From an uncultured Thermoleophilia bacterium (GTDB taxonomy: Bacteria; Actinomycetota; Thermoleophilia; Gaiellales; Gaiellaceae), in NCBI GenBank assembly GCA_963710975.1, contig CAVQCG010000001.1, forward strand, positions 279,062 through 343,061: DNA of 64,000 bases, in the 5' to 3' direction. Positions 1 through 64,000 of the stretch are shown here, piece after piece. The notes under the pieces are model-generated. The model was not told the origin of the DNA. It saw only the letters and a program-made list of their open reading frames with translations, and did not search any database. The first letter of the stretch is position 1; each line of letters starts with the position of its first letter. The position numbers and the translations under genes are program-made.

Positions 1-337
1 GGCACCTGCACCGTCCTCGTCGACGGTGAGGCGCGGCGTTCGTGCCTCCTTCCGCTTGCCTCCGTCGACGGTGCAGAGATCACGACTGTCGAGGGGCTCG
101 GATCGCCGGACGACCTGGGTCGCATCCAGAGCGGCATTCAACGATGCCTACGCAGCGCAGTGCGGCTACTGCACGAGCGGGATGATGATCGCGGCCGAAG
201 CGCTCCTGCAGGCGAACCCGACCCCGAGCCGCGAGGACATCGAACGGACGCTCGCCGGCCACTTCTGCCGCTGCACCGGCTACGTCAAGATCATCGAAGC
301 AGTCGAGCTGGCGGCGAAGGGACAGGTGACGGCATGA
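1..337 (+). CDS. (2Fe-2S)-binding small subunit of a xanthine-dehydrogenase/CO-dehydrogenase-family Mo hydroxylase (CoxS-like); 5' end outside window; apparent 1-nt frameshift near 130
   Basis: Frame 1 from base 1 reads GTCTVLVDGEARRSCLLPLASVDGAEITTVEGLGSPDDLGRIQ. The family then continues in frame 2 (track ORF 26..337): AAFNDAYAAQCGYCTSGMM...GHFCRCTGYVKI. Stop overlaps the next start (ATGA 334-337). Confidence 0.8.
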   Translation, partial: APAPSSSTVRRGVRASFRLPPSTVQRSRLSRGSDRRTTWVASRAAFNDAYAAQCGYCTSGMMIAAEALLQANPTPSREDIERTLAGHFCRCTGYVKIIEAVELAAKGQVTA

Positions 338-1707
338 AGGCGGTTGGCGCGCGGCTTCCGCGCTACGACGGAATCGGCCACGTCACGGGCCAGACGCGAT
401 ACGTCGACGACGTCCGTGTCCCCGGCATCCTATGGACGAAGGCTCTCCGCTCTCCGATCCACCGTGGAGACATCACGCGGCTCGACACGAGCAAGGCGCA
501 AGCCCATCCCGGCGTCCATGCCATCGTCACGCACGTGGACGTCCCGAAGAACGTCTACGGCCACCTCGAGGCGCTCGGCATCCCGGCCGACGAGCCGCTC
601 CTCGCCGAGAGCGAGGTGCGCTGGAAAGGGCAGGCCATCGCCGTCGTCGCGGCCGACGACGAGGCCACGGCAAAGGAGGCCGTCGACCTGATCGAGGTCG
701 AGCTCGAGGAGAAAGAGCCGCTGTTCGACATCCGCAAGGCGTTCGACCCGGACGCCCCGCAGATCCACCCATGGGGCAACTGGTACAACCACTTCGAGGG
801 CGAGATGGACCGCCGCCAGATTCGCAAGGGCGATGTTGCGAAGGCGTTCGAGCAGGCAGACGTCATCGTCCAGGGCGTGTACCGTCCCGCCGCGATCGAG
901 CACTGCCCGCTCGAGACCCAGATCTCGCTCAGCGTCCCGGAGCCGGACGGCCGGCTGACCATCTACTCCTGCACCCAGGCCATGTACTTCTCGATGGGAG
1001 TCGTGGCGGCCCACCTGCAGGTGCCGCTGAACCGCCTCAAGCTCGTGGGCGGAACGGTCGGCGGGGGCTTCGGCGGCAAGGTCGACTCGGCAACGGAGAC
1101 GCTGACGGCCCTACTCGCCCTCAAGTCCGGCCGTCCGGTCAAGTGGCGGTTCACTCGTGAGGAGGAGTTCCTCGTCTCATCCACCCGCGCGCCGTGGCAC
1201 ATCGAGATCGCGGATGCGCTCACCGACGACGGATGGATCCTCGGACGAAAGACGCTGACGCTGCACGACTCGGGCGCGTACTCCCGTTTCTCGCCCTACG
1301 GCCTGACGAAGCACGCCTTCCACCACCTCGGCGCGTACACCATCCCGAACGTCCAGTTCGACGGCTACGTCGTGTACACGAACCGGGTGCCCACGACGGC
1401 GATGCGCGGCTTCGGCGTCACCTCGGTGTCCTTCGCCGTCGAGACCCACATGAGTCGAATCGCGGACACGCTCGGGCTCGACCCTTTCGAGTTCCGGCTG
1501 AAGAACGCGAACCGCGTCGGGGACACCTCGGCGAACCGGGTCGTCCTGCAGGATCCGTCGACCGTGCCGATCGTGCAGGCGGTCGCCGAGGCTGCGGGCG
1601 TCGAGCTGGCCGCCGAATTCCGCACCATGACGAGCGAGCCACGGTCGGGCAAGCTCCTGCCCGAGCATCTCGTCTCCCAGCAGGTCCTCGAGAAGGAGAG
1701 CCACTGA
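334..1707 (+). CDS. Mo hydroxylase large subunit, N-terminal part (a/b-hammerhead plus first Mo-binding half)
   Basis: Lies inside track ORF 160..1707. ATG at 334 gives MKAVGARLPRYDGIGHVTGQTRYVDDVRVPGILWTKALRSPIHRGDI...GGTVGGGFGGK..., typical of the XDH/CoxL family. Ends at TGA 1705-1707. Confidence 0.85.
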   Translation: MKAVGARLPRYDGIGHVTGQTRYVDDVRVPGILWTKALRSPIHRGDITRLDTSKAQAHPGVHAIVTHVDVPKNVYGHLEALGIPADEPLLAESEVRWKGQAIAVVAADDEATAKEAVDLIEVELEEKEPLFDIRKAFDPDAPQIHPWGNWYNHFEGEMDRRQIRKGDVAKAFEQADVIVQGVYRPAAIEHCPLETQISLSVPEPDGRLTIYSCTQAMYFSMGVVAAHLQVPLNRLKLVGGTVGGGFGGKVDSATETLTALLALKSGRPVKWRFTREEEFLVSSTRAPWHIEIADALTDDGWILGRKTLTLHDSGAYSRFSPYGLTKHAFHHLGAYTIPNVQFDGYVVYTNRVPTTAMRGFGVTSVSFAVETHMSRIADTLGLDPFEFRLKNANRVGDTSANRVVLQDPSTVPIVQAVAEAAGVELAAEFRTMTSEPRSGKLLPEHLVSQQVLEKESH

Positions 1708-2819
1708 TGGCAAAGCACAGAGGCCGCGGGTTCACCACGATCGAGTACCCGACGGGGATGAACCAGAACGGCGACCCGAGCCAGGCCTGGGTCAAGCTGA
1801 AGCCGGACGGACGGGTCGACGTGTTCGCCGGCACCGTCGACATCGGCCAGGGATCGCGCACCGTCCATACGCAGATCGTCGCGGACGCAATCGGCGTTCC
1901 CTACGACTGGGTGACGATGGACAACACGAACACCGACTCGTCTCCCGTCTGCACCGGGACGTTCGCCTCCCGCGGAACGTTCATCGGCGGGAATGCCGTG
2001 CGCTACGCGGCGGAGAAGGCGAAGGAGCGCGTCCTCGCGATCGCGGCGATGGAGCTCGAGGTGGACGCGGCGGACCTCGTCGTCGAAGACGGCGAGGTGT
2101 TCGCGCGGGGCGCACCGCAGAAGAAGATCGGCGTATCGGACGTGGCCGCCGCCGCGACCTGGAAGTACGGCGAGCTGATCACCGGCACGGGCGCGGCGCT
2201 CAAGCCGTTCGCCACGCTCGATCCCGAGACCGGTGCGGTCGAGGTGGAGCCGCACTCGGCCATCTCCTACGCGGCGTGCGTCGCCGACGTGGAGGTCGAC
2301 GACGAGACAGGCGAGGTCACGGTGCTCAGCCTCCTCGAAGCGTACGACGTCGGCCGCGCCATCAACCCGACCCTCGTCGAAGGGCAGGTCCAGGGCGGCG
2401 CGATGATGGGGCTCGGCCTCGGGTTGCTCGAGAGCTGTTACCCGTACTACCCCTCGACCGACCATCGCGGCGGCGAGTTCGGCGCGTATCTTGCGCCCGG
2501 GATATCGGAGCTCCCGGACATCCAGGCCTTGATTCTCGAGAACCCGTCGGTCGATGGGCCGTTCGGCGCCAAGGCGATCGGGGAGATGGCGAACAACGCT
2601 CAGCCTCCCGCAATCGCGACCGCGGTACATGACGCGGTCGGGGTGTGGATCACGGAGCTTCCGATCACGCCCGAGAAGGTGCTTCGCGCGCTGGATCGGA
2701 AGGCCGCCGGCGAGGACGCGCCTAGGCGTGAGGGAAAGCGGGTGATCTTCGACGAGGAGATCTCCCTGAACGCCGTCGGCGCGGACGACGCCGCGGTGAG
2801 GTTCACCCTCGATGGCTAG
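1707..2819 (+). CDS. Mo hydroxylase large subunit, C-terminal part (separate polypeptide)
   Basis: ATG 1707 shares one nt with the preceding TGA (TGATG). MAKHRGRGFTTIEYPTG...VDIGQGSRTVHTQIVADAIGV...FGAKAIGEMANNAQPPAIATAVHDAVG matches the C-terminal Mo-cofactor-binding half. Confidence 0.85.
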   Translation: MAKHRGRGFTTIEYPTGMNQNGDPSQAWVKLKPDGRVDVFAGTVDIGQGSRTVHTQIVADAIGVPYDWVTMDNTNTDSSPVCTGTFASRGTFIGGNAVRYAAEKAKERVLAIAAMELEVDAADLVVEDGEVFARGAPQKKIGVSDVAAAATWKYGELITGTGAALKPFATLDPETGAVEVEPHSAISYAACVADVEVDDETGEVTVLSLLEAYDVGRAINPTLVEGQVQGGAMMGLGLGLLESCYPYYPSTDHRGGEFGAYLAPGISELPDIQALILENPSVDGPFGAKAIGEMANNAQPPAIATAVHDAVGVWITELPITPEKVLRALDRKAAGEDAPRREGKRVIFDEEISLNAVGADDAAVRFTLDG

Positions 2820-3216
2820 CGAGACCGGGGCGACTCCGTTTCGGACCTGGAACGGCGTCGAGCCCTTCGAGTTCGTCGACGGGGTCACCCTCAACGCGAT
2901 CGGCGGCGAGCAGGTGCTTCTCTGCCGGGTGACGTACAAGCCCGGGAAGAAGGTGCCGCTCCACAAGCACGACGACACGGAGCAGGTGATGGTCATCCTC
3001 GACGGCTCGGTCGACATGGCGATCGAGGGCACGTGGCAGACGCTCGGGGCGGGCGACGTCGTCGTCGTGAACCGCGGCCTCGAGCACGAGCTCTACTCGG
3101 AGTCGGGGGTCTCGTTCTTCGAGGCGCTCGCACCGGTGCCGCTCGACCACGTGCCCGACCGGGCACGCGATCTCGTGCTCGGTCCGGACGGGGGCTCGGG
3201 CCACGTCGATCGGTGA
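2812..3216 (+). CDS. cupin domain protein
   Basis: 134-aa ORF with an 8-nt overlap on the upstream gene. Contains GKKVPLHKHDDTEQVMVILDGSVDM...GDVVVVNRGLEHEL, a cupin two-motif pattern. Confidence 0.75.
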   Translation: MASETGATPFRTWNGVEPFEFVDGVTLNAIGGEQVLLCRVTYKPGKKVPLHKHDDTEQVMVILDGSVDMAIEGTWQTLGAGDVVVVNRGLEHELYSESGVSFFEALAPVPLDHVPDRARDLVLGPDGGSGHVDR

Positions 3217-4169
3217 GTGACCCTCCCGTCCCGTCAATCGACGGGACGGCTCGCGTTCATTCGTTGGCGGCCGCTGCGGTGGCCGCCATCGTGCTCCTGG
3301 CCTGCGTCTACGGCATTGCCGTGCAGACGCGGTCGGGACAGCGCCTCGACGTGAACGCCGTCCTCGGACGCTACGTGTCGGACCGAGCGTCCGACAGCCT
3401 CCTCCGCGTGCTCGACACGATCGGCGTCGCGTCGCTCGCGGTCGTCGGCGGAACGATCATGCTCGTCGCCGTCCTCCGCCGAAGACCGTATCTGGCGCTC
3501 GCAGCCGGTGTTCTGATTCTGGGATCGAACGTCACGACGCAGGCGTTGAAGAGAGGGGTCCTCCCGAGGCCGCAGCTCCTCGCGCCGGAGTTCGTCGACG
3601 GGCCGAGCTTTCCCAGCGGCCACACGACGGTCGCCATGTCCCTCGCGGTGGCCCTCGTCCTCGTCGTACCCCGATCTGTCCGCGGAGTCGTGGCCCTGTG
3701 CGCCCTCGTGTATCCGATCGCGGTGGGAACGGCAGTCGTCAGCGTGGGCTGGCACCGTCCGTCCGACGTGTACGGGGCCTTCCTCGTCGTGTTCGCATGG
3801 GCGACATCGGCGTGCGCGATCGTCATCGCTCGCCACGGCACGGGTGAAGGCACACGGTCGGGCGCCGAGCGATGGCACGCCGGCAAGGCTGTCGTCAGTC
3901 CGGCCCTGCTCGTGATCGGACTCGGATTGCTCGGCTTGGCTGTCCTGATCGCCCTGGGCGTCGCGCTCGAGCAGCGACGGAGCGGCTTCGACGTGATCGG
4001 GCCCGGATACGACTTCGGCGTCGCGATTCTCGCCATCGTCGGCACCGCAGCCGGACTCACCGCGATCCTGCTCTGGCTTCTGCGGGGGATCAGCCTCGAC
4101 GCGCCCGACGATCGCGCGACGACTAGGGGCCTGTCCGGAAACCTCGGTGCGGGCGGGACTCGCGCGTGA
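3213..4169 (+). CDS. PAP2-family membrane phosphatase
   Basis: GTG 3213 overlaps the cupin stop (GTGA). Multi-TM protein with PAP2 motifs KRGVLPRP, PSGHT and WHRPSD. The longer ATG-extended track ORF 3033.. overlaps the cupin gene and is Arg-rich. Confidence 0.75.
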   Translation: MSDPPVPSIDGTARVHSLAAAAVAAIVLLACVYGIAVQTRSGQRLDVNAVLGRYVSDRASDSLLRVLDTIGVASLAVVGGTIMLVAVLRRRPYLALAAGVLILGSNVTTQALKRGVLPRPQLLAPEFVDGPSFPSGHTTVAMSLAVALVLVVPRSVRGVVALCALVYPIAVGTAVVSVGWHRPSDVYGAFLVVFAWATSACAIVIARHGTGEGTRSGAERWHAGKAVVSPALLVIGLGLLGLAVLIALGVALEQRRSGFDVIGPGYDFGVAILAIVGTAAGLTAILLWLLRGISLDAPDDRATTRGLSGNLGAGGTRA

Positions 4170-4291
4170 GGGTGCCTGGCAAGGACGCAGGAGACGGCGC
4201 TACCAGACAGGTAACGCTGTCTCCGAGGACGCAGCCAGGCGCTCTCACGCGCGGCCTCCGGACGTGGCGGGGTTTTCGGACAGGCCCCTAG
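4123..4291. repeat. about 170-bp imperfect palindromic element in a convergent gene gap (MITE/REP-like or bidirectional terminator)
   Basis: Terminal arms CTAGGGGCCTGTCCGGAAACC / GGTTTTCGGACAGGCCCCTAG match 20/21. Inner arms GCGCGTGAGGGTGCCTGGC / GCCAGGCGCTCTCACGCGC match 17/19. Central arms GGAGACGGCGCTACC / GGTAACGCTGTCTCC match 13/15. Confidence 0.6.
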
Positions 4292-5616
4292 GTCACAGGC
4301 CTCTCCAGCCGCGCGCTGAGACCGGCGACTGCGTCCTTGACCTTGCTGACGAGGGCGGGAACGTCCACGCCCAGGAGCTCGCCGTCACGCTTCTTCGCGA
4401 CCCCGTCGATCCAGACGGAGTCGACGTTGCGGGGTTGCGCGGCGAGCACGACCTGACCGTCCGCGACGTTGAGCGGCGCGAGGTTGAGGTCGTCGGCGCG
4501 GAGCATGATCACGTCGGCGCGCTTGCCTACGGTGAGCGATCCTGTGACATCGCCGAGCCGGAGCGCCGCCGCGCCGTCGATCGTCGCCTGCCGGAGGACC
4601 TGATCGGGCTGGTAGACCGTCGCGTCCTCGTAGCGGCCGCGCTCGACGCACATGGTCGCTCGCATCGTCGCGAACATGTCGGAGTTGTCGCTCGCAGCCA
4701 TCGTGTCGAGCGAGAAGTTGACGTTCACGCCGGCCTTCAGCATCGCGACGACCGGGGGTATGCCCATCCCGGTCCTGAGCTCCGAGAAGATCGAGACCGA
4801 GACCGGCGTACCCGTGTCTGCAAGCGCGCGGATCTCGTCCTCGTCGGCGTGAATCGCGTGAACGAGCAGATGGTCGGGGCCGAGGACGCCGTGCTCCTTG
4901 TAGACGGTGATCGCGCGCACGCGCTCGATGTCGTGGCGGGTCATCATCGTGTGCGTGGTGAAGGGAAGGCCCTCTTCGCGCGCGAAGGCGTACTCGGACT
5001 GCCAGATCTCGGGCTGCGAGTACTCGGCGCCGCGGCACGCGATGCCGAGGTGGAGAAGGTCGTCCGGGCCGCCGAAGGCTGGCTTCAGCTCGCGGACGTG
5101 CTCGAAGTCGATGGTCTCGGTTCCCTGGGCGAACGAGCTGCCCGCGGTCGGGTCGCTCGACGGGCCGTACGAGAAGCGGCCGCGCATTCCCGACTCGCGG
5201 AATGCGGCGATCGCGGCGTCTGCGTGCTCGCGCGTCTGGAGGTTGTGCTCCCAGGCGTGGAGTGTCGTGATCCCCGAGTCGATCGCTTCGGCGAGGCCGA
5301 AGGTGATCGACGCGTGCGTGTCGTCGGGCGTGAAGTTGGCGCCATAGGTGAAGACGACGTCGTGGAAGTACGTGCTGAGATCGCCGTAGCACGCGCATCC
5401 GCGGAGCATCGCCGCCCACATGTGCCGGTGCGTGTCGACGAAGCCGGGCAGGACGATCCTGTCCCGTCCGTCGATCACCTCGGCCCCGCTCGCGTCGAGG
5501 CCGACGCCGACTCCGGCGATCCGGTTCCCTTCGATGAGGACGTCGCCGTCCGGGATCGTGCCCAGCCCGTCGTCCATCGTCAGGACGTGGGCACCGCGGA
5601 TGAGTATCTTGGTCAT
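4288..5616 (-). CDS. amidohydrolase-superfamily enzyme (deaminase/chlorohydrolase-like)
   Basis: 442 aa. MTKILIRGAHVLTMDD...IVLPGFVDTHRHMW (metal-binding HxH) ...HAIHADEDE...SLDT. Confidence 0.85.
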   Translation of the reverse strand: MTKILIRGAHVLTMDDGLGTIPDGDVLIEGNRIAGVGVGLDASGAEVIDGRDRIVLPGFVDTHRHMWAAMLRGCACYGDLSTYFHDVVFTYGANFTPDDTHASITFGLAEAIDSGITTLHAWEHNLQTREHADAAIAAFRESGMRGRFSYGPSSDPTAGSSFAQGTETIDFEHVRELKPAFGGPDDLLHLGIACRGAEYSQPEIWQSEYAFAREEGLPFTTHTMMTRHDIERVRAITVYKEHGVLGPDHLLVHAIHADEDEIRALADTGTPVSVSIFSELRTGMGIPPVVAMLKAGVNVNFSLDTMAASDNSDMFATMRATMCVERGRYEDATVYQPDQVLRQATIDGAAALRLGDVTGSLTVGKRADVIMLRADDLNLAPLNVADGQVVLAAQPRNVDSVWIDGVAKKRDGELLGVDVPALVSKVKDAVAGLSARLERPVT

Positions 5617-7283
5617 GGGGATCTCCTCTCTGCGCTCTCGCGGATCTCGGTCAGGGACGCGCGAGGGGTGATGGCCTCCGCGTCGACGCGGAGCTCGATC
5701 AGGGCGGGCAGGCCAGACTCGACGGCCCGGTCGAAGGCAGGCGCGAAATCCTCGGTGCGCTCGACCACGTCGCCGTGCGCACCGAACGCGCGGGCATACG
5801 CAGCGAAGTCGGGGTTCATGAGGTCTGTGCCGTAGGGACGGCCGGGAAACTGACGCTCCTGGTGCATGCGTATCGTCCCGTACATGCCGTTGTTGACGAC
5901 GAGTATGACGACCGGGAGCCCGTACTGGCAGGCCGTGGCCAGCTCCTGTCCGTTCATCAGGAAGTCACCGTCTCCGGAGAAGCAGACGACGATCCTGTCG
6001 GGATGCACGACCTTGGCGGCAACAGCAGCGGGCACCCCGTAGCCCATCGCCCCGCTCGTCGGGGCAAGCTGCGTGCGGTAGCGCCGAAACCGGTAGAAGC
6101 GGTGGGCCCAGACCGTGTAGTTGCCTGCCCCGTTCGTCACGATCGCGTCGTCGGGGAGGCGGTCGGCGAGGTAGGCGACGATCTCGCTCACGTTGACGGC
6201 CCCGGGGGCCGGGAGCGGCCTGGAATGAGCCAGGTAGTCCGCGCGGGCGGCCTCGGCCCAACCCGCCCAGCGCGACGCGTCCACCGGCTCGAGGGTGCTC
6301 GCGGCCGCACAGAACTCGGGGAGGCCCGAGGCGATCGCGACATCCGCCTGGTACACGCGTCCGAGCTCCTCGATTCCGGGATGGACGTGGACGAGGCGCT
6401 GCTTCGGCCGTGGAATGTCGAGAAGGGTGTAGCCAGAGGTGGTCGACTCGCCGAGCCGCGAGCCGATCGCGATGAGGAGATCGGCGTCCCGGACACGCTG
6501 CGCGAGCGCCGGGTTGATCGCCAGGCCAACGTCTCCGACGTAGAGCGGCGAACGGTTGTCGAGGTAGTCCTGGCAGCGAAACGAGGCGCCGGTCGGGAGC
6601 CCGTTCGCCTCGACGAAGGCGCGCAGATCGTCTGACGCACCCTCGGTCCAGCCTCCGCCGCCGACGATGGCGAGCGGACGCTCGGCGCCTTCCAGGAGAT
6701 CGCGCATACGCGCCAGGTCAGAAGCTCCCGGGTGAGCCTGCACGCGCCGGTAGGCCCACGCATCGACGGTGTCGCATTCCTCCGCGAGCATGTCCTCGGG
6801 CAGGGCGAGCACCACCGGGCCCGGCCGACCGGACACCGCAGTCGTGAACGCGCGGGCCACCAGCTCCGGAAGCCTCGCCGGGTCGTCGATCTCCGCCGCC
6901 CATTTCGACTGGCCGTCGAAGACCCTGTCGACGTCGACCTCCTGGAACGCCTCCCGCCCGCGGGCATCGCGCGCAACCTGGCCCATGAGGAGGATCATCG
7001 GCGTGGAGTCCTGGAACGCTGTGTGCACGCCGATCGAGGCGTTGGTCGCGCCCGGCCCCCGGGTGACGAAGCAGATTCCCGGCTTGCCGGTGAGCTTCCC
7101 GTAGGCCTCCGCCATGTTGGCCGCACCGCCCTCCTGGCGGCAGACGATCAACCGGATCTCGTCCCTTGCGCCGCCGAGCGCGTCGAGCGCGGCGATGTAG
7201 CTCTCGCCGGGAACGCAGAAGACCGTGTCGACGCCGTGGATACGCAGCTGGTCGACGAGAATCTGGCCGCCGGTGCGACTCAC
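5613..7283 (-). CDS. thiamine-pyrophosphate enzyme (acetolactate-synthase-like)
   Basis: GTG at 7283 overlaps the upstream stop (GTGA). VSRTGGQILVDQLRIHGVDTVFCVPGESY...GPGATN...GDGDFLMNGQELATA...NNGMYGTI (TPP-binding motif). The track extension to 7475 overlaps the upstream gene. Confidence 0.85.
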   Translation of the reverse strand: MSRTGGQILVDQLRIHGVDTVFCVPGESYIAALDALGGARDEIRLIVCRQEGGAANMAEAYGKLTGKPGICFVTRGPGATNASIGVHTAFQDSTPMILLMGQVARDARGREAFQEVDVDRVFDGQSKWAAEIDDPARLPELVARAFTTAVSGRPGPVVLALPEDMLAEECDTVDAWAYRRVQAHPGASDLARMRDLLEGAERPLAIVGGGGWTEGASDDLRAFVEANGLPTGASFRCQDYLDNRSPLYVGDVGLAINPALAQRVRDADLLIAIGSRLGESTTSGYTLLDIPRPKQRLVHVHPGIEELGRVYQADVAIASGLPEFCAAASTLEPVDASRWAGWAEAARADYLAHSRPLPAPGAVNVSEIVAYLADRLPDDAIVTNGAGNYTVWAHRFYRFRRYRTQLAPTSGAMGYGVPAAVAAKVVHPDRIVVCFSGDGDFLMNGQELATACQYGLPVVILVVNNGMYGTIRMHQERQFPGRPYGTDLMNPDFAAYARAFGAHGDVVERTEDFAPAFDRAVESGLPALIELRVDAEAITPRASLTEIRESAERRSP

Positions 7284-7816
7284 GGGAGCTCGACCGGGTG
7301 CTCGAGGAAGATCGTCGCGCGCTGCGTCTTCGGCTTCTCGGCGTCGGCCGGGTCGACGTAGCTGATCGTGCGCTTCCCCTCCCACTCGCGCGGGAGGAGC
7401 AAGACCCGCACGAAGGCTGTGTCCTCGGTCTCGGAGGCGGCGGCAAAGACGGGATCGGGCCCCGACTCGAACCACGGTTGGCCCGGGCCGTACGTGGTCG
7501 AGTGCCCCTCGGCATCGATCCGGATCTCACCGATGAGCAGGCAGCGGATGCCGGGCCCGGGGTGGGTGTGCCGGTAGGCGATCCCACCCGGAGGGAAGTC
7601 GACGCGGTCACATCGCACGAGCCAGTCGACCGCCGGGTCGAGCTGGAGAGCAACGTTGAGCGTCGCTCCCTCTCCACTGCCACCGAGCTCCCAGACGAGC
7701 GCCGGTCCATCGACGCGTGCCGCGCCGAAATATGCCGCGTTTCGCTCGAGGTCGTAGACGACGCGGTTCCCGTCCACGGTTTCGACGCCGTCGTGGTGGT
7801 GAAGCGAGAAGTTCAC
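7280..7816 (-). CDS. cupin-like protein
   Basis: 178 aa, GTG start. DFPPGGIAYRHTHPGPGIRCLLIGEIRIDAEGH is a cupin-type metal motif. First gene of the 7816->4288 coupled set. Confidence 0.65.
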   Translation of the reverse strand: MNFSLHHHDGVETVDGNRVVYDLERNAAYFGAARVDGPALVWELGGSGEGATLNVALQLDPAVDWLVRCDRVDFPPGGIAYRHTHPGPGIRCLLIGEIRIDAEGHSTTYGPGQPWFESGPDPVFAAASETEDTAFVRVLLLPREWEGKRTISYVDPADAEKPKTQRATIFLEHPVELP

Positions 7817-7820
7817 GCGA

Positions 7821-7857
7821 TCAGTGGAACGTCTGCCCGCCGTCGATCACGATCGCC
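7821..7857 (-). repeat. orphan duplicate of the SDR gene 3' end (encodes ..EAIVIDGGQTFH*)
   Basis: 37 nt match 7925-7961 with 2 mismatches. Only 13 codons plus the stop remain, 5 nt upstream of the cupin GTG. Confidence 0.7.
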
Positions 7858-7861
7858 TCAG

Positions 7862-7888
7862 CGTGGGGGAAACCATGTTTCCCCCACG
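7862..7888. terminator. perfect 12-bp stem / 3-nt loop hairpin
   Basis: CGTGGGGGAAAC-CAT-GTTTCCCCCACG lies between the two copies of the SDR 3' end. There is no U-tract. Confidence 0.45.
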
Positions 7889-7924
7889 GGCCCCCTTCTT
7901 CTCGACGAGTAATGACTCCCACGG

Positions 7925-8671
7925 TCAATGGAACGTCTGCCCGCCGTCGATCACGATCGTCTGGCCCGTGATGAAGTCGGACCCAGGCCCGGAGAAGAAG
8001 ACGACAGCCCCCACGACGTCCTCCGGGAGCTGATCCCGCTGGATCGTCCGGGCAGCGACGGACACGTCGCGGAGCTTCTCGATCACCTCGGGATGCTCCC
8101 TGACGCCCTCCGTCATCGTGAAGCCAGGGGCGACGCAGTTCACGCGGACGTCATCCTTGCCGAGCTCCTTGGCGAGCGCCCGCGTGAACGCGACGATGGC
8201 GCCCTTGCTCGTCACGTAGTGCAGGAGGAACGGAACTCCCCGGAACGGGGTCCCGGACGAGATGTTGACGATCTTCCCGCCGCCCTGACCCCGCATCACC
8301 GGCACGACGGCCCGGCATGTCAGGAACATGCTCGCGACGTTCACATCCATGACCTGGCGCCACTCCTCGAGGGGGATCTCCTCGAAGGGGCGCATGGCCA
8401 GCGAGGCATAGAGGCCGGCGTTGTTCACCAGCACGTCGATCCTGCCGCAGCGCTGCATCGTGTCGGCGACCATCCGCGCGACGTCCGCCTCGGACGAGAC
8501 GTCGACGGAGAGCCCGACCCCGTCGCTGAAGCCCGCGGTAGCCTCCTCGGCAGCACGCAGATCGGCGATCACGATGCGCGCGCCTTCCGCGGCGAGCCCC
8601 CGCGCGATCGCGAGCCCGATGCCCTGAGCCCCGCCCGTGACGATCGCGACCTTCCCGTCGAGCGCGCCCAT
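7925..8671 (-). CDS. SDR-family oxidoreductase (FabG-like)
   Basis: 248 aa. VAIVTGGAQGIGLAIA (TGxxxGxG), NNAG, and a YVTSK-type catalytic Y..K. Confidence 0.9.
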   Translation of the reverse strand: MGALDGKVAIVTGGAQGIGLAIARGLAAEGARIVIADLRAAEEATAGFSDGVGLSVDVSSEADVARMVADTMQRCGRIDVLVNNAGLYASLAMRPFEEIPLEEWRQVMDVNVASMFLTCRAVVPVMRGQGGGKIVNISSGTPFRGVPFLLHYVTSKGAIVAFTRALAKELGKDDVRVNCVAPGFTMTEGVREHPEVIEKLRDVSVAARTIQRDQLPEDVVGAVVFFSGPGSDFITGQTIVIDGGQTFH

Positions 8672-8680
8672 CGAGCCGTG

Positions 8681-8992
8681 CTACCGGGGCGAGAAGGGGG
8701 CCGGGACGAGGATCCGGTTCTCCTGGCGAAGGATCAAGGGCCTCACCTTGGCGATGTAGGCCTTCCACCCCTCGTTCGACATCAACTCGGCACGTCGTCG
8801 CGTGCGCTCCTCGAAGCTCTCGTACCCCCACAGATGCACGATCAGGTTGAGGTCGCCGATCTCGCTCGAGTAGTAGCCGACCAGGTTCCCGAGGATCGGC
8901 AGCTGGATCGGTAGGCCCTCCTGTTCGTAGAGGCGCAGGTACTCGGGCACCTTGCCCACCTCGAGCGTGTAGATCCGCTCCTCGACGATCAT
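8681..8992 (-). CDS. NIPSNAP-family protein
   Basis: ATG 8992 overlaps the ALDH stop (ATGA). MIVEERIYTLEVGKVPEYLRLYEQEGLPIQ...IVHLWGYESFEER. Confidence 0.75.
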   Translation of the reverse strand: MIVEERIYTLEVGKVPEYLRLYEQEGLPIQLPILGNLVGYYSSEIGDLNLIVHLWGYESFEERTRRRAELMSNEGWKAYIAKVRPLILRQENRILVPAPFSPR

Positions 8993-10485
8993 GCGATCCC
9001 TCCCATCGCCAGATATTTCAGCTCGAGCCACTCGTCGATGCCGTACGAGGAGCCCTCGCGGCCGATCCCGGACTCCTTGACGCCGCCGAACGGCGCGACC
9101 TCGGTGGAGATGAATCCGGTGTTGATCCCGACGATCCCGGTCTCGAGCCCCTCGGAGACCCGCCAGATCCGGCCGACGTCGCGGGCGTAGAAGTATGCGG
9201 CGAGCCCGAACGGCGTGTCGTTGGCGACACGCAGGGCCTCGTCCTCGGTCGAGAACCGGATCAACCCCGCGACCGGGCCGAATGTCTCGTCACATGACAT
9301 CAGCATCCGGGGCGTCACGCCCGTGAGCACTGTCGGCTCGTAGAAGGTGCCACCGAGCGGGTGCGGGCTGCCTCCGAGGAGCACCTCGGCTCCTCCCGCG
9401 GTGGCGTCTGCGACGTGCGCCTTGACCTTGTCGAATCCCTGCTCGTCGATCAGCGGGCCGATCTGTGCGTCGTCCTCGAGACCGGGGCCGACCCGCAGAT
9501 CGCGCGCAGCAGCTGCGAGCCGTTCGGCGAACGCGTCGTAGATCGTGTCGTGGACGAGGATCCGGTTGGCCGAGATGCAGGTCTGCCCCGAATTGCGGAA
9601 CTTGCACATGACCGCACCGGCGACCGCCTCGTCGAGGTCAGCGTCGTCGAACACGATGAACGGCGCGTTGCCTCCGAGCTCGAGCGACACCTTCTTCACC
9701 TGGCGCGCGCATTGCTCCATCAGGAGCTTCCCCACGGCCGTCGAGCCGGTGAAGCCGAGCTTGCGGACAATCGGGTTAGAGGTGAGCTCACCGCCTACCT
9801 CGGGCGCGCCGTCCGCGTCGGTCGTGACGATGTTGAGAACGCCTTTCGGCAGTCCCGCCCGATCGGCGAGCTCGCAGAGCGCGAGCGCCGAGAGCGGTGT
9901 TTGCTCGGCCGGCTTGAGCACCATCGTGCAGCCGGCCGCGAGGGCGGGTGCGGCCTTTCGCGTGATCATCGCCGACGGGAAGTTCCACGGTGTGATGCCC
10001 GCGGTGACACCGACCGGCTGCTTCAGGACGAGGATTCGTCGATCCGGAAGCGGCGGCGGGATCGTGTCGCCGTAGACGCGCTTCGCCTCCTCGCCGAACC
10101 ACTCGAGGAACGAGGCCGCGTAGGCGATCTCGGCACGCGACTCGGCGAGGGGCTTTCCCTGCTCGCTCGTCAGGATGACCGAGAGGTCCTCCTGGTGCTC
10201 GAGCATCAGGTCGGCGAACCGGCGGAGGATCGCGGCGCGCTCTCTCGGCAGCAGCTTGCGCCAGGCCGGGAAGGCGGCGGCAGCGGCCTCGACGGCAGCC
10301 CTCGTATCGTCGGCCCCCATCCGGGGCACCTCGGCGATGACCTGGCCTGTGGCCGGATCCGCGACGGGGAACGTCTGGCCGTTCGCGGCATCGGCCCACA
10401 CACCGTCGACGCAGGCCCTCGTCCGGAAGAGCGCGCCGTCCCGCAGGGCGCCGCGCAGTCCGACTGCTTCCCGGGTCGTGCTCAC
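8989..10485 (-). CDS. NAD(P)-dependent succinate-semialdehyde/aldehyde dehydrogenase (GabD-like)
   Basis: 498 aa. ..DPATGQVIAEVPRMG..EQGKPLAESRAEIAYAASFLEWF..ELGGNAPFIV..FRNSGQTCIS.. (catalytic Glu and Cys contexts). Confidence 0.9.
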   Translation of the reverse strand: MSTTREAVGLRGALRDGALFRTRACVDGVWADAANGQTFPVADPATGQVIAEVPRMGADDTRAAVEAAAAAFPAWRKLLPRERAAILRRFADLMLEHQEDLSVILTSEQGKPLAESRAEIAYAASFLEWFGEEAKRVYGDTIPPPLPDRRILVLKQPVGVTAGITPWNFPSAMITRKAAPALAAGCTMVLKPAEQTPLSALALCELADRAGLPKGVLNIVTTDADGAPEVGGELTSNPIVRKLGFTGSTAVGKLLMEQCARQVKKVSLELGGNAPFIVFDDADLDEAVAGAVMCKFRNSGQTCISANRILVHDTIYDAFAERLAAAARDLRVGPGLEDDAQIGPLIDEQGFDKVKAHVADATAGGAEVLLGGSPHPLGGTFYEPTVLTGVTPRMLMSCDETFGPVAGLIRFSTEDEALRVANDTPFGLAAYFYARDVGRIWRVSEGLETGIVGINTGFISTEVAPFGGVKESGIGREGSSYGIDEWLELKYLAMGGIA

Positions 10486-10495
10486 GCCCCGGAGT

Positions 10496-10924
10496 CTACG
10501 GGGCGGGCGCCGCCTTCGACTCCCAGAAACGATTCAGCTGGCCCTGGACCTTGATGAACCAGACGAACCACCCGAAGATCAGCCAGCCGGCCAGCCACCA
10601 GAGACCGGTCGTGCCTCTGACGGACGATTCCTCGCCCTCCGCCTCGATCATCGTCTTGATCTCGGACGGGATCAGGAACCACGTGATCACCCCGGCGAGC
10701 CCGACGGTCAAGGTGAAGACGATCCAGATGACAAGGCCCAGCCAGCCTCCAACGCCCTGGCCCGAGTACTCCTTGATCTCCTTGTGGGTCCGGTACACCC
10801 AGATGTACGTGTAGATGCCGAGCGTCAGGATCGCCCAGACGATCGACAGGGGGACCGACCGGGTCTGCCCGATCGGTCCCCGACCCTCTCCTCCCGCGGG
10901 CGCAGGAGCCGCGGCCTCGATCAC
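10496..10924 (-). CDS. DUF4234-like membrane protein (downstream paralog)
   Basis: GTG 10924 overlaps the restored stop of the upstream paralog (GTGA). SVPLSIVWAILTLGIYTYIWVYRTHKEIKEYSG...FVWFIKVQGQLNRFWESKAAPAP. Confidence 0.6.
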   Translation of the reverse strand: MIEAAAPAPAGGEGRGPIGQTRSVPLSIVWAILTLGIYTYIWVYRTHKEIKEYSGQGVGGWLGLVIWIVFTLTVGLAGVITWFLIPSEIKTMIEAEGEESSVRGTTGLWWLAGWLIFGWFVWFIKVQGQLNRFWESKAAPAP

Positions 10925-11383
10925 GGGGCCGGCGCGCCCTTCGACTCCCAGAACTCGTTCAGCGCGCCCTGCACCGGGATGAACCAGAAGAAGTGCCCCG
11001 ATGATCGGGAGCAGGACCCAGAGTCCGCGCAAGGCTCCGACAGGTGAGTTCCGCCCGTCCTGCTCGTACATGCTCTTGATCTCGGACGGGACGAGGAACC
11101 ACGTGATCGGTGCGAAGACGAAGTAGATGATGAAGCCGAGCCAGCCGCCGACCCCGTTCCCCGTGTACGTGTGCATCTCCTTGTGGGTCTTGAAGACCCA
11201 GATGTAGGTGTAGATCCCGAACGTCAGGATCGCCCAGAGGATCGACAGACCGATCGAGCGGGTCTCCCCGACCCCTCCGCGGTGGCTCACCGGATGGTCC
11301 GCTGCGACTGCGGGCGGCGGCACGTCCGCCTTCTCCACCTCTGCCGGTATCTGCGCCTCTTCAGGCGGTTCTTGCTCACTCAT
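10921..11383 (-). CDS. DUF4234-like membrane protein (upstream paralog), apparent 1-nt frameshift near 10996-10999
   Basis: The N-terminus SIGLSILWAILTFGIYTYIWVFKTHKEMHTYTG... is in the track frame. The conserved C-terminus FFWFIPVQGALNEFWESKGAPAP* is readable only in the neighbouring frame. As printed, the gene reads through into the next one (track ORF 10496..11383). Confidence 0.6.
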
Positions 11384-11481
11384 CGAACTGACCCCCTCTG
11401 ATCGCTCTCGGTTGCATTGAGCGTATCGGCGCGAGACGACGGCGCCTCAAGGCTCCGCCTTCTGATACAAGACCCCTGGCC

Positions 11482-12228
11482 ATGATCCGGTACGACTTCA
11501 CCGATCGCGTCCTCCTCGTCACAGGAGGCGCAAGCGGCATCGGCCGCGCCGTCGCCGAGCGTTTCCTGGCGAGCGGCGGCAGGGCCGCGATCCTCGACCT
11601 GCGGGCCGATGCGGTGGAGGCGACTGCCCGCGAGCTCGGCGATGCGGCGCTCCCGGTCACGGCGAACGTCACGAAGTCGGCGGAGATCGACGCTGCGGTC
11701 TCTCAGGTCGAGTCGGAGCTCGGCCGGATCGACGCGCTCGTCTGCTGTGCGGGTGTCAGCGGCGACTCGCTCAGGACGCCCGATGTCACCGACGAGGAGT
11801 GGGAGCGCGTGTTCGCGGTCAACTGCCACGGCGTCTTCTACTGCAATCGTGCCGTCATCCCCGGCATGCGGCGGCGGGGATACGGCCGTATCGTCAATAT
11901 CGCCTCGATCGCCGGCAAGGAAGGCAACCCGATGGCTGCCGCCTACTCCTCGAGCAAGGCTGCCGTGATCGCGATGACGAAGGCGATCGGCAAGGATCTG
12001 GTCGACACCGGAATCCGTGTCAGCTCGATCGCCCCGGCGGTGATCGAGACTCCGATGCTCGCCGACATGACACAGGAGCACGTGGACTACATGGTTTCGA
12101 AGATCCCACTCGCACGACTGGGCCGGCCGGAGGAAGTGGCAAGCCTCGCGTGCTTTCTCGCGAGTGAGGACACCGACTTCACGACCGGCGCGTGCTTCGA
12201 CCTGTCCGGCGGCCGCGCGGTCTATTGA
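11482..12228 (+). CDS. SDR-family oxidoreductase
   Basis: 248 aa. VLLVTGGASGIGRAVA, CCAGV, YSSSKAAV. Confidence 0.9.
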   Translation: MIRYDFTDRVLLVTGGASGIGRAVAERFLASGGRAAILDLRADAVEATARELGDAALPVTANVTKSAEIDAAVSQVESELGRIDALVCCAGVSGDSLRTPDVTDEEWERVFAVNCHGVFYCNRAVIPGMRRRGYGRIVNIASIAGKEGNPMAAAYSSSKAAVIAMTKAIGKDLVDTGIRVSSIAPAVIETPMLADMTQEHVDYMVSKIPLARLGRPEEVASLACFLASEDTDFTTGACFDLSGGRAVY

Positions 12229-13173
12229 GCGAGCGCTACCTCGTCACGGGCGTCCTCGGCTGCCTCGGCGCCTGGACCGCGCGAACGCTCCTCGAGGACG
12301 GAGCCGCTGTCGTCGGCCTCGATCTCGGTTCGGATACGCGGCGGCTGCACGAGATCATGAGCGAGGCGGATGTCGCGCGTGTCCAGCTCGTGCGCGGCGA
12401 CGTCACGCAGAAGGAGGAGGTCGAGCAGGCGCTCGACGACGCACGAGATCACGCACCTGATCCATCTCGCCGCGCTCCAGATCCCGTTCTGTCGTGAGAA
12501 CCCCGCCCTGGGCGCCGCCGTCAACGTCCTCGGCACCGTGAACGCCTTCGAGGCCGTCAAGACACGACGCGACCGTATCTCCGGCCCGATCGTCTACGCA
12601 AGCTCTGCGGCCCTCTACGGTGCGGTCGACTCGGAGCGGGCAGTGCGCGAGGAGAACGCCGACGCCCACCCGAGCACGCACTACGGGGTCTACAAGCAGG
12701 CGAACGAAGGGAACGCGCGGATCTACTGGCAGGACGAACAGGTCGCGTCTCTCGGCCTTCGCCCGTACAACGTGTTCGGGCCGGCGCGCGATCAGGGCAT
12801 CACCGCCGAGCCCACTCATGCGATGGCCGCCGCAGCCCGGGGCGAGGGGTATCACATCGACTACGGCGGCAGGCTCGTCTTCAACTACACGGCCGACGTC
12901 GCACGGGCGCTGGTTGCCATGAGTCGCTCGACCTTCGAGGGAGCCGCAGTCTTCAACATGCCGGGTTCGGTCGCGCACATGAGCGAGCTGGTCGCCGCGA
13001 TCGAGTCCGCCGCACCAGACGTCGCCGGCAAGGTGACGTTCGACGACACGCAACTCCCACTCCCCGAGGAGATGGCCACCGGCGGGCTTGCCGAGGCGAT
13101 CGGGCCGGTCCAGGTCACGCCGCTCGCGGCCGCCGTGCGCGAGACCGTCGAGCACTTCCGTCGCTCCGCCTGA
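12225..13173 (+). CDS. NAD-dependent epimerase/dehydratase, apparent 1-nt frameshift near 12441
   Basis: The Rossmann N-terminus YLVTGVLGCLGAWTARTLLEDG..VRGDVTQKEEVEQALDD is in track ORF 12192..12497. The rest (HEITHLIHLAALQ...YGVYKQANE...) is in ORF 12370..13173. TTG 12225 overlaps the SDR stop. Confidence 0.75.
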
Positions 13174-13199
13174 GCGCAGGAACTCGGTACACTCGCGCC

Positions 13200-13871
13200 G
13201 TGGACGGCGTCCACGACATGGGCGGCATGCACGGGTTCGGGGCGGTGGTGGAGCCGGGCAGCGACGCCGTATTCCACGAGGACTGGGAGGCGCGAGTCTT
13301 CGCGATTCACCTGCTGATCGGCTCCGAGGATCTGGGTGCCGGGCCGGGAGGACGCGCCACCCGGGAGGAGATGGATCCGGCCGCGTACCTCGATGCGTCG
13401 TACTACGAACGCTGGCTCTGGAGCGCAGAGCAACGGCTGGCGCGGAAGGGCACGATCGCACCGGGTGAGGTCGAGGCGATGATGGACCGGCTGTCGTCTG
13501 GTCAGCCCGAGCCTCACCGTGCCGACCGCGCGATGGCCGAGCGATCGGTCGCCGCCCTCCGGGCGGGCTCGGGACTCGAGCGGCCGCGGGCGACGCGATT
13601 CGTCCCCGGGGAGCGGGTTCGGGTGCGGCGGATGCACCCGGTCGGCCACACGCGTTGCCCGCGCTACGCACGGGGCGTTTGCGGGACGGTGGAGCGCATC
13701 CAGGGCGCGGACAGGCTTCCTGACCGCGCCGTCTATGGACGCGAGACGCCGAAGGAGCCCGTCTACTCGGTCGCCTTCAGGTCGGACGATCTCTGGGGCG
13801 CCGGCGGCGAGCCGCCATGGACGGTGCTCCTCGACCTCTGGGAGACCTACCTCGAGCCGGAGGACGGATGA
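13200..13871 (+). CDS. nthB: nitrile hydratase beta subunit
   Basis: [26 protein letters not shown].. is the canonical NHase-beta N-terminus. 223 aa. Confidence 0.9.
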
Positions 13872-14494
13872 CGCACGATCACGATCACGACCACGACCAC
13901 CATGGGAGACCGGTGTCCGAGGTTGCGCTGCGGGCGGCCGCCCTCGAGGCCCTGCTCGTCGAGAAGGGCCTCGTCTCGACGGACGCGATCGATGCGGTGA
14001 TCGCCCTCTACGAGAACGACGTCGGCCCGCAGAACGGTGCGAAGGTCGTCGCGCGGGCGTGGGTCGACCCCGCGTTTCGGGAGCGCCTGCTCGCGAACGG
14101 CTCGGCAGCGATCGCCGAGCTTGGCTTCGGGGGGGCCGAGGGCGAGACGATGGTCGTCGTCGAGAACACCCCACAGGTTCACAACGTGATCGTCTGCACG
14201 CTGTGCTCGTGCTACCCGTGGCCGGTTCTCGGCCTGCCGCCGAGCTGGTACAAGAGCTCGCCGTACCGTGCCCGAGTCGTTGCCGAGCCGCGGGCCGTGC
14301 TGCGGGAGTTCGGCCTGGAGCTGGCTGACGACATCGAGATCCGGGTCTGGGACTCGAGCGCGGAGGTGCGCTATCTCGTCCTACCCATGCGCCCTGACGG
14401 GACTGAGTCGGCAACCGAGCAAGAGCTCGCAGCGCTCGTCACGCGCGACTCGATGATCGGGACCGCGACGGCGCTGACGCCCGCGCATTCGTGA
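13868..14494 (+). CDS. nthA: nitrile hydratase alpha subunit, cobalt type
   Basis: ATG 13868 overlaps the beta stop (ATGA). Metal site [10 protein letters not shown] (Thr/Tyr variant, Co type). N-terminus [12 protein letters not shown]. Confidence 0.92.
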
Positions 14495-14790
14495 GCCCGG
14501 ACACCTCTCTCGCGGAGGTCGACGCGGCCCTTGCCACCGCCGCGCCGCTCCCGCGCGCGAACGGGGAGCTCGTGTTCGAAGAGCCCTGGCAGGGACACGT
14601 CTTCGGCATGGGCGTCGTCTTGCTCGAACGGACGCAGACGCCCTGGGCCGAGTTTCGGCGTCACCTCGTCGCCGAGATCGAGCGGCATACGGCGTCACCG
14701 GACGAGACGGCAGCCGGCGCCTACTACACGGCGTGGCTCGCAGCGCTCGAGTCGCTCCTCCGCGAGCGCGGCGTCCTTCCGGCCGGGTAG
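14491..14790 (+). CDS. nitrile hydratase accessory/activator protein
   Basis: GTG overlaps the alpha stop (GTGA). 99 aa; ..[15 protein letters not shown]...[13 protein letters not shown] resembles the small beta-related NHase chaperones. Confidence 0.7.
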
Positions 14791-14791
14791 G

Positions 14792-15979
14792 TCAGGCGAG
14801 CTGCTGGCTCGCGACCCCGCGGTGGAGCCGGTCAGGTGTGAGCGTCGAGCAGACCGCGACCAGGATCGTGGCGGTACCGACGATCAGCCACAGCGTCGTC
14901 GTGAAGCTGCCGGTCGCGTCGCGGACGGCTCCGAGGGCAAACGGCGAGATGGCCGCCAGCGTGTACCCGATGCCGAGCATCATCCCGGCGACGGCGCCGA
15001 CTCCGGCGGGAGTGGCGGCGACGTCGAGCGGCAGGGTCATGACGAGCGCGAACATGACGCCGTTCATCGCGCCGAAGAGCGTCACCCAGAGCCACGCGCC
15101 TCCCGGGAGCAGCACGATCCCGAGCATGCACGCGAGTTGCGCGGCGGCGCCGGTGACCAGGTAGAGGCGCCGCGAGCCGACGCGATCGGCGAGCCAGGAG
15201 GCAGCGAAGCCGGCAGGGATCGCGGCGATGTTGAGCGCGGCCAGGAGGGCGCCGGCACTGGCCTCGCTCCAACCCCGCTCGACGTAGGAGTCGGGGAGCC
15301 ACGAGTTGATGCCGTAGTACCCGGTGCCGAGGAGCGCGAAGACGAGCACGAGCGTCCAGGCGGTCCGACTCTCGAGCGGAAGGCGGGGCGGGCGGTAGGC
15401 GATCACGTGGACGTGGCCCTCCTCGCTCCGGGTCTGGAAGATCCAGAGACCGACGAGCCCGAGGGTCACGGCCGAGAAGACGACGAGGGTGGCGCGCCAG
15501 CCCGCGACCGCGACCGCGGCGATCGGAACGGCGAGCGCCGAGGCGAGCGCTGACCCGACGTTGATCCCGGTGGTATAGACGCCGGTCGCAAAGGCCGGCC
15601 GATCGGAGAACCGCTCCTTGACGGCGACGGGCATCAGCGCTCCGGCCAGACCGATGCCGATGCCGACGGGAACGGTCAGCAGGATCAGGCCAAGGGCGGC
15701 AGGAGCGACTGCGCGGGCGATCCCGGCGGCGCCGATCAGCCCGAGCGCGGCCGCGATCGCATACCGCGATCCGATACGCCCCGAGAGGTACGGAGCCGGC
15801 GGCGCGAACAGCCCCATGCACAGGACTGGGATCGTCCCGAGCAAACCGGCGACCGCGTGCGAGATGCCGAGGTCGTCCTGGATCGCCGGCAGCAACGGGC
15901 CGATTCCGACGATCTGCGGCCGGAGCGCGACCGCACCGAGGAAGAGCGCGACGAGAAGCCCCGTCGTCCTTCGCGTCAC
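14792..15979 (-). CDS. MFS transporter (CynX/NimT-like)
   Basis: GTG 15979. 12-TM pattern: LFLGAVALRPQIVGIGPLLPAIQDDLGIS... The track extension to 16279 overlaps the ABM gene. Confidence 0.8.
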   Translation of the reverse strand: MTRRTTGLLVALFLGAVALRPQIVGIGPLLPAIQDDLGISHAVAGLLGTIPVLCMGLFAPPAPYLSGRIGSRYAIAAALGLIGAAGIARAVAPAALGLILLTVPVGIGIGLAGALMPVAVKERFSDRPAFATGVYTTGINVGSALASALAVPIAAVAVAGWRATLVVFSAVTLGLVGLWIFQTRSEEGHVHVIAYRPPRLPLESRTAWTLVLVFALLGTGYYGINSWLPDSYVERGWSEASAGALLAALNIAAIPAGFAASWLADRVGSRRLYLVTGAAAQLACMLGIVLLPGGAWLWVTLFGAMNGVMFALVMTLPLDVAATPAGVGAVAGMMLGIGYTLAAISPFALGAVRDATGSFTTTLWLIVGTATILVAVCSTLTPDRLHRGVASQQLA

Positions 15980-16008
15980 GCCGTTCCTCCCCGGTGACGG
16001 GTCAGACG

Positions 16009-16302
16009 TCAGAGATCCCAGGTCTCGTAGAACGCGCGAGAGCGATCTTCGAGCCGCGGAATCGCGTCGCCGAATCCCCATCGCTTGAAGTGGTCGGTCT
16101 CGACGTGCGCTTCGTATGCCGCCTTGTCCGCGTACTGCTCGTAGAAGAAGAACACGTTCGCGTCCTCGGGATCGCGATGGGCCTGGTAGACGAGCACGCC
16201 GGGCTCGGCCTTCGAAGGGGCAGCGAGCTCGCGAACGGCGGCGGCGACATTGTCCGCCTCCCCGTCCTTGGCGATCCATTTCGCGCAGACGACGTAGGCC
16301 AT
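16009..16302 (-). CDS. antibiotic-biosynthesis-monooxygenase (ABM) domain protein
   Basis: 97 aa. MAYVVCAKWIAKDGE...LVYQAHRDPEDANVFFFYEQYADKAAYEAHVETDHFK. Confidence 0.8.
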   Translation of the reverse strand: MAYVVCAKWIAKDGEADNVAAAVRELAAPSKAEPGVLVYQAHRDPEDANVFFFYEQYADKAAYEAHVETDHFKRWGFGDAIPRLEDRSRAFYETWDL

Positions 16303-16304
16303 GC

Positions 16305-17174
16305 TCAGGTCCTTTCGGTTGGGTTGCGGGCTGTCTCTCTCTTGTCGAAATACCGCTTGATGCCTGCGTAGGAGAGGTCGAGGCCGGGCAGCTGCCGGTA
16401 CGCCGGTACCATCTCGCCGGCCTCCGCCTGGAGCTGCGCCTCAGCCCTCGCGACGAACTCCTCCTGGGGGAGACCGGAGCTCACCCAGCCGGCCCACTCG
16501 CGCAGACGGTCGCGGGTACGCGCGACGTGCTCGACCGTGTCGGTCACCTCTCCGTAGTGCGGCAGCCGGAAGACGCTCGGTCGACGCTCCTCGATGGCCT
16601 CGAAGGTGCGCTCCCAGGCCTCGAGGTCGATCTCGGGCGGCGCCGCGGCGGGGTAGACGAAACGACCCGGGGGAATCAGGCAGCCGACCGCGTCCCCGAC
16701 GTAGCAGGCACCGTCCCCGTCGAGGAACGAGACGTGGTGCCAGGCATGACCGGGCGTCGGAAAGACGCTGAGCCCGCAGGCAGTGTCGCCGACGATCGCG
16801 ACGTTCCGCTCGGGCACCGGCTCGATCGGCCCGAACAACCGATCGAATTCGTCGCCGTACATCCGCCGGGCACTCCGCTCGAGGCGGGTCGGATCCACGA
16901 GATGAGGAGCCCCTACCTCGCTGACGACGACCTCGAGGCCCGGGTGACGCCGAACGAGCGCGCCGGCGGCACCCGCGTGATCCGGGTGGATATGCGTCAG
17001 GAGCAGCGTGCGGACATCGGTCAGCGACATCCCGCGTTCTGCGAGTCCTGCCTCGAGCGCGCCGACGCACACCGCCGGGCCGCAGTCGACGAGCGCCGGT
17101 TGCGCACCGTCGAGGAGATAGACCCCGATGACGTGCGGACGCCCGAGGTGAAGGAGATCGATGAGGGAAGCCAT
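16305..17174 (-). CDS. MBL-fold metallo-hydrolase
   Basis: Start MASLIDLLHLG.. chosen to avoid the upstream gene. HxHxDH motif LLTHIHPDHAG. Confidence 0.8.
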   Translation of the reverse strand: MASLIDLLHLGRPHVIGVYLLDGAQPALVDCGPAVCVGALEAGLAERGMSLTDVRTLLLTHIHPDHAGAAGALVRRHPGLEVVVSEVGAPHLVDPTRLERSARRMYGDEFDRLFGPIEPVPERNVAIVGDTACGLSVFPTPGHAWHHVSFLDGDGACYVGDAVGCLIPPGRFVYPAAAPPEIDLEAWERTFEAIEERRPSVFRLPHYGEVTDTVEHVARTRDRLREWAGWVSSGLPQEEFVARAEAQLQAEAGEMVPAYRQLPGLDLSYAGIKRYFDKRETARNPTERT

Positions 17175-17184
17175 GCGAAGGGCG

Positions 17185-17637
17185 TCAGGAGGCCGCCCTG
17201 CGGACGGCTTCCATGATCTTGACATAGCAGCCGCAACGGCACAGGTTCCCTGCGAGCGCGCTCTTGATCTCAGCGTCCGTCGGCCTCGGGTTCTCCTCGA
17301 GGAGCGAGGCGACGGTCAGAATCATTCCGGGCGTGCAGAAGCCGCACTGAAACGCGTGCGCGTCCGCGAAGGCGTGAGGGACCGGGTGGTCGTCGCCGAG
17401 ACCCTCGACCGTCACAATGGCGCTCCCTTCAGCGAGCGGCGCAAGCAGAAGGCAGGTCGAGATCGGCTCCCCGTCGATGAGAGCCGTGCAGGCACCGCAC
17501 ACGCCGATCCCGCAGGTTTCGCGAACGGACAGGATGCCGAGCTCACGCCGGAGAACCGCGAGCAGGTTCTCGCTCGGCGACGCGTCCACCTCGACCGACA
17601 CACGATTGAGCGTGAAGGCGACTTTCACGACGCTCAC
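17185..17637 (-). CDS. (2Fe-2S)-binding small subunit (CoxS-like)
   Basis: ..CGIGVCGACTALIDGEPISTC...AFQCGFCTPGMIL...NLCRCGCYVKI. GTG 17637 has GGAG 7 nt upstream. Confidence 0.85.
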   Translation of the reverse strand: MSVVKVAFTLNRVSVEVDASPSENLLAVLRRELGILSVRETCGIGVCGACTALIDGEPISTCLLLAPLAEGSAIVTVEGLGDDHPVPHAFADAHAFQCGFCTPGMILTVASLLEENPRPTDAEIKSALAGNLCRCGCYVKIMEAVRRAAS

Positions 17638-17726
17638 CGTGACACTCCGGGCGCCTTGTGCGCACCACCCGCGCGAATCTCCTCGATAGGCTGAAGCCGG
17701 AGGGAGGCAAGCGGCGGTCCCCGGGC

Positions 17727-19811
17727 TCATGAGCGCTCCGCAGAATCGCGGCGATCGATGGCCTCGAGCACGGCCTCCGAGGTGATCGGCAGCTCGGTGA
17801 CGTGGATCCCGAGCGAGCCGAGTGCGTTCCCGATTGCCGCCGGCACAGGCGGTACGGCCGTCTCGCCGAGCCCGTGTACCTCGGCACCGATCTCCTCGAC
17901 GAGCTCGTGGGTCAGCTCCGGCAAGTCGGCGATCGACGGGATCTCGTAGTCGGAGAGGTTGGCGTTCGTCACCTGGCCATCCGCGAACGCGATGCCCTCG
18001 TAGAGGGCCCCGCCGAGTCCCATGATCATCGAGCCTTCGTTCTGGAGCTCCGCTCCCGGGGGATTGACCACCCGCCCTGCATAGACGGCGGCATGGAGCC
18101 GCACGACCTCGACCTTGCCGGTCTCCTCGTCGACACGCACCTCGGCCGCCCCCGCGCCCTGATGCCAGTGCGACGAGGCAAGACCCTGACCCGTGTCAGG
18201 ATCGAGCCCGCCCTCGTTTCGCACCTCGCCGACGCCTCGTCTTCCATCCCGGCGAAGATCCCGAACGGCCTCCTCGAGCGCCCGGCCCATCATGTACGTC
18301 GAGCGGCTCGAGGTTGCACGGGTGTCGTAGGGAACGATGCTCGTGTCGGGATCGGGGAAATCGACTTCGTCGACCCCGACACCGAGGAGCTCGGATGCGA
18401 CGAGCGAGAGCGCCCGTCGCGAGCCCTGCCCCATCTCGGCCGTCGCGCAGCGCAGCGTGTACCTCCCGTCCGTTTCCGCTTCGACGGCGATGGAAGCACG
18501 GCTCGGCGTCTGCATCCCCTTGAGGAGAACGCAGAGGCCCTTGCCCCTCCGTCCCTCCCGCCAGCCGATCGCAGTCGCGGCCCGCTCGAGGCAGTCGGCG
18601 AAGTGGACGTCGTGGACAGTCTCGCCGGTACAGAACATGTCCCCGTCCCTGAGGACGTTCCTGAGGCGAAGCTCGAGGGGGTCGATTCCCAGCCGGTCGG
18701 CGAGCGTGTCCATCAGCGACTCCGAGGCCCACACCGCTTGTGTCGCCCCGAAGCCGCGAAATGCGCCGTTCGGCGGCGTGTTCGTGTAGACGCAGCGAGA
18801 CTCGACACTCACGTTCGGGATCCGGTACGGACCCACGACGGAGTACCCGACCTTGACCGCCACGCCGGGCCCGCAGTCCGCATAGGCTCCCGTGTCGATC
18901 CAGGACTGGACGTCCTTCGCGACCAGCGTCCCATCCCCCCGGGCGCCGATCCGGACCGTGATCAGCGAGGGATGGCGATTGTTCGTCAGCCACTCCTCGT
19001 TCCGCGGCAGCACGCACCGCACGGGCCGTCGCGCCTTCCGCGCGAGCGCAGCCGTCAGCGCCTCGAGCCGGACGAAGGTCTTCGCGCCGAAGGAGCCTCC
19101 CATCGGCGGACACACGACGCGAACGTTCTCCTCCGGAATCCCGAAGACTCCCGCGACGTCCTCGCGCACGTTGAACGGAGTGTGCGTCCCTGTCCACAGG
19201 TCGAGTCGGTCGCCATTCCAGCTCGCGACGGTCGCATGCGGCTCCATCGCCGCGTGCTGGGCAGCGTCGGTTCGATACGTCCCTTCGACGACGACGTCCG
19301 ACCCCGCCAGGCCTGCAGCCGCGTCGCCGTGCACGATCCGGAAGCGGTGGCAGACGTTCGTTCCAGGCTCCGGCCTGATGCCGAAGTAGGAGGCGTCGTT
19401 GTCGGAGATCTGGATCTGCTCGTGGACGAGCGCCCGGCCGGTGAGCGCCTCCTCGATCCCCAAGGCCGCCGGAATCTCTTCGTACTCGACCTCGATCAGC
19501 GCGAGCGCCTCCTCGGCGAGCTCGACGGTCTCGGCCGCGACGGCCGCGACGGGATCGCCCGCATACCGCGCGCGATCGATCGCCAGCACCGATTGATCCT
19601 TGATCTGACAGCCGTAGCGGCCGAGCCCGCGGACGTCGTCCGGCGTGAGGGCGACGACGCCTTCGGGGACAGCCGATGCGTCGACCCGGCCGATCCTGGC
19701 GTGCGGGAACGGCGAGCGCACGATGCGCGCGTGGAGCATCCCCGGCAGCTCGTGATCCTGCGAGTAGCGAATCCGGGCCGCCAGGACGGGTGCGACGTGG
19801 GCCGGGATCAC
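17727..19811 (-). CDS. Mo hydroxylase large subunit (unsplit, 694 aa)
   Basis: ..LPGMLHARIVRSPFPHARI...PMGGSFGAK...AEMGQGSRRAL...HGLGETAVPPVPAAIGNAL. ATGA overlap with the FAD subunit. Confidence 0.9.
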   Translation of the reverse strand: MIPAHVAPVLAARIRYSQDHELPGMLHARIVRSPFPHARIGRVDASAVPEGVVALTPDDVRGLGRYGCQIKDQSVLAIDRARYAGDPVAAVAAETVELAEEALALIEVEYEEIPAALGIEEALTGRALVHEQIQISDNDASYFGIRPEPGTNVCHRFRIVHGDAAAGLAGSDVVVEGTYRTDAAQHAAMEPHATVASWNGDRLDLWTGTHTPFNVREDVAGVFGIPEENVRVVCPPMGGSFGAKTFVRLEALTAALARKARRPVRCVLPRNEEWLTNNRHPSLITVRIGARGDGTLVAKDVQSWIDTGAYADCGPGVAVKVGYSVVGPYRIPNVSVESRCVYTNTPPNGAFRGFGATQAVWASESLMDTLADRLGIDPLELRLRNVLRDGDMFCTGETVHDVHFADCLERAATAIGWREGRRGKGLCVLLKGMQTPSRASIAVEAETDGRYTLRCATAEMGQGSRRALSLVASELLGVGVDEVDFPDPDTSIVPYDTRATSSRSTYMMGRALEEAVRDLRRDGRRGVGEVRNEGGLDPDTGQGLASSHWHQGAGAAEVRVDEETGKVEVVRLHAAVYAGRVVNPPGAELQNEGSMIMGLGGALYEGIAFADGQVTNANLSDYEIPSIADLPELTHELVEEIGAEVHGLGETAVPPVPAAIGNALGSLGIHVTELPITSEAVLEAIDRRDSAERS

Positions 19812-20641
19812 GCCGCAGTGGTGTCGAGGGCCTCGAGGGCGCGGCGCACTTCGACGGCGATCACGCGCCGGCGGTACCGGGACGATCCGCGGATGTCGCC
19901 AATCGGCTCGATCGCTTCCGCGTAGCGCATGCCGATCTCCGACGCGAGCTCGGTGGTCATCGGCTCGCCGTCAGCGAGCGCACAGATGTCCGGAAAATGC
20001 TGGGGCCGGCCGGCAACCGCCCCGACGACCACGCGCACCGTCGCATCGTGCCGCGCTGCTGCCACCGAGACGCACGGCCGGTCCTCATGCGAGCGCGACC
20101 TGAACTTGCGGTAAACGGCAGGGCCGTCGTTCCGCGGCACGCGGGCCTCGACGATCAGCTCGTCGGGCCCGAGCGACGTCTCGTAGTGCCCGACGATCAG
20201 CTCGTCGATCGGAATCTCACGCTCCCCGCCCGACCGTCGGACGATCGCCCGGGCGCGAAGCGCGCACAGGATCGCGGGGGGATCCGACGCGTAGTCGGCA
20301 TCGGCGAGGACGCCCCCGACGGTTGCCTGATTCCGCACGCGCGGACTGGCAACCACCGAGAACGCATGCGCGAGCGCCGGCCAGCCGTCGGCCACAGCCG
20401 ACGAACGCTCGACCGATCTGTGGCGCGCCATCGCACCGAGCCGAAGCTCGCCGTCCGCTTCGATCCCGTCGATACCGGGCACATCGCGCAGGCTCAGGAG
20501 GCACGAGGGCTGGAACAGCCGCTGATTCATCAGGATCGTGATGAACGTCCCGCCGGCGAGCACCGTGGCTTCGTCGCCGAGCGACGCCTTCAGGTCGAGC
20601 GCCTCGTCAAGGGACGCGGGTCGAAGGAACTCAGGCTGCAT
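19808..20641 (-). CDS. FAD-binding subunit (CoxM-like)
   Basis: MQPEFLRPASLDEALDL..ATVLAGGTFITILM...NQATVGGVLADA. ATG 20641 overlaps the upstream stop region by 11 nt. Confidence 0.85.
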   Translation of the reverse strand: MQPEFLRPASLDEALDLKASLGDEATVLAGGTFITILMNQRLFQPSCLLSLRDVPGIDGIEADGELRLGAMARHRSVERSSAVADGWPALAHAFSVVASPRVRNQATVGGVLADADYASDPPAILCALRARAIVRRSGGEREIPIDELIVGHYETSLGPDELIVEARVPRNDGPAVYRKFRSRSHEDRPCVSVAAARHDATVRVVVGAVAGRPQHFPDICALADGEPMTTELASEIGMRYAEAIEPIGDIRGSSRYRRRVIAVEVRRALEALDTTAA

Positions 20642-21176
20642 CGACGGTCGCCAGCGCGTGCTCGTACAGCGGGCGGGCGAGCTCGACCGCCCGCTCGACC
20701 CGAATCCGGTCGAACATGTACGTAAGCTGATCCTTCGCACGCTGACGGCTACAGCGTCCGTTGACGTACCAGCGCACAACCACCTGGTCGTTGACCTCGA
20801 GGAACGAGAGCGAGTCGGAGGCCTGCAGGAGGTTCTCGTCCGCTGCCCCGCCGACCTCGTGGGCGAGAATCAGCCGCTCGACCTCGGCCACCAGCGCACT
20901 CGAGGCTTCCTGGTCACGGAGCCACTCTCCGACGATGCGGGCAGAGCGCGCCGAGTGTGCCTGCCTGTACGCCGGATCGTCCGCAGGCATGGTCGCCGGA
21001 TCCATCGACGGACCGCCCGGGAAGTGGCGCTCCATGTCGTGCGTCAGCGCCGCCAGGACGAGCCCCTCGCCAGCGCCGGCGTCGAGCACGAGGAGCCAAT
21101 CCCGCGTGCGCTCGAGGTGGCGGGCGTTCCAGTACGGCTCGATCCAGGCCTCGGCCGCGGAGACGAGCTCGCTCAC
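20631..21176 (-). CDS. HD-domain protein
   Basis: GTG 21176 overlaps the upstream stop (GTGA). ..LVLAALTHDMERH..ILAHEVGG.. Confidence 0.6.
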   Translation of the reverse strand: MSELVSAAEAWIEPYWNARHLERTRDWLLVLDAGAGEGLVLAALTHDMERHFPGGPSMDPATMPADDPAYRQAHSARSARIVGEWLRDQEASSALVAEVERLILAHEVGGAADENLLQASDSLSFLEVNDQVVVRWYVNGRCSRQRAKDQLTYMFDRIRVERAVELARPLYEHALATVDAA

Positions 21177-21994
21177 AGCGTGGTCACCGGCCGCGACTGC
21201 AGGAGGTAGATCTTGCCGGCTGCGATCGCCCACTCGACGTCCTGTGGGCCGCCGAAGTGCTCCTCGAGCGCGCGGCCCAGGTCCGCCAACGACCGGAGCT
21301 CGCCCTCCCCCAGCACACCGCCGGCCACGAGGCTCGAGCGCTTGACCGTACCCGAGCGGTCCGTCACGTAGTGGTCGGGTGTCACCTCACCGGATACGAC
21401 CTGCTCACCGAGCCCGCGAACCGCCTCGATGATCATCTGGTCCCGGCGTCGCTGCACCGGGTCGACAGTGAACATGACGCCCGCCGTGTCCGCGTCGACC
21501 ATTCTCTGGACGACGACGGCCATCCCCAGGTCCTCGAGCGAGCCCTTGTGACTTCGGTAGAAGATGGCACGCTCGCTGAAGAACGAGGCCCAACATTCGA
21601 CGACGCGCGCGCAGACGTCCTTCGCCCCTTCGACGTTGAGGTACGTCTCTTGCTGGCCGGCGAAGCTCGCCGCATCGGAGTCCTCGGCGGTTGCCGAGGA
21701 GCGCACGGCAACGCGACCACCTCCGAGGCGCTCGTACGCCTCGCCGATCTCCTGGCTCGGAGGCTCCGCGGCGAGGACGACCGTCTGTGCCTCGTCGTGC
21801 GACCGGGCGACCGCGAGATCCCGCAGGCGAACCGGATCGACGGATCGCTCGAGGATGCCCGCCGGGACGACGAATCCTGGCGGAACCGGCAGCCCTGCAG
21901 CGGTCATCGCCGCCAGGCTCGCACCCTTGCCCCCGGCAACGGCAACGTCGCCGCATGCTGGTTCATCGAAGCCAATGACGGCCGTTCCCGGCAT
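21173..21994 (-). CDS. PEP/pyruvate-binding ATP-grasp protein (PPDK_N type, PpsB-like)
   Basis: 273 aa from ATG 21994. VAGGKGASLAAMTAAGLPVPPGFVV...VAVRSSATAEDS..SFAGQQETYLNV...VVQRMV..AGVMFT.DP...DVEWAI.. The track ORF 21173..22834 wrongly extends it across the cyclase gene. Confidence 0.8.
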   Translation of the reverse strand: MPGTAVIGFDEPACGDVAVAGGKGASLAAMTAAGLPVPPGFVVPAGILERSVDPVRLRDLAVARSHDEAQTVVLAAEPPSQEIGEAYERLGGGRVAVRSSATAEDSDAASFAGQQETYLNVEGAKDVCARVVECWASFFSERAIFYRSHKGSLEDLGMAVVVQRMVDADTAGVMFTVDPVQRRRDQMIIEAVRGLGEQVVSGEVTPDHYVTDRSGTVKRSSLVAGGVLGEGELRSLADLGRALEEHFGGPQDVEWAIAAGKIYLLQSRPVTTL

Positions 21995-22713
21995 CAGTCG
22001 TCGATGATCGCAACCGCACGAACCGGGGCGGCGGTCGTCCCGAGCCACTTGATGGGGAACACCGAGAGCTTGAACCCGTGCGTGGGAAGCTGATCCAGGT
22101 TCATGAGGTTCTCGAGATGCCAGTAGTCCTCGTCCATCATCACCTTGTGCGCTTCCCAGAAGTGCTTGCCCTCGAACATCGCCCAGACGGGCGGGTCGAA
22201 GGTGATCGCGTCGATCCCCATCATCCTGACGCCGTGGGCGATCAGGTGCCGCGTCGCTTCGGCGGTCATTCCCGAATGGTCGGTCCGGTACCGCTCCTCG
22301 GTGTTGTACGCGCCGGCGCCCGTGTGGATGAGGACGATGTCGCGCTCTTTGAGCGTGTAGCCGATCGACTCGAGCGCTTCGTCGATGTCGGCCACCGTGA
22401 TGCGGTAGCCCGACTCGCGGTCGGTGAAGTCGAGCCGGACGCCGTCGGAGAAGCAGTACTCGAGTGGGATGCCCTCGACCCCGGGCGCGTCGGGGCCGCG
22501 CAGATGCTTGACCGCATCGCAGTGCGTTCCGACGTGGTCGTTCTGGATGACGAGGTAGCTCGCAGTGAGCCAGTCGGCCCCGTACTCGGCCGCGCCGATC
22601 CGCTCGGCGAACTCCTGCCAGCTCTCGTACATGAGCAGCGTCGGCGGCGGGACGCGTGGAAACGTGAGCATGTCCTTGTGAACGGGCATGGAGAGATCGA
22701 CGAGCCGGGTCAC
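21994..22713 (-). CDS. cyclase-family hydrolase (kynurenine-formamidase-like)
   Basis: 239 aa. HVGTHCDAVKH fits the family signature HxGTHxDxxxH. Confidence 0.8.
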   Translation of the reverse strand: MTRLVDLSMPVHKDMLTFPRVPPPTLLMYESWQEFAERIGAAEYGADWLTASYLVIQNDHVGTHCDAVKHLRGPDAPGVEGIPLEYCFSDGVRLDFTDRESGYRITVADIDEALESIGYTLKERDIVLIHTGAGAYNTEERYRTDHSGMTAEATRHLIAHGVRMMGIDAITFDPPVWAMFEGKHFWEAHKVMMDEDYWHLENLMNLDQLPTHGFKLSVFPIKWLGTTAAPVRAVAIIDD

Positions 22714-23354
22714 GGAGTTCCTCCTCTGAGAACGAGCTCGCCGAACTCCTCGATGTGCCGGCGCATCGCGCGGCCCGCTCGCTCGGGGTCGTGCTCGGAG
22801 AGCGCGGCGAGCACGGGCTCGTGCGTGTTGGCAAGCTCGTGGTGGTCGATGCCTGTCTTGAGAGCGGTGATGATCGTACGTGCCTCGACGCGGAGCGACG
22901 TCCAGACGTCGAGCAGAATCCGGTTTTCCGCGGCCTCCACGATCACGCGGTGGAAGCGAACGTCGTGCTCGACGAGGCCGTGGAGGTCAGCCCCGTCCGC
23001 TGCCCGTCGCATCGCGGCGAGCTCGTCCTCGAGCAGCCCGACGTCGCCGCCGAGGCGAGCAGCCGCCTCGCGGGCCGCCAGCTCCTCGACGGCTGCTCGC
23101 ACGGGGTAGATCTCTGCGAGCTCCTCCTCCGTGACCGCGCGCACGCGAGAGCCGCGGAACGGTTCCGACTCGACGAAACGAAGCACCTCCAGATCTCGAA
23201 GCGCCTCACGGACGGGTGCCTGACTCGTCCCGAGCTCCTGGGCGATGCGTGTCTCGACGAGCCGGTCGCCCGGCCGGTACTCCCCTGCGAGAATCCGCTC
23301 GAGCAGCAACTCCTTGACCTGCTCGCGCAGGACGGTGCGGGTGACGGCGCTCAT
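22710..23354 (-). CDS. GntR-family (FadR/FCD-type) transcriptional regulator
   Basis: ATG 23354 with GGAGGA upstream. ..YRPGDRLVETRIAQELGTSQAPVREALRDLE.. (wHTH) plus a helical FCD-like C-terminus. Confidence 0.85.
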   Translation of the reverse strand: MSAVTRTVLREQVKELLLERILAGEYRPGDRLVETRIAQELGTSQAPVREALRDLEVLRFVESEPFRGSRVRAVTEEELAEIYPVRAAVEELAAREAAARLGGDVGLLEDELAAMRRAADGADLHGLVEHDVRFHRVIVEAAENRILLDVWTSLRVEARTIITALKTGIDHHELANTHEPVLAALSEHDPERAGRAMRRHIEEFGELVLRGGTP

Positions 23355-23475
23355 CTCGTCCTCCGCGGGCGCGGGGGCCGCCCGCGTGCCTCCTCCCAGC
23401 TCGAGCGTAGCGCCGAGATCCGCGCGAGTGACGCACGAAATGCGCCGAGAGACGGGCCGAATCGTGTCGCGTCTG

Positions 23476-25208
23476 TCACGCGAGAATCTCGACGACGCCG
23501 GTCGACCCGTTGACGCGCACGCGATCACCCGTCTTGATCCGCTCGGTGGCGATCGACGTCCCGACGACCGCCGGAATGCCGAACTCGCGCGACACGACGG
23601 CCGGATGCGCGGCAACTCCGCCCGCGTCCGTCACGAGCCCGGCGATCTTCGTGAAGAGCACGACCCATGCCGGGTTCGTCATCTGGCAGACGAGGATCTC
23701 GCCCTCCTTCACCTGATCGAACTCGTCGAGGGACGCGACCTGACGGGCGATCCCTTCGGCGATCCCGGGCGACGCGGCCAGCCCGGTGATCTGATCTTCG
23801 GACGACGGCGGCTCGCGCGAGAACTTCTCGGGAAAACCCCAGAGCGTGTAGTACGGGAAGTCGAGCTGGGACCTCGTCGCCGTGCCGACCCAGTCGGGGG
23901 GCGGATTGCGAATGCGTCCTCCCGCTCGTCCCGCCGGGACGACACGAGCGTGCGTGCATCGAATGCCGCGGGGCTGGCGGTGAGGAGGCGCAGCTCGTTG
24001 TAACGCAGGTAGAGCACGTCCTCCGGGTCGTCGATCACGCCCTCCTCGACGAGCCGCTTGCCGATCGCGATCGCGACCAGCCGGAGTCGCGCGTTCGTGC
24101 CCTGGTCGATGAAGAAGTGGTGGTCGGGCGTGAGCGGGTTCATCCGCAGCGAGAGGTCGAGTGCGGCCTGGAGCTTGTCGCGACCCTCACCAGCGGGAAC
24201 GTCGTCCATGAGATCGTGAACCGCGGACTCGAGATCCTCCTTCACGGCCGCCAGGGCGCCGGCGTAGTCGTAGTCGGACTCGAGGTACCCGCGAACAGCC
24301 TCGATGATCGGTGCCGGATTCTCGCGCCAGGTCGGGTAGACGAACTCGTGCGACCAGATCGCCTTCGCGCCGAATTCGGCTTGATAGGGCCCGAGCTTCT
24401 CCTCGACGAAGCTCCGCCCACGCTCTGACGCATCGAGCGCCTTGAGGACCGCCGCCGCGTTGTCGCCCGCCCGGAAGGCGTCGGCCAGCTCGGAGTCGGC
24501 CTTCACCTCCTCCTTCATCTGCCAGAGCGCCTCGATCGAGTCCCAGTTGCGGTCGTCGACCGAGCTCTGAAGGCGGCCGACGAGGCCGGGATCGACCTCG
24601 CCTTTCACTTCCTCGATCGTCGCGTTCAGCGCGATCGTGGCCGAGAACTGCGCAAAGTTGAGCATCCAGTGGATCTTCCAGTGGCGATCGTGGACGTCGA
24701 TCGCATCCTCGAAGAGGACTGCAAGCTCGACGAGGGTCGCGTCGTCCATGTCGTAGCCGTCGAGATAGGCGAAGTTCTGCTCGATCTCCGGCCGGAGGCG
24801 ATCGCGCCACCAGTCGAGGAAGTTGAGCGCGTAGTGAGGGAGCACGAAGCCGAGGTACGCGCCCATCGTGCCGGCATAGCCGGGATCGCGCGGGACTCGC
24901 GGCACGTAGCGGGCTTCGTACTCAGTTGCCTCGGCTCGCAGCGACTCGTCGGCGGGAATCGCAGCCATGTAGGCGTACCCGTTGATCTTCTTCATGATCC
25001 AGTCGCTCGCGAACGGAGTCGCGAAGCGCCGGAACATGTGGTCGCACGTGAGCCACCACCCGCCGATGTCGAAGAAGAGCGGCGAGACGGGATTCGGGCA
25101 GTGCAGGTCGTCGTAGATCCAGAGGAGCTCCTTCTCCCCCTCCGCCCATTCGATCGGGAACTCGTCCGAGCCGTAGAAGCTTCCGAGGATCTCCTCGCCA
25201 GCTGCCAT
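23476..25208 (-). CDS. PEP-utilising enzyme, central plus swivel-His domains (PpsA-like); apparent 1-nt deletion in the G6 run 23896-23901
   Basis: ATG 25208 (GAAGGGGG 7 nt upstream) opens MAAGEEILGSFYGSDEFPIEWAEGEKELLWIYDDLHCPNPV... After ..FAIRPP the sensible frame shifts to DWVGTATRSQLDFPYYTLWGFPEKFSREPPSSEDQITGLAASPGIAEGIARQVASLDEFDQVKEGEILVCQMTNPAW..DAGGVAAHPAVVSREFGIPAVVG (track ORF 23476..23712). Confidence 0.75.
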
Positions 25209-25284
25209 CTCGCTGCCCCCTTCGTCCGACGTCACGGGGATCATCGATCATCGATCATCGCCCGTCAAGCGCCGTTCGACGACA

Positions 25285-26055
25285 ATGCAACCCGTGGGAT
25301 CTCTCGACGGGCGCGTTGCCCTCGTCACCGGGGCTGGCACTGGAATCGGACGGGCAAGCGCGATCCGGCTTGCCGCCGAGGGCGCAGCTGTCACGGTGAC
25401 CGGAAGGCGGCCGGAGCTCCTCGCGGAAACCGTCGCAAGGATCGAGAGCGGTGGCGCCCGTGCGCATGCCGTCCCTGGCGACGTCTCGCTCGAGGCGGAT
25501 GCGAAGCGGATGGTCGACGAGACGGTTGCAGCCTTCGGTGGGCTTCACGTCCTCGTCAACAACGCCGGCTCGATCCGGCGGAACGTGCTCCTGCACGAAA
25601 CGCCGACCGACCGTTGGGACGACCTCGTGACGGCGAATCTCCGCAGTGTCTTTCTCGTCACCCGGGCCGCGCTCGCGGCCATGCTCGAGACAGACGGCGA
25701 CCGTTCCATCGTCAACATCGCGTCGACGTTCGCCCACACGAATGCCGTAGGAGTATCGCCCTACGCCGCGGCGAAGGGAGGCGTCGTCGCTCTCACGCGA
25801 TCGCTCGCCGTCGAGTACGCAGACCGCGGGATCCGCGCGAACTGCATCTGCCCGGGCATCGTGGTGACGCCGCTGGCGTACGTCGACCGGCCGAACTTCG
25901 AGGAGGATCGCACCCGCCTCGAGGCCCTCTTCCCACTCGGGCGGCTCGGCGAGCCCGACGACGTTGCCGCGGCCGTCGCTTACTTTGCCTCACCGGAGGC
26001 GGGATGGGTGACCGGCGTCGTCATGGATGTCGACGGCGGTTTCACCGCCCGTTGA
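25285..26055 (+). CDS. SDR-family oxidoreductase
   Basis: 256 aa. VALVTGAGTGIGRASA, NNAG, YAAAKGGV. Confidence 0.9.
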   Translation: MQPVGSLDGRVALVTGAGTGIGRASAIRLAAEGAAVTVTGRRPELLAETVARIESGGARAHAVPGDVSLEADAKRMVDETVAAFGGLHVLVNNAGSIRRNVLLHETPTDRWDDLVTANLRSVFLVTRAALAAMLETDGDRSIVNIASTFAHTNAVGVSPYAAAKGGVVALTRSLAVEYADRGIRANCICPGIVVTPLAYVDRPNFEEDRTRLEALFPLGRLGEPDDVAAAVAYFASPEAGWVTGVVMDVDGGFTAR

Positions 26056-26056
26056 C

Positions 26057-26497
26057 GTGGGGATCCTCACACGGGAACTCTGGCTCCGGCGTACACGCGA
26101 TGAGGTCTTCCCGTTCTTCGCGGACGCATTCAACCTCGAGGCGATCACGCCGCCGTGGCTGCGGTTTCGCGTCATCACGCCCGCCCCGATCGAGATGCGC
26201 CAGGGTACTCGGATCGACTACCGGCTCCGGTTTCGTGGCGTGCCGGTCCGCTGGCACAGTGAGATCACTGCATGGGATCCACCACACCGCTTCGTCGACG
26301 AGCAGCGACGTGGCCCCTACCGCCACTGGATCCACGAGCACACGTTCGAGACACACAAGGGCGGAACGCTCGTCCGCGATCACGTCGACTATGCCGTCGC
26401 GGGAGGTGCGTTTCTCGAGCGCGCGTTCGTCGCGCGCGACCTCGACCGGATCTTCGAGTTCCGCAGCGCGACGCTCCGCGAGCTTCTCGAGGGGTGA
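26057..26497 (+). CDS. SRPBCC-superfamily protein
   Basis: ..ELWLRRTRDEVFPFFADAFNLEAITPPWLRFRV...WHSEITAWDPPHRFVDEQRRGPYRHWIHEHTF.. Start uncertain (GTG 26057 or ATG 26027). Confidence 0.7.
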   Translation: MGILTRELWLRRTRDEVFPFFADAFNLEAITPPWLRFRVITPAPIEMRQGTRIDYRLRFRGVPVRWHSEITAWDPPHRFVDEQRRGPYRHWIHEHTFETHKGGTLVRDHVDYAVAGGAFLERAFVARDLDRIFEFRSATLRELLEG

Positions 26498-26566
26498 CCG
26501 GAGGGACTCGAACCCTCGACCACCGGGACCACAACCCGGGGCTCTACCAACTGAGCTACGGCCACC
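26493..26566 (-). tRNA. tRNA-His (anticodon GTG) with encoded G-1
   Basis: Reverse complement G-GTGGCCG-TA-GCTCAGTTGGTAGAGC-C-CCGGG-TTGTGGT-CCCGG-TGGTC-GAGGGTTCGAGTCCCTC-CGGTCAC-C folds as a cloverleaf. Confidence 0.9.
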
Positions 26567-26614
26567 GTGCCGCAGTCACGATAGCCGAGGGCGAGGGTGC
26601 TACGCTCGCCACGG

Positions 26615-26687
26615 GCGCCTGTAGCTCAGTGGACAGAGCGACGGCCTTCTAAGCCGTTGGTCGCAGGTTCGAATCCTGCCAGGCGCA
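26615..26687 (+). tRNA. tRNA-Arg (anticodon TCT)
   Basis: GCGCCTG-TA-GCTCAGTGGACAGAGC-G-ACGGC-CTTCTAA-GCCGT-TGGTC-GCAGGTTCGAATCCTGC-CAGGCGC-A. Confidence 0.92.
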
Positions 26688-26758
26688 TCAGGCGCAATCT
26701 CCGCAGCAGACTCAAGGACGTAGCAGCAGGCGGCCGAGGTGCCCAGGGATTCGGGTCA

Positions 26759-27547
26759 TCAGTCGCTGTCCGTCACGTAGCCGAAGGCACGCCACCCACC
26801 GTCGACGATCAGAGACGTGCCCGTGACGAAGCTCGAATCCTCGTCCGCTGCGAGAAAGAGCGCCGCCTTCGCGATCTCGTCAGGTCGGCCAAAGCGCTTC
26901 ATCGGCGTCCGCCTCAGATACGCCTCGGCGTTCACGAGCCCCTCCTCGATCGCACGGTCGAGCAGCTCGGTACGAGTGACGCCCGGACAGATCGCGTTCA
27001 CGCGCACGCCGTGCTCCGCCCACTCGATCGCAAGCACCTCTGTCATGCTTACGACGGCGGCCTTGGCAGCGTTGTACGCGAGCCGCATGGGAAACGCGAC
27101 CGTCGCGTTCATCGAGGAGATGTTCACGATTGCCCCGCCGCCCTTCTGGATCATCTGACGTCCGAAGGCCTGGCAGCAGAAGAACACGCCTGTCGCCATC
27201 ACGTCGAGGGATCGCCGCCAGGGCTCCTCGGGGAAATCGAGCGACGGGCCCATGAGCGCGACGCCGGCGTTGTTGACGAGCACGTCGCAGGGGCCGAGCT
27301 CGGCCTCGACCGCCGAAGCGGTTCTCACGACGGCCTCGCGGTCGGCGACGTCGCACAGGTAGGCACGCGCCTCCGTCCCGCGTGCCGCCAGGTCGTTTGC
27401 CGCCTCCTGCCCGGCCTGGCCGTCGAGCTCGAGGATCGCGATCCGGGCGCCATTCGCGGCGAACTCCTCGACGATCGCCCGTCCGATCCCCCGCGCACCG
27501 CCCGTGACGACGCAGACCTTTCCCTGCAGCTTCGTGTCCTGTCCCAT
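26759..27547 (-). CDS. SDR-family oxidoreductase
   Basis: 262 aa. VCVVTGGARGIGRAIV, NNAG, YNAAKAAV. Confidence 0.9.
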   Translation of the reverse strand: MGQDTKLQGKVCVVTGGARGIGRAIVEEFAANGARIAILELDGQAGQEAANDLAARGTEARAYLCDVADREAVVRTASAVEAELGPCDVLVNNAGVALMGPSLDFPEEPWRRSLDVMATGVFFCCQAFGRQMIQKGGGAIVNISSMNATVAFPMRLAYNAAKAAVVSMTEVLAIEWAEHGVRVNAICPGVTRTELLDRAIEEGLVNAEAYLRRTPMKRFGRPDEIAKAALFLAADEDSSFVTGTSLIVDGGWRAFGYVTDSD

Positions 27548-27557
27548 GCTCTCCGCT

Positions 27558-28103
27558 TTACGGCTTGTATTGCTGGACTATCCGGCGGACGGTATCGACG
27601 TGCACGGTGATCCATATTCCCGTCTCCAACGGCTCGAACAACTCGAGGCTGCTCTCGCCGTCGACGATCCCCGCCAGCTCGGAGACCGTGATCTGGGCCG
27701 GCGCCCAATCGCCCCCGTACTGACTGTAGGCCAGCGCCGTGACACGTGCGTTGTCCGGGACGAGGTAGGTCAGCAGCCGGTTGCCCTCCTCGATGACGTA
27801 GTTGTCATTCGGGACGGGCTGGCCCGGTTCGACCGCCCCGTCCTCGGCAGCGGCGGTGTTCGCCGTCACTCCCGAAAGAACCCAGGCTGGGTCGAACCGC
27901 ATCTCGTAATGGTCGTCCCTCGGGTGTCAGCGACTTGATGTGGCCGAACTGGACGTACAGGGCCGGTGGACCGAGGCCGGTCGCCGTGGCGGCGGCCGAT
28001 GTGACCGTCTTCGTCTCCGTAACCGTCTCGGTGCCGCCGCACCCCGCCGCGACGACGACACGAGAAGAAGGCCGGTGGTCAGACCGAAGACCCACCGCTG
28101 CAT
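27558..28103 (-). pseudogene. lipoprotein of unknown function, two apparent frameshifts
   Basis: Three frames are needed. MQRWVFGLTTGLLLV (ATG 28103) is followed by VVVAAGCGGTETVTE...YVQFGHIKSLTPE (lipobox), then DDHYEMRFDPAWVLSGVTAN...QQYKP (track ORF 27558..27902). Shifts lie near 28050-28064 and 27917-27919. Confidence 0.55.
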
Positions 28104-28178
28104 GCTCCGGAGTCTACGCCGCTCATCCAAGACCGCCGTTCAGTGCCGTGGATCGTCTGGGCATGCCGCTCGGGCGGG

Positions 28179-29589
28179 TCACGGGGAACCGGACGCGCCT
28201 TCGAGCCGGAGCGGGAGGCGGACTGTGAAGCGGGTGTCCCCCGGGCCCGACTCGACGGTCAACTCGCCGCGATGCTTGTTGACGATCCGCTGGGCGATGT
28301 CGAGACCGAGGCCGGTGCCCTTCCCGACCTCCTTGGTCGTGAAGAACGGCTCGAAGATGCGCGCCATGGCCTCTTCGGGGATCCCCGAGCCGTCGTCGGC
28401 GATCTCGACGACGACGCGATCGGCGTCGCGTCTCGAACTGAGCCTGATCGTCCCGCTCCCCTCGAGCGCATCGATCGCGTTGTCGATCAGGTTCGTCCAG
28501 AGCTGATTGAGCTCGGAGCCATAGCCCTCGATCCGGCGGTAGGCTCGGATCGAGATCCTGCTCGACGGTGATCGATCCCTGCTTCAGCTTGTGGCCGAGA
28601 ATCGTGAGGGTGCTGGCCAGGCCCTTGTTCACGTCGACGTCGCCCCTCGGCGCCTGATCCATGTAGGAGTACTGCTTCACCGCCTCGATCAGGGTCGAGA
28701 TCCTCGATGTCGCCTCGGACGCGGTCTCGATCAGGATCGGGGCCTGTGCGACGGCACTGAGCCAGCGGACGGCAGCCGGGAGCGTGGTCTCACCAACCTG
28801 TCCGACGAGCTCGTCGATCAAGGACTCGTCGACACCCGCAGGGATGAGCATCGCCGCCACCCAGGGCGCGTCCTCGACGCCGTGCGCCGTGAGCCGCGCC
28901 GCAAGCACCTCCTCACGATCGCTCGCCTCGAGCAGGTCGAGATCTCGCGCCGAAGCATGGTCGAGCCGCTGGCGCACCTCGAGCATTGCGTGCATCTGCT
29001 CGCGGGAGAGGCCGGCGAGCACGAGCTCGTCGAGCGCGGAGTCGTGCGCCCGAAGCACATCGCCGAGCTCTGTCACTGCGCGCCGGGCAGCGGCTGCGGG
29101 ATTGTTCAACTCGTGCGCCAGCCCTGCTGCGAGCCCCCCGAGGGCAACGAGCTTCTCGCGCTGGGCGGCGGCGGCGGCGGCGCCCTGAAAGCCCTGCATG
29201 AGCCGGGCGAAGACGCGGAAGACGACGCGCCGCACAGACTGCTCCTCGATCACGAGCCGGTGGAAGGCGTCGGGCTCGAGGCAGAACACCCGGGACGCCG
29301 TGACGGCCCGCGTCGAGGCGCCGTACGGCGTGTCGGCGAGGAGCGCGATGGCGCCGAGGTAGCCGCCGGCGACGTGCCGCTGCATGACCATCTCGCTGCC
29401 GCCCACCGATTTCGTCGACTCGAGCTCGCCCTCGAGCAGGAACATGAAGGACGTAGCGTGGTCGCCCTCGAGGAACAGCGTCTCACCCGGCGCGAAGCGT
29501 CGCTCGACCCCGGCCGCTTCGAGCTCGGTGAACCGTTCCTCGCCGACGTCGGCGAGCAGCTCGATGTCCCGGAGCGACTCGATGCTCAT
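28179..29589 (-). CDS. cyclic-nucleotide-binding-domain histidine kinase; apparent 1-nt insertion near 28534-28539
   Basis: ATG 29589 overlaps the upstream stop (ATGA). cNMP-like domain [25 protein letters not shown]..; H-box LAHELNNP. After ..DLDPSLP the N/G boxes ([47 protein letters not shown]) are in the frame of track ORF 28179..28367. Confidence 0.8.
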
Positions 29590-31220
29590 ATGCCGCGCAG
29601 GTACTGGTGGACGAACGCCACAGACATCGAGCCCTCCCCGACGGCCGACGCGACACGCTTTATCGATCCTTCGCGGACATCGCCTGCGACGAAGACGCCC
29701 GGAGCGCTCGTCTCGAGGAGGAAGGGCTCGCGCTCGAGCGGCCAGTCTGGCGTGATCGCGTCTCGACCGGAGAGCACGAACCCGGCGGGGGTGCGCGCGA
29801 CCGTGTCGCCCAGCCACTCGGTCTCCGGACGGGCGCCGATGAAGATGAACAGCCCCGCTGCGGGCAGCGTTTCGCGAACGCCTTGGCACTCGAGCGTGAC
29901 TGCCTCGAGGTGATCGTCACCCTGGGCCTCGACGACCCGGCTGTCGAGTCTGACCTCGATCGTCGGGATCGCCTCGATCTGGTCGATCAGGTACCGAGAC
30001 ATGCCGCGTTCCAGCGCGTCGGACCGGCACACGATCGTCACCCGGGCTGCAAATCGGCTGAAGAACACGGCAGCCTGGCCTGCCGAGTTGGCCCCGCCGA
30101 CGACGAACACGTCATGACCCGACATGGCCTGTGCCTCGCTCGCCGCGACTCCGTAGTAGACCCCCGCGCCCGTGAGCCTGTCGATTCCGGGCGCCTCGAG
30201 TCGCCGGTAGGAGACACCTGGCGCGATGACGACGGCGTGGCAGGCGACCTCCCCGCCGTCGCCGAGCCGGATGACGTGAAGCCGCTCGCGAGCCTCGAGC
30301 CCGACCGCCTGCCGGGTCGTCAGCATCTCGGCCCCGAGCCGCCGCGCCTGGGCCGTCGCGCGCCGCGCGAGGTCGCCGCCGCTGAGACCGACCGGGAAGC
30401 CGAGGTAGTTCTCTATCCGGGAGCTCTGGCCGGCCTGACCGCCGGGAGCCTCGTGCTCGACGAGCAGGGTTCGCAGACCCTCCGACGCGCCGTAGACGGC
30501 CGCGGCAAGACCCGCCGGGCCGCCTCCGACGATGGCGAGATCGTAGAGGTCGAGCTCCGCCTGCGTACGCAAACCGATGCGTTCGGCAACGGCCTGCGGG
30601 CTCGGGCTGGAGAGAACCGTGCCGTCGGGAAACGCGACGATCGGCAGCACCCCTGGCTCGGCGGCTTCCAGCATCGCTGCCGCATCCCGGTCCGACGCAT
30701 CGAGCCAGCGGTACGGCACGAGATTGCGGGCCAGGAAATCACGCAGGCGATGGGAGTCGGGAGACCAGCGATGGCCGACTACGGTCACGCCGGTGAACGG
30801 CTGGACCTGCGACGACTGCCAGGCTGCGAGCAGATCGTCGAGCACCGGATAGAGATGCTCGTCGGGTGGATCCCACGGCTTGAGGAGATAGTGATCGAGG
30901 CCGACATCGTTGATGGCCCGGATCGCCACGTCCGTGTCGGCATAGGCGGTCAGGAGCACCCGCTTGGCATCCGGCGCGATCTCTCGCAGGCGAGCAAGCA
31001 GCTCGACCCCGCTCATCTCGGGCATCCTCTGGTCGGAGATCACGAGCGCAACTTCCTCGCCCCGGCCGAGGATCCGCTCCACGAGGCCGAGGGCGCCGGC
31101 TCCCGACTCGGCCCGAAGGACCCGGTAGGCGTCGGCGTAGTGACGGAGGAGGTCGCGCTCGACCGAACGGGCCACGATCGGCTCGTCATCCACCGCGATC
31201 ACCACCGCCCGAGCCACCAC
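29586..31220 (-). CDS. response-regulator receiver fused to a thioredoxin-reductase-like FAD/NAD(P) oxidoreductase domain
   Basis: 544 aa. Receiver VIAVDDEP..LVISDQRMPEMSG..LLKPW; then DLAIVGGGPAGLAAA..VVGGANSAGQAAVF..GVFVAGDV. Start is GTG 31220 or 31217 (AGGAGG upstream). Confidence 0.85.
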   Translation of the reverse strand: MVARAVVIAVDDEPIVARSVERDLLRHYADAYRVLRAESGAGALGLVERILGRGEEVALVISDQRMPEMSGVELLARLREIAPDAKRVLLTAYADTDVAIRAINDVGLDHYLLKPWDPPDEHLYPVLDDLLAAWQSSQVQPFTGVTVVGHRWSPDSHRLRDFLARNLVPYRWLDASDRDAAAMLEAAEPGVLPIVAFPDGTVLSSPSPQAVAERIGLRTQAELDLYDLAIVGGGPAGLAAAVYGASEGLRTLLVEHEAPGGQAGQSSRIENYLGFPVGLSGGDLARRATAQARRLGAEMLTTRQAVGLEARERLHVIRLGDGGEVACHAVVIAPGVSYRRLEAPGIDRLTGAGVYYGVAASEAQAMSGHDVFVVGGANSAGQAAVFFSRFAARVTIVCRSDALERGMSRYLIDQIEAIPTIEVRLDSRVVEAQGDDHLEAVTLECQGVRETLPAAGLFIFIGARPETEWLGDTVARTPAGFVLSGRDAITPDWPLEREPFLLETSAPGVFVAGDVREGSIKRVASAVGEGSMSVAFVHQYLRGI

Positions 31221-31396
31221 GTCCTCCTATCCGAGCGCCGCCCCGCCCGGCCGCGGGCGCGCACACTCAGCCTAGATCGAACCACCGCCCGCGCGTGGGC
31301 CTTGTGGGCGCCGAGGGAGTGATCAGCAGTTCTTGGCGTGGCCTGCAGCCATGTGGCCCGGGTACCGACGCGGCCGGCTACGGCGGGGGGTACCGC

Positions 31397-32209
31397 TCAC
31401 ACAGCGACCGTCACGCGCAGGAACGTTGCGGGAATGGAGGTGGCCTCCTTGCTCCCACTTGCGTTCTGGCCGTTGAAGAGGGCTTCCAGCTCGGCCTGCA
31501 GCTCGGCCTCGCGGCCGTTGGCGCCAGCGGCTGCGAAGGCGTTCATGGTCGGCCCGTAGTACGTCCTGAACTCCGTCACGAACTCCGACGGCGCGCCCGG
31601 GAAGTTGAACCAATACGTGTCCCGCTCGCACGAGATCCGCTCTTCCGGCACGCCCGCGCTCGCGAAGCGGTCGATCACGTTCTCCTCGATCCCCCACGTC
31701 ATCGGGCTGACGAATCCTTCCGGAGGCGGCGGCGAGTAGGCGGCGCTGATTCTCAGGATCTGGGCGACGAGCGTCGGGTCGTTGGGGATCCAGTTGCCCA
31801 TGACGATCCGACCGCCGGGCCGCGTCACGCGGACCATCTCCTTGGCCACGTCGAATGGCTTCGGAGCGAACATCGCTCCGAAGATGCTGACCACGAGGTC
31901 GAAGCTGTCGTCCTCGAGCTCGTTCAGATCGGACGCATCGCCTTCCTGGAACCTGCAGTTGGTGAGGCCGAGACTCTGCGCCCGTGCGTTGCCGGCCTCG
32001 ACAAGGTTCCTGGCGATGTCGACACCCAGCACATTCGCCCCGAGCTTCGCCGCCGGCAGCGCCGTGGTCCCGTCGCCGCAGCCGAGGTCAAGAACGTCCA
32101 GCCCCGCTGCGATTCCCAGTCCGTCGACGAGCGTCTCGCCACTCTCTCTCATGCTCGCAGCGATGCGAGTGAAATCGCCCTTTTCCCAGAGTTCCTTGTT
32201 CGGATTCAT
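31397..32209 (-). CDS. class I SAM-dependent methyltransferase
   Basis: From MNPNKELWEKGDF..; motif I VLDLGCGDGT; ..RPGGRIVM.. Confidence 0.8.
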   Translation of the reverse strand: MNPNKELWEKGDFTRIAASMRESGETLVDGLGIAAGLDVLDLGCGDGTTALPAAKLGANVLGVDIARNLVEAGNARAQSLGLTNCRFQEGDASDLNELEDDSFDLVVSIFGAMFAPKPFDVAKEMVRVTRPGGRIVMGNWIPNDPTLVAQILRISAAYSPPPPEGFVSPMTWGIEENVIDRFASAGVPEERISCERDTYWFNFPGAPSEFVTEFRTYYGPTMNAFAAAGANGREAELQAELEALFNGQNASGSKEATSIPATFLRVTVAV

Positions 32210-32244
32210 CGGGCTTGGCTCCTCTCGTGCTGTCCTCGGCGACT

Positions 32245-32280
32245 CATCGTTTCGGTTGCTGGGAAGCAACCGAAACGATG
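32245..32280. other. perfect 16-bp stem / GGGA tetraloop hairpin
   Basis: CATCGTTTCGGTTGCT-GGGA-AGCAACCGAAACGATG, just inside the island next to the distal tRNA repeat. Confidence 0.5.
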
Positions 32281-32315
32281 CCAGAGAACCTTAAGCGATC
32301 AGATCGCCCGGCCTG

Positions 32316-32362
32316 CCTTCTGAGCCGTTGGTCGCAGGTTCGAATCCTGCCAGGCGCATCAG
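32316..32362 (+). repeat. partial tRNA-Arg(TCT) copy (att-like direct repeat)
   Basis: CCTTCTgAGCCGTTGGTCGCAGGTTCGAATCCTGCCAGGCGCATCAG equals 26645-26691 apart from one A>G change. Confidence 0.85.
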
Positions 32363-32586
32363 CCGCTGGAGGAAGCGGTCGGCGCGAGTGAGTGAACGTT
32401 GATCGCCTCGGTACCCATTCCGCCCTCCCGCAGGTCGAACTCGACACGCTGTCCCTTGCTCAACATTGCCGTCGAATCACCCACGACGTTCCTCTGGTGC
32501 ACCCAGACGTCTTCCCCGATCGCATCGGGAGCAATGAACCCATACCCGCTCGTCGTGTTGAACGACTTGACGATGCCGCTTGCCAT
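32359..32586 (-). CDS. cold-shock-domain protein
   Basis: MASGIVKSFNTTSGYGFIAPDAIGEDVWVHQRNV...GQRVEFDLREG.. (RNP1-like GYGFI). The stop lies inside the tRNA repeat. Confidence 0.85.
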   Translation of the reverse strand: MASGIVKSFNTTSGYGFIAPDAIGEDVWVHQRNVVGDSTAMLSKGQRVEFDLREGGMGTEAINVHSLAPTASSSG

Positions 32587-32847
32587 CGAAATGCGCCTCC
32601 CTTCCCACTCTCGAGCGTCGACCTCGTCTGTGCCGGAATCGCAGACAGAGGGTCGTACCGCTCCTAGTCTCACCTTAGCAGCGCGTCCCCCGCCATCCGC
32701 AGAGCCCTCGTCAGAGATCGCAACACATGTGACGTGCTATCCTTCGGGGGTCAACGGGCCAAGGTTCTTTGGCCGCCAGCGCGCCCGAAGCGGCGCTCGT
32801 GACTGGACGACTGCTCTCGTTGAAGCACCCCACAGCGAGGAGTCCGC

Positions 32848-33102
32848 ATGTCCTGGAAAGGCCCGTTCGAGAACGAGATGAGAGCCCGGTCGGCCGGCTC
32901 GGCGCCAGGTTCCGTGTCGTTTCTCTGCGAGTGTCGGGAACCTGCATGCCACGCGCACATCACGTTGAGCGCAGCGGCGCTCCGACAGGTTCGGGCTCGA
33001 GCCGACCAGATCGTCGTCGCGCCGAGCCACCAGGGGCCGCAAGACCAGCTTGTCGAGTCGCACTCGCACTACTCCGTCATCCGGACCGCAGTGCGGCCAT
33101 GA
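32848..33102 (+). CDS. small Cys-containing hypothetical protein
   Basis: 84 aa. GGAG lies 5 nt upstream of the ATG. ..SFLCECREPACHAHITLS.. No family assigned. Confidence 0.5.
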   Translation: MSWKGPFENEMRARSAGSAPGSVSFLCECREPACHAHITLSAAALRQVRARADQIVVAPSHQGPQDQLVESHSHYSVIRTAVRP

Positions 33103-33371
33103 GCGTTGGCACCGTACGGGCACCAATCCAGGAGCTCACGATCCAGCAACTCGCCTGCCGCCAGCAATGCGCCCACGTCGCCATGCGCCGCCTGATGCAG
33201 GAGGAGCAAGCCCACGGGCACGTACGGATCGTCGGGGACGTCGTCTTCTCGACGCAACTCCTGGAGGAGCGGTTCGGGCCGGCGCTTCGAGGGATGCAGC
33301 CCGGCGCCGAAGACTCGCGGTCCGCGCGGCTGGCTCCTCGAACCGCGCACGGCGGTGCTCACCTTGGCTAG
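33099..33371 (+). CDS. hypothetical protein (weak call)
   Basis: The ATG overlaps the preceding stop (ATGA). GC3 is high by eye, but the antisense ORF 33069..33389 also has high GC3. Confidence 0.3.
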   Translation: MSVGTVRAPIQELTIQQLACRQQCAHVAMRRLMQEEQAHGHVRIVGDVVFSTQLLEERFGPALRGMQPGAEDSRSARLAPRTAHGGAHLG

Positions 33372-33418
33372 CCTCCGAACGCAACGCACCTACATATTCC
33401 GACTGAACTGGAGTTGAC

Positions 33419-33838
33419 ATGACCGATCCCAGCACCGAGATCACGCAACCAGGAGCCGACACGGCTGAGGGAACAACGAAGGTCACATATGAGAGCCTCT
33501 CCCAGTGGCACGGAACGATGCTGATCGATCGCGACGGGGAGAAGATCGGCAAGCTCGAGGACGTGTACGTCGACGTCGAGACCGACCAGCCGAAGTTCGG
33601 CACCGTCAAGGAAGGCCTCATCGGCCGCCACCTGACGTTCGTGCCGCTCGAGGGAATCAGCATCGGCCCCGACAACCTTCAGGTGCAGGTGCTGAAAGAC
33701 CAGGTCAAGTCGGCCCCGAACATCGAACCCCACGGCGACGAGCTCTCGCAAGAGGACGAGTCCGTCCTGTACCACCACTACCTGCTCAACTACACGCCGG
33801 CCGAGACCGAGAGCGGCCGCCGGCTCGCGCGGCGCTGA
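33419..33838 (+). CDS. PRC-barrel domain protein
   Basis: 139 aa, GGAG upstream. ..GTMLIDRDGEKIGKLEDVYVDVETDQPKFGTVKEGLIGRHLTFVPLEG.. Confidence 0.8.
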   Translation: MTDPSTEITQPGADTAEGTTKVTYESLSQWHGTMLIDRDGEKIGKLEDVYVDVETDQPKFGTVKEGLIGRHLTFVPLEGISIGPDNLQVQVLKDQVKSAPNIEPHGDELSQEDESVLYHHYLLNYTPAETESGRRLARR

Positions 33839-33850
33839 ACGGAAGGGAAC

Positions 33851-33872
33851 CCGGCGGCGCTTACCCCGCCGG
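33851..33872 (+). terminator. hairpin followed by a T-rich tail
   Basis: CCGGCGG-cgcttacc-CCGCCGG, then cctgatgttcttgttc, 13 nt after the PRC-barrel stop. Confidence 0.5.
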
Positions 33873-33901
33873 CCTGATGTTCTTGTTCAGCTGAGAGAGA
33901 G

Positions 33902-34267
33902 CTAGTCGCTCTTCCTGCCGCGGTCGGTCAGGTCGAGAACGCCTCGCAGGACCATGTTCACGGCCCAGATGATGATCGTGGCCGCGACCGCCGCTCCGAA
34001 GCTCGAGATCGAAAACCCTGCGACCAGCCAGCTCGTGATGTAGAGCATGAGCAGGTTGATGAAGAAGAGCGCGATTCCGACCGTCAGGAAGATCAGCGGA
34101 AGCGAGAAGAGCTTGACGATTGGCTTGACGAGAGTGTTGACGACTCCGAAGACTGCGCCCGCGATCAGGTAGACGCCGAATCGGTCGTCGACGTGGATGC
34201 CGCTGACGACGAGAGTGGCGACGAAGAACGCGACGACGTTGATCGCCCAGCTGAGAAGGAGCCTCAT
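33902..34267 (-). CDS. phage-holin-family-IV-like (PF04020-type) membrane protein
   Basis: From MRLLLSWAINVVAFFVATLVVSGIHV..FGVVNTLVKPIVKLFSLPLIFLTVGIALFFINLLMLYITSWLVAGF.. Confidence 0.8.
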   Translation of the reverse strand: MRLLLSWAINVVAFFVATLVVSGIHVDDRFGVYLIAGAVFGVVNTLVKPIVKLFSLPLIFLTVGIALFFINLLMLYITSWLVAGFSISSFGAAVAATIIIWAVNMVLRGVLDLTDRGRKSD

Positions 34268-34405
34268 CACCGACGTGACCCTAGCCGAGGCGTCCAACGA
34301 CCTTCAGCGTTCCCCCTGACAGCCGATCCGTGTTTCCCCCGATTCGACACCACGTCCCGGCACGCACGCTGGAGGGACACCAGACGTATCCCAGGAGGTG
34401 CCAGC

Positions 34406-34884
34406 GTGCCCCAGTCCCCAGTCCGTGCCATCCTCATGCTTCTCGCGGTGGCCTCGGCCGTATCGATCGTCGCAGCATGCGGCGGTTCCGATTCGAGTTC
34501 CAGCGCCACGACTGCTGCAGAAAGAGAGCACAGGGTCTGCGAGCAGCGGTGGAAGCACCGTGACGGTCACGATGGGCTCGCCCGACGAGTACGCGATGGT
34601 CCCTGACCCGACAGCGGTGAGCGGCCGGCTCGGTGACGTTCCACGTCGTCAACGACGGTGAAGATGCCGCACGAGATGGTCATCATCAAGACCGACAAGG
34701 GCGCCGCGAATCTCGGCGATGCGAACGGCGAGGCGGAAGAGGTTGGCGCGGTCGACGAGATCCGCTCGAACCGGGTGCAAGCGGTGACCTCACAGTCGAC
34801 CTGGCCGCAGGGAAGTACGCGCTCGTCTGCAACCTGCCCGGGCACTACGCCGCCGGCATGTACGCGGACTTCACCGTCAACTAG
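34406..34884 (+). pseudogene. cupredoxin (type-1 copper) lipoprotein with four apparent frameshifts
   Basis: GTG 34406 has GGAGG 7 nt upstream. The pieces lie in alternating frames: VPQSPVRAILMLLAVASAVSIVAACGGS.. | ..STVTVTMGSPDEYAMVPDPTAVSG | VTFHVVNDGE | MPHEMVIIKTDKGAANLGDANGEAEEVGAVDEI | LEPGASGDLTVDLAAGKYALVCNLPGHYAAGMYADFTVN*. Confidence 0.7.
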
Positions 34885-34903
34885 CGGCGCAGATCACGAC
34901 GGA

Positions 34904-34934
34904 TGCGGAGCGACCGGGAGACCGGCGCTCCGCA
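34904..34934. terminator. 9-bp stem hairpin between convergent genes
   Basis: TGCGGAGCG-(13 nt)-CGCTCCGCA, between the stops at 34884 and 34941. Confidence 0.45.
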
Positions 34935-34940
34935 GGCCGA

Positions 34941-36020
34941 TCAGAGAGGCCGATCGGGCGTCTCGTTCGCGAGGCGCTCCCGCCGTGCGGCGAGGTACTC
35001 CCGCAGAATGACCTGCAGCGCTCCGGCGATCGGAATCGCGCCCAGGGCGCCGACGATACCGGCAAGCTCGGCGCCGATCAGCACCGCCGACAGGACGACC
35101 AGCGGGGAGAGCTGGACGGTCCGGCCGTAGATCAACGGTTGCAAGACGTGGTTCTCGAACTGCTGGTACACGAGGAAGAACACCCCGACGATGAGGCCGA
35201 TCACCCACCCCTTGGTGATCGCGGCCACCGTGACGAGGATGACCGCGGCAATCGTGGCGCCGGCCAGCGGCACGAGGTCGAAGATGCCCGCGACGAGTGC
35301 GAGCGGCACCGAGTACGGCACCCCTGTCGCGAGCAGGATGATGAGCGCACCGATGAACGCGATCAGGCTGATGACCAGGTTTCCGGAGACGTAGCCGCCG
35401 ATCGTCTTGTAGATCCCGTGGGCCATCCGCTCCCAGCGCCCACGCGCCCGCTCCGGCAGGAGCTCGACGGCCGACCGGTGCAGGCGAGGCCCGTCGATCA
35501 ACATGAACAGGGTCAGGAACGAGATCGCCACGACGCCGACCACCGCCGCGACGACGCTCTGCGCGATCGAGAGAGCCGGGGTCGTGAGGCCGAGCACGCC
35601 ACCGACTCCGCGGCTGTTGAGCGCCTCGCGAACGCGTTCCACGATCTGGTAGTCGCGCTCGAGGAATCCGAGCGGTCCCTGACCGCGCGTGAGCTCCTGG
35701 ACGAGCCCCGGCACGGCATCGACGAAATCCGAGATCTGGCTGATCAGCGGCGGCAGCACGAGGTAGAGGAGCAAGCCGATCACGACGAACGCGAGCAGGT
35801 AGACGAGAATTGCGGCGAAGACCCGCCGCACGCCTCTCCGAACGAAGAACTCGACACCGGGGTTCAAGGCCATCGCCAGGAAGAGGGCGATGAAGATCCA
35901 GGTGATGACGCGCGAGGCTGCGTAGATCAGGAAGACGAGGAGGGCGACCAGAAGTGCCAGCCCGAGCACGCTGAGCACCGTGCGCGAGCGCACACGAACG
36001 ATCCGCTCGGGCGTCGCCAT
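34941..36020 (-). CDS. AI-2E family transporter (PerM-like)
   Basis: 359 aa, multi-TM. ..GGYVSGNLVISLIAFI...GIFDLVPLAGATIAAV... Confidence 0.85.
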   Translation of the reverse strand: MATPERIVRVRSRTVLSVLGLALLVALLVFLIYAASRVITWIFIALFLAMALNPGVEFFVRRGVRRVFAAILVYLLAFVVIGLLLYLVLPPLISQISDFVDAVPGLVQELTRGQGPLGFLERDYQIVERVREALNSRGVGGVLGLTTPALSIAQSVVAAVVGVVAISFLTLFMLIDGPRLHRSAVELLPERARGRWERMAHGIYKTIGGYVSGNLVISLIAFIGALIILLATGVPYSVPLALVAGIFDLVPLAGATIAAVILVTVAAITKGWVIGLIVGVFFLVYQQFENHVLQPLIYGRTVQLSPLVVLSAVLIGAELAGIVGALGAIPIAGALQVILREYLAARRERLANETPDRPL

Positions 36021-36073
36021 GAGAGCAGCATCGCGGACGCCCCGGACGGCGAAGGAACCGCTCGGAAGCCCGG

Positions 36074-36901
36074 CTATCCTCCGGCGGCGGCGATTCCGGT
36101 CACGGCGACGATGACCAGGACGATCCCGACGATCTGTCGCCGCAGCGGACGCTCACCCGAGAGCAGACCGGCAATGACAGCCACCGTTGCGAACTGGGCG
36201 GCGAGGACGCTCGCGACGGCGACCGGGCCGCGGTCTGCTGCCGCGACGAACAGGAGGTAGGCGCTCGAGTCACCAAGGCCCCACGCGGCAACGCGCCAGC
36301 GATCGCGAAGCCAGGTGGTCGTGACCCCGGCACGCAGCGCGAACGGGAACGTGACGAGGAGTGCCGTCGCCCGGATCAGCAGAAAGGCCCAATACACGCC
36401 GAGATCCTCCGCAACAGGCGCGCTGAGGACGAGGATCGTGCCCCAGACAAACGCCGCGGCGACAGCGGGAAGCACCGCGGCCTTCCCTCCTCCCCGGCCC
36501 ATCGCCGCGAGCACCACCCCCGCGACCGCGAGCGGCAGGAAGATGGCGGCGGCGGCGGTGATGGCCTCGCCGGCGGCGACAACGATCACGGCCGCGACAG
36601 CGCCCTCGCACGCAATGATCGGCGTGACGACCGCGACCGATCCGTCCCTGAAGGCGGAGAACCCGATGCGGTACCCCGCTGCGGAGAGCACCCCGACGAG
36701 CACGGCGAGCCCAACGCCGCGAGCCGTCCAGTCAGGCGTGTCGACGAAGAACGCCCCCGGGAGAATGAACAGGAACCCGATCAGGATCGAGCCGAAGAGC
36801 ACGGCAAGCGGCCCCACAGTCCTGGTCGCCTGGGCGAGCCAGACGTCGGGTGCGCCCCAGCAGAACGCGGATGCGAGACCGAGAAGGACTGTGAGTGTCA
36901 C
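36074..36901 (-). CDS. EamA/DMT-family transporter
   Basis: GTG 36901 overlaps the upstream stop (GTGA). About 10 TM helices: VTLTVLLGLASAFCWGAPDVW... Confidence 0.75.
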   Translation of the reverse strand: MTLTVLLGLASAFCWGAPDVWLAQATRTVGPLAVLFGSILIGFLFILPGAFFVDTPDWTARGVGLAVLVGVLSAAGYRIGFSAFRDGSVAVVTPIIACEGAVAAVIVVAAGEAITAAAAIFLPLAVAGVVLAAMGRGGGKAAVLPAVAAAFVWGTILVLSAPVAEDLGVYWAFLLIRATALLVTFPFALRAGVTTTWLRDRWRVAAWGLGDSSAYLLFVAAADRGPVAVASVLAAQFATVAVIAGLLSGERPLRRQIVGIVLVIVAVTGIAAAGG

Positions 36902-37807
36902 GCCGGAGGCACGGTATCCACGGGAGGCTCGGAGCCCGTGATCGCGCGCGGCCGTTGAAGACTCAGCGCGACCACGCTCGCGATGATGAGCGCTCCCCCC
37001 ACGAGCTGGAGTGCGGTCAGCGACTCGCCGAGCACGGCATAGGCGAGCAACACGCTGACGAGTGGCTCCGCAACCGAGAGGAGCCCTGCGGTGCCCGCCC
37101 CGACTCGCCTGACACCGCTGTAGAAGAGCCCGATCGGAATCACCGCTCCGATCACGACCGACGCGAGCGCCCAGCACCAGGCCTCGCCGCTCAGGTCGAA
37201 ATCGACCGGCCTGAACGGCATCGCAAGGGTCAACGCGATGGCCGGGCTCGTGAACATCAGCCCGCCGAGGACGAGGGGCGTGATCGAGTGCGAGACCATG
37301 AGGTGGCGGCTCGAGAGGATCAGCGCCGCGACACACAGGCCGGCGGCCAGCCCGAGGACGATCCCAACCCAGGTTGCAGACTCGGGCGCCCCGATCGTGA
37401 GCGCGACCCCGGCGAGCGCGACGAGCAGGATGAGTCCGCGACGCACCCCCATCTCCTCCCGGAAGAGCAGCGCCGCGCCGACCACGGTGATGAGCGGGTA
37501 TGCGAAATAGAGGAGCGTGACGAGAGCCACCGGGGCACGCGCGTACCCCTCGAAGAGCGCGAGGCCGACCCCCAGCTGGAAGACTCCGAGCGCAGTGCCC
37601 GCGAGCGCGACCCGCCTGCCCGGCCACGGGTTTCGGAGGAGGTATGCCAGCAACACGAGGACGGGGCCTGTTACCGCGAACCGCAGAAAGAGCAAGCGTG
37701 TAGGCGTCACCACCCGCGTCGTAGAAGAGCTTCGAGAAGATGCCGAGCGTCCCGAAGCAGGAGGCCGAGACGAGCACGAGGGCGTAACCACGGAACTGCG
37801 GGTGCAC
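36898..37807 (-). CDS. EamA/DMT-family transporter, apparent 1-nt frameshift near 37695-37700
   Basis: The N-terminus MHPQFRGYALVLVSASCFGTLGIFSKLFYDAGGDAYT is in the frame of track ORF 36074..37807. The continuation LLFLRFAVTGPVLVLL... is in ORF 36898..37791. Confidence 0.7.
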
Positions 37808-37871
37808 GCGGAGACTCTTTCAGAGCGCCCGCGGCTCCGACCTTCGAACCCGCGTCGCCGGGGGGTCGAGG

Positions 37872-39245
37872 ATGGCGGGCCGCGTGCCGATGCTGGATCC
37901 GGTGCTCATGAACCCGATCCGCATCCTCGTCGTCGTCGGTACCCGGCCCGAGGCCGTCAAGCTCGTCCCCATCATCCTCGCGCTCCGCGAGAGCCCCTGC
38001 TTCGATCCGATCGTCGTCGCGACGGGACAGCATCACCGAATGGTCTCCGAGATCTTCGCTCTCGCCGAGATTCACACGGACGCCGACCTGTGGATCGGCG
38101 GTCACCGCTCGGCGGGGCTCAACGAGCTCGTCGCATCCGTCCTGCGACGCTTCGAGGACTTCTGCGTCGGCAGCTTCGGTGACCACGGCGCAACCGTCGC
38201 TCCCGTCGAGGATGTCCTCAGCGGCGACTATCCCAGTGCCGTGCTGGTGCACGGTGACACCAGCTCGGCGATGGCCGCTGCCCTGGCGGCCTTCCATCTC
38301 CGAATTCCGGTTGTCCACGTCGAGGCGGGCCTCCGCACCGGGGGTACGATCCTCACCCCGTTTCCGGAGGAGCTCAACCGCCAGCTCGTCTCCTGTATCG
38401 CATCGTTCCACCTCGCCCCGACGGCGGCAAACGCCGAGAACCTGATCCGGGAGAACATCTCCCACGAGCGGATCTTCGTCACCGGGAACACGAGCATCGA
38501 CGCGCTGAAGTGGGCCGCCTCGCTCGAGGTGCCCTACGACGACCCGCGGGTCCAGGACGCCGACGCGTCGGGGGACCGGATCGTCGTCGTGACCGGTCAC
38601 CGTCGCGAGAACTGGAACGGTGGACTGGCGGGCATCGCGGAGGGTGTCGCACGAATCGCCCGCACGCATCCCGAAACGCGGTTCGTCGTGCCGCTCCACC
38701 CGAATCCGAGGGTTCGCGAGGCCCTCTCGCCGCCGCTCGAGGACATGGCGAACGTCATCCTGACCGAGCCGCTCGGGTACGCGTCGTTCTCGCGGCTTCT
38801 CGCACGCTGCTACTTCGCGATCACCGACTCCGGCGGAATCCAGGAGGAGGCCCCGGCCCTTGGCAAACCCGTCATCGTCGTGCGGGACGAAACCGAGCGG
38901 GGCGAGGGCGTCGAGGCGGGAACGCTCCTCCTCGTCGGTACCGATCCTCTCGCGATCGAGAGCGCTGGCGCGCTCCTGCTCGACGACCCGGTCGCGTATC
39001 AGCAGATGGCGGATGCGCCGAACCCGTACGGTGACGGGCGGGCGGCCGAGCGGATCGTCGGAGCGCTCGAGCATCTGCTGAACGGCGGGAGCCCGCCGGC
39101 CCCCTTTGGGCCCGGCTACAGCCGCCATGCCGTCCTCGAGGCAGCAGGGTACGAGCCGGGGCGCCAGATCGCCGCGCCGATCGGCCCGTCTGGGCGGGGC
39201 GTCGCCGATCCGGCGCTCGCAGGAGAGCGGTGGCACCTGCCCTGA
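37872..39245 (+). CDS. wecB: UDP-N-acetylglucosamine 2-epimerase (non-hydrolysing)
   Basis: ..IRILVVVGTRPEAVKLVPI...VLVHGDTSSAMAAALAAF...HVEAGLRT...TDSGGIQEEAPALGKP.. The start could instead be ATG 37908. Confidence 0.85.
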   Translation: MAGRVPMLDPVLMNPIRILVVVGTRPEAVKLVPIILALRESPCFDPIVVATGQHHRMVSEIFALAEIHTDADLWIGGHRSAGLNELVASVLRRFEDFCVGSFGDHGATVAPVEDVLSGDYPSAVLVHGDTSSAMAAALAAFHLRIPVVHVEAGLRTGGTILTPFPEELNRQLVSCIASFHLAPTAANAENLIRENISHERIFVTGNTSIDALKWAASLEVPYDDPRVQDADASGDRIVVVTGHRRENWNGGLAGIAEGVARIARTHPETRFVVPLHPNPRVREALSPPLEDMANVILTEPLGYASFSRLLARCYFAITDSGGIQEEAPALGKPVIVVRDETERGEGVEAGTLLLVGTDPLAIESAGALLLDDPVAYQQMADAPNPYGDGRAAERIVGALEHLLNGGSPPAPFGPGYSRHAVLEAAGYEPGRQIAAPIGPSGRGVADPALAGERWHLP

Positions 39246-40525
39246 CGCTCCCCTTCGAAGGGATGCCGCCCGGCTGGATCGTGGTCTTCGTGGCGGCGTT
39301 CATCGTCATCTGCGGGATGCTCGCCTGGACGTCCTGGCTCTATGCCCGCGGACGGGTCTGGTCCCGTCGGCTGCCCGAGCGAGTCGAGCACCTCGACCCC
39401 ACACTGCTCTGGGTCTTTCTCGTGCCCGCCCTGAACGAGGAGATCACCATCGAGGACAGCGTCGAGCGCCTGCTGGCGGTCGACGCGCCGAACAAGCTCA
39501 TCGTCGTGATCGACGACGGCTCCGACGACGGGACGCCTGACGTGCTGGCACGGCTCGGGCACCCCGACCTCGTGGTGCTGCGGCGAGATGCTCCCCACGC
39601 GCGTGAGGGCAAGGCAGCCGCACTCAATCACGCCTACGGGGCGCTCGACCGCTTCGTCGCGGCCCGTGGCGCCTCGAGGGAGCACGCAATCGTCTGCGTC
39701 GTGGACGCGGATGGGCGCCTCCACCCGGATGCGCCGGCCTACGCGGCCGCTCATTTTGCGGACCCCGATGTCGGCGGGCTCCAGGTGCTGGTCCGCATCT
39801 ACAACCGCCACGGCCTGCTGACCTGGTTCCAGGATGTCGAGTTCTCGATCTACGGGCTTCTCTACCAGGCCGGGCGCAGCCCCTGGGGAACGGCGGGCAT
39901 GGGTGGAAACGGCCAGTTCAACCGCCTCTCGGCGCTCGACTCGCTGAGCGAGGGCGCCGGTCCGTGGCGCGACAGGCTCACCGAGGACCAGGATCTCGGC
40001 CTCCGCCTCATCGAGGCGGGCTGGAAGGGCAGGCAGGAGGTACGCACGAGTGTCGACCAGCAGGGCCTCGGAAACCTCCGGAGACTGTTCCGCCAGAGAA
40101 CCCGCTGGTCACAGGGAAACCTCCAGGCGTCCGCCCAGCTCCCGTCCGTCTGGCGGGCAGATCTTCCGGTGAGCGCACGGCTCGACCTGGTCGCCTACCT
40201 CCTGATGCCCTGGTGGCAGGGCATCGTCGGCATCTCCCTCATCGCGGCGATCGCGCTCGCAGCGACAGGGCAGTCCTCGTTCTGGGGAGCCGGCGCCTGG
40301 TGGCAGCTCATCTTCTTCTACATCCTCGGCTTCGGCGGGACGATCATGGGCTGCATCGCCCGCGAGTCCGGGCGCGGAGCCTGGGGTGTCTTCGTCGGCT
40401 ACCTGATCGCGCACCCGTACGCCTTCTACTCGTGGATGCTGTGGCCGGTGCTGCTCCGGGCGGGACTTCGCCAGCTTCGCCACCGCCGCGACTGGGCGAA
40501 GACCCAGCGCGAAGCGATCGCCTGA
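39230..40525 (+). CDS. membrane-bound family-2 glycosyltransferase (processive synthase type)
   Basis: 431 aa. ..VVIDDGSDDGT..VVDADG..TEDQDLGLR..RQRTRWSQG (QxxRW), with TM helices at both ends. Confidence 0.85.
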   Translation: MAPALTLPFEGMPPGWIVVFVAAFIVICGMLAWTSWLYARGRVWSRRLPERVEHLDPTLLWVFLVPALNEEITIEDSVERLLAVDAPNKLIVVIDDGSDDGTPDVLARLGHPDLVVLRRDAPHAREGKAAALNHAYGALDRFVAARGASREHAIVCVVDADGRLHPDAPAYAAAHFADPDVGGLQVLVRIYNRHGLLTWFQDVEFSIYGLLYQAGRSPWGTAGMGGNGQFNRLSALDSLSEGAGPWRDRLTEDQDLGLRLIEAGWKGRQEVRTSVDQQGLGNLRRLFRQRTRWSQGNLQASAQLPSVWRADLPVSARLDLVAYLLMPWWQGIVGISLIAAIALAATGQSSFWGAGAWWQLIFFYILGFGGTIMGCIARESGRGAWGVFVGYLIAHPYAFYSWMLWPVLLRAGLRQLRHRRDWAKTQREAIA

Positions 40526-40531
40526 AGCGCG

Positions 40532-40759
40532 CTAGTTGATGCTGGCGATCGGCAGGACGGTGGTCTCGTCGCGCGTCTGCACGATCAGCACGATCGCCAC
40601 CGTGTTCTGCCACTCGTGACCGGGGCCGAGCGAGGAGTCGAGAAGCTCAGGCACATCGGCCGGAGGAACGTAGAACGCATCGGAGACGGAAGGTTCTGCG
40701 GGCCACATGAGGGGAGCATCGGCAGAACGCCACAACATCCTGAGTCCCTCGTTCGTCAT
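40532..40759 (-). CDS. hypothetical protein
   Basis: 75 aa from MTNEGLRMLWRSADAPLMW... No recognisable domain. The call rests only on ORF length and GC3 judged by eye. Confidence 0.35.
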   Translation of the reverse strand: MTNEGLRMLWRSADAPLMWPAEPSVSDAFYVPPADVPELLDSSLGPGHEWQNTVAIVLIVQTRDETTVLPIASIN

Positions 40760-40815
40760 ACGAGCAACTCGCGAGCAAGATGTGCTCGAACCCACGGCCG
40801 AGCTGAACTTCGAAG

Positions 40816-40860
40816 AGCGGGCGACGGGACTCGAACCCGCGACGCTCAGCTTGGAAGGCT
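40816..40860 (-). repeat. partial tRNA-Gly(TCC) copy (att-like direct repeat)
   Basis: 45 nt equal 42027-42071 with one mismatch. The repeat covers the 3' end through the anticodon loop. Confidence 0.85.
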
Positions 40861-41089
40861 ACTCCCCACGGTGCGACGTTCGGCAGCAAACGACGACGAC
40901 CGTGTATAGCCATGCGGGTTTGCGGCGCACTAACACCCCGCGACACCGCATCCCTCCACGGGCGTTTTCAGAGTCGTTTTGGCCATACGTGGCCACGGGA
41001 CCCCGCTGGTGAGAGGCCCGCTGGCACCCGGCAAGGGCGCGGGCAACGAGCCGACAGCCACGACGAACGATGCGGAGCCTCGAAGCCCC

Positions 41090-41590
41090 TCAGGCGAGCA
41101 GCGGGCAGATAGCGCTCGGGCCATCGTCGCCGAAGTTGCCGTGCTGCTCGAACGAGAGCACGGTTGAAGCGGGATCGTCTGGGTCGCCGCTGAACAGAAT
41201 CTTCCGCAAGCCAATCTCGTAGTAGACACCCTGCACCTTGATATGAATGCCAGTCGAGAGCAGGAAGACCGTGCCGTCGGCGTTGATACTGAACTTGTCC
41301 AGACCACGGTCCGCGCTCAAGATGGTCTTCCCGTTGGCCGGATTCGTCACGGTGTCCACGAGGCTCGGGTTCTGGCTCACCTGGCGAACGCTTCCGTCCC
41401 GGTTGAAATACACCGCGACACGAAACTTGCCGGTCGAGTGCACAGTGATCGGGAACGAACAGAAGTCACCAGCAGGAATTGTCTCACTGTCGTCTACTTT
41501 GAAAACACTGACATCCGGCGGACTGGCGTAGGCGGGAACGGCCACCACCGCGGCCACGACAAACGCAGCGAGAAGGAAGAGGACACGCAT
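41090..41590 (-). CDS. secreted hypothetical protein
   Basis: 166 aa. Signal peptide MRVLFLLAAFVVAAVVAVPAYA; no domain recognised. Visibly more A/T than its surroundings. Confidence 0.65.
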   Translation of the reverse strand: MRVLFLLAAFVVAAVVAVPAYASPPDVSVFKVDDSETIPAGDFCSFPITVHSTGKFRVAVYFNRDGSVRQVSQNPSLVDTVTNPANGKTILSADRGLDKFSINADGTVFLLSTGIHIKVQGVYYEIGLRKILFSGDPDDPASTVLSFEQHGNFGDDGPSAICPLLA

Positions 41591-41646
41591 GTGGCGATTC
41601 TTTCAAGCGCCAGGCGTGTCTGTCCACTGGACCAACGGGGAGTTCA

Positions 41647-41939
41647 GTGCCGCCGCCGAGACACGCGGCCCCTCACGGCGGCTACCTCAACCTCCACAAC
41701 TTCCGCCGCCGCGAGTGGTTCCCCCCATCGAAGCGGCGGGAATCCCCCGCCGGCGAATCTACGACCTCCGACACACCTTCGCGTCGAACGCCCTCGCGGC
41801 CGGCGTCACGTCAAGCGTGCTCGCCCACTACTTCGGTTCGAGCGAGCTAATGATCGACCGAACCTACTCGCACCTTGTGCGCGGCTCGGACGATTTTCTC
41901 CGTGACCGCTTGAACGCCTGGACGGCAGAGCAGACTTAG
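41647..41939 (+). pseudogene. tyrosine recombinase/integrase, C-terminal fragment with a frameshift at the C6 run near 41721-41726
   Basis: GGYLNLHNFRRREWFP (frame of ORF 41647..) is followed by PIEAAGIPRRRIYDLRHTFASNALAAGVTSSVLAHYFGSSELMIDRTYSHL (frame of ORF 41589..). This is the R..HxxR..Y catalytic region only; the N-terminal two thirds are absent. Confidence 0.75.
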
Positions 41940-42026
41940 GGTTTTGGCCATGATATGGCCACGGGAGAGGAGCACTCGTGACGTCTCAAAGTAGAAAACC
42001 CCGCTCTGAGCAGGGCTTTCGTTGAA

Positions 42027-42100
42027 AGCGGGCGACGGGACTCGAACCCGCGACCCTCAGCTTGGAAGGCTGACGCTCTAGCCAACTGAGCTACGCCCGC
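42027..42100 (-). tRNA. tRNA-Gly (anticodon TCC)
   Basis: Reverse complement GCGGGCG-TA-GCTCAGTTGGCTAGAGC-G-TCAGC-CTTCCAA-GCTGA-GGGTC-GCGGGTTCGAGTCCCGT-CGCCCGC-T. Confidence 0.92.
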
Positions 42101-42356
42101 GCGGTACTGAAACCCTAGCTGACCCGCGCGCGGATGGTTCGCACTCGGAGGCTCAGCGAATCCACGAGGGTTCGTGCACGATCGGGCCCGAGCTCCGCGG
42201 CGAGGCGGTCACGAGCGCTCGCCCTTCCGCGGCCGGTCAGCCGCCCGACCGCGGCGAGATCCGCGAGGAGGCGAGCATCTCCTCGGGGGACGCGAGCGGG
42301 AGTCGGAGTGCTCACGATTCTGAGCGTACACCCCACTCCGGCCGGCACCCGCTAGC

Positions 42357-43376
42357 GTGAGGAGCGTGGCATCGCCGTTCGTCGAGCTCGAGGTCGGGAC
42401 CCGCACCGTGAAGGTGACCAACCCGGACAAGGTGTTCTTCTCGACGCGGGGCGAGACGAAGCTCGATCTCGTCCAGTATTACCTCTCCGTCGGGGACGGA
42501 ATTCTTCGCGCCCTGCGCGAGCGGCCGACGCAGCTCAAGCGCCACCCGGACGGCGCGGAGGGCGAGGCGATCTACCAGAAGCGCGTACCGAAGCACGCGC
42601 CCGACTGGATCGAGACCGCACGCGTGACGTTTCCCTCGGGTCGCCACGCCGACGAGCTCTGCGTCACGGAGCTCGCGCAGGTCGCATGGGCAGCGAATCT
42701 GGGGACGATCGACTTCCATCCCTGGCCTTCGCGGCGAGCGGACACCGAGCATCCGGACGAGCTCCGCATCGACGTCGATCCGCAGCCCGGCACGACGTTC
42801 GCCGACGGCAAGGCTGTCGCAGCGGTCGTGCACGACGTGCTCGACGAGCTCGGCTACGTCGGCTGGCCCAAGACGTCAGGCAACCGGGGCATCCACGTCT
42901 ACTGCCGCATCGAGCCGAACTGGGGGTTCCGCGTGGTGCGCCGCGCGGCGCTCGCGTTCGCGCGGGAGGTCGAACGGCGGATGCCCGACCAGGTCACGAC
43001 CGCATGGTGGAAGGAGGAGCGCGGGGAGCGAGTCTTCATCGACTACAACCAGAACGCGCGCGACCGGACGATCGCGTCGGCCTACTCCGTGCGCGCCCGG
43101 CCAGACGCGACGATCTCGGCACCGATCACCTGGGACGAGCTTCCCGACGTCGAGACCGAGGACTTCACCATGGAGACGATGCCGGCCCGCTTCGCGGCGC
43201 AGGGCGACCTCCACGCGGGCATCGACGACGCCGTCTGCGACCTGCGCGTGCTGCTCGAGTGGGTCGAGCGGGACGAGAAGGCAGGGGAGGGCGAGGCGCC
43301 GCTGCCGCCCCACTTCCCGAAGGAACCGGACGAGCCGAAGCGCGTCCAGCCGTCCCGAGCGCGGAACGATACTTGA
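42357..43376 (+). CDS. NHEJ DNA polymerase/primase (LigD polymerase-domain type, stand-alone)
   Basis: 339 aa. ..VKVTNPDKVFF...LVQYYLSVGDGILRAL..RPTQLKRHPDG...IDFHPW...DELRIDVDP...KTSGNRGIHVY... Confidence 0.85.
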   Translation: MRSVASPFVELEVGTRTVKVTNPDKVFFSTRGETKLDLVQYYLSVGDGILRALRERPTQLKRHPDGAEGEAIYQKRVPKHAPDWIETARVTFPSGRHADELCVTELAQVAWAANLGTIDFHPWPSRRADTEHPDELRIDVDPQPGTTFADGKAVAAVVHDVLDELGYVGWPKTSGNRGIHVYCRIEPNWGFRVVRRAALAFAREVERRMPDQVTTAWWKEERGERVFIDYNQNARDRTIASAYSVRARPDATISAPITWDELPDVETEDFTMETMPARFAAQGDLHAGIDDAVCDLRVLLEWVERDEKAGEGEAPLPPHFPKEPDEPKRVQPSRARNDT

Positions 43377-43407
43377 AAGGCTCTTTGCAGCGAGCTATTC
43401 TAGCTTT

Positions 43408-43707
43408 GTGAAGACGGTCACAGTCACCGAGGCGAAGAATCGCCTCAGCGCACTCCTCGACCAGGTTCGTGCGGGAGAGACGGTACTGATCCTCGATCGC
43501 GGCGTCCCGGTTGCCCGTCTCGAAGGAGCATCGTCCGGACTGCCCGACGCGCATGACGGACGCCTCGAGCGTCTCGAGCGGGCGGGCCTTGTCAGACGTG
43601 GATCGGGACGGCCGCTCACACTTCCCGAGCTCGACGAGCTGCCACGGCCGCGAGGGGGTGCAAGCATCGTGGAGGCTCTGCTCGAGGAGCGGCGCGAGGG
43701 CCGCTGA
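43408..43707 (+). CDS. Phd/YefM-family antitoxin
   Basis: GTG start. MKTVTVTEAKNRLSALLDQVRAGETVLILDRGVPVARL.. Confidence 0.8.
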   Translation: MKTVTVTEAKNRLSALLDQVRAGETVLILDRGVPVARLEGASSGLPDAHDGRLERLERAGLVRRGSGRPLTLPELDELPRPRGGASIVEALLEERREGR

Positions 43708-44138
43708 GATTCTGGGACAGCTCTGCGATTGTTCCGCTGCTCGTCCTGGAGCAGAGGTCCGAGGCTGTTCGGGGCACGCACGACAGCGACTCGAACATGC
43801 TCGTCTGGTGGGCCGCCGAGACCGAGTGCGTGTCGGCGATCTCACGGCTCGCACGCGATGCGGAACTCAACGCAGACGACGTGGACAAGGCCCTGACGAC
43901 GCTCGACGATCTCCAGTCCGTCTGGTCGGAGGTCGAACCTGGCTCGCCGGTGCGTTCCTATGCGCGCCGCCTACTCCGCGTTCACGAACTCCGTGCCGCT
44001 GACGCTCTCCAGCTTGCGGCGGCTGTCCTGGGAGCGGAGCACCATCCGGCGCTGTTGCCGCTCGTGACGCTCGATCGTCGCTTGGCACGGGCCGCCCGCC
44101 AGGAAGGCTTCCCGGTGCTCATGCCGGGTGACGGCTGA
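43704..44138 (+). CDS. vapC: PIN-domain VapC-type toxin; no canonical start codon in the required position
   Basis: In frame with track ORF 43797..44138 the sequence reads (L)RFWDSSAIVPLLVLEQRSEAV..NMLVWWAAETECVSAI...ELRAADALQLAAAV... The first acidic residue (FWDSS) lies upstream of the first ATG. The only codon overlapping the antitoxin stop is CTG (CTGA). Confidence 0.7.
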   Translation: MRFWDSSAIVPLLVLEQRSEAVRGTHDSDSNMLVWWAAETECVSAISRLARDAELNADDVDKALTTLDDLQSVWSEVEPGSPVRSYARRLLRVHELRAADALQLAAAVLGAEHHPALLPLVTLDRRLARAARQEGFPVLMPGDG

Positions 44139-44141
44139 CGC

Positions 44142-45146
44142 TCAGCGCCCGAGCAGCCCAGAAACCGTCGGGTCGCCTGCTTTCGGCCGCGGCCGCACCT
44201 GGTCGACCGTGCACTGCGCGGGATCCTTGTCCGGACGGAAGCGAATGAGTCGCGTGCCGTGGCGGAAGCGGCGCTTCTGCCACTTGTCGTAGCGCACCTC
44301 GACCACGAGCTCGGGGCGCACGGCCGCCTCCTCGAGCTCGCCGGATCCCCACCGGGTCGGCTCCGAGAACTGCCTCCCCGGCGCGTCGTCGAGGAGGGGC
44401 GAGACGAGCGCCGCGATCTCCTCCTCACGTTTCGGTGCGACCGCGGCCGACCCGACGTAAAGGAGCTTCCCGTCCTCCGCGTACAGCCCGAGGAGAAGCG
44501 TCGCGAGCCGGCCGCCGTCCTCCGACCTCCGGATCCCGACGACGACGCACTCGGCCGTCAGGTGGCGCTTGACCTTGGCGACCCCGTCTCGGGAGCCCGG
44601 GAGGTAGGGCAGCCCGAGCTTCTTCGCGATGACACCGTCGAAGCCGGCGACGTCGAGGCGCTCCATCCATTCCCGTGCCACTCCTTCGTCCCGCGTGGCA
44701 GGGGAGAGGTCGAAGGGCAGCATTTCGACCCTGGAGCGGCGCTCCTCGAGCGGCTCCCGGTGCACCTCGGCGCCGTCCCAGAGCAGCATGTCGAAGACGA
44801 CGAAACCCGCCGGGATCTCGCCGGCAAGCCGCTTGACCCGGCTCTCCGCCGGATGCAGGCGCATCTGCAGCGCGTCGAAGTCGAGCGCGCCGTCGCGTTC
44901 GATCACGATCTCCCCGTCGAGCGCAGATCGGGGAGGGAGTCGCTCGCCGAGCGGGCCCAGCTCCGGGAAGTAGCGAAGCAGCGGGCGCCCGTTTCGGCTC
45001 CAGATCCGGAATTCGCCGTCGAGGTTCTCGAGCACACCCCGGAAGCCGTCCCATTTCGGCTCGTACTGCCAGCCCCCGCCGGTCGGAAGCTCCCGAACGA
45101 GCTCTGCCTCCATCGGCGGGAACGGCAGACCGGCCGGAACGTCCAC
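44142..45146 (-). CDS. ATP-dependent DNA ligase (LigC / LigD ligase-domain type)
   Basis: GTG 45146. ..GGWQYEPKWDGFRGV (KxDG) ...DGEIVI...FVVFDML...GVIAKK... Confidence 0.85.
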   Translation of the reverse strand: MDVPAGLPFPPMEAELVRELPTGGGWQYEPKWDGFRGVLENLDGEFRIWSRNGRPLLRYFPELGPLGERLPPRSALDGEIVIERDGALDFDALQMRLHPAESRVKRLAGEIPAGFVVFDMLLWDGAEVHREPLEERRSRVEMLPFDLSPATRDEGVAREWMERLDVAGFDGVIAKKLGLPYLPGSRDGVAKVKRHLTAECVVVGIRRSEDGGRLATLLLGLYAEDGKLLYVGSAAVAPKREEEIAALVSPLLDDAPGRQFSEPTRWGSGELEEAAVRPELVVEVRYDKWQKRRFRHGTRLIRFRPDKDPAQCTVDQVRPRPKAGDPTVSGLLGR

Positions 45147-45195
45147 GGCTGAATCAGTACCAGAGCGATCGCGGGCTGGCGATACCCTCCGTCTC

Positions 45196-45966
45196 GTGGA
45201 GCCCTCTCCGTGGGCGTGGAATCCTGGCTGGGTCGAGATCGTCGCCACGATCGTGCTCGCGCTCGCATACGCCCGCTCGCTCCGGCGCTATCCAGCCTCG
45301 ACGGGTCGGGTGCTCGCGTTCTCTGCCGGAATCCTGCTCGTGCTCGCGGCGTTCACCACCCCGCTGCAGACCCTCGCGACCAACTATCTGCTCTCGGCGC
45401 ATCTCGTCCAGAACGTCGTCCTCGCGGAATGGGCGCCGGCGCTCGTCGTCGTCGGGCTCGCTCCGGCCGCCGCCGCGCGGCTTGGGGAGATCGGGATGAT
45501 CCGCTTCCTCACCCGGCCCTACGTCGCGCTCCCCGTGTGGATCGGGACGTACCTCGGATGGCACGTCCCCGCGATCTATGACGCCGCCCTGCGGCATCAG
45601 GGCTGGCTCCTCCCCATCGAGCACGCGTGCTACTTCGCGGCGGGGCTCGCGTTCTGGTGGCCCGTGTTGCAGGACGCGCCGCACCACCTGCGATCGGGAA
45701 TCAGAGCCGTCTACGTGTTCATCGCCTTTCTCGTCGCCAGCCCGCTGGGACTGCTCATGGCGCTCCTGCCGAGCCCGCTCTACGACTTCTACGAGTCGGC
45801 CCTACGGATCTGGGGCATCTCTGCGATCAGAGACCAGCAGGTGGCCGGGATGATCATGTCCGGTGCGGAGGCACTCGTCTTCTTCGCCGTGTTCGCTGTC
45901 TACTTCCTCCGATTCCTCGCGGAGGAAGACGGCCGGGAGGAGGCCCGGGCGCCGATCAGCCGATGA
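45196..45966 (+). CDS. ctaG: cytochrome c oxidase assembly factor CtaG (caa3 type)
   Basis: 256 aa, multi-TM. ..SAHLVQNVVLAEWAPALVVVG...YLGWHVPAIYDAAL...HACYFAAGLAFWWPV.. Confidence 0.8.
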   Translation: MEPSPWAWNPGWVEIVATIVLALAYARSLRRYPASTGRVLAFSAGILLVLAAFTTPLQTLATNYLLSAHLVQNVVLAEWAPALVVVGLAPAAAARLGEIGMIRFLTRPYVALPVWIGTYLGWHVPAIYDAALRHQGWLLPIEHACYFAAGLAFWWPVLQDAPHHLRSGIRAVYVFIAFLVASPLGLLMALLPSPLYDFYESALRIWGISAIRDQQVAGMIMSGAEALVFFAVFAVYFLRFLAEEDGREEARAPISR

Positions 45967-47362
45967 CCTGCAGTGGATTGCCGGAGTACCCGGGAAGGAT
46001 GCGCCCTCCTTCGATGCCGAGGTGCTGCTCGAGGATCCCCGCGTAAACATCCCGGAAGTCGATCGCGACGGGGATGTTCCCATCGGTTGCGTCCGGGTTG
46101 CCGAGACCCCAGCCCGGCACTGCGAACCCCGGCTTCACGGTCGGTCCGAGCGTGAGCATGATCCCGCCGGCCCCGTGGTCCGTGCCATCGGACTCGTTGT
46201 CCTCGATCCGGCGTCCGAACTCCGACCAGACGAGCGTGACGACACGATTGGCCAGGCCCCGCGCGGCGATGTCGGCCTGGAAGGCGACGAGCGCGTCTCC
46301 GAGATCCTGGATGTTCCAGCGCATCTGCTCGGGCTGTCCCTCGTGCGTGTCGAACATCCCGGCACTCGTCACCGTGGCGACGCGAATCCCGAGATCTGCA
46401 CCGAGCATCCGCGCGAGATTCCGCAGCGCGGCGCCGGTATCCGAGTCCGGGTAGGGCACGAGCGGTGAAGCGGACCCGCTCTCCGCCTCGTCTTCCTGGC
46501 GAAGAGGCCCGAGTGCGTTCCGGACGTCGACGGACTGGCGCGCGACCGAGACGGCCCGGCGATGAGCTGCCCGGCGCGGCTCCCCACCGAGATCGCGGTA
46601 GGCGTCGAGCATCCGATCGGAATCCCAGACGTCGGGCGACCAGAAGTCGAAGTCACCGGGCGAGAAGAGGGCGCAACTGGGCGCCGACCTGCTCGCGAGG
46701 ACGTCGTCTGTCGACCATTCGACTGCAACTCCCTGAAGCGGATTGTCGTGGGAGCCCGCCTCGTCGAGGTACCGCCCAAGCCACCCGGTCGTGGCTTTCA
46801 GGTCGAGGATTCCGCTGCGCCAGTACTTCGTCGAGTGGAAGTGCGAGAAGTCCGGGTTCGGGTAGTCGGCGGCCAGGTAGACACCGAGCTGCTTCGCGTC
46901 GTAGAGCCGTTTCAGCCCGCCTGCGGCCGGGTGCCAGCCGAGCCCGGGCTGGTCGGGAATCCCGAGTGTGTCCTCCGGCGAGATGTGGAGCCGTTTCCGA
47001 AAGCGGTCGTACGTGTCGCGATCGCTGCCGCCGAGCGGAACGATCGTGTTGAGGCCGTCGTTTCCGCCGGGCAGGAAGAGCGTCACGAGAATCGGCCCGC
47101 CGTCGTCGGCGGCATACGCCCGCTCGACGAGATCCCACGGCGTGAAGCGGCTGGCCGCCGAGAGCGCCACGAACGCGCCGATGCCGCCGACCAGGAACTC
47201 GCGTCGCGTCCGTCCCTGGCCGACGAACGGCCCGGCGCCCTCGCTGAGCAGGTCGTTCGGGATCGGCAGTACCTTCGACGCGCCCCGCGAGAGGAACGTC
47301 CTGCGTGATGTCCGCCGGAAGTCGGAACAGGCGCACGCGAGCTCGTCAGGGCGCAGATCCAT
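45956..47362 (-). CDS. DUF1501-family (sulfatase-fold) protein with Tat-type signal
   Basis: ATG 47362 shares 1 nt with the upstream stop. ..RTRREFLVGGIGAF...LFLPGGNDGLNT...FDTHEGQ...SEFGRR..ESDGTDHG.. Confidence 0.85.
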   Translation of the reverse strand: MDLRPDELACACSDFRRTSRRTFLSRGASKVLPIPNDLLSEGAGPFVGQGRTRREFLVGGIGAFVALSAASRFTPWDLVERAYAADDGGPILVTLFLPGGNDGLNTIVPLGGSDRDTYDRFRKRLHISPEDTLGIPDQPGLGWHPAAGGLKRLYDAKQLGVYLAADYPNPDFSHFHSTKYWRSGILDLKATTGWLGRYLDEAGSHDNPLQGVAVEWSTDDVLASRSAPSCALFSPGDFDFWSPDVWDSDRMLDAYRDLGGEPRRAAHRRAVSVARQSVDVRNALGPLRQEDEAESGSASPLVPYPDSDTGAALRNLARMLGADLGIRVATVTSAGMFDTHEGQPEQMRWNIQDLGDALVAFQADIAARGLANRVVTLVWSEFGRRIEDNESDGTDHGAGGIMLTLGPTVKPGFAVPGWGLGNPDATDGNIPVAIDFRDVYAGILEQHLGIEGGRILPGYSGNPLQVIG

Positions 47363-48723
47363 CAGTGCACCTGGGCGTCGGGGCCGGCGAGCAGCAGGTG
47401 CCGCAGGACGCGGCGGCGCTCGGCAGCGCTGTGAGTGTCGTCCTCTCCGTCGGGAACCACATCGGACGCGAATCGCTCGAGGCGAGCATCGGTCCCGGCG
47501 GCCGTCCAGGGGTTGCCCGCGAAGCGGCGCGCATCGGCGAGGGCCTTGGCGGGCTTTTCGTCTCGCGGAACGTCCCCGTCGGCGAACTCGTTCTGGTAGA
47601 GCAGGTAGGCGATCGCCTCCCAGCGGGCTTTGTTCGAGGCTGTCGCGAGAAAGGCCTCGTTCTGATCCCAGCCACCGACATTTGGCGGATAGAAGGGCGC
47701 CTGGCCCATCTGGTAGAGCAGCCAGACCCACGCGTCCGTGCGGATCGGCGTGCCGGTGGCCCGAAGGGCACCGGCGACGAAGACGGCCGGAGGCTTCACG
47801 AGGTCGGGCTCGTCGAGACTCGAGTAGAACGCGGGCGACCGAAAGATCACGCGGAGCACGGGCTTCAGCTCGCGCCCGGACGCGGTGTACGCCGACGTCA
47901 TGAGGGCGAGCGTCTCCTTCGGCGGCTCCTCGGGCGAGAAGTACCCCCACAGCTTGCGGGCCAGGAACGGCGGGTGGGCCGGATGAGAGAGGCAGAGGCG
48001 CACGATGTCGTCCGGCTTGAAGCGCCCGGCCTTGCCGAATACACGCTTCGACTCGGGGTCCCAGACGTCGCGGTTCCAGCTGTACTTCGACGGATCGTCG
48101 GTGTCTTCGCCGCTCCAGTCGAACTCGAAGCCGGTGAGCGCGCGTGACGCCTCGCGGATGTCGTTCTCGGTGTAGCCGGAGCCCATCGTGAACAGCTCCA
48201 TCAGCTCCCGGGCGAAGTTCTCGTTGGGTGCGTCCTTGCTCGAGCCGATCAGGTTGAGCCACCACTGCATCGCGAAGTCGTGGAGGATTCCGTGCGCGAG
48301 CGCCCCGAAGTTGCCGAGCGCATGGCTGCGCAGGAGCTCGTTCTGCCGGATCATCAGACGCTGGCTGTTCACCTCCTCGTTCGAGGTGGCGAAGTGGTCG
48401 TGCAGATTCAGCGTCATCCGCTCGACGAGGGGGGCCCTCGTCCGCACCATCCGGTCGAGCCACCAGAGCACCTCGTGCCCGTACTCGTCGAACGGGCGAA
48501 TCGGGCTCACATGGCCGTCGTCATCCTCGATCCCCGGCTCCGGTCCGGCGAGGACGTTGGTCCGCGGTGGATTGAGGAGCGACTCGATCGCAGCTCCGAG
48601 CCCGCGATGGCGAAAGCGCTCGCGATCGGCATCGGACGGGCCGAAGCCGGCCCGCCAGAACAGGCGCTCCAGGGCGGGGCCGAGCGGGACGTCCGGCACG
48701 GGTGGGTAGGCGATCCTGCTCAC
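47362..48723 (-). CDS. DUF1800-family protein
   Basis: 453 aa. ..RMTLNLHDHFATS...NENFARELMELFTMG...PNVGGW.. Confidence 0.85.
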   Translation of the reverse strand: MSRIAYPPVPDVPLGPALERLFWRAGFGPSDADRERFRHRGLGAAIESLLNPPRTNVLAGPEPGIEDDDGHVSPIRPFDEYGHEVLWWLDRMVRTRAPLVERMTLNLHDHFATSNEEVNSQRLMIRQNELLRSHALGNFGALAHGILHDFAMQWWLNLIGSSKDAPNENFARELMELFTMGSGYTENDIREASRALTGFEFDWSGEDTDDPSKYSWNRDVWDPESKRVFGKAGRFKPDDIVRLCLSHPAHPPFLARKLWGYFSPEEPPKETLALMTSAYTASGRELKPVLRVIFRSPAFYSSLDEPDLVKPPAVFVAGALRATGTPIRTDAWVWLLYQMGQAPFYPPNVGGWDQNEAFLATASNKARWEAIAYLLYQNEFADGDVPRDEKPAKALADARRFAGNPWTAAGTDARLERFASDVVPDGEDDTHSAAERRRVLRHLLLAGPDAQVH

Positions 48724-48791
48724 TCGGTCGGTGGGTGGGGAAGCGTCAGGGTAGGAGCCACGGAACTCGGAATGATGCCCGTCGTCCTCGG

Positions 48792-48825
48792 CCCCGGCGG
48801 GAGGTGCCTGTCGTTCCCGCCGGGG
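48792..48825 (-). terminator. 11-bp perfect stem hairpin downstream of the ROK gene
   Basis: CCCCGGCGGGA-(12 nt)-TCCCGCCGGGG. No U-tract. Confidence 0.45.
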
Positions 48826-48857
48826 CGCTCTGGGAGGGGAGAGTTCCTGCTATCCCT

Positions 48858-49850
48858 CTAGAGTGCGTCCGCGGAAGAAACTTGCGCGAGAAGTGCAGCG
48901 CCGATTGCACCCCCGAGATCGCCGAGTTCCGCCACGACGGTCCTTGGCGCCTTGTCGGGCTGCAGAAGGTGGGGCCGCATGGCTTCGGCGATCCGATCGG
49001 CGTAGGGCTGACCCAGCCGCGAGCCGAGCCCGCCGCCGATCACGACCAGTCCGATATCGAGCAGATTGACGGTCGCCGCGGCCGCGGCGGCGATGGCCTT
49101 TATCGCGTCGTCGATGAGCGCCACGGCGACCGGATCGCCCTCTCTTAGCGCTTTCGCCCAGACGCCGCTCGCTAGGCGAACCTTCCCCTTCTCCTCCATG
49201 ATCGCGAAGAGTCTCGTCCTGTGGCCCTTCTCGACGAGTTGCCTCGCACGGGCCTCCATCGCCGCACGGCCAGCGTAGGCCTCCATCGTTCCACGCAATC
49301 GGAGCCCCGACGGCTCCTTCCGGCCCCCGAGGGCGACGACCATGTGGCCGATCTCACCGGCGGCACCGCGTCCGAACCACGGCTCGCCCCCGAGATAGAG
49401 CCCTCCCCCCACTCCGGTTCCCCACCAGACACCGAGGAGCGAGTCCTCGTCCGCTCCGGCGCCGAGCTCGAACTCCGCGGCGACCGCGACACCGACGTCG
49501 TTCCCGAGCAGGACGGGCGCTCCGACCTTGCCGGAGAGCTCTGGACCGAGGGGATATGGGGAGTCCCAGTCCGGCAGGTTGGTGGCCTGGAGAAGCTCCC
49601 CGGTCTTGCTGTCGGTCGGCCCGGGCGCGCCGACGCCAACCCCGAGCAGGCTGCCGGTGGCAGTGCCCGCAGCTTCGGCCGCCTGCTCGAGCGTCGCCGC
49701 CATCGCCGCGACGACGTCTGGCGGACCGCCTACGGTCGGCGTTGGCTGCCGGGCCTGACCCAGCACCTGGTGCTTGGCGTCGACGACGACCGCCTCGATC
49801 TTCGTCCCGCCGAGGTCGATTCCGGCACGGTTCGCGTTCGTGTTCGCCAT
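48858..49850 (-). CDS. ROK-family sugar kinase
   Basis: 330 aa. [11 protein letters not shown]...[11 protein letters not shown]... The usual CxCGxxGC zinc motif is absent ([20 protein letters not shown]). Confidence 0.85.
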
Positions 49851-49914
49851 GATCCCTCCATTTCAGACCCCGGGTAGAGTCGCCGAGTCACGGAAACGTA
49901 ACGGGCGGAGGACG

Positions 49915-51729
<1,815 letters not shown>

Positions 51730-51737
51730 CAAGGCGC

Positions 51738-51982
51738 GAAGCGACGCGCAGCGGACGGCGAAGCCGGCCGCGAAGGCTCACCGAGCCCGGCAGGGATCGG
51801 TACAGGAGCGAAGCGACGCGCAGCGGACGGCGAAGCCGGCCGCGAAGGCTCACCGAGCCCGGCAGGGCGGTACAGGAGCGAAGGCGGGGCGCGGTCGGGG
51901 GCTTGCTGGATACGCCGGCTTCGCCGGCTGGACTTCGCGGCCGGCTTCGCCGTCCGCTGCGCGTCGCGTCGCTCCTTGCGCG
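51738..51982. repeat. compound GC-rich repeat: two 72-nt direct units plus one inverted unit of the same family as 62439-62775
   Basis: Units at 51738-51809 and 51810-51879 (the second has a 2-nt deletion). The inverted unit GATACGCCGGCTTCGCCGGCTG... starts near 51909. GCGACGCGCAGCGGACGGCGAAGCCGGCCGCGAAG (51741-51775 and 51813-51847) is the exact reverse complement of 51933-51967. Confidence 0.8.
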
Positions 51983-51998
51983 TTATCCTCGATGGCTC

Positions 51999-52544
51999 GT
52001 GAACGTCCCTGACGCGATCGAGCCGGTCGTCGGCTGGCGGACATGGCGAGTCCGCGACGCGGGGAGCGCGTTCATCCTCACGTCTGCGAGCAAGTCGACG
52101 CACTGGCCCGGTGGCCGGGCGCTTGAGGCACGCTGTGAGCGCGGCCGCGCCCATCGCCCGCCGGAGCGGGAGTGCACGTGCGGCATCTATGCCTCCTTCC
52201 ACCCCGGTCCGGCGCTCGAGCTCCTTCCGCCCTACGTGCGCGCCGTCTCGAGCATCATCGCGCCGGCGATCCTCGGCTACGACACCGTGATGGCGGTCGG
52301 GCTCGCATCCCTCTGGGGTGAGCTCGTCGTTTGTGACCGGGGCTGGCGCGCCGAGTACGCGTACCCGCGCGAGCTCTTCGTCCCGTCGTCGGTCAAGCAC
52401 TATCGCCGCGGCCCGGACGGCCTCCAGATCTTCGACTCGTCCGATCTCGCGGAGGCACTCGCCGAGACCTACGGGATCGAGACACGAGTTGTCTGGAACC
52501 TGAGGCCGATGCCGCTCGCCGAACTCGTTCGCGGAGCCGCCTGA
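51999..52544 (+). CDS. hypothetical protein
   Basis: GTG 51999. ..VVGWRTWRVRD...CERGRAHRPPERECTCGIYAS... No family recognised. The upstream part of track ORF 51087..52544 is repeat DNA or the GH15 gene in another frame. Confidence 0.55.
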   Translation: MNVPDAIEPVVGWRTWRVRDAGSAFILTSASKSTHWPGGRALEARCERGRAHRPPERECTCGIYASFHPGPALELLPPYVRAVSSIIAPAILGYDTVMAVGLASLWGELVVCDRGWRAEYAYPRELFVPSSVKHYRRGPDGLQIFDSSDLAEALAETYGIETRVVWNLRPMPLAELVRGAA

Positions 52545-52555
52545 GAGCCAGGAAA

Positions 52556-52584
52556 GCGGGAGAGCCGGGTCCCGGCCCTCCCGC
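52556..52584. terminator. GC-rich hairpin between convergent genes
   Basis: GCGGGAGAGCCGGG-T-CCCGGCCCTCCCGC (13/14 complementary). Confidence 0.45.
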
Positions 52585-52598
52585 CGATTGCTTCGTCG

Positions 52599-52745
52599 TC
52601 AGGAGACGAGCGCGAGGACGACGGCGACGATCGCGATGAGCGCCGTGAACGCCGCGGAGCTCGTCCCGATCAGCCGTGCCATTCGCCGCCGCTCGGCCAG
52701 CTCCTCCGGCCCCGTGAGTGTCACGTCTGCGGTGATGGTGGTCAT
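52599..52745 (-). CDS. 48-aa tail-anchored membrane peptide
   Basis: GGGAGG lies 6 nt upstream of the ATG. MTTITADVTLTGPEELAERRRMARLIGTSSAAFTALIAIVAVVLALVS. It sits inside the longer, implausible track ORF 52599..53000. Confidence 0.45.
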   Translation of the reverse strand: MTTITADVTLTGPEELAERRRMARLIGTSSAAFTALIAIVAVVLALVS

Positions 52746-52866
52746 CTCGATCCTCCCTTCCTCACGTCGACTGCCTACGACTACGGTCGCAGGAAGAGGT
52801 CGGGTTGTAACCCCGGCTAGCAGGCGTCCGGCAGTGGGGTTAGCCCCACCCCGAGACGAGCGGGCG

Positions 52867-53511
52867 CTACCCGCGCAGGAACGTGAGGACGGCGAGAACC
52901 CGCCGGTGGTCTTCGGCCGCAACCGGAAGCCGGAGCTTGCCGAAGATGCTCGTGACGTGCTTCTCGACAGCTCGCTCGGTGACGACGAGCTCCTCCGCAA
53001 TGCCCTGGTTCGAGCGTCCCTCGGCCATCAGCCCGAGCACCTCGCGCTCTCGCGGCGTGAGGTCGGCGAGCGGATCGTCACGCCGGCGGCGCCCGACGAG
53101 CTGTGAGACAACAGTCGGGTCGAGTGCCGATCCTCCCTCCCCCACCCGGCGGACGGCATCTGTGAACTCGGCGACGTCAGACACACGATCCTTCAGCAGA
53201 TAGCCGACGCCTTCGGCGCTCTCGGAGAGAAGCTCCATCGCATAACCCGGCTCGACGTACTGCGAGAGGACGAGGACGCCGATCTGCGGATACTTCTCCT
53301 TGATCTCGTGGGCGGCCTTCAACCCCTCGTCGGTGTGCGTCGGCGGCATGCGGATATCGACGATAGCCACCTGCGGGCTGTACGAGCGAACCTTGAGCAT
53401 GAGCTCGTCGGCGTTGCCGGCCTGCCCCACGATCTCGAACCCGGCGTCCGCAAGGAGCCGGGCGATCCCCTCACGAAGAAGGACAGAATCGTCGGCGATC
53501 ACGACACGCAT
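52867..53511 (-). CDS. NarL/LuxR-family response regulator
   Basis: 214 aa. MRVVIADDSVLLREG..VDIRMPP..; HTH LTPREREVLGLMAEGRSNQGIAEEL. Confidence 0.9.
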   Translation of the reverse strand: MRVVIADDSVLLREGIARLLADAGFEIVGQAGNADELMLKVRSYSPQVAIVDIRMPPTHTDEGLKAAHEIKEKYPQIGVLVLSQYVEPGYAMELLSESAEGVGYLLKDRVSDVAEFTDAVRRVGEGGSALDPTVVSQLVGRRRRDDPLADLTPREREVLGLMAEGRSNQGIAEELVVTERAVEKHVTSIFGKLRLPVAAEDHRRVLAVLTFLRG

Positions 53512-53522
53512 CGCACTCCAGC

Positions 53523-56024
53523 CTATCGAGCGTGTTCCCCGACAGGGATCTCGGCCCGGATTCTCGTGCCCTGCCCGGGTGGGCTGACGACATCGAGGCG
53601 ACCGTCGAGCGCCTCGACGCGGTCGGCCAGACCCCGTAGACCCGAGCCTCGGAGCGCATCGGCTCCGCCGACGCCGTCATCCCTGACCTCGACCTCAGCG
53701 ACCCCGTTCGCCCGGCCCACGCTGACGACGACCTCCGTCGCGCTTGCGTACTTGGCCACGTTCGCGAGCGCCTCGGAGACGACGTAGTACGCGGCAGCCT
53801 CGATCGGCGGCGGGAGGCGCTCGTTCAGGTCGACGTCCAGCACGACGGGCGTGGGCGCACGGCCCGCCAGCGCCTCGAGCGCGGCCGGAAGGCCACGGTC
53901 GGTGAGGACAGCCGGGTGGATTCCCCGGGCCAGCTCGCGTAGCTCGGTCAGCGCCTGCGTGAGCTCCTCTCCCGAGGCCCGGAGCAGCTGCTCCGCGCCT
54001 TCGGGATCCGTCCGAAGCGACGACTGAGACATCCGTAGGGCCAGGGAGAGAGCCACCAGGCGCTGCTGCGCGCCGTCGTGGAGGTTGCGCTCGAGCCGTC
54101 GTCGCTCGGCATCGCCCGCGGCGACGATGCGCGCGCGTGAGGCGCGAACCTCGGCCTCGGCCCGCTTGCGTTCGGTGATGTCGAGGCCCGACGAGACCAT
54201 GTACTCGACGTTGCCGTCGGGGTCGAGGAGCGCTGTGTTCGACCAGGCGATCAGGCGCCGCGACCCGTCCCGCGTCACCCAGTCGTTCTCGTTCTCGGAG
54301 GGAAAGTCGCCGGCCCAGACGCGGCCGACCGCCGAGCGAACGGACTCGACCTCCTCGGGTGCGATGAAGAGCTCCCAGTACGGAACCCCCTCGACCTCCT
54401 CGAACGTGTAGCCCGTCAGTCGTTCACACGCCTGGTTGAACCGGACGAAACGGCCCTCACGATCCGTCACGATCACGAGTGTCGCGGCCGTGTCGAGGAC
54501 CGCCGAGATGAAATCCCGCTCCTGGCGAAGCTCGTCCTCGGCACGTTTTCGAACCGAGATGTCGGCCGAGACCGCCATGTACCGCACGACGTTCCCGTAG
54601 CGGTCGGAGACCGGCGCCGCCGAGAGCTGCACCGCGACGAGCGACCCGTCCTTCCGCAGGCGCTCGGTCTCGATGTCCGAGATCGCCTCTCCGGCGAGCA
54701 GGCGCGCCCGGATGTCGTCCCGCTCAGCCGCATCGGGGACGAACGAGATCTCCTGACCGAGCACCTCGTCGCTCGACCATCCATAGAGACTCTCGGCCGC
54801 CCGGTTCCAGAACGTGACGCGCCCTTCGAGGTCGATCTCGACGATCGCGAGCGGTGAGGCATCGATCAGGGCCCGCAGACGCTCTTCGCTCACGGTCAGC
54901 TGCTCGAGCCGCGCGCGCAGCTCCGCCTGGAGGCGCTCGTTCTCGAGGGCCAGTCCGGCGGCGGCCGTGACGGCGTCCACGAGCTCCGGCTGATCGCGGA
55001 GCGAGGCGTCGTGGACGATCGCGCCGACCCGGATCCCGTCTCGCTCGACGAGGCGAACGACCTGATCGGGCCGCTCGGCGAGCTGGTCGACCGGGCGTCC
55101 GCGAACGTCGACGTAGCTCTGGGACTCCGGCAGCCAGTACGCGAGGTCGAGCGACGGGTCGCCGAGCGCCCGCGCAAGGGCGTCCCGGAGCCGTCCCGGC
55201 GCGGGGTTGCGACCGAGCTCGGCAATGAGTCGGATGACGTTGAGATGGGCAAGCCGCAGTCGCAGGAGGCCGGCGAGAAAGGCGAGCGGGACGGTCGCGA
55301 GCGAGATGAACGTCAGGTAGCGGGCCACGACCTCGGCCTGTGCCGAGAAGATCGAGGCTGCGAAGAGGAACGTCCCGAAGGCAAACGTGATCGCGCCAGT
55401 GAAGAGCACGGGCGCCAGCGAGCGGCGCGCGGGAGGCGTGGCCGCCCGCCAGCGCTGCACGAGCATCACGACGACTGCGACGGTGATCCCAACTGCCGCG
55501 GCGTTCTGGACGACGATGATCGCATCCGCAATCGCGTCGTTTGGCCATACCAGCAGCTCGTTCGACGGGCAGTCCGTGCACGCGAAGCGTGACGTCGCAG
55601 GATCGAGGAAGAGGAGGAGCACGATCTGCAGCAGCCCGCCCACCACGTAGGCGCTCGCCACCACGATTCGCTCGGCCGGCGTCTCCAGGCGCCCGCTCGG
55701 GAACGCGAGAACGAGATGCGCCACCGTCGCGAGCGCGATCGCCCCGAACGCGAGACCGATCGTGAAGAGCACCGAGTTGTCCGATGCGGCGAGCACCGAC
55801 AGGAACCACGCGAACCCGGTCAGGATCATGAGCTTCCCGAAGCGGGAGCTCTGGGCACGCGACCACGCGACGAGTCCGGCGCCGATGAACGACCAGCCGA
55901 TCACGAGGCTCAGCGCCGCAGAGACCACCGGATTGCCCGCGCGGTCGGAGGTCAGGATCACCGCCAGCGCGACGAGCCCTGCAGCCAGCGCGAGGACTGC
56001 GACCAGGAGCCTCTTGTGCTTCAT
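53523..56024 (-). CDS. membrane sensor histidine kinase (multi-TM N-terminus, two PAS, HisKA_3/HATPase)
   Basis: 833 aa, intact. ..RRRLERNLHDGAQQRLVAL (H-box) ...YYVVSEALANVAKYA...GGADALRGSGLRGLADRV.. Confidence 0.9.
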   Translation of the reverse strand: MKHKRLLVAVLALAAGLVALAVILTSDRAGNPVVSAALSLVIGWSFIGAGLVAWSRAQSSRFGKLMILTGFAWFLSVLAASDNSVLFTIGLAFGAIALATVAHLVLAFPSGRLETPAERIVVASAYVVGGLLQIVLLLFLDPATSRFACTDCPSNELLVWPNDAIADAIIVVQNAAAVGITVAVVVMLVQRWRAATPPARRSLAPVLFTGAITFAFGTFLFAASIFSAQAEVVARYLTFISLATVPLAFLAGLLRLRLAHLNVIRLIAELGRNPAPGRLRDALARALGDPSLDLAYWLPESQSYVDVRGRPVDQLAERPDQVVRLVERDGIRVGAIVHDASLRDQPELVDAVTAAAGLALENERLQAELRARLEQLTVSEERLRALIDASPLAIVEIDLEGRVTFWNRAAESLYGWSSDEVLGQEISFVPDAAERDDIRARLLAGEAISDIETERLRKDGSLVAVQLSAAPVSDRYGNVVRYMAVSADISVRKRAEDELRQERDFISAVLDTAATLVIVTDREGRFVRFNQACERLTGYTFEEVEGVPYWELFIAPEEVESVRSAVGRVWAGDFPSENENDWVTRDGSRRLIAWSNTALLDPDGNVEYMVSSGLDITERKRAEAEVRASRARIVAAGDAERRRLERNLHDGAQQRLVALSLALRMSQSSLRTDPEGAEQLLRASGEELTQALTELRELARGIHPAVLTDRGLPAALEALAGRAPTPVVLDVDLNERLPPPIEAAAYYVVSEALANVAKYASATEVVVSVGRANGVAEVEVRDDGVGGADALRGSGLRGLADRVEALDGRLDVVSPPGQGTRIRAEIPVGEHAR

Positions 56025-56033
56025 GAGCTCCCG

Positions 56034-56383
56034 TTAGTGGAGCAGAGCGTCGATCGCGGCGCCGGAGAGATCCGACTTCGCCACGAAGCCGCGCGCGCCG
56101 CTCTCGGCGACGAGAGACCCGAAATCAGCGCCGTCACGGCTCGACGTCATGACGATCGCAGGACCATCCCCGTCTGCGGTGAGCTCAGCCGCAACCGTAA
56201 ATCCGTCGGTATCCGGTAGCTGGACGTCGAGAAGGACAAGATCGGGAGCAGGCTGTGCGCCGCCTCGACGGCCGAGGCGCCGGAGGCCGCCTCCCCGACG
56301 ACGTCGAAGCCTTCGGCGGCGAGAAGCGCCCGCGCCGCCGCACGAAACGTCGGATGGTCGTCGACGATCAGCACGCGGGTCAC
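56034..56383 (-). CDS. single-domain response regulator, apparent 1-nt frameshift near 56255-56262
   Basis: MTRVLIVDDHPTFRAAARALLAAEGFDVVGEAASGASAVEAA (ORF 56147..56383) continues as QPAPDLVLLDVQLPDTDGFTVAAEL...GARGFVAKSDL (ORF 56034..56390). Confidence 0.75.
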
Positions 56384-56516
56384 GTGTCAATCGTCGCAGG
56401 ATTCATGCGGGTTGCCAGTACGGCTAGCAACACCCTTTTCGCCCAGGAACGGCCGTGGTGCTTCGGCGGGGCCCCGACGGTGCTGGTTTGGTGCGCGACT
56501 GTTGCGCAGTCGCAAT

Positions 56517-56582
56517 TTGACAGGGAAGGGTCTGATCAGTAAGTCTATAAATTAGATAGACAAATTAGAGAAATAGGGAGTA
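56517..56582 (+). promoter_or_regulatory. AT-rich promoter/operator region of the sulfate-transport operon
   Basis: TTGACA at 56517-56522. Direct repeat AAATTAGA at 56549-56556 and 56562-56569. Inverted GTCTAT/ATAGAC at 56543-56548 and 56556-56561. GGGAG lies 5 nt before ATG 56586. This is the only strongly AT-rich stretch I saw in the window. Confidence 0.4.
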
Positions 56583-56585
56583 TTG

Positions 56586-57671
56586 ATGCCACGTATCAGA
56601 TCGATCCTTGTCCTTCTTGCAGCGTTCGCTGTATCCCTCACGGTCGCAGCCTGCGGTGGAGGAAGCGGCGACAGCTCCGGAGATGCGACGACCGCCGCGA
56701 CCACCGAAGCTGCAGCCGCGACGACCGAGCAAGCCGCCGCCACCACCGAGGCGGCAGCCGGGGACAAGAACATCGCGCTCGTCGCCTACTCGACCCCACG
56801 CGAGGTGTACGAGGAGCTGATTCCGGCGTTCCAGGGGACACCCGAGGGGGACGGCGTGGAGTTCGAGCAGTCGTACGCGTCGTCGGGCGAGCAGAGCCGG
56901 GCTGTCGAGGCCGGCCTCGATGCCGACTACGTCGCGTTCTCGCTCGAGCCGGACGTCACGCGGCTCGTCGACGCGGGGCTCGTCGCAGCGGACTGGCAGC
57001 AGGCCGCACAGTACAACGGCATGGTGTCGGACTCGGTCGTCGTATTCGTCGTCCGAAAGGGGAATCCGAAGGGCATCGAGACGTGGGACGACCTCGTCAC
57101 CGGCGATGTCGAGGTCGTGACGCCGAACCCCTTCACGTCGGGCGGCGCGAAATGGAACCTGATGGCGGCCTACGGTGCCCAGATCAAGCAGGGCAAGACA
57201 GAGGAGGAGGCAACCCAGTTCCTCGCCGACCTCCTCGCCAACACGCCCGTTCAGGACAAGAGCGCCCGCGAGGCCCTGCAGACCTTCTCGGCCGGGAAGG
57301 GCGACGTGCTTCTCGCCTACGAGAACGAGGCGATCTTCGCCCAGCAGGCAGGTGAGCCCATCGATTACGTCGTTCCCGCCGAGACGATCCTGATCGAGAA
57401 CCCAGCGGCGGTCACGACGAGCGCGACGCCGGAGACGGTCGCCTGGCTCAAGTTCGTGCAATCGCCCGAGGCGCAGAAGGTCTTCGGCGAGCACGGCTAC
57501 CGCCCGGTCGATCCGGACGTCGCCGCCGAGTTCGACTTCCCGCAACCGACCGGCCTCTTCACGATCGCCGACCTCGGCGGCTGGAGCGAGATCAACGAGA
57601 AGTTCTTCGACCGCGACGCCGGCGTCGTGGCTGGAATCGAGCAGGACCTGGGAGTTCCCACTGACGGGTAG
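56586..57671 (+). CDS. sulfate/thiosulfate ABC transporter substrate-binding lipoprotein
   Basis: Lipobox LTVAACGG. ..IALVAYSTPREVYEELIPAF...SGGAKWNLMAAYGA...DVLLAYENEAI.. Confidence 0.85.
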   Translation: MPRIRSILVLLAAFAVSLTVAACGGGSGDSSGDATTAATTEAAAATTEQAAATTEAAAGDKNIALVAYSTPREVYEELIPAFQGTPEGDGVEFEQSYASSGEQSRAVEAGLDADYVAFSLEPDVTRLVDAGLVAADWQQAAQYNGMVSDSVVVFVVRKGNPKGIETWDDLVTGDVEVVTPNPFTSGGAKWNLMAAYGAQIKQGKTEEEATQFLADLLANTPVQDKSAREALQTFSAGKGDVLLAYENEAIFAQQAGEPIDYVVPAETILIENPAAVTTSATPETVAWLKFVQSPEAQKVFGEHGYRPVDPDVAAEFDFPQPTGLFTIADLGGWSEINEKFFDRDAGVVAGIEQDLGVPTDG

Positions 57672-57680
57672 CTACACACG

Positions 57681-58511
57681 ATGAGCACCAACGCTGCATC
57701 CGAGACGATCCAGACGCCGGCGCGCAGGAGACCGCGCGCCGGCGTCATGACGCTCGGGATCTCCACGGTCTACCTGAGCTTGATCGTCCTCATCCCGATC
57801 GCAGCCGTGGTCGCGTCGGCGTTCGACGACGGCTGGGCGAGCTTCTGGAACGCCGTCACGCGACCCGAGGCGGTCGCGGCCCTGAAGCTCACGTTCACCA
57901 TCTCGCTGATCGTCGTCGCGATCAACGCGGTCACCGGCACGCTGATCGCCTGGGTGCTCGTCCGGGACTCCTTTCCGGGCAAGAGCGTTGTGAACGCGGT
58001 CATCGACCTGCCGTTCGCGCTCCCGACGATCGTCGCAGGTCTCACCCTGCTCGCCTGCTACGGGCCGAAGAGCCCGTTCGGCGTGAACGTCGCATTCACC
58101 CAGGTCGCGATCGGGCTCGCACTCCTGTTCGTCACTCTCCCGTTCGTGATCCGAGCCGTCCAGCCCGTTCTCCTCGAGTTCGACCGGGAGATGGAGGAGG
58201 CATCAGCCTCGCTCGGTGCGAGCTCGTTCACGACTTTTCGCCGGATCGTGTTGCCGAACCTATTGCCGGCGATCCTTTCGGGCGTGGCGCTCGCCTTCGG
58301 ACGGGCGATCGGGGAGTTCGGGGCAGTGATCCTCATCTCGGGAAACATCCCGTTCGAGACCGAGGTCTCGTCGTGGTACATCTTCAGCCAGATCGAGAGC
58401 GATGCACCGTCGGCCGCCGCCGCAGTCTCGGTCGTGCTGCTCGCGCTGTCCTTGGTCGTGCTCGTCGGCGCCGACCTGACCGAGCGCTGGACGCGGAGGC
58501 ATGACGCGTGA
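57681..58511 (+). CDS. cysT: sulfate ABC transporter permease
   Basis: 276 aa. ..DLPFALPTIVAGL...EEASASLGAS..FRRIVLPNLLPA.. (EAA loop). Confidence 0.85.
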   Translation: MSTNAASETIQTPARRRPRAGVMTLGISTVYLSLIVLIPIAAVVASAFDDGWASFWNAVTRPEAVAALKLTFTISLIVVAINAVTGTLIAWVLVRDSFPGKSVVNAVIDLPFALPTIVAGLTLLACYGPKSPFGVNVAFTQVAIGLALLFVTLPFVIRAVQPVLLEFDREMEEASASLGASSFTTFRRIVLPNLLPAILSGVALAFGRAIGEFGAVILISGNIPFETEVSSWYIFSQIESDAPSAAAAVSVVLLALSLVVLVGADLTERWTRRHDA

Positions 58512-59338
58512 ACCGCTACCTCCTGCGATTCACGGCACTCGGGTACCTGCTGCTCCTGCTCGTGATCCCGGTGGGGATGGTCTTCTACCGGATGTTCGAG
58601 GACGGCCTCGCGGCGGTGTGGGACGAGCTCACGAGCCCCTCGTTCATCCACGCGCTCCAGGTGACGCTCATCATCACCGCAATCGTGGTTCCCGCCAACA
58701 CGATCTTCGGCATCTGCTGCGCGCTCGCGATCGTCCGTCGTGGTTCGGGGCGCGGGAACTGGTTCCTCAACTCCGTCATCGGGCTTCCGCTCGCTCTTTC
58801 CCCGGTCGTCGTCGGCCTCAGCCTGATCCTCGTATACGGGACGAACGGCTGGTTCGGAGGCTGGTTGACCGATCACGGGATCCAGGTCATCTTCTCGCTG
58901 CCCGGCATGGTGCTGGCGACGATCTTCGTGTCGCTCCCCTTCGTCGTGCGGGAAGTCGTGCCGGTCCTCCGCGAGGTCGGCACCGACCAGGAGGAGGCGG
59001 CCTGGACGCTCGGCGCATCGCAGACGACGACCTTCTGGCGGATCACGCTGCCTGCAATCCGGTGGGGCGTCGCCTACGGCATCGTGCTCACCACGGCGCG
59101 TGCCCTGGGCGAATACGGAGCGGTCGCCGTCGTCTCCGGGCACATCGCGGGCAAGACCGAGACGCTCACCCTGCACATCGACGAGAGCTACCTGCGTTTC
59201 AATCAGACGGGCGTGTACACCACCGCGGTCGTGCTGGCGCTGCTCGCCGTCTTCACCCTCCTCCTGATGAACCTCCTCGGACGAAAGGAGCGTGCCCGTG
59301 GCAATCACGGTGCAGCAGGTGACGAAACACTTCGGTAG
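58508..59338 (+). CDS. cysW: sulfate ABC transporter permease
   Basis: GTGA overlap with cysT. ..[26 protein letters not shown].. The 3' end overlaps cysA by about 40 nt. Confidence 0.85.
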
Positions 59339-60255
59339 CTTCGTCGCTCTCGACAACGTATCCGTCGCGATCCCGAGCGGATCGCTGACGGCGCTCCTCG
59401 GGCCGAGCGGAAGCGGGAAATCGACGCTGCTCCGCGTGATCGCCGGCCTCGAGCAGCCGGACTCCGGCCAGGTCGAGATCCTCGGGAGAGGACGCGACCG
59501 CCCTGCCGCCCCAGAAGCGAGGCGTCGGCATGGTCTTCCAGCACTACGCCGCGTTCAAGCACATGACGGTCTTCGACAACGTCGCCTTCGGCTTGAAGAT
59601 TCGAAAGCGCCCGAAGGAGGAGATCCGGGCGCGGGTGCACGAGCTCCTCGAGCTCGTGCAGCTGCCGGGCCTCGCCGAGCGGTACCCGTCGCAGCTCTCC
59701 GGCGGGCAGAGGCAGCGCATGGCACTCGCCCGGGCTCTGGCCGTCGAGCCCAAGGTACTCCTCCTCGACGAGCCGTTCGGCGCCCTCGACGCGCGGGTTC
59801 GCAAGGAGCTGCGTCAGTGGCTCCGGCATCTCCACGACGACGTTCACGTGACGACGGTCCTCGTGACGCACGATCAGGAGGAGGCGATGGAGGTCGCCGA
59901 CCGGGTCGTGCTCATGAACGAGGGTCGACTCGAGCAGGTCGGACGGCCACGAGACCTCTACGAGCATCCCGCGAACGAGTTCGTGATGAGCTTCATCGGG
60001 CCGGTGAACCGGCTCGGCGAGACGTTCATACGCCCGCACGACATCGAGGTGCGGGTCGAGCCGAACGGCTCGACGACCGAGGCCATGATCGAGCGGGTGA
60101 TCCACCTCGGCTTCGAGGTCCGGGTCGAGCTTCTCCTTGCCGAGGGCGAGCGCGTCTGGGCTCAGGTGACGCGTGACGAGGCCGAGGCGCTCGAGCTCCG
60201 GGAAGGCCAGGTGGTCTTCGTCAGGCCGAGTCGCACCCAGGTGTTCAGCCCGTGA
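59298..60255 (+). CDS. cysA: sulfate ABC transporter ATP-binding protein, apparent 1-nt insertion near 59487
   Basis: [34 protein letters not shown] (ORF 59292..) continues as [42 protein letters not shown].. (ORF 59530..60255). Confidence 0.85.
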
Positions 60256-60335
60256 ACGCCCGGACCGAGCGGATCGTCTCCACGCTGCTCGGACTCGCCT
60301 GCCTCGCCTTCGGGATCGCGCTGATCCTTCAGTGA
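60252..60335 (+). CDS. possible 27-aa single-TM micro-protein (speculative)
   Basis: The GTG overlaps the cysA stop (GTGA). [27 protein letters not shown]. It is too short for the ORF track and overlaps the convergent Rrf2 3' end by 7 nt. Confidence 0.25.
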
Positions 60336-60787
60336 GGCTCCCAGGCCTCCGGGTCGGCCACGAGCTCAACAATGGCGGCCGGGAATGTCCCGGCGACGAC
60401 GTCGGCAAGCGTCACGGATTCGAGCACCCCGCGCAGGCTCGCGCGAACGGCAATCCAGACCTCGCGCAGGTGCACTGCAGGGCCGCGGTAATCGACGGCC
60501 TCCGGCCGTGAGCCGCGGACGTTCGCAAGCGGCCCTTCGACTGCTCGGATCACCTCCGCAAGCGTGATCTCCGCCGGGGGCCGGGCAAGCCAGTACCCGC
60601 CGCGCTCGCCGCGCTGGCTCTGAATGATGCCGTCGTGGCGCAGCTCCAGCAGGATGTTCTCGAGGAACTTGATCGGAATACCCTGCGCCTGGGCGATCGC
60701 GTCGCCCTTGACGGGGCCCTCGCCGGCGCGAGCTGCGAGTTCGCTCGCCGCCCGCAACGCGTAGTCGACCTTGGCAGAGACTCGCAC
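60329..60787 (-). CDS. Rrf2-family transcriptional regulator (no Cys cluster)
   Basis: MRVSAKVDYALRAASELA..GDAIAQAQGIPIKFLENILLELRHDGIIQSQRG..GGYWLARP.. Confidence 0.85.
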   Translation of the reverse strand: MRVSAKVDYALRAASELAARAGEGPVKGDAIAQAQGIPIKFLENILLELRHDGIIQSQRGERGGYWLARPPAEITLAEVIRAVEGPLANVRGSRPEAVDYRGPAVHLREVWIAVRASLRGVLESVTLADVVAGTFPAAIVELVADPEAWEPH

Positions 60788-60832
60788 GCCGTCATTCTCC
60801 CTGACAGCATCGGACGCGTATCGTCACGGACG

Positions 60833-61735
60833 ATGGGCCCAGAACCAGACCTCATCGACAGGGCCGTCATCCTAGGAGGCGGCGGGCTCGCGGGGGTGGC
60901 CTGGGGCTGTGGCTACCTCATGGGCCTTCAGGAGGCAGGCGTCAAGCTCGGTGGTGCCGATCGCGTCGTGGGCACGTCGGCCGGGAGCATCGTCGCCGCC
61001 TGGATGACGGCCGGCAAATCGCTTCACCGCAGGTACGCGTTCCTCGAGAACGCAGAGCACCCTCTGCGCCGCGCGCTGACGGCACTCTTCGAAGCATCGA
61101 CGCGGCGCGAGCCGAGCGACGAACAGCGCGAGGCGATGGATCTGCTCTTCCAGCCGGGTGAGGTGTCACCCGAGAGGCTTCGCCGGCTGGGCCAGATCTC
61201 CGGACAGGCCGACACGATGCCGGAGGCGCTGTTCGTCGCGTTCGTCGCGACGATCGTCGGGCGGCGTGACTGGCGCACCGACGTCCTTCGCCTGACCGCG
61301 CACGACATCGTCACCGGAGAGCGCCGCGTTCTGCGAGCCGGTCGGCGAATCGGGCTCGGCCGAGCCTGCGCGGCGAGCTCGTCGGTTCCCGGCGCGTTCC
61401 CACCCGTCAAGGCGGGCGGGGAGCGCCTCATGGACGGCGGCTGCCGATCCGGGACGAACTGCGACCTCGCAGCCGGGGCGCGACGAGCGCTCGTCATCGC
61501 GCTGATGCCTCTTCCGGATGCTGCGCTGGCCCCGGCGGTCACCGAAGAGATCGCGGAGCTCGAGCGGAACGGAACCGTCGTGCACGCCGCCTGGCCAGAC
61601 GCCGACGCGGTGTCGGCCACCGGTGGGAACGCGCTCGATCCGAAGGTCGTTCCGGCAGTTGCTCGGACCGGACGCGTGCAAGGGCTCTCGGACGCGGCAG
61701 CCGTCGGCGTGCTCTGGGCAGGCGGGACGTCGTAA
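60833..61735 (+). CDS. patatin-like phospholipase
   Basis: ATG 60833. ILGGGGLAGVAWGCG (oxyanion hole), GTSAGS (GxSxG), MDGGC (DGG). Confidence 0.8.
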   Translation: MGPEPDLIDRAVILGGGGLAGVAWGCGYLMGLQEAGVKLGGADRVVGTSAGSIVAAWMTAGKSLHRRYAFLENAEHPLRRALTALFEASTRREPSDEQREAMDLLFQPGEVSPERLRRLGQISGQADTMPEALFVAFVATIVGRRDWRTDVLRLTAHDIVTGERRVLRAGRRIGLGRACAASSSVPGAFPPVKAGGERLMDGGCRSGTNCDLAAGARRALVIALMPLPDAALAPAVTEEIAELERNGTVVHAAWPDADAVSATGGNALDPKVVPAVARTGRVQGLSDAAAVGVLWAGGTS

Positions 61736-61797
61736 CCCGCCGCCACGCCCGTCCACCCCGCGTTCGCGGTGGGATTCCTGCGCGACTCGTAAGCCTC

Positions 61798-62397
61798 GTG
61801 GTCGGCCTCTTCATCTGCGCGCTCGGAATCGTCCTGATCCTCCAGGCGAACCTCGGATTGTCACCCTGGGACGTGCTGCACCAGGGGATCGCCGACTCGA
61901 CGCCACTTTCCTTCGGCGAGGCGAACATCGTCGTCGGAGTCGCCGTGCTGCTCGTGGCCTGGCGGCTCGGCGCGCGAATCGGACTCGGCACCGTCGCGAA
62001 CGCGACCCTCATCGGCGCGTTCATCCAGGTGCTGCTCGTCACAGACGCCATCCCTGACCTGGCAAGCTCCCCTCTCGGGGCCCGGGCCGCATTCCTCCTG
62101 GCCGGTATCGCCTGCTTCGGCATCGGGTCGGCCTTCTACATCGGCGCCGACATGGGTGCGGGGCCTCGCGACTCCCTCATGCTCGTCGTTGCCGTTCGCC
62201 TGCACACACGCGTCAGTCTGGCGCGCGGCGGCATCGAGCTGGCCGCACTGGCAGCCGGCTGGGCCCTCGGCGGGGACGTCGGCGTCGGCACGGTCGCGTT
62301 CGCCGTCCTCATCGGACCGGCCGTCGAGGCGGCGTTCTTCGTGCTCGACCGCTCTCCGCTCGCCGCCCCGCGGCTCGACCCCTCTGGCGTGGCCTAG
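61798..62397 (+). CDS. YczE/YitT-like membrane protein
   Basis: GTG start. ..GLFICALGIVLILQANLGLSPWDVLHQGIA...GAGPRDSLML.. Confidence 0.7.
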   Translation: MVGLFICALGIVLILQANLGLSPWDVLHQGIADSTPLSFGEANIVVGVAVLLVAWRLGARIGLGTVANATLIGAFIQVLLVTDAIPDLASSPLGARAAFLLAGIACFGIGSAFYIGADMGAGPRDSLMLVVAVRLHTRVSLARGGIELAALAAGWALGGDVGVGTVAFAVLIGPAVEAAFFVLDRSPLAAPRLDPSGVA

Positions 62398-62438
62398 CGT
62401 CTGGGCAAGATCTCGCTCGTGTCGAGGCCTCGCGACTC

Positions 62439-62775
62439 GATACGCCGGCTTCGCCGGCTGAACTCCGCGGCCTGGCGCCTAACGGCGCGTCCGCTGCGCG
62501 GCGCTCCGCGCCTTGCCTCGCGGGGGATACGCCGGCTTCGCCGGCTGAACTCCGCGGCCTGGCGCCTAACGGCGCGTCCGCTGCGCGGCGCTCCGCGCCT
62601 TGCTTCGCGGGGGATACGCCGGCTTCGCCGGCTGAACTCCGCGGCCTGGCGCCTAACGGCGCGTCCGCTGCGCGGCGCTCCGCGCCTTGCTTCGCGGGGG
62701 ATACGCCGGCTTCGCGCTGAACTCCGCGGCCTGGCGCCTAACGGCGCGTCCGCTGCGCGGCGCTCCGCGCCTTGC
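62439..62775. repeat. tandem array, 4 x 87 bp, GC-rich and internally hairpinned
   Basis: The unit GATACGCCGGCTTCGCCGGCTGAACTCCGCGGCCTGGCGCCTAACGGCGCGTCCGCTGCGCGGCGCTCCGCGCCTTGC(C/T)TCGCGGGG starts at 62439, 62526, 62613 and 62700. The last copy has a 2-nt deletion. The array fills the gap between the convergent stops at 62397 and 62776. Confidence 0.9.
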
Positions 62776-63426
62776 CTATCGCCCGCTGGCGGAGAAGTGC
62801 TGGTAGTCCTTGACCCCGCTCCAGTGTCCGCCCCATCCCCAGCCAACGGACGCAAATGCTCGGACCACGACGTCACCGTCGCGGATCATCCCCTTCTTCG
62901 GCTTCGAGCGGTCGAGGTACGGACGGCTCGCAGGGTGTGAGGTCGTTCCGCCGCTGACATAGGGGTTCTCGATCGGGTTGACGTCGATCGCACGGCCGTA
63001 CGCGTGCTCCGACCAGCGCGTCGTTCCGTCGACATAGCGGCAGTTGAACGCCGACGTGTTGTCGGCCTCGATCGACCGGAAGTCACTCCCACCGTAGGCG
63101 TCGACGAGCTTCATCCGGCGGATCGGGAAGCGCGCATCGAAGAGCTTGCGAAGCACGGTCACGACATCGCCGGCGACATCGCGGTGGACGACTAGCTTGC
63201 CGGTGCGCACCTTTCCGTCGAAGCTCCAGTGCGACACGGTGACGAGCCGCAGGTTCGTGATGTGGACCGGGCAGCCAGGGTGCCAGGAGACCATCTTCTT
63301 CCGGAGCGGCTTGCGGATGACCGACACCTGCGCCTCGAATTGCCTGGCGGAGAGCTCCGCAACAGCAGGAGCTGGAAGGATCGCGACCGCGGCGAGCACC
63401 CCGGCGAGCGCGAGCGCCCGACGCAT
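62776..63426 (-). CDS. M15-family (VanY/LD-carboxypeptidase-like) metallopeptidase, secreted
   Basis: From MRRALALAGVLAAVAILPAPAVA (signal peptide). SEHAYGRAIDVNP (SxHxxGxAxD), DYQHFS. Confidence 0.8.
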   Translation of the reverse strand: MRRALALAGVLAAVAILPAPAVAELSARQFEAQVSVIRKPLRKKMVSWHPGCPVHITNLRLVTVSHWSFDGKVRTGKLVVHRDVAGDVVTVLRKLFDARFPIRRMKLVDAYGGSDFRSIEADNTSAFNCRYVDGTTRWSEHAYGRAIDVNPIENPYVSGGTTSHPASRPYLDRSKPKKGMIRDGDVVVRAFASVGWGWGGHWSGVKDYQHFSASGR

Positions 63427-64000
63427 CAGATCGTCGCGGTGCTCGGACTCCGGCGTGCGACGGAGCTCTCGAGGTCCTGCGACGCGAACGGCCCCGTTGC
63501 GCCTTCTTCGGCGCCGTAGCGGTAGAGGGCTACTGCGAACACGGCGGTGACGGTGCGCGCGGTGACGACCGCGACGACGCCGATGACGACACCGATCGCG
63601 ATCAGCGCCCATTGCACGGCACCGCTCGCGCCCCAGGCGCCGAGGAGGACGAACAGGATCGCCGGGACGAAGCCGATCAGGAAGATCAGGCCACCGACCG
63701 CCACCTGGCCGGTGATCTGCTCTCCCCAGCGTTTGCGGAAGATCGAGGCGGAACGCTTGAGCGCGTCGATCGGGCCCAGGCCCTCGAAGGCGATCACCGG
63801 GATGACGAGGAACGTCGCCAGATTCCAGGCAACCCCCGCAATCCCACCGAGGAGCGCTCCGGCAAACCCCAGCCGCTCCCTGAGGAAGGCGATCAGAAGA
63901 TTCACCGTGAGGGCCATGACCGCCCAGAGCGCGATCGGCCCGAGCCGCTTGCTCGCCGCTGACACTCCGCTTCCGACGGTCGCATCGACACCGTCGAAGG
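63426..64000 (-). CDS. multi-TM membrane protein (DUF6159-like), 5' end probably outside window
   Basis: ..NLATFLVIPVIAFEGLGPIDALKRSASIFRKRWGEQITGQV.. The frame stays open to base 64000. Confidence 0.6.
   Translation of the reverse strand, partial: FDGVDATVGSGVSAASKRLGPIALWAVMALTVNLLIAFLRERLGFAGALLGGIAGVAWNLATFLVIPVIAFEGLGPIDALKRSASIFRKRWGEQITGQVAVGGLIFLIGFVPAILFVLLGAWGASGAVQWALIAIGVVIGVVAVVTARTVTAVFAVALYRYGAEEGATGPFASQDLESSVARRSPSTATI

Follow-up and report, generated by a model that had tools for sequence, protein, structure and literature searches.

A 5.7-kb island between an intact tRNA-Arg(TCT) gene and its displaced 3' fragment, a probable remnant of an integrative element

Results

Genes and features of the tRNA-Arg(TCT) locus

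The window, the whole 64-kb stretch of DNA that was analysed, carries an intact tRNA-Arg(TCT) gene next to the divergent tRNA-His(GTG) (Table 1). A query spanning both genes recovered this pair at full length in the congener G001 and in nine other genera, and tRNA-Arg(TCT) is 100% identical across G001, G012, L164 and L247. Downstream of it lies an island of 5.7 kb with five genes, all on the minus strand and none of them for mobility: a short-chain dehydrogenase/reductase (SDR), a lipoprotein for which a family match was sought and none found, a cNMP-binding histidine kinase, a fusion of a receiver to a thioredoxin reductase-like (TrxR-like) flavoprotein, and a SAM methyltransferase. The first-pass annotation had listed the same five products on the same strand, and missed a frameshift in the kinase. 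The receiver-TrxR-like regulator and the kinase form a conserved pair, with a paralogous pair on contig C4 of the host assembly (G000). Coding segments fill the island; its gaps measure only 72-236 nt and therefore leave room for no further gene. Dispersed repeats are absent from the module junctions.

The cold-shock-domain gene csp forms the native right flank. The 0.8-kb gap upstream of csp matched no Rfam non-coding RNA, and no more tRNA fragments, which would mark tandem islands, occur between attR and an AI-2E transporter gene. A 'Phage_holin_4_2' match lies at 33902-34297, outside the island.

Table 1. Features of the tRNA-Arg(TCT) locus, in window coordinates
Feature	Position	Strand	Remarks
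tRNA-His(GTG)	26491..26565	-	conserved left neighbour of tRNA-Arg(TCT)
tRNA-Arg(TCT), intact	26615..26687	+	ARAGORN and Rfam; 3' part is the attL copy
attL copy	26644..26695	+	anticodon stem/loop to 3' end, plus TCAG and xCGC
SDR, 262 aa	26759..27547	-	stop codon 71 nt from tRNA end
Lipoprotein, lipobox VAAGC	27558..28103	-	three frames here; intact 181 aa in L247
cNMP-binding histidine kinase	28179..29589	-	HATPase domain shifted out of frame; L247 gene intact, 469 aa
Receiver + thioredoxin-reductase-like flavoprotein fusion, 544 aa	29586..31220	-	intact
Class I SAM methyltransferase, 270 aa	31397..32209	-	cassette homology limits about 31321-32233
72-nt segment, near-perfect hairpin	32227..32298		upstream of methyltransferase; absent from L247
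attR copy	32315..32366	+	displaced 3' fragment of tRNA-Arg(TCT), G replacing A37
Cold-shock-domain gene (csp)	32359..32586	-	native right flank; stop codon abuts tRNA fragment

The distal repeat is a fragment of the tRNA gene

A repeat search returned the two copies of the tRNA 3' region in direct orientation, with 2 mismatches in 52 nt (96% identity) and a start-to-start spacing of 5671 nt (5.67 kb). Read from the sequence, a 48-nt core (26644-26691 and 32315-32362) contains a single mismatch, an A>G change at 26651/32322 that corresponds to tRNA position 37 in the anticodon loop; the xCGC lies beyond this core. The match begins 2 nt before the anticodon loop and ends just past the tRNA 3' end. 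A repeat of 47 nt with one A>G change had been proposed earlier, and it stands at either length. A 29-nt core of the repeat has two copies in the window where 0.00 were expected (100 shuffles); the one further copy in the genome is the 3' end of a genuine tRNA-Arg(CCG) on a different contig.

The distal copy is a tRNA fragment and not a whole decayed tRNA, because the Rfam tRNA model found no match there at E<=1 and the 22 nt upstream agree with the tRNA 5' half at just 7 of 22 positions (hand count). The objection raised beforehand, that the repeat might belong to a second, decayed tRNA gene, is contradicted by both results. Its wider form, in which the copy is left over from a duplicated tRNA-Arg gene or arose in assembly with integration not involved, is essentially refuted. 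tRNA genes do duplicate, and the host genome is metagenome-assembled with many consensus indels; against this, the fragment lacks any trace of a 5' half or match to the tRNA model, the same structure recurs in an independent assembly from another sample, and its start, 2 nt before the loop, is next to the loop-start register of four other genera of the family, integrase stumps being present in two of them.

Partial copies and integrase stumps in relatives

The four genera, G012, G009, G021 and G011, have partial copies downstream of the same tRNA-Arg(TCT) gene, all beginning in or at the anticodon loop. The G012 copy (42 nt, 100% identity) lies 14.5 kb away, the G009 copy (44 nt) 0.7 kb away, and the two G021 copies 17-18 kb away. 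In the G012 island an integrase catalytic stump (PF00589, E = 1.2e-8) adjoins the tRNA, followed by a resolvase and cargo; in G009 only a tyrosine-integrase C-terminal stump is found between attL and attR. Both stumps read towards the adjoining tRNA. Because of the partial copies in four genera and the integrase stumps beside the tRNA in two, the attL/attR reading of the repeat pair is well supported, as is the first-pass proposal of a tyrosine-integrase footprint at the anticodon loop. The island itself keeps no integrase remnant, and its link to a tyrosine integrase would therefore run through these relatives in other genera.

In the congener G001, other genes follow the tRNA; csp-PRC, located there by searching DNA across the family with the right flank as query, stands at the far end of a different insert and not beside the tRNA. 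The right flanks of the tRNA fragment differ between species and are unrelated in sequence; one ancestral integration and several independent ones cannot be told apart.

An empty site, with csp directly after the tRNA, had been suggested as a check, and none was seen among the relatives and metagenome contigs searched. Using the island and flank proteins, tblastn detected no island genes at tRNA-Arg in 10 relatives; scanning metagenomes for the regulator returned nothing above 58% identity, and exact look-ups with csp and the left-flank protein had a single match, a sister-strain contig. The insertion is thus one that we infer, no empty site having been observed. A second check, of base composition and codon usage against the host, gave no signal: the island genes are host-typical in GC, GC3 and codon usage (percentiles 34-94), which would suit a compositionally similar donor or a long stay in the host and is no positive sign of foreign origin.

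Absence of a recombinase from the island and the assembly

Pfam and NCBIfam scans of all island products detected no integrase, excisionase, phage or transfer gene, and PF00589 had no match at E<=0.01 in the island or the whole window. Comparing the G012 and G009 integrase stumps with the island by tblastx also gave nothing. The earlier statement that the space between the repeats holds no such genes thus survives scans, tblastx and the lack of spare coding room. With no relaxase, FtsK-like translocase or replication module among the island products (Pfam/NCBIfam), the island does not qualify as an ICE, AICE or IME; with no phage structural, lysis or regulatory genes in it, neither does it qualify as a prophage remnant.

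A genome-wide search for integrases, also suggested in the first-pass annotation, yielded fragments only. The host assembly is a metagenome-assembled genome in 8 contigs, 92.6% complete, and at this completeness contains no intact PF00589 match; XerC/XerD are absent from it as well. Integrase fragments lie next to ssrA, next to tRNA-Thr and on contig C3, and a box-II stump that reads towards tRNA-Gly adjoins that gene inside the same 64-kb window. The position beside tRNA-Arg(TCT) where relatives have the integrase is here taken by the SDR gene, which is 98% identical in L247; the next best match is 85% identical, in another context.

A sister strain with the same island

The conspecific L247 (97.7% identical; 97.5-97.8% across a stretch of 20.8 kb) was assembled independently from a different sample and shows the same island, also without an integrase. 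Within the anticodon loop, the tRNA reads CTTCTAA, the window attR CTTCTGA and the L247 attR CTTCCAA. By this comparison, the attR changes are independent single substitutions, and the distal repeat seems to be drifting and not maintained, because each strain's copy has a different one.

Two frameshifts in the lipoprotein and one in the kinase, the latter an extra base near 28555 relative to three orthologues, interrupt island genes in the window. They are most likely long-read consensus errors, because frameshift-type events occur genome-wide (about 500, or about 13 per 100 kb) and L247 has both genes uninterrupted. We rejected the idea that they mark decay of the island; they are genome-wide and not common to the sister strain.

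Mosaic history of the cargo

The methyltransferase cassette is 95-98% identical in nucleotides to that of other species with other cargo, where the flanks reach 77-86%. In conserved codons, the methyltransferase has a third-position identity of 0.95, versus 0.59-0.65 for flanking genes, and homology breaks exactly at the cassette edges (about 31321 and about 32233-32300). In the L164 species, a different 9.2-kb cargo lies between the tRNA and the same methyltransferase, together with a 24-nt tRNA remnant. L166 has a methyltransferase of the L164 type (98%) together with regulator/kinase genes of the window type (94%), and its attR is gone. Judged by these identities, the island is not a single coherent unit: its methyltransferase end has a history separate from that of the kinase/regulator block. 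As a recent donor of the regulator and kinase, genus g71 (85%/75% aa identity) was considered and rejected: third-position identity is 0.64 and the neighbours are unrelated.

The same data bear on a reading in which the repeat is an old, irrelevant relic, and the content was acquired and is still replaced solely through homologous recombination between species, with the conserved tRNA genes and the methyltransferase as anchors, as in a replacement or additive flexible island. The breaks at the cassette edges, the recombinant L166, the tRNA-Arg gene identical across species and the synonymous-site identities, 0.95 for the methyltransferase but 0.59 for the flank, all favour it. Recombination of this kind, however, complements an integration more than it replaces one, as the original event is still needed to make the tRNA fragment; the near-perfect attR (1/48 differing) sits oddly with a very old event and is too well kept for a very old relic unless gene conversion maintains its likeness to the tRNA; and unrelated right-hand sequences between species fit independent integrations better than shared-anchor recombination. 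We regard recombination as the sole source of the island as decidedly improbable.

Discussion

Taken together, these data favour a history, to which we assign a probability of about 0.75, in which 26688-32314 is the remnant of an integrative element, immobilised and fixed, with its recombinase since deleted and a patchwork of cargo. A tyrosine integrase would have recombined the attP of the element with tRNA-Arg(TCT) in its 3' half, crossing over within or close to the anticodon loop; integration would have restored the tRNA at attL and displaced the original 3' fragment, now attR, so that it came to abut the native neighbour csp. Later, the module for recombination, which in relatives sits directly beside the tRNA, would have been deleted, and the island would now be a fixed, vertically inherited part of the chromosome with no means of its own of moving. 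Its patchwork would comprise an attR-end methyltransferase cassette, recently exchanged between species, and a second, paralogous copy of the widespread kinase/regulator pair, plus the SDR and the lipoprotein. The cargo from the tRNA to the methyltransferase was probably swapped by homologous recombination, with both conserved sequences serving as anchors.

Elements that have lost their integration and transfer genes and kept attL and attR are defined as CIMEs in ICEberg 2.0, and a streptococcal example is mobilized in cis by ICESt3 (PMC6323972). Like the CIMEs of streptococci, this island is flanked by attL and attR (48 nt, 1 mismatch in the anticodon loop) and has no integration or transfer genes of its own. 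It differs from them in its host, a high-GC uncultured actinomycete lineage and not a Firmicute, and in its drifting attR, the likeness being known from structure. Its att site is a tRNA gene; that of ICESt3/fda is the 3' end of a protein-coding gene. Were the island a still-functional CIME, with its own integrase lost and attL and attR usable, a related element at tRNA-Arg or an integrase acting in trans could move it. Besides the structural match, the family has, or once had, elements whose integrases use this site, and parts of the cargo have recently been exchanged between species. We nonetheless consider present mobility improbable: neither an intact tyrosine integrase nor a partner element for such mobilization was found in the assembly, and no excised or empty form appeared in the assembled sequences searched. 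Moreover, both strains' attR are substituted in the presumed crossover loop, at differing positions, which looks like neutral drift, and attR is down to 24 nt in another species and lost in L166. The first-pass annotation had left a choice between an island that lost its recombinase and is fixed and one mobilised in trans; the integrase fragments in the genome, the integrase-free island of L247 and the differing attR substitutions favour the former over the latter.

By the Islander principle, an island is bounded by an intact tRNA and a displaced 3' fragment in direct orientation (PMC4383910). The locus resembles the Islander tDNA islands of the anticodon-centred attP class in both boundaries and in the anticodon-loop sublocation. 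Islander also requires an integrase inside the candidate, however; this island, having none, would be filtered out. In pSAM2-type actinomycete elements, the integrase reads towards attP and integration occurs in the tRNA 3' end. The stumps in G012, in G009 and at the tRNA-Gly of the window likewise adjoin a tRNA and read towards it; the island, in contrast, is devoid of integrase, excisionase, replication and transfer genes, and membership in the pSAM2 type cannot be claimed.

Additive and replacement flexible genomic islands beside tRNA genes have been described in Alteromonas and other marine bacteria. Our locus shares with them a single conserved site, cargo that differs between species and lies between conserved anchors, and recombinant combinations; unlike them, it shows a clear att-type tRNA fragment at one boundary, and the comparison covers only a handful of genomes. 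Overall, the preferred history describes a decayed CIME-like island in a flexible hotspot, and a scar of a type that is common and already well understood.

The main value of the locus is for annotation, as an instance of how a tRNA-flanked island looks after integrase loss. One family offers a decay series, in which an island of 14.5 kb still has an integrase stump, another is reduced to a remnant of 0.7 kb, and the present one, of 5.7 kb, has no integrase. A warning also follows, against taking frameshifts in long-read metagenome-assembled genomes for pseudogenisation. Because of its mosaic identities, the tRNA-Arg(TCT) locus can serve as a marker for tracing gene flow in these uncultured actinomycetes from soil.

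More tentatively, and in our view unlikely on balance, the attR-end methyltransferase cassette may define a family of tRNA-Arg(TCT) islands that moves between species without its own recombinase; movement could then be driven by an integrase acting in trans or by recombination with the tRNA and the methyltransferase as anchors. If true, the methyltransferase would be a promiscuously transferred gene riding such islands, perhaps for detoxification. This edge gene is the one item that could lead to something new, because its conservation far exceeds what would be expected from its taxonomic spread: the uncharacterised protein retains 75-86% amino acid identity across at least 8 phyla.

A tRNA-bounded island in a family-wide integration site

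The island at 26688-32314 is a decayed, integrase-less element of a known kind, lodged in a flexible hotspot, and in structure it resembles a cis-mobilizable element (CIME; PMC6323972). A repeat search of the window paired 26644-26695 (attL) with 32315-32366 (attR), two copies of 52 nt at 96% identity lying 5671 nt apart, start to start. The direct repeat of the tRNA-Arg 3' end described in the first-pass annotation is thereby confirmed; read directly, the two copies agree over 48 nt except for one A>G at 26651/32322, tRNA position 37, and the match takes in the 4 nt beyond the tRNA end (TCAG), after which xCGC follows. The 29-nt core of the repeat occurs twice in the window against 0.00 expected, and the third copy in the genome forms the 3' terminus of a genuine tRNA-Arg(CCG) gene. 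The distal copy, which is not matched by the tRNA model and is preceded by 22 nt unlike a tRNA 5' half, is a tRNA fragment.

Features of the island and of related loci
Feature	Location	Strand	Remarks
tRNA-His(GTG)	26491-26565	-	ARAGORN, Rfam
tRNA-Arg(TCT)	26615-26687	+	ARAGORN, Rfam
SDR	26759-27547	-	
Lipoprotein	27558-28103	-	printed in three frames
cNMP-binding histidine kinase	28179-29589	-	
Receiver-TrxR-like fusion	29586-31220	-	
Class I SAM methyltransferase	31397-32209	-	
G000 integrase fragment	C3		multiply broken
G000 integrase stumps			one adjoining ssrA, one adjoining tRNA-Thr
G000 box-II stump	window, adjoining tRNA-Gly(TCC)		within 1.2-kb repeat-bounded remnant
G012 partial tRNA-Arg(TCT) copy	14.5 kb away		42 nt, 100% identical
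G009 partial tRNA-Arg(TCT) copy	0.7 kb away		44 nt
G021 partial tRNA-Arg(TCT) copies	17-18 kb away		two
G011 partial tRNA-Arg(TCT) copy	downstream, direct orientation		

The divergent tRNA-His/tRNA-Arg pair is found at full length in the congener G001 and nine other genera, counting matches to a query that spanned both tRNA genes; matches in the remaining relatives were to single tRNAs, which may or may not be paired. Four other genera of the family (G012, G009, G021 and G011) carry partial tRNA-Arg(TCT) copies downstream of the local tRNA in direct orientation, each beginning within or at the anticodon loop and ending at position 73. In the G012 island, a tyrosine-integrase catalytic stump adjoins the tRNA and reads towards it, followed by a resolvase, a DUF5681 protein and then cargo; in G009, an integrase stump is the sole content between attL and attR. 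These loop-starting copies and stumps bear out the earlier reading of the repeats as an attL/attR footprint, fit the Islander principle (PMC4383910), and establish that tyrosine integrases target tRNA-Arg(TCT) across the family. Comparisons of assembled sequences revealed no empty site and no excised form.

The 14.5-kb G012 island (L035; G012:C3:669000-688999) also encodes a stand-alone cNMP-binding protein beside a flavin oxidoreductase, a CoA-binding/FHA/aminotransferase fusion, a Clp protease and a LuxR regulator. A cNMP-plus-flavoprotein theme is common to the G012 and window islands; the genes are unrelated.

Recombinase remnants

The minus-strand content listed at first pass, from the SDR through the frameshifted lipoprotein, kinase and receiver-TrxR fusion to the methyltransferase, was recovered. 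By codon-usage Viterbi segmentation, coding sequence fills the inter-repeat interval with gaps of just 72-236 nt, leaving no space for an integrase or excisionase, and tblastx with relatives' integrases as query found no match in the island; the claim that it lacks both genes therefore holds. The genome-wide integrase search proposed alongside that claim yielded only fragments: Pfam PF00589 hit five across the whole G000 assembly (the genome holding the window), the best at 27.8 bits. The C-terminus of the ORF beside tRNA-Gly(TCC) (41532-41939, +) resembles box II of the G012 integrase, with 35% identity across 40 aa and a pairwise E of 1e-5, and scores under the Pfam reporting level, and window positions 40816-42100 are a second decayed island. 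A XerC/XerD-like recombinase, present as a pair in relatives, was not found in the G000 assembly, which is 92.6% complete; an integrase may be hidden outside the assembled part.

Frameshifts and drift

The lipoprotein frameshifts were noted at first pass; a kinase frameshift was overlooked: compared with L166 (a recombinant locus), G137 and G080, one additional base near 28555 splits off the HATPase domain. Island frameshifts are most likely consensus errors, since contig names and sources of related records indicate long-read metagenome assemblies, G000 is rich in frameshifts (about 503 frameshift-like transitions in 3.75 Mb, or 13.4 per 100 kb, by the same segmentation), and the conspecific strain L247 has an intact kinase (469 aa, with HATPase_c) and lipoprotein (181 aa). 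The regulator (the receiver-TrxR-like fusion) and methyltransferase are split in L247 instead. Several such transitions also lie in the island flanks; examples from the window are 23896 (PEP-utilising enzyme), 28555 and 59482. Frameshifting as island decay was rejected on the genome-wide occurrence and the intact L247 genes.

L247 (ERZ25039492 contig_1949) comes from a separate sample and is 97.5-97.8% identical over 20.8 kb with the same gene order, so both sampled strains carry the island. The anticodon loop reads CTTCTAA in the tRNA, CTTCTGA in the window attR and CTTCCAA in the L247 attR; as the two attRs differ from the tRNA at different positions, that of the common ancestor was perfect. 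The repeat has since drifted at about the genome-wide rate, with nothing to suggest maintenance.

A mosaic cargo

The proposed composition check gave no foreign signal: GC, GC3 and codon use of the island genes are host-typical (percentiles 34-94). The regulator and kinase form a widespread pair: of 151 genomes from the family, 66 have a relative of the regulator, the kinase adjoins it in all eight loci examined, and a paralogous pair lies on G000 contig C4. By eye, the TrxR-like half has VAASEA in place of the thioredoxin-reductase CxxC redox pair; many family homologues have a cNMP-binding domain instead of the receiver, their matches covering residues about 140-542 only.

Contigs of other species (L162-L165) carry the same methyltransferase gene (95% DNA identity), flanked on one side by a different cargo of 9.2 kb (xanthine-dehydrogenase-like cluster, cyclase, alcohol dehydrogenase) and on the other by a 24-nt tRNA remnant, and L164 has an intact tRNA-Arg at the far end of this cargo. 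In L166, a window-type regulator/kinase (94%) accompanies a methyltransferase of the L164 type (98%), and the tRNA remnant has been lost. At conserved codons the methyltransferase has a third-position identity of 0.95, versus 0.59 and 0.65 for flanking genes, which indicates that the cassette was exchanged between species long after their split. Right of the tRNA fragment stand unrelated sequences, the cold-shock-domain gene csp in the window and a Big_9 gene in the other species.

In G001, tRNA-Arg is followed by a toxin-antitoxin pair, an HD-GYP/LuxR regulator and a hydrolase; csp-PRC lies on another contig, beside a block syntenic with G000 contig C3, and no tRNA fragment is present at that locus. 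Csp tail length and stop-codon position are conserved between G000 and G001, so the stop codon was not made by the repeat. G001 sequence just past tRNA-Arg matches dozens of G000 sites, which brought to light a dispersed, REP-like repeat, 30-80 nt long, at about 51729-51980 (G000 C1:330790-331041) and at many further places in the genome.

Upstream of the methyltransferase, a 72-nt segment (32227-32298) includes an almost perfect hairpin, about 15 bp long (CATCGTTTCGGTTGC...GCAACCGAAACGATG); the segment is missing from L247, and other species have a shorter 7-bp hairpin at this site. The 270-aa methyltransferase (loci L167-L246) shows 75-86% amino acid identity across MAGs labelled Actinomycetota, Alpha- and Betaproteobacteria, Acidobacteriota, Nitrospirota, Chloroflexota, Verrucomicrobiota, Planctomycetota and Binatia, with phyla intermixed in its tree; thousands of metagenome proteins match at about 85%. 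The nearest solved structure is MitM, at just 72 bits. About 10% of loci have an ArsR-rhodanese fusion, an ArsM-like methyltransferase and an MBL-fold protein among the neighbours. Homologues in other phyla often lie beside tRNA genes or fragments: tRNA-Met plus two additional partial copies of 22 nt (L195), tRNA-Ala (L184, L214) and a 44-nt tRNA-Arg-like fragment (L244, an Acidobacteriota MAG).
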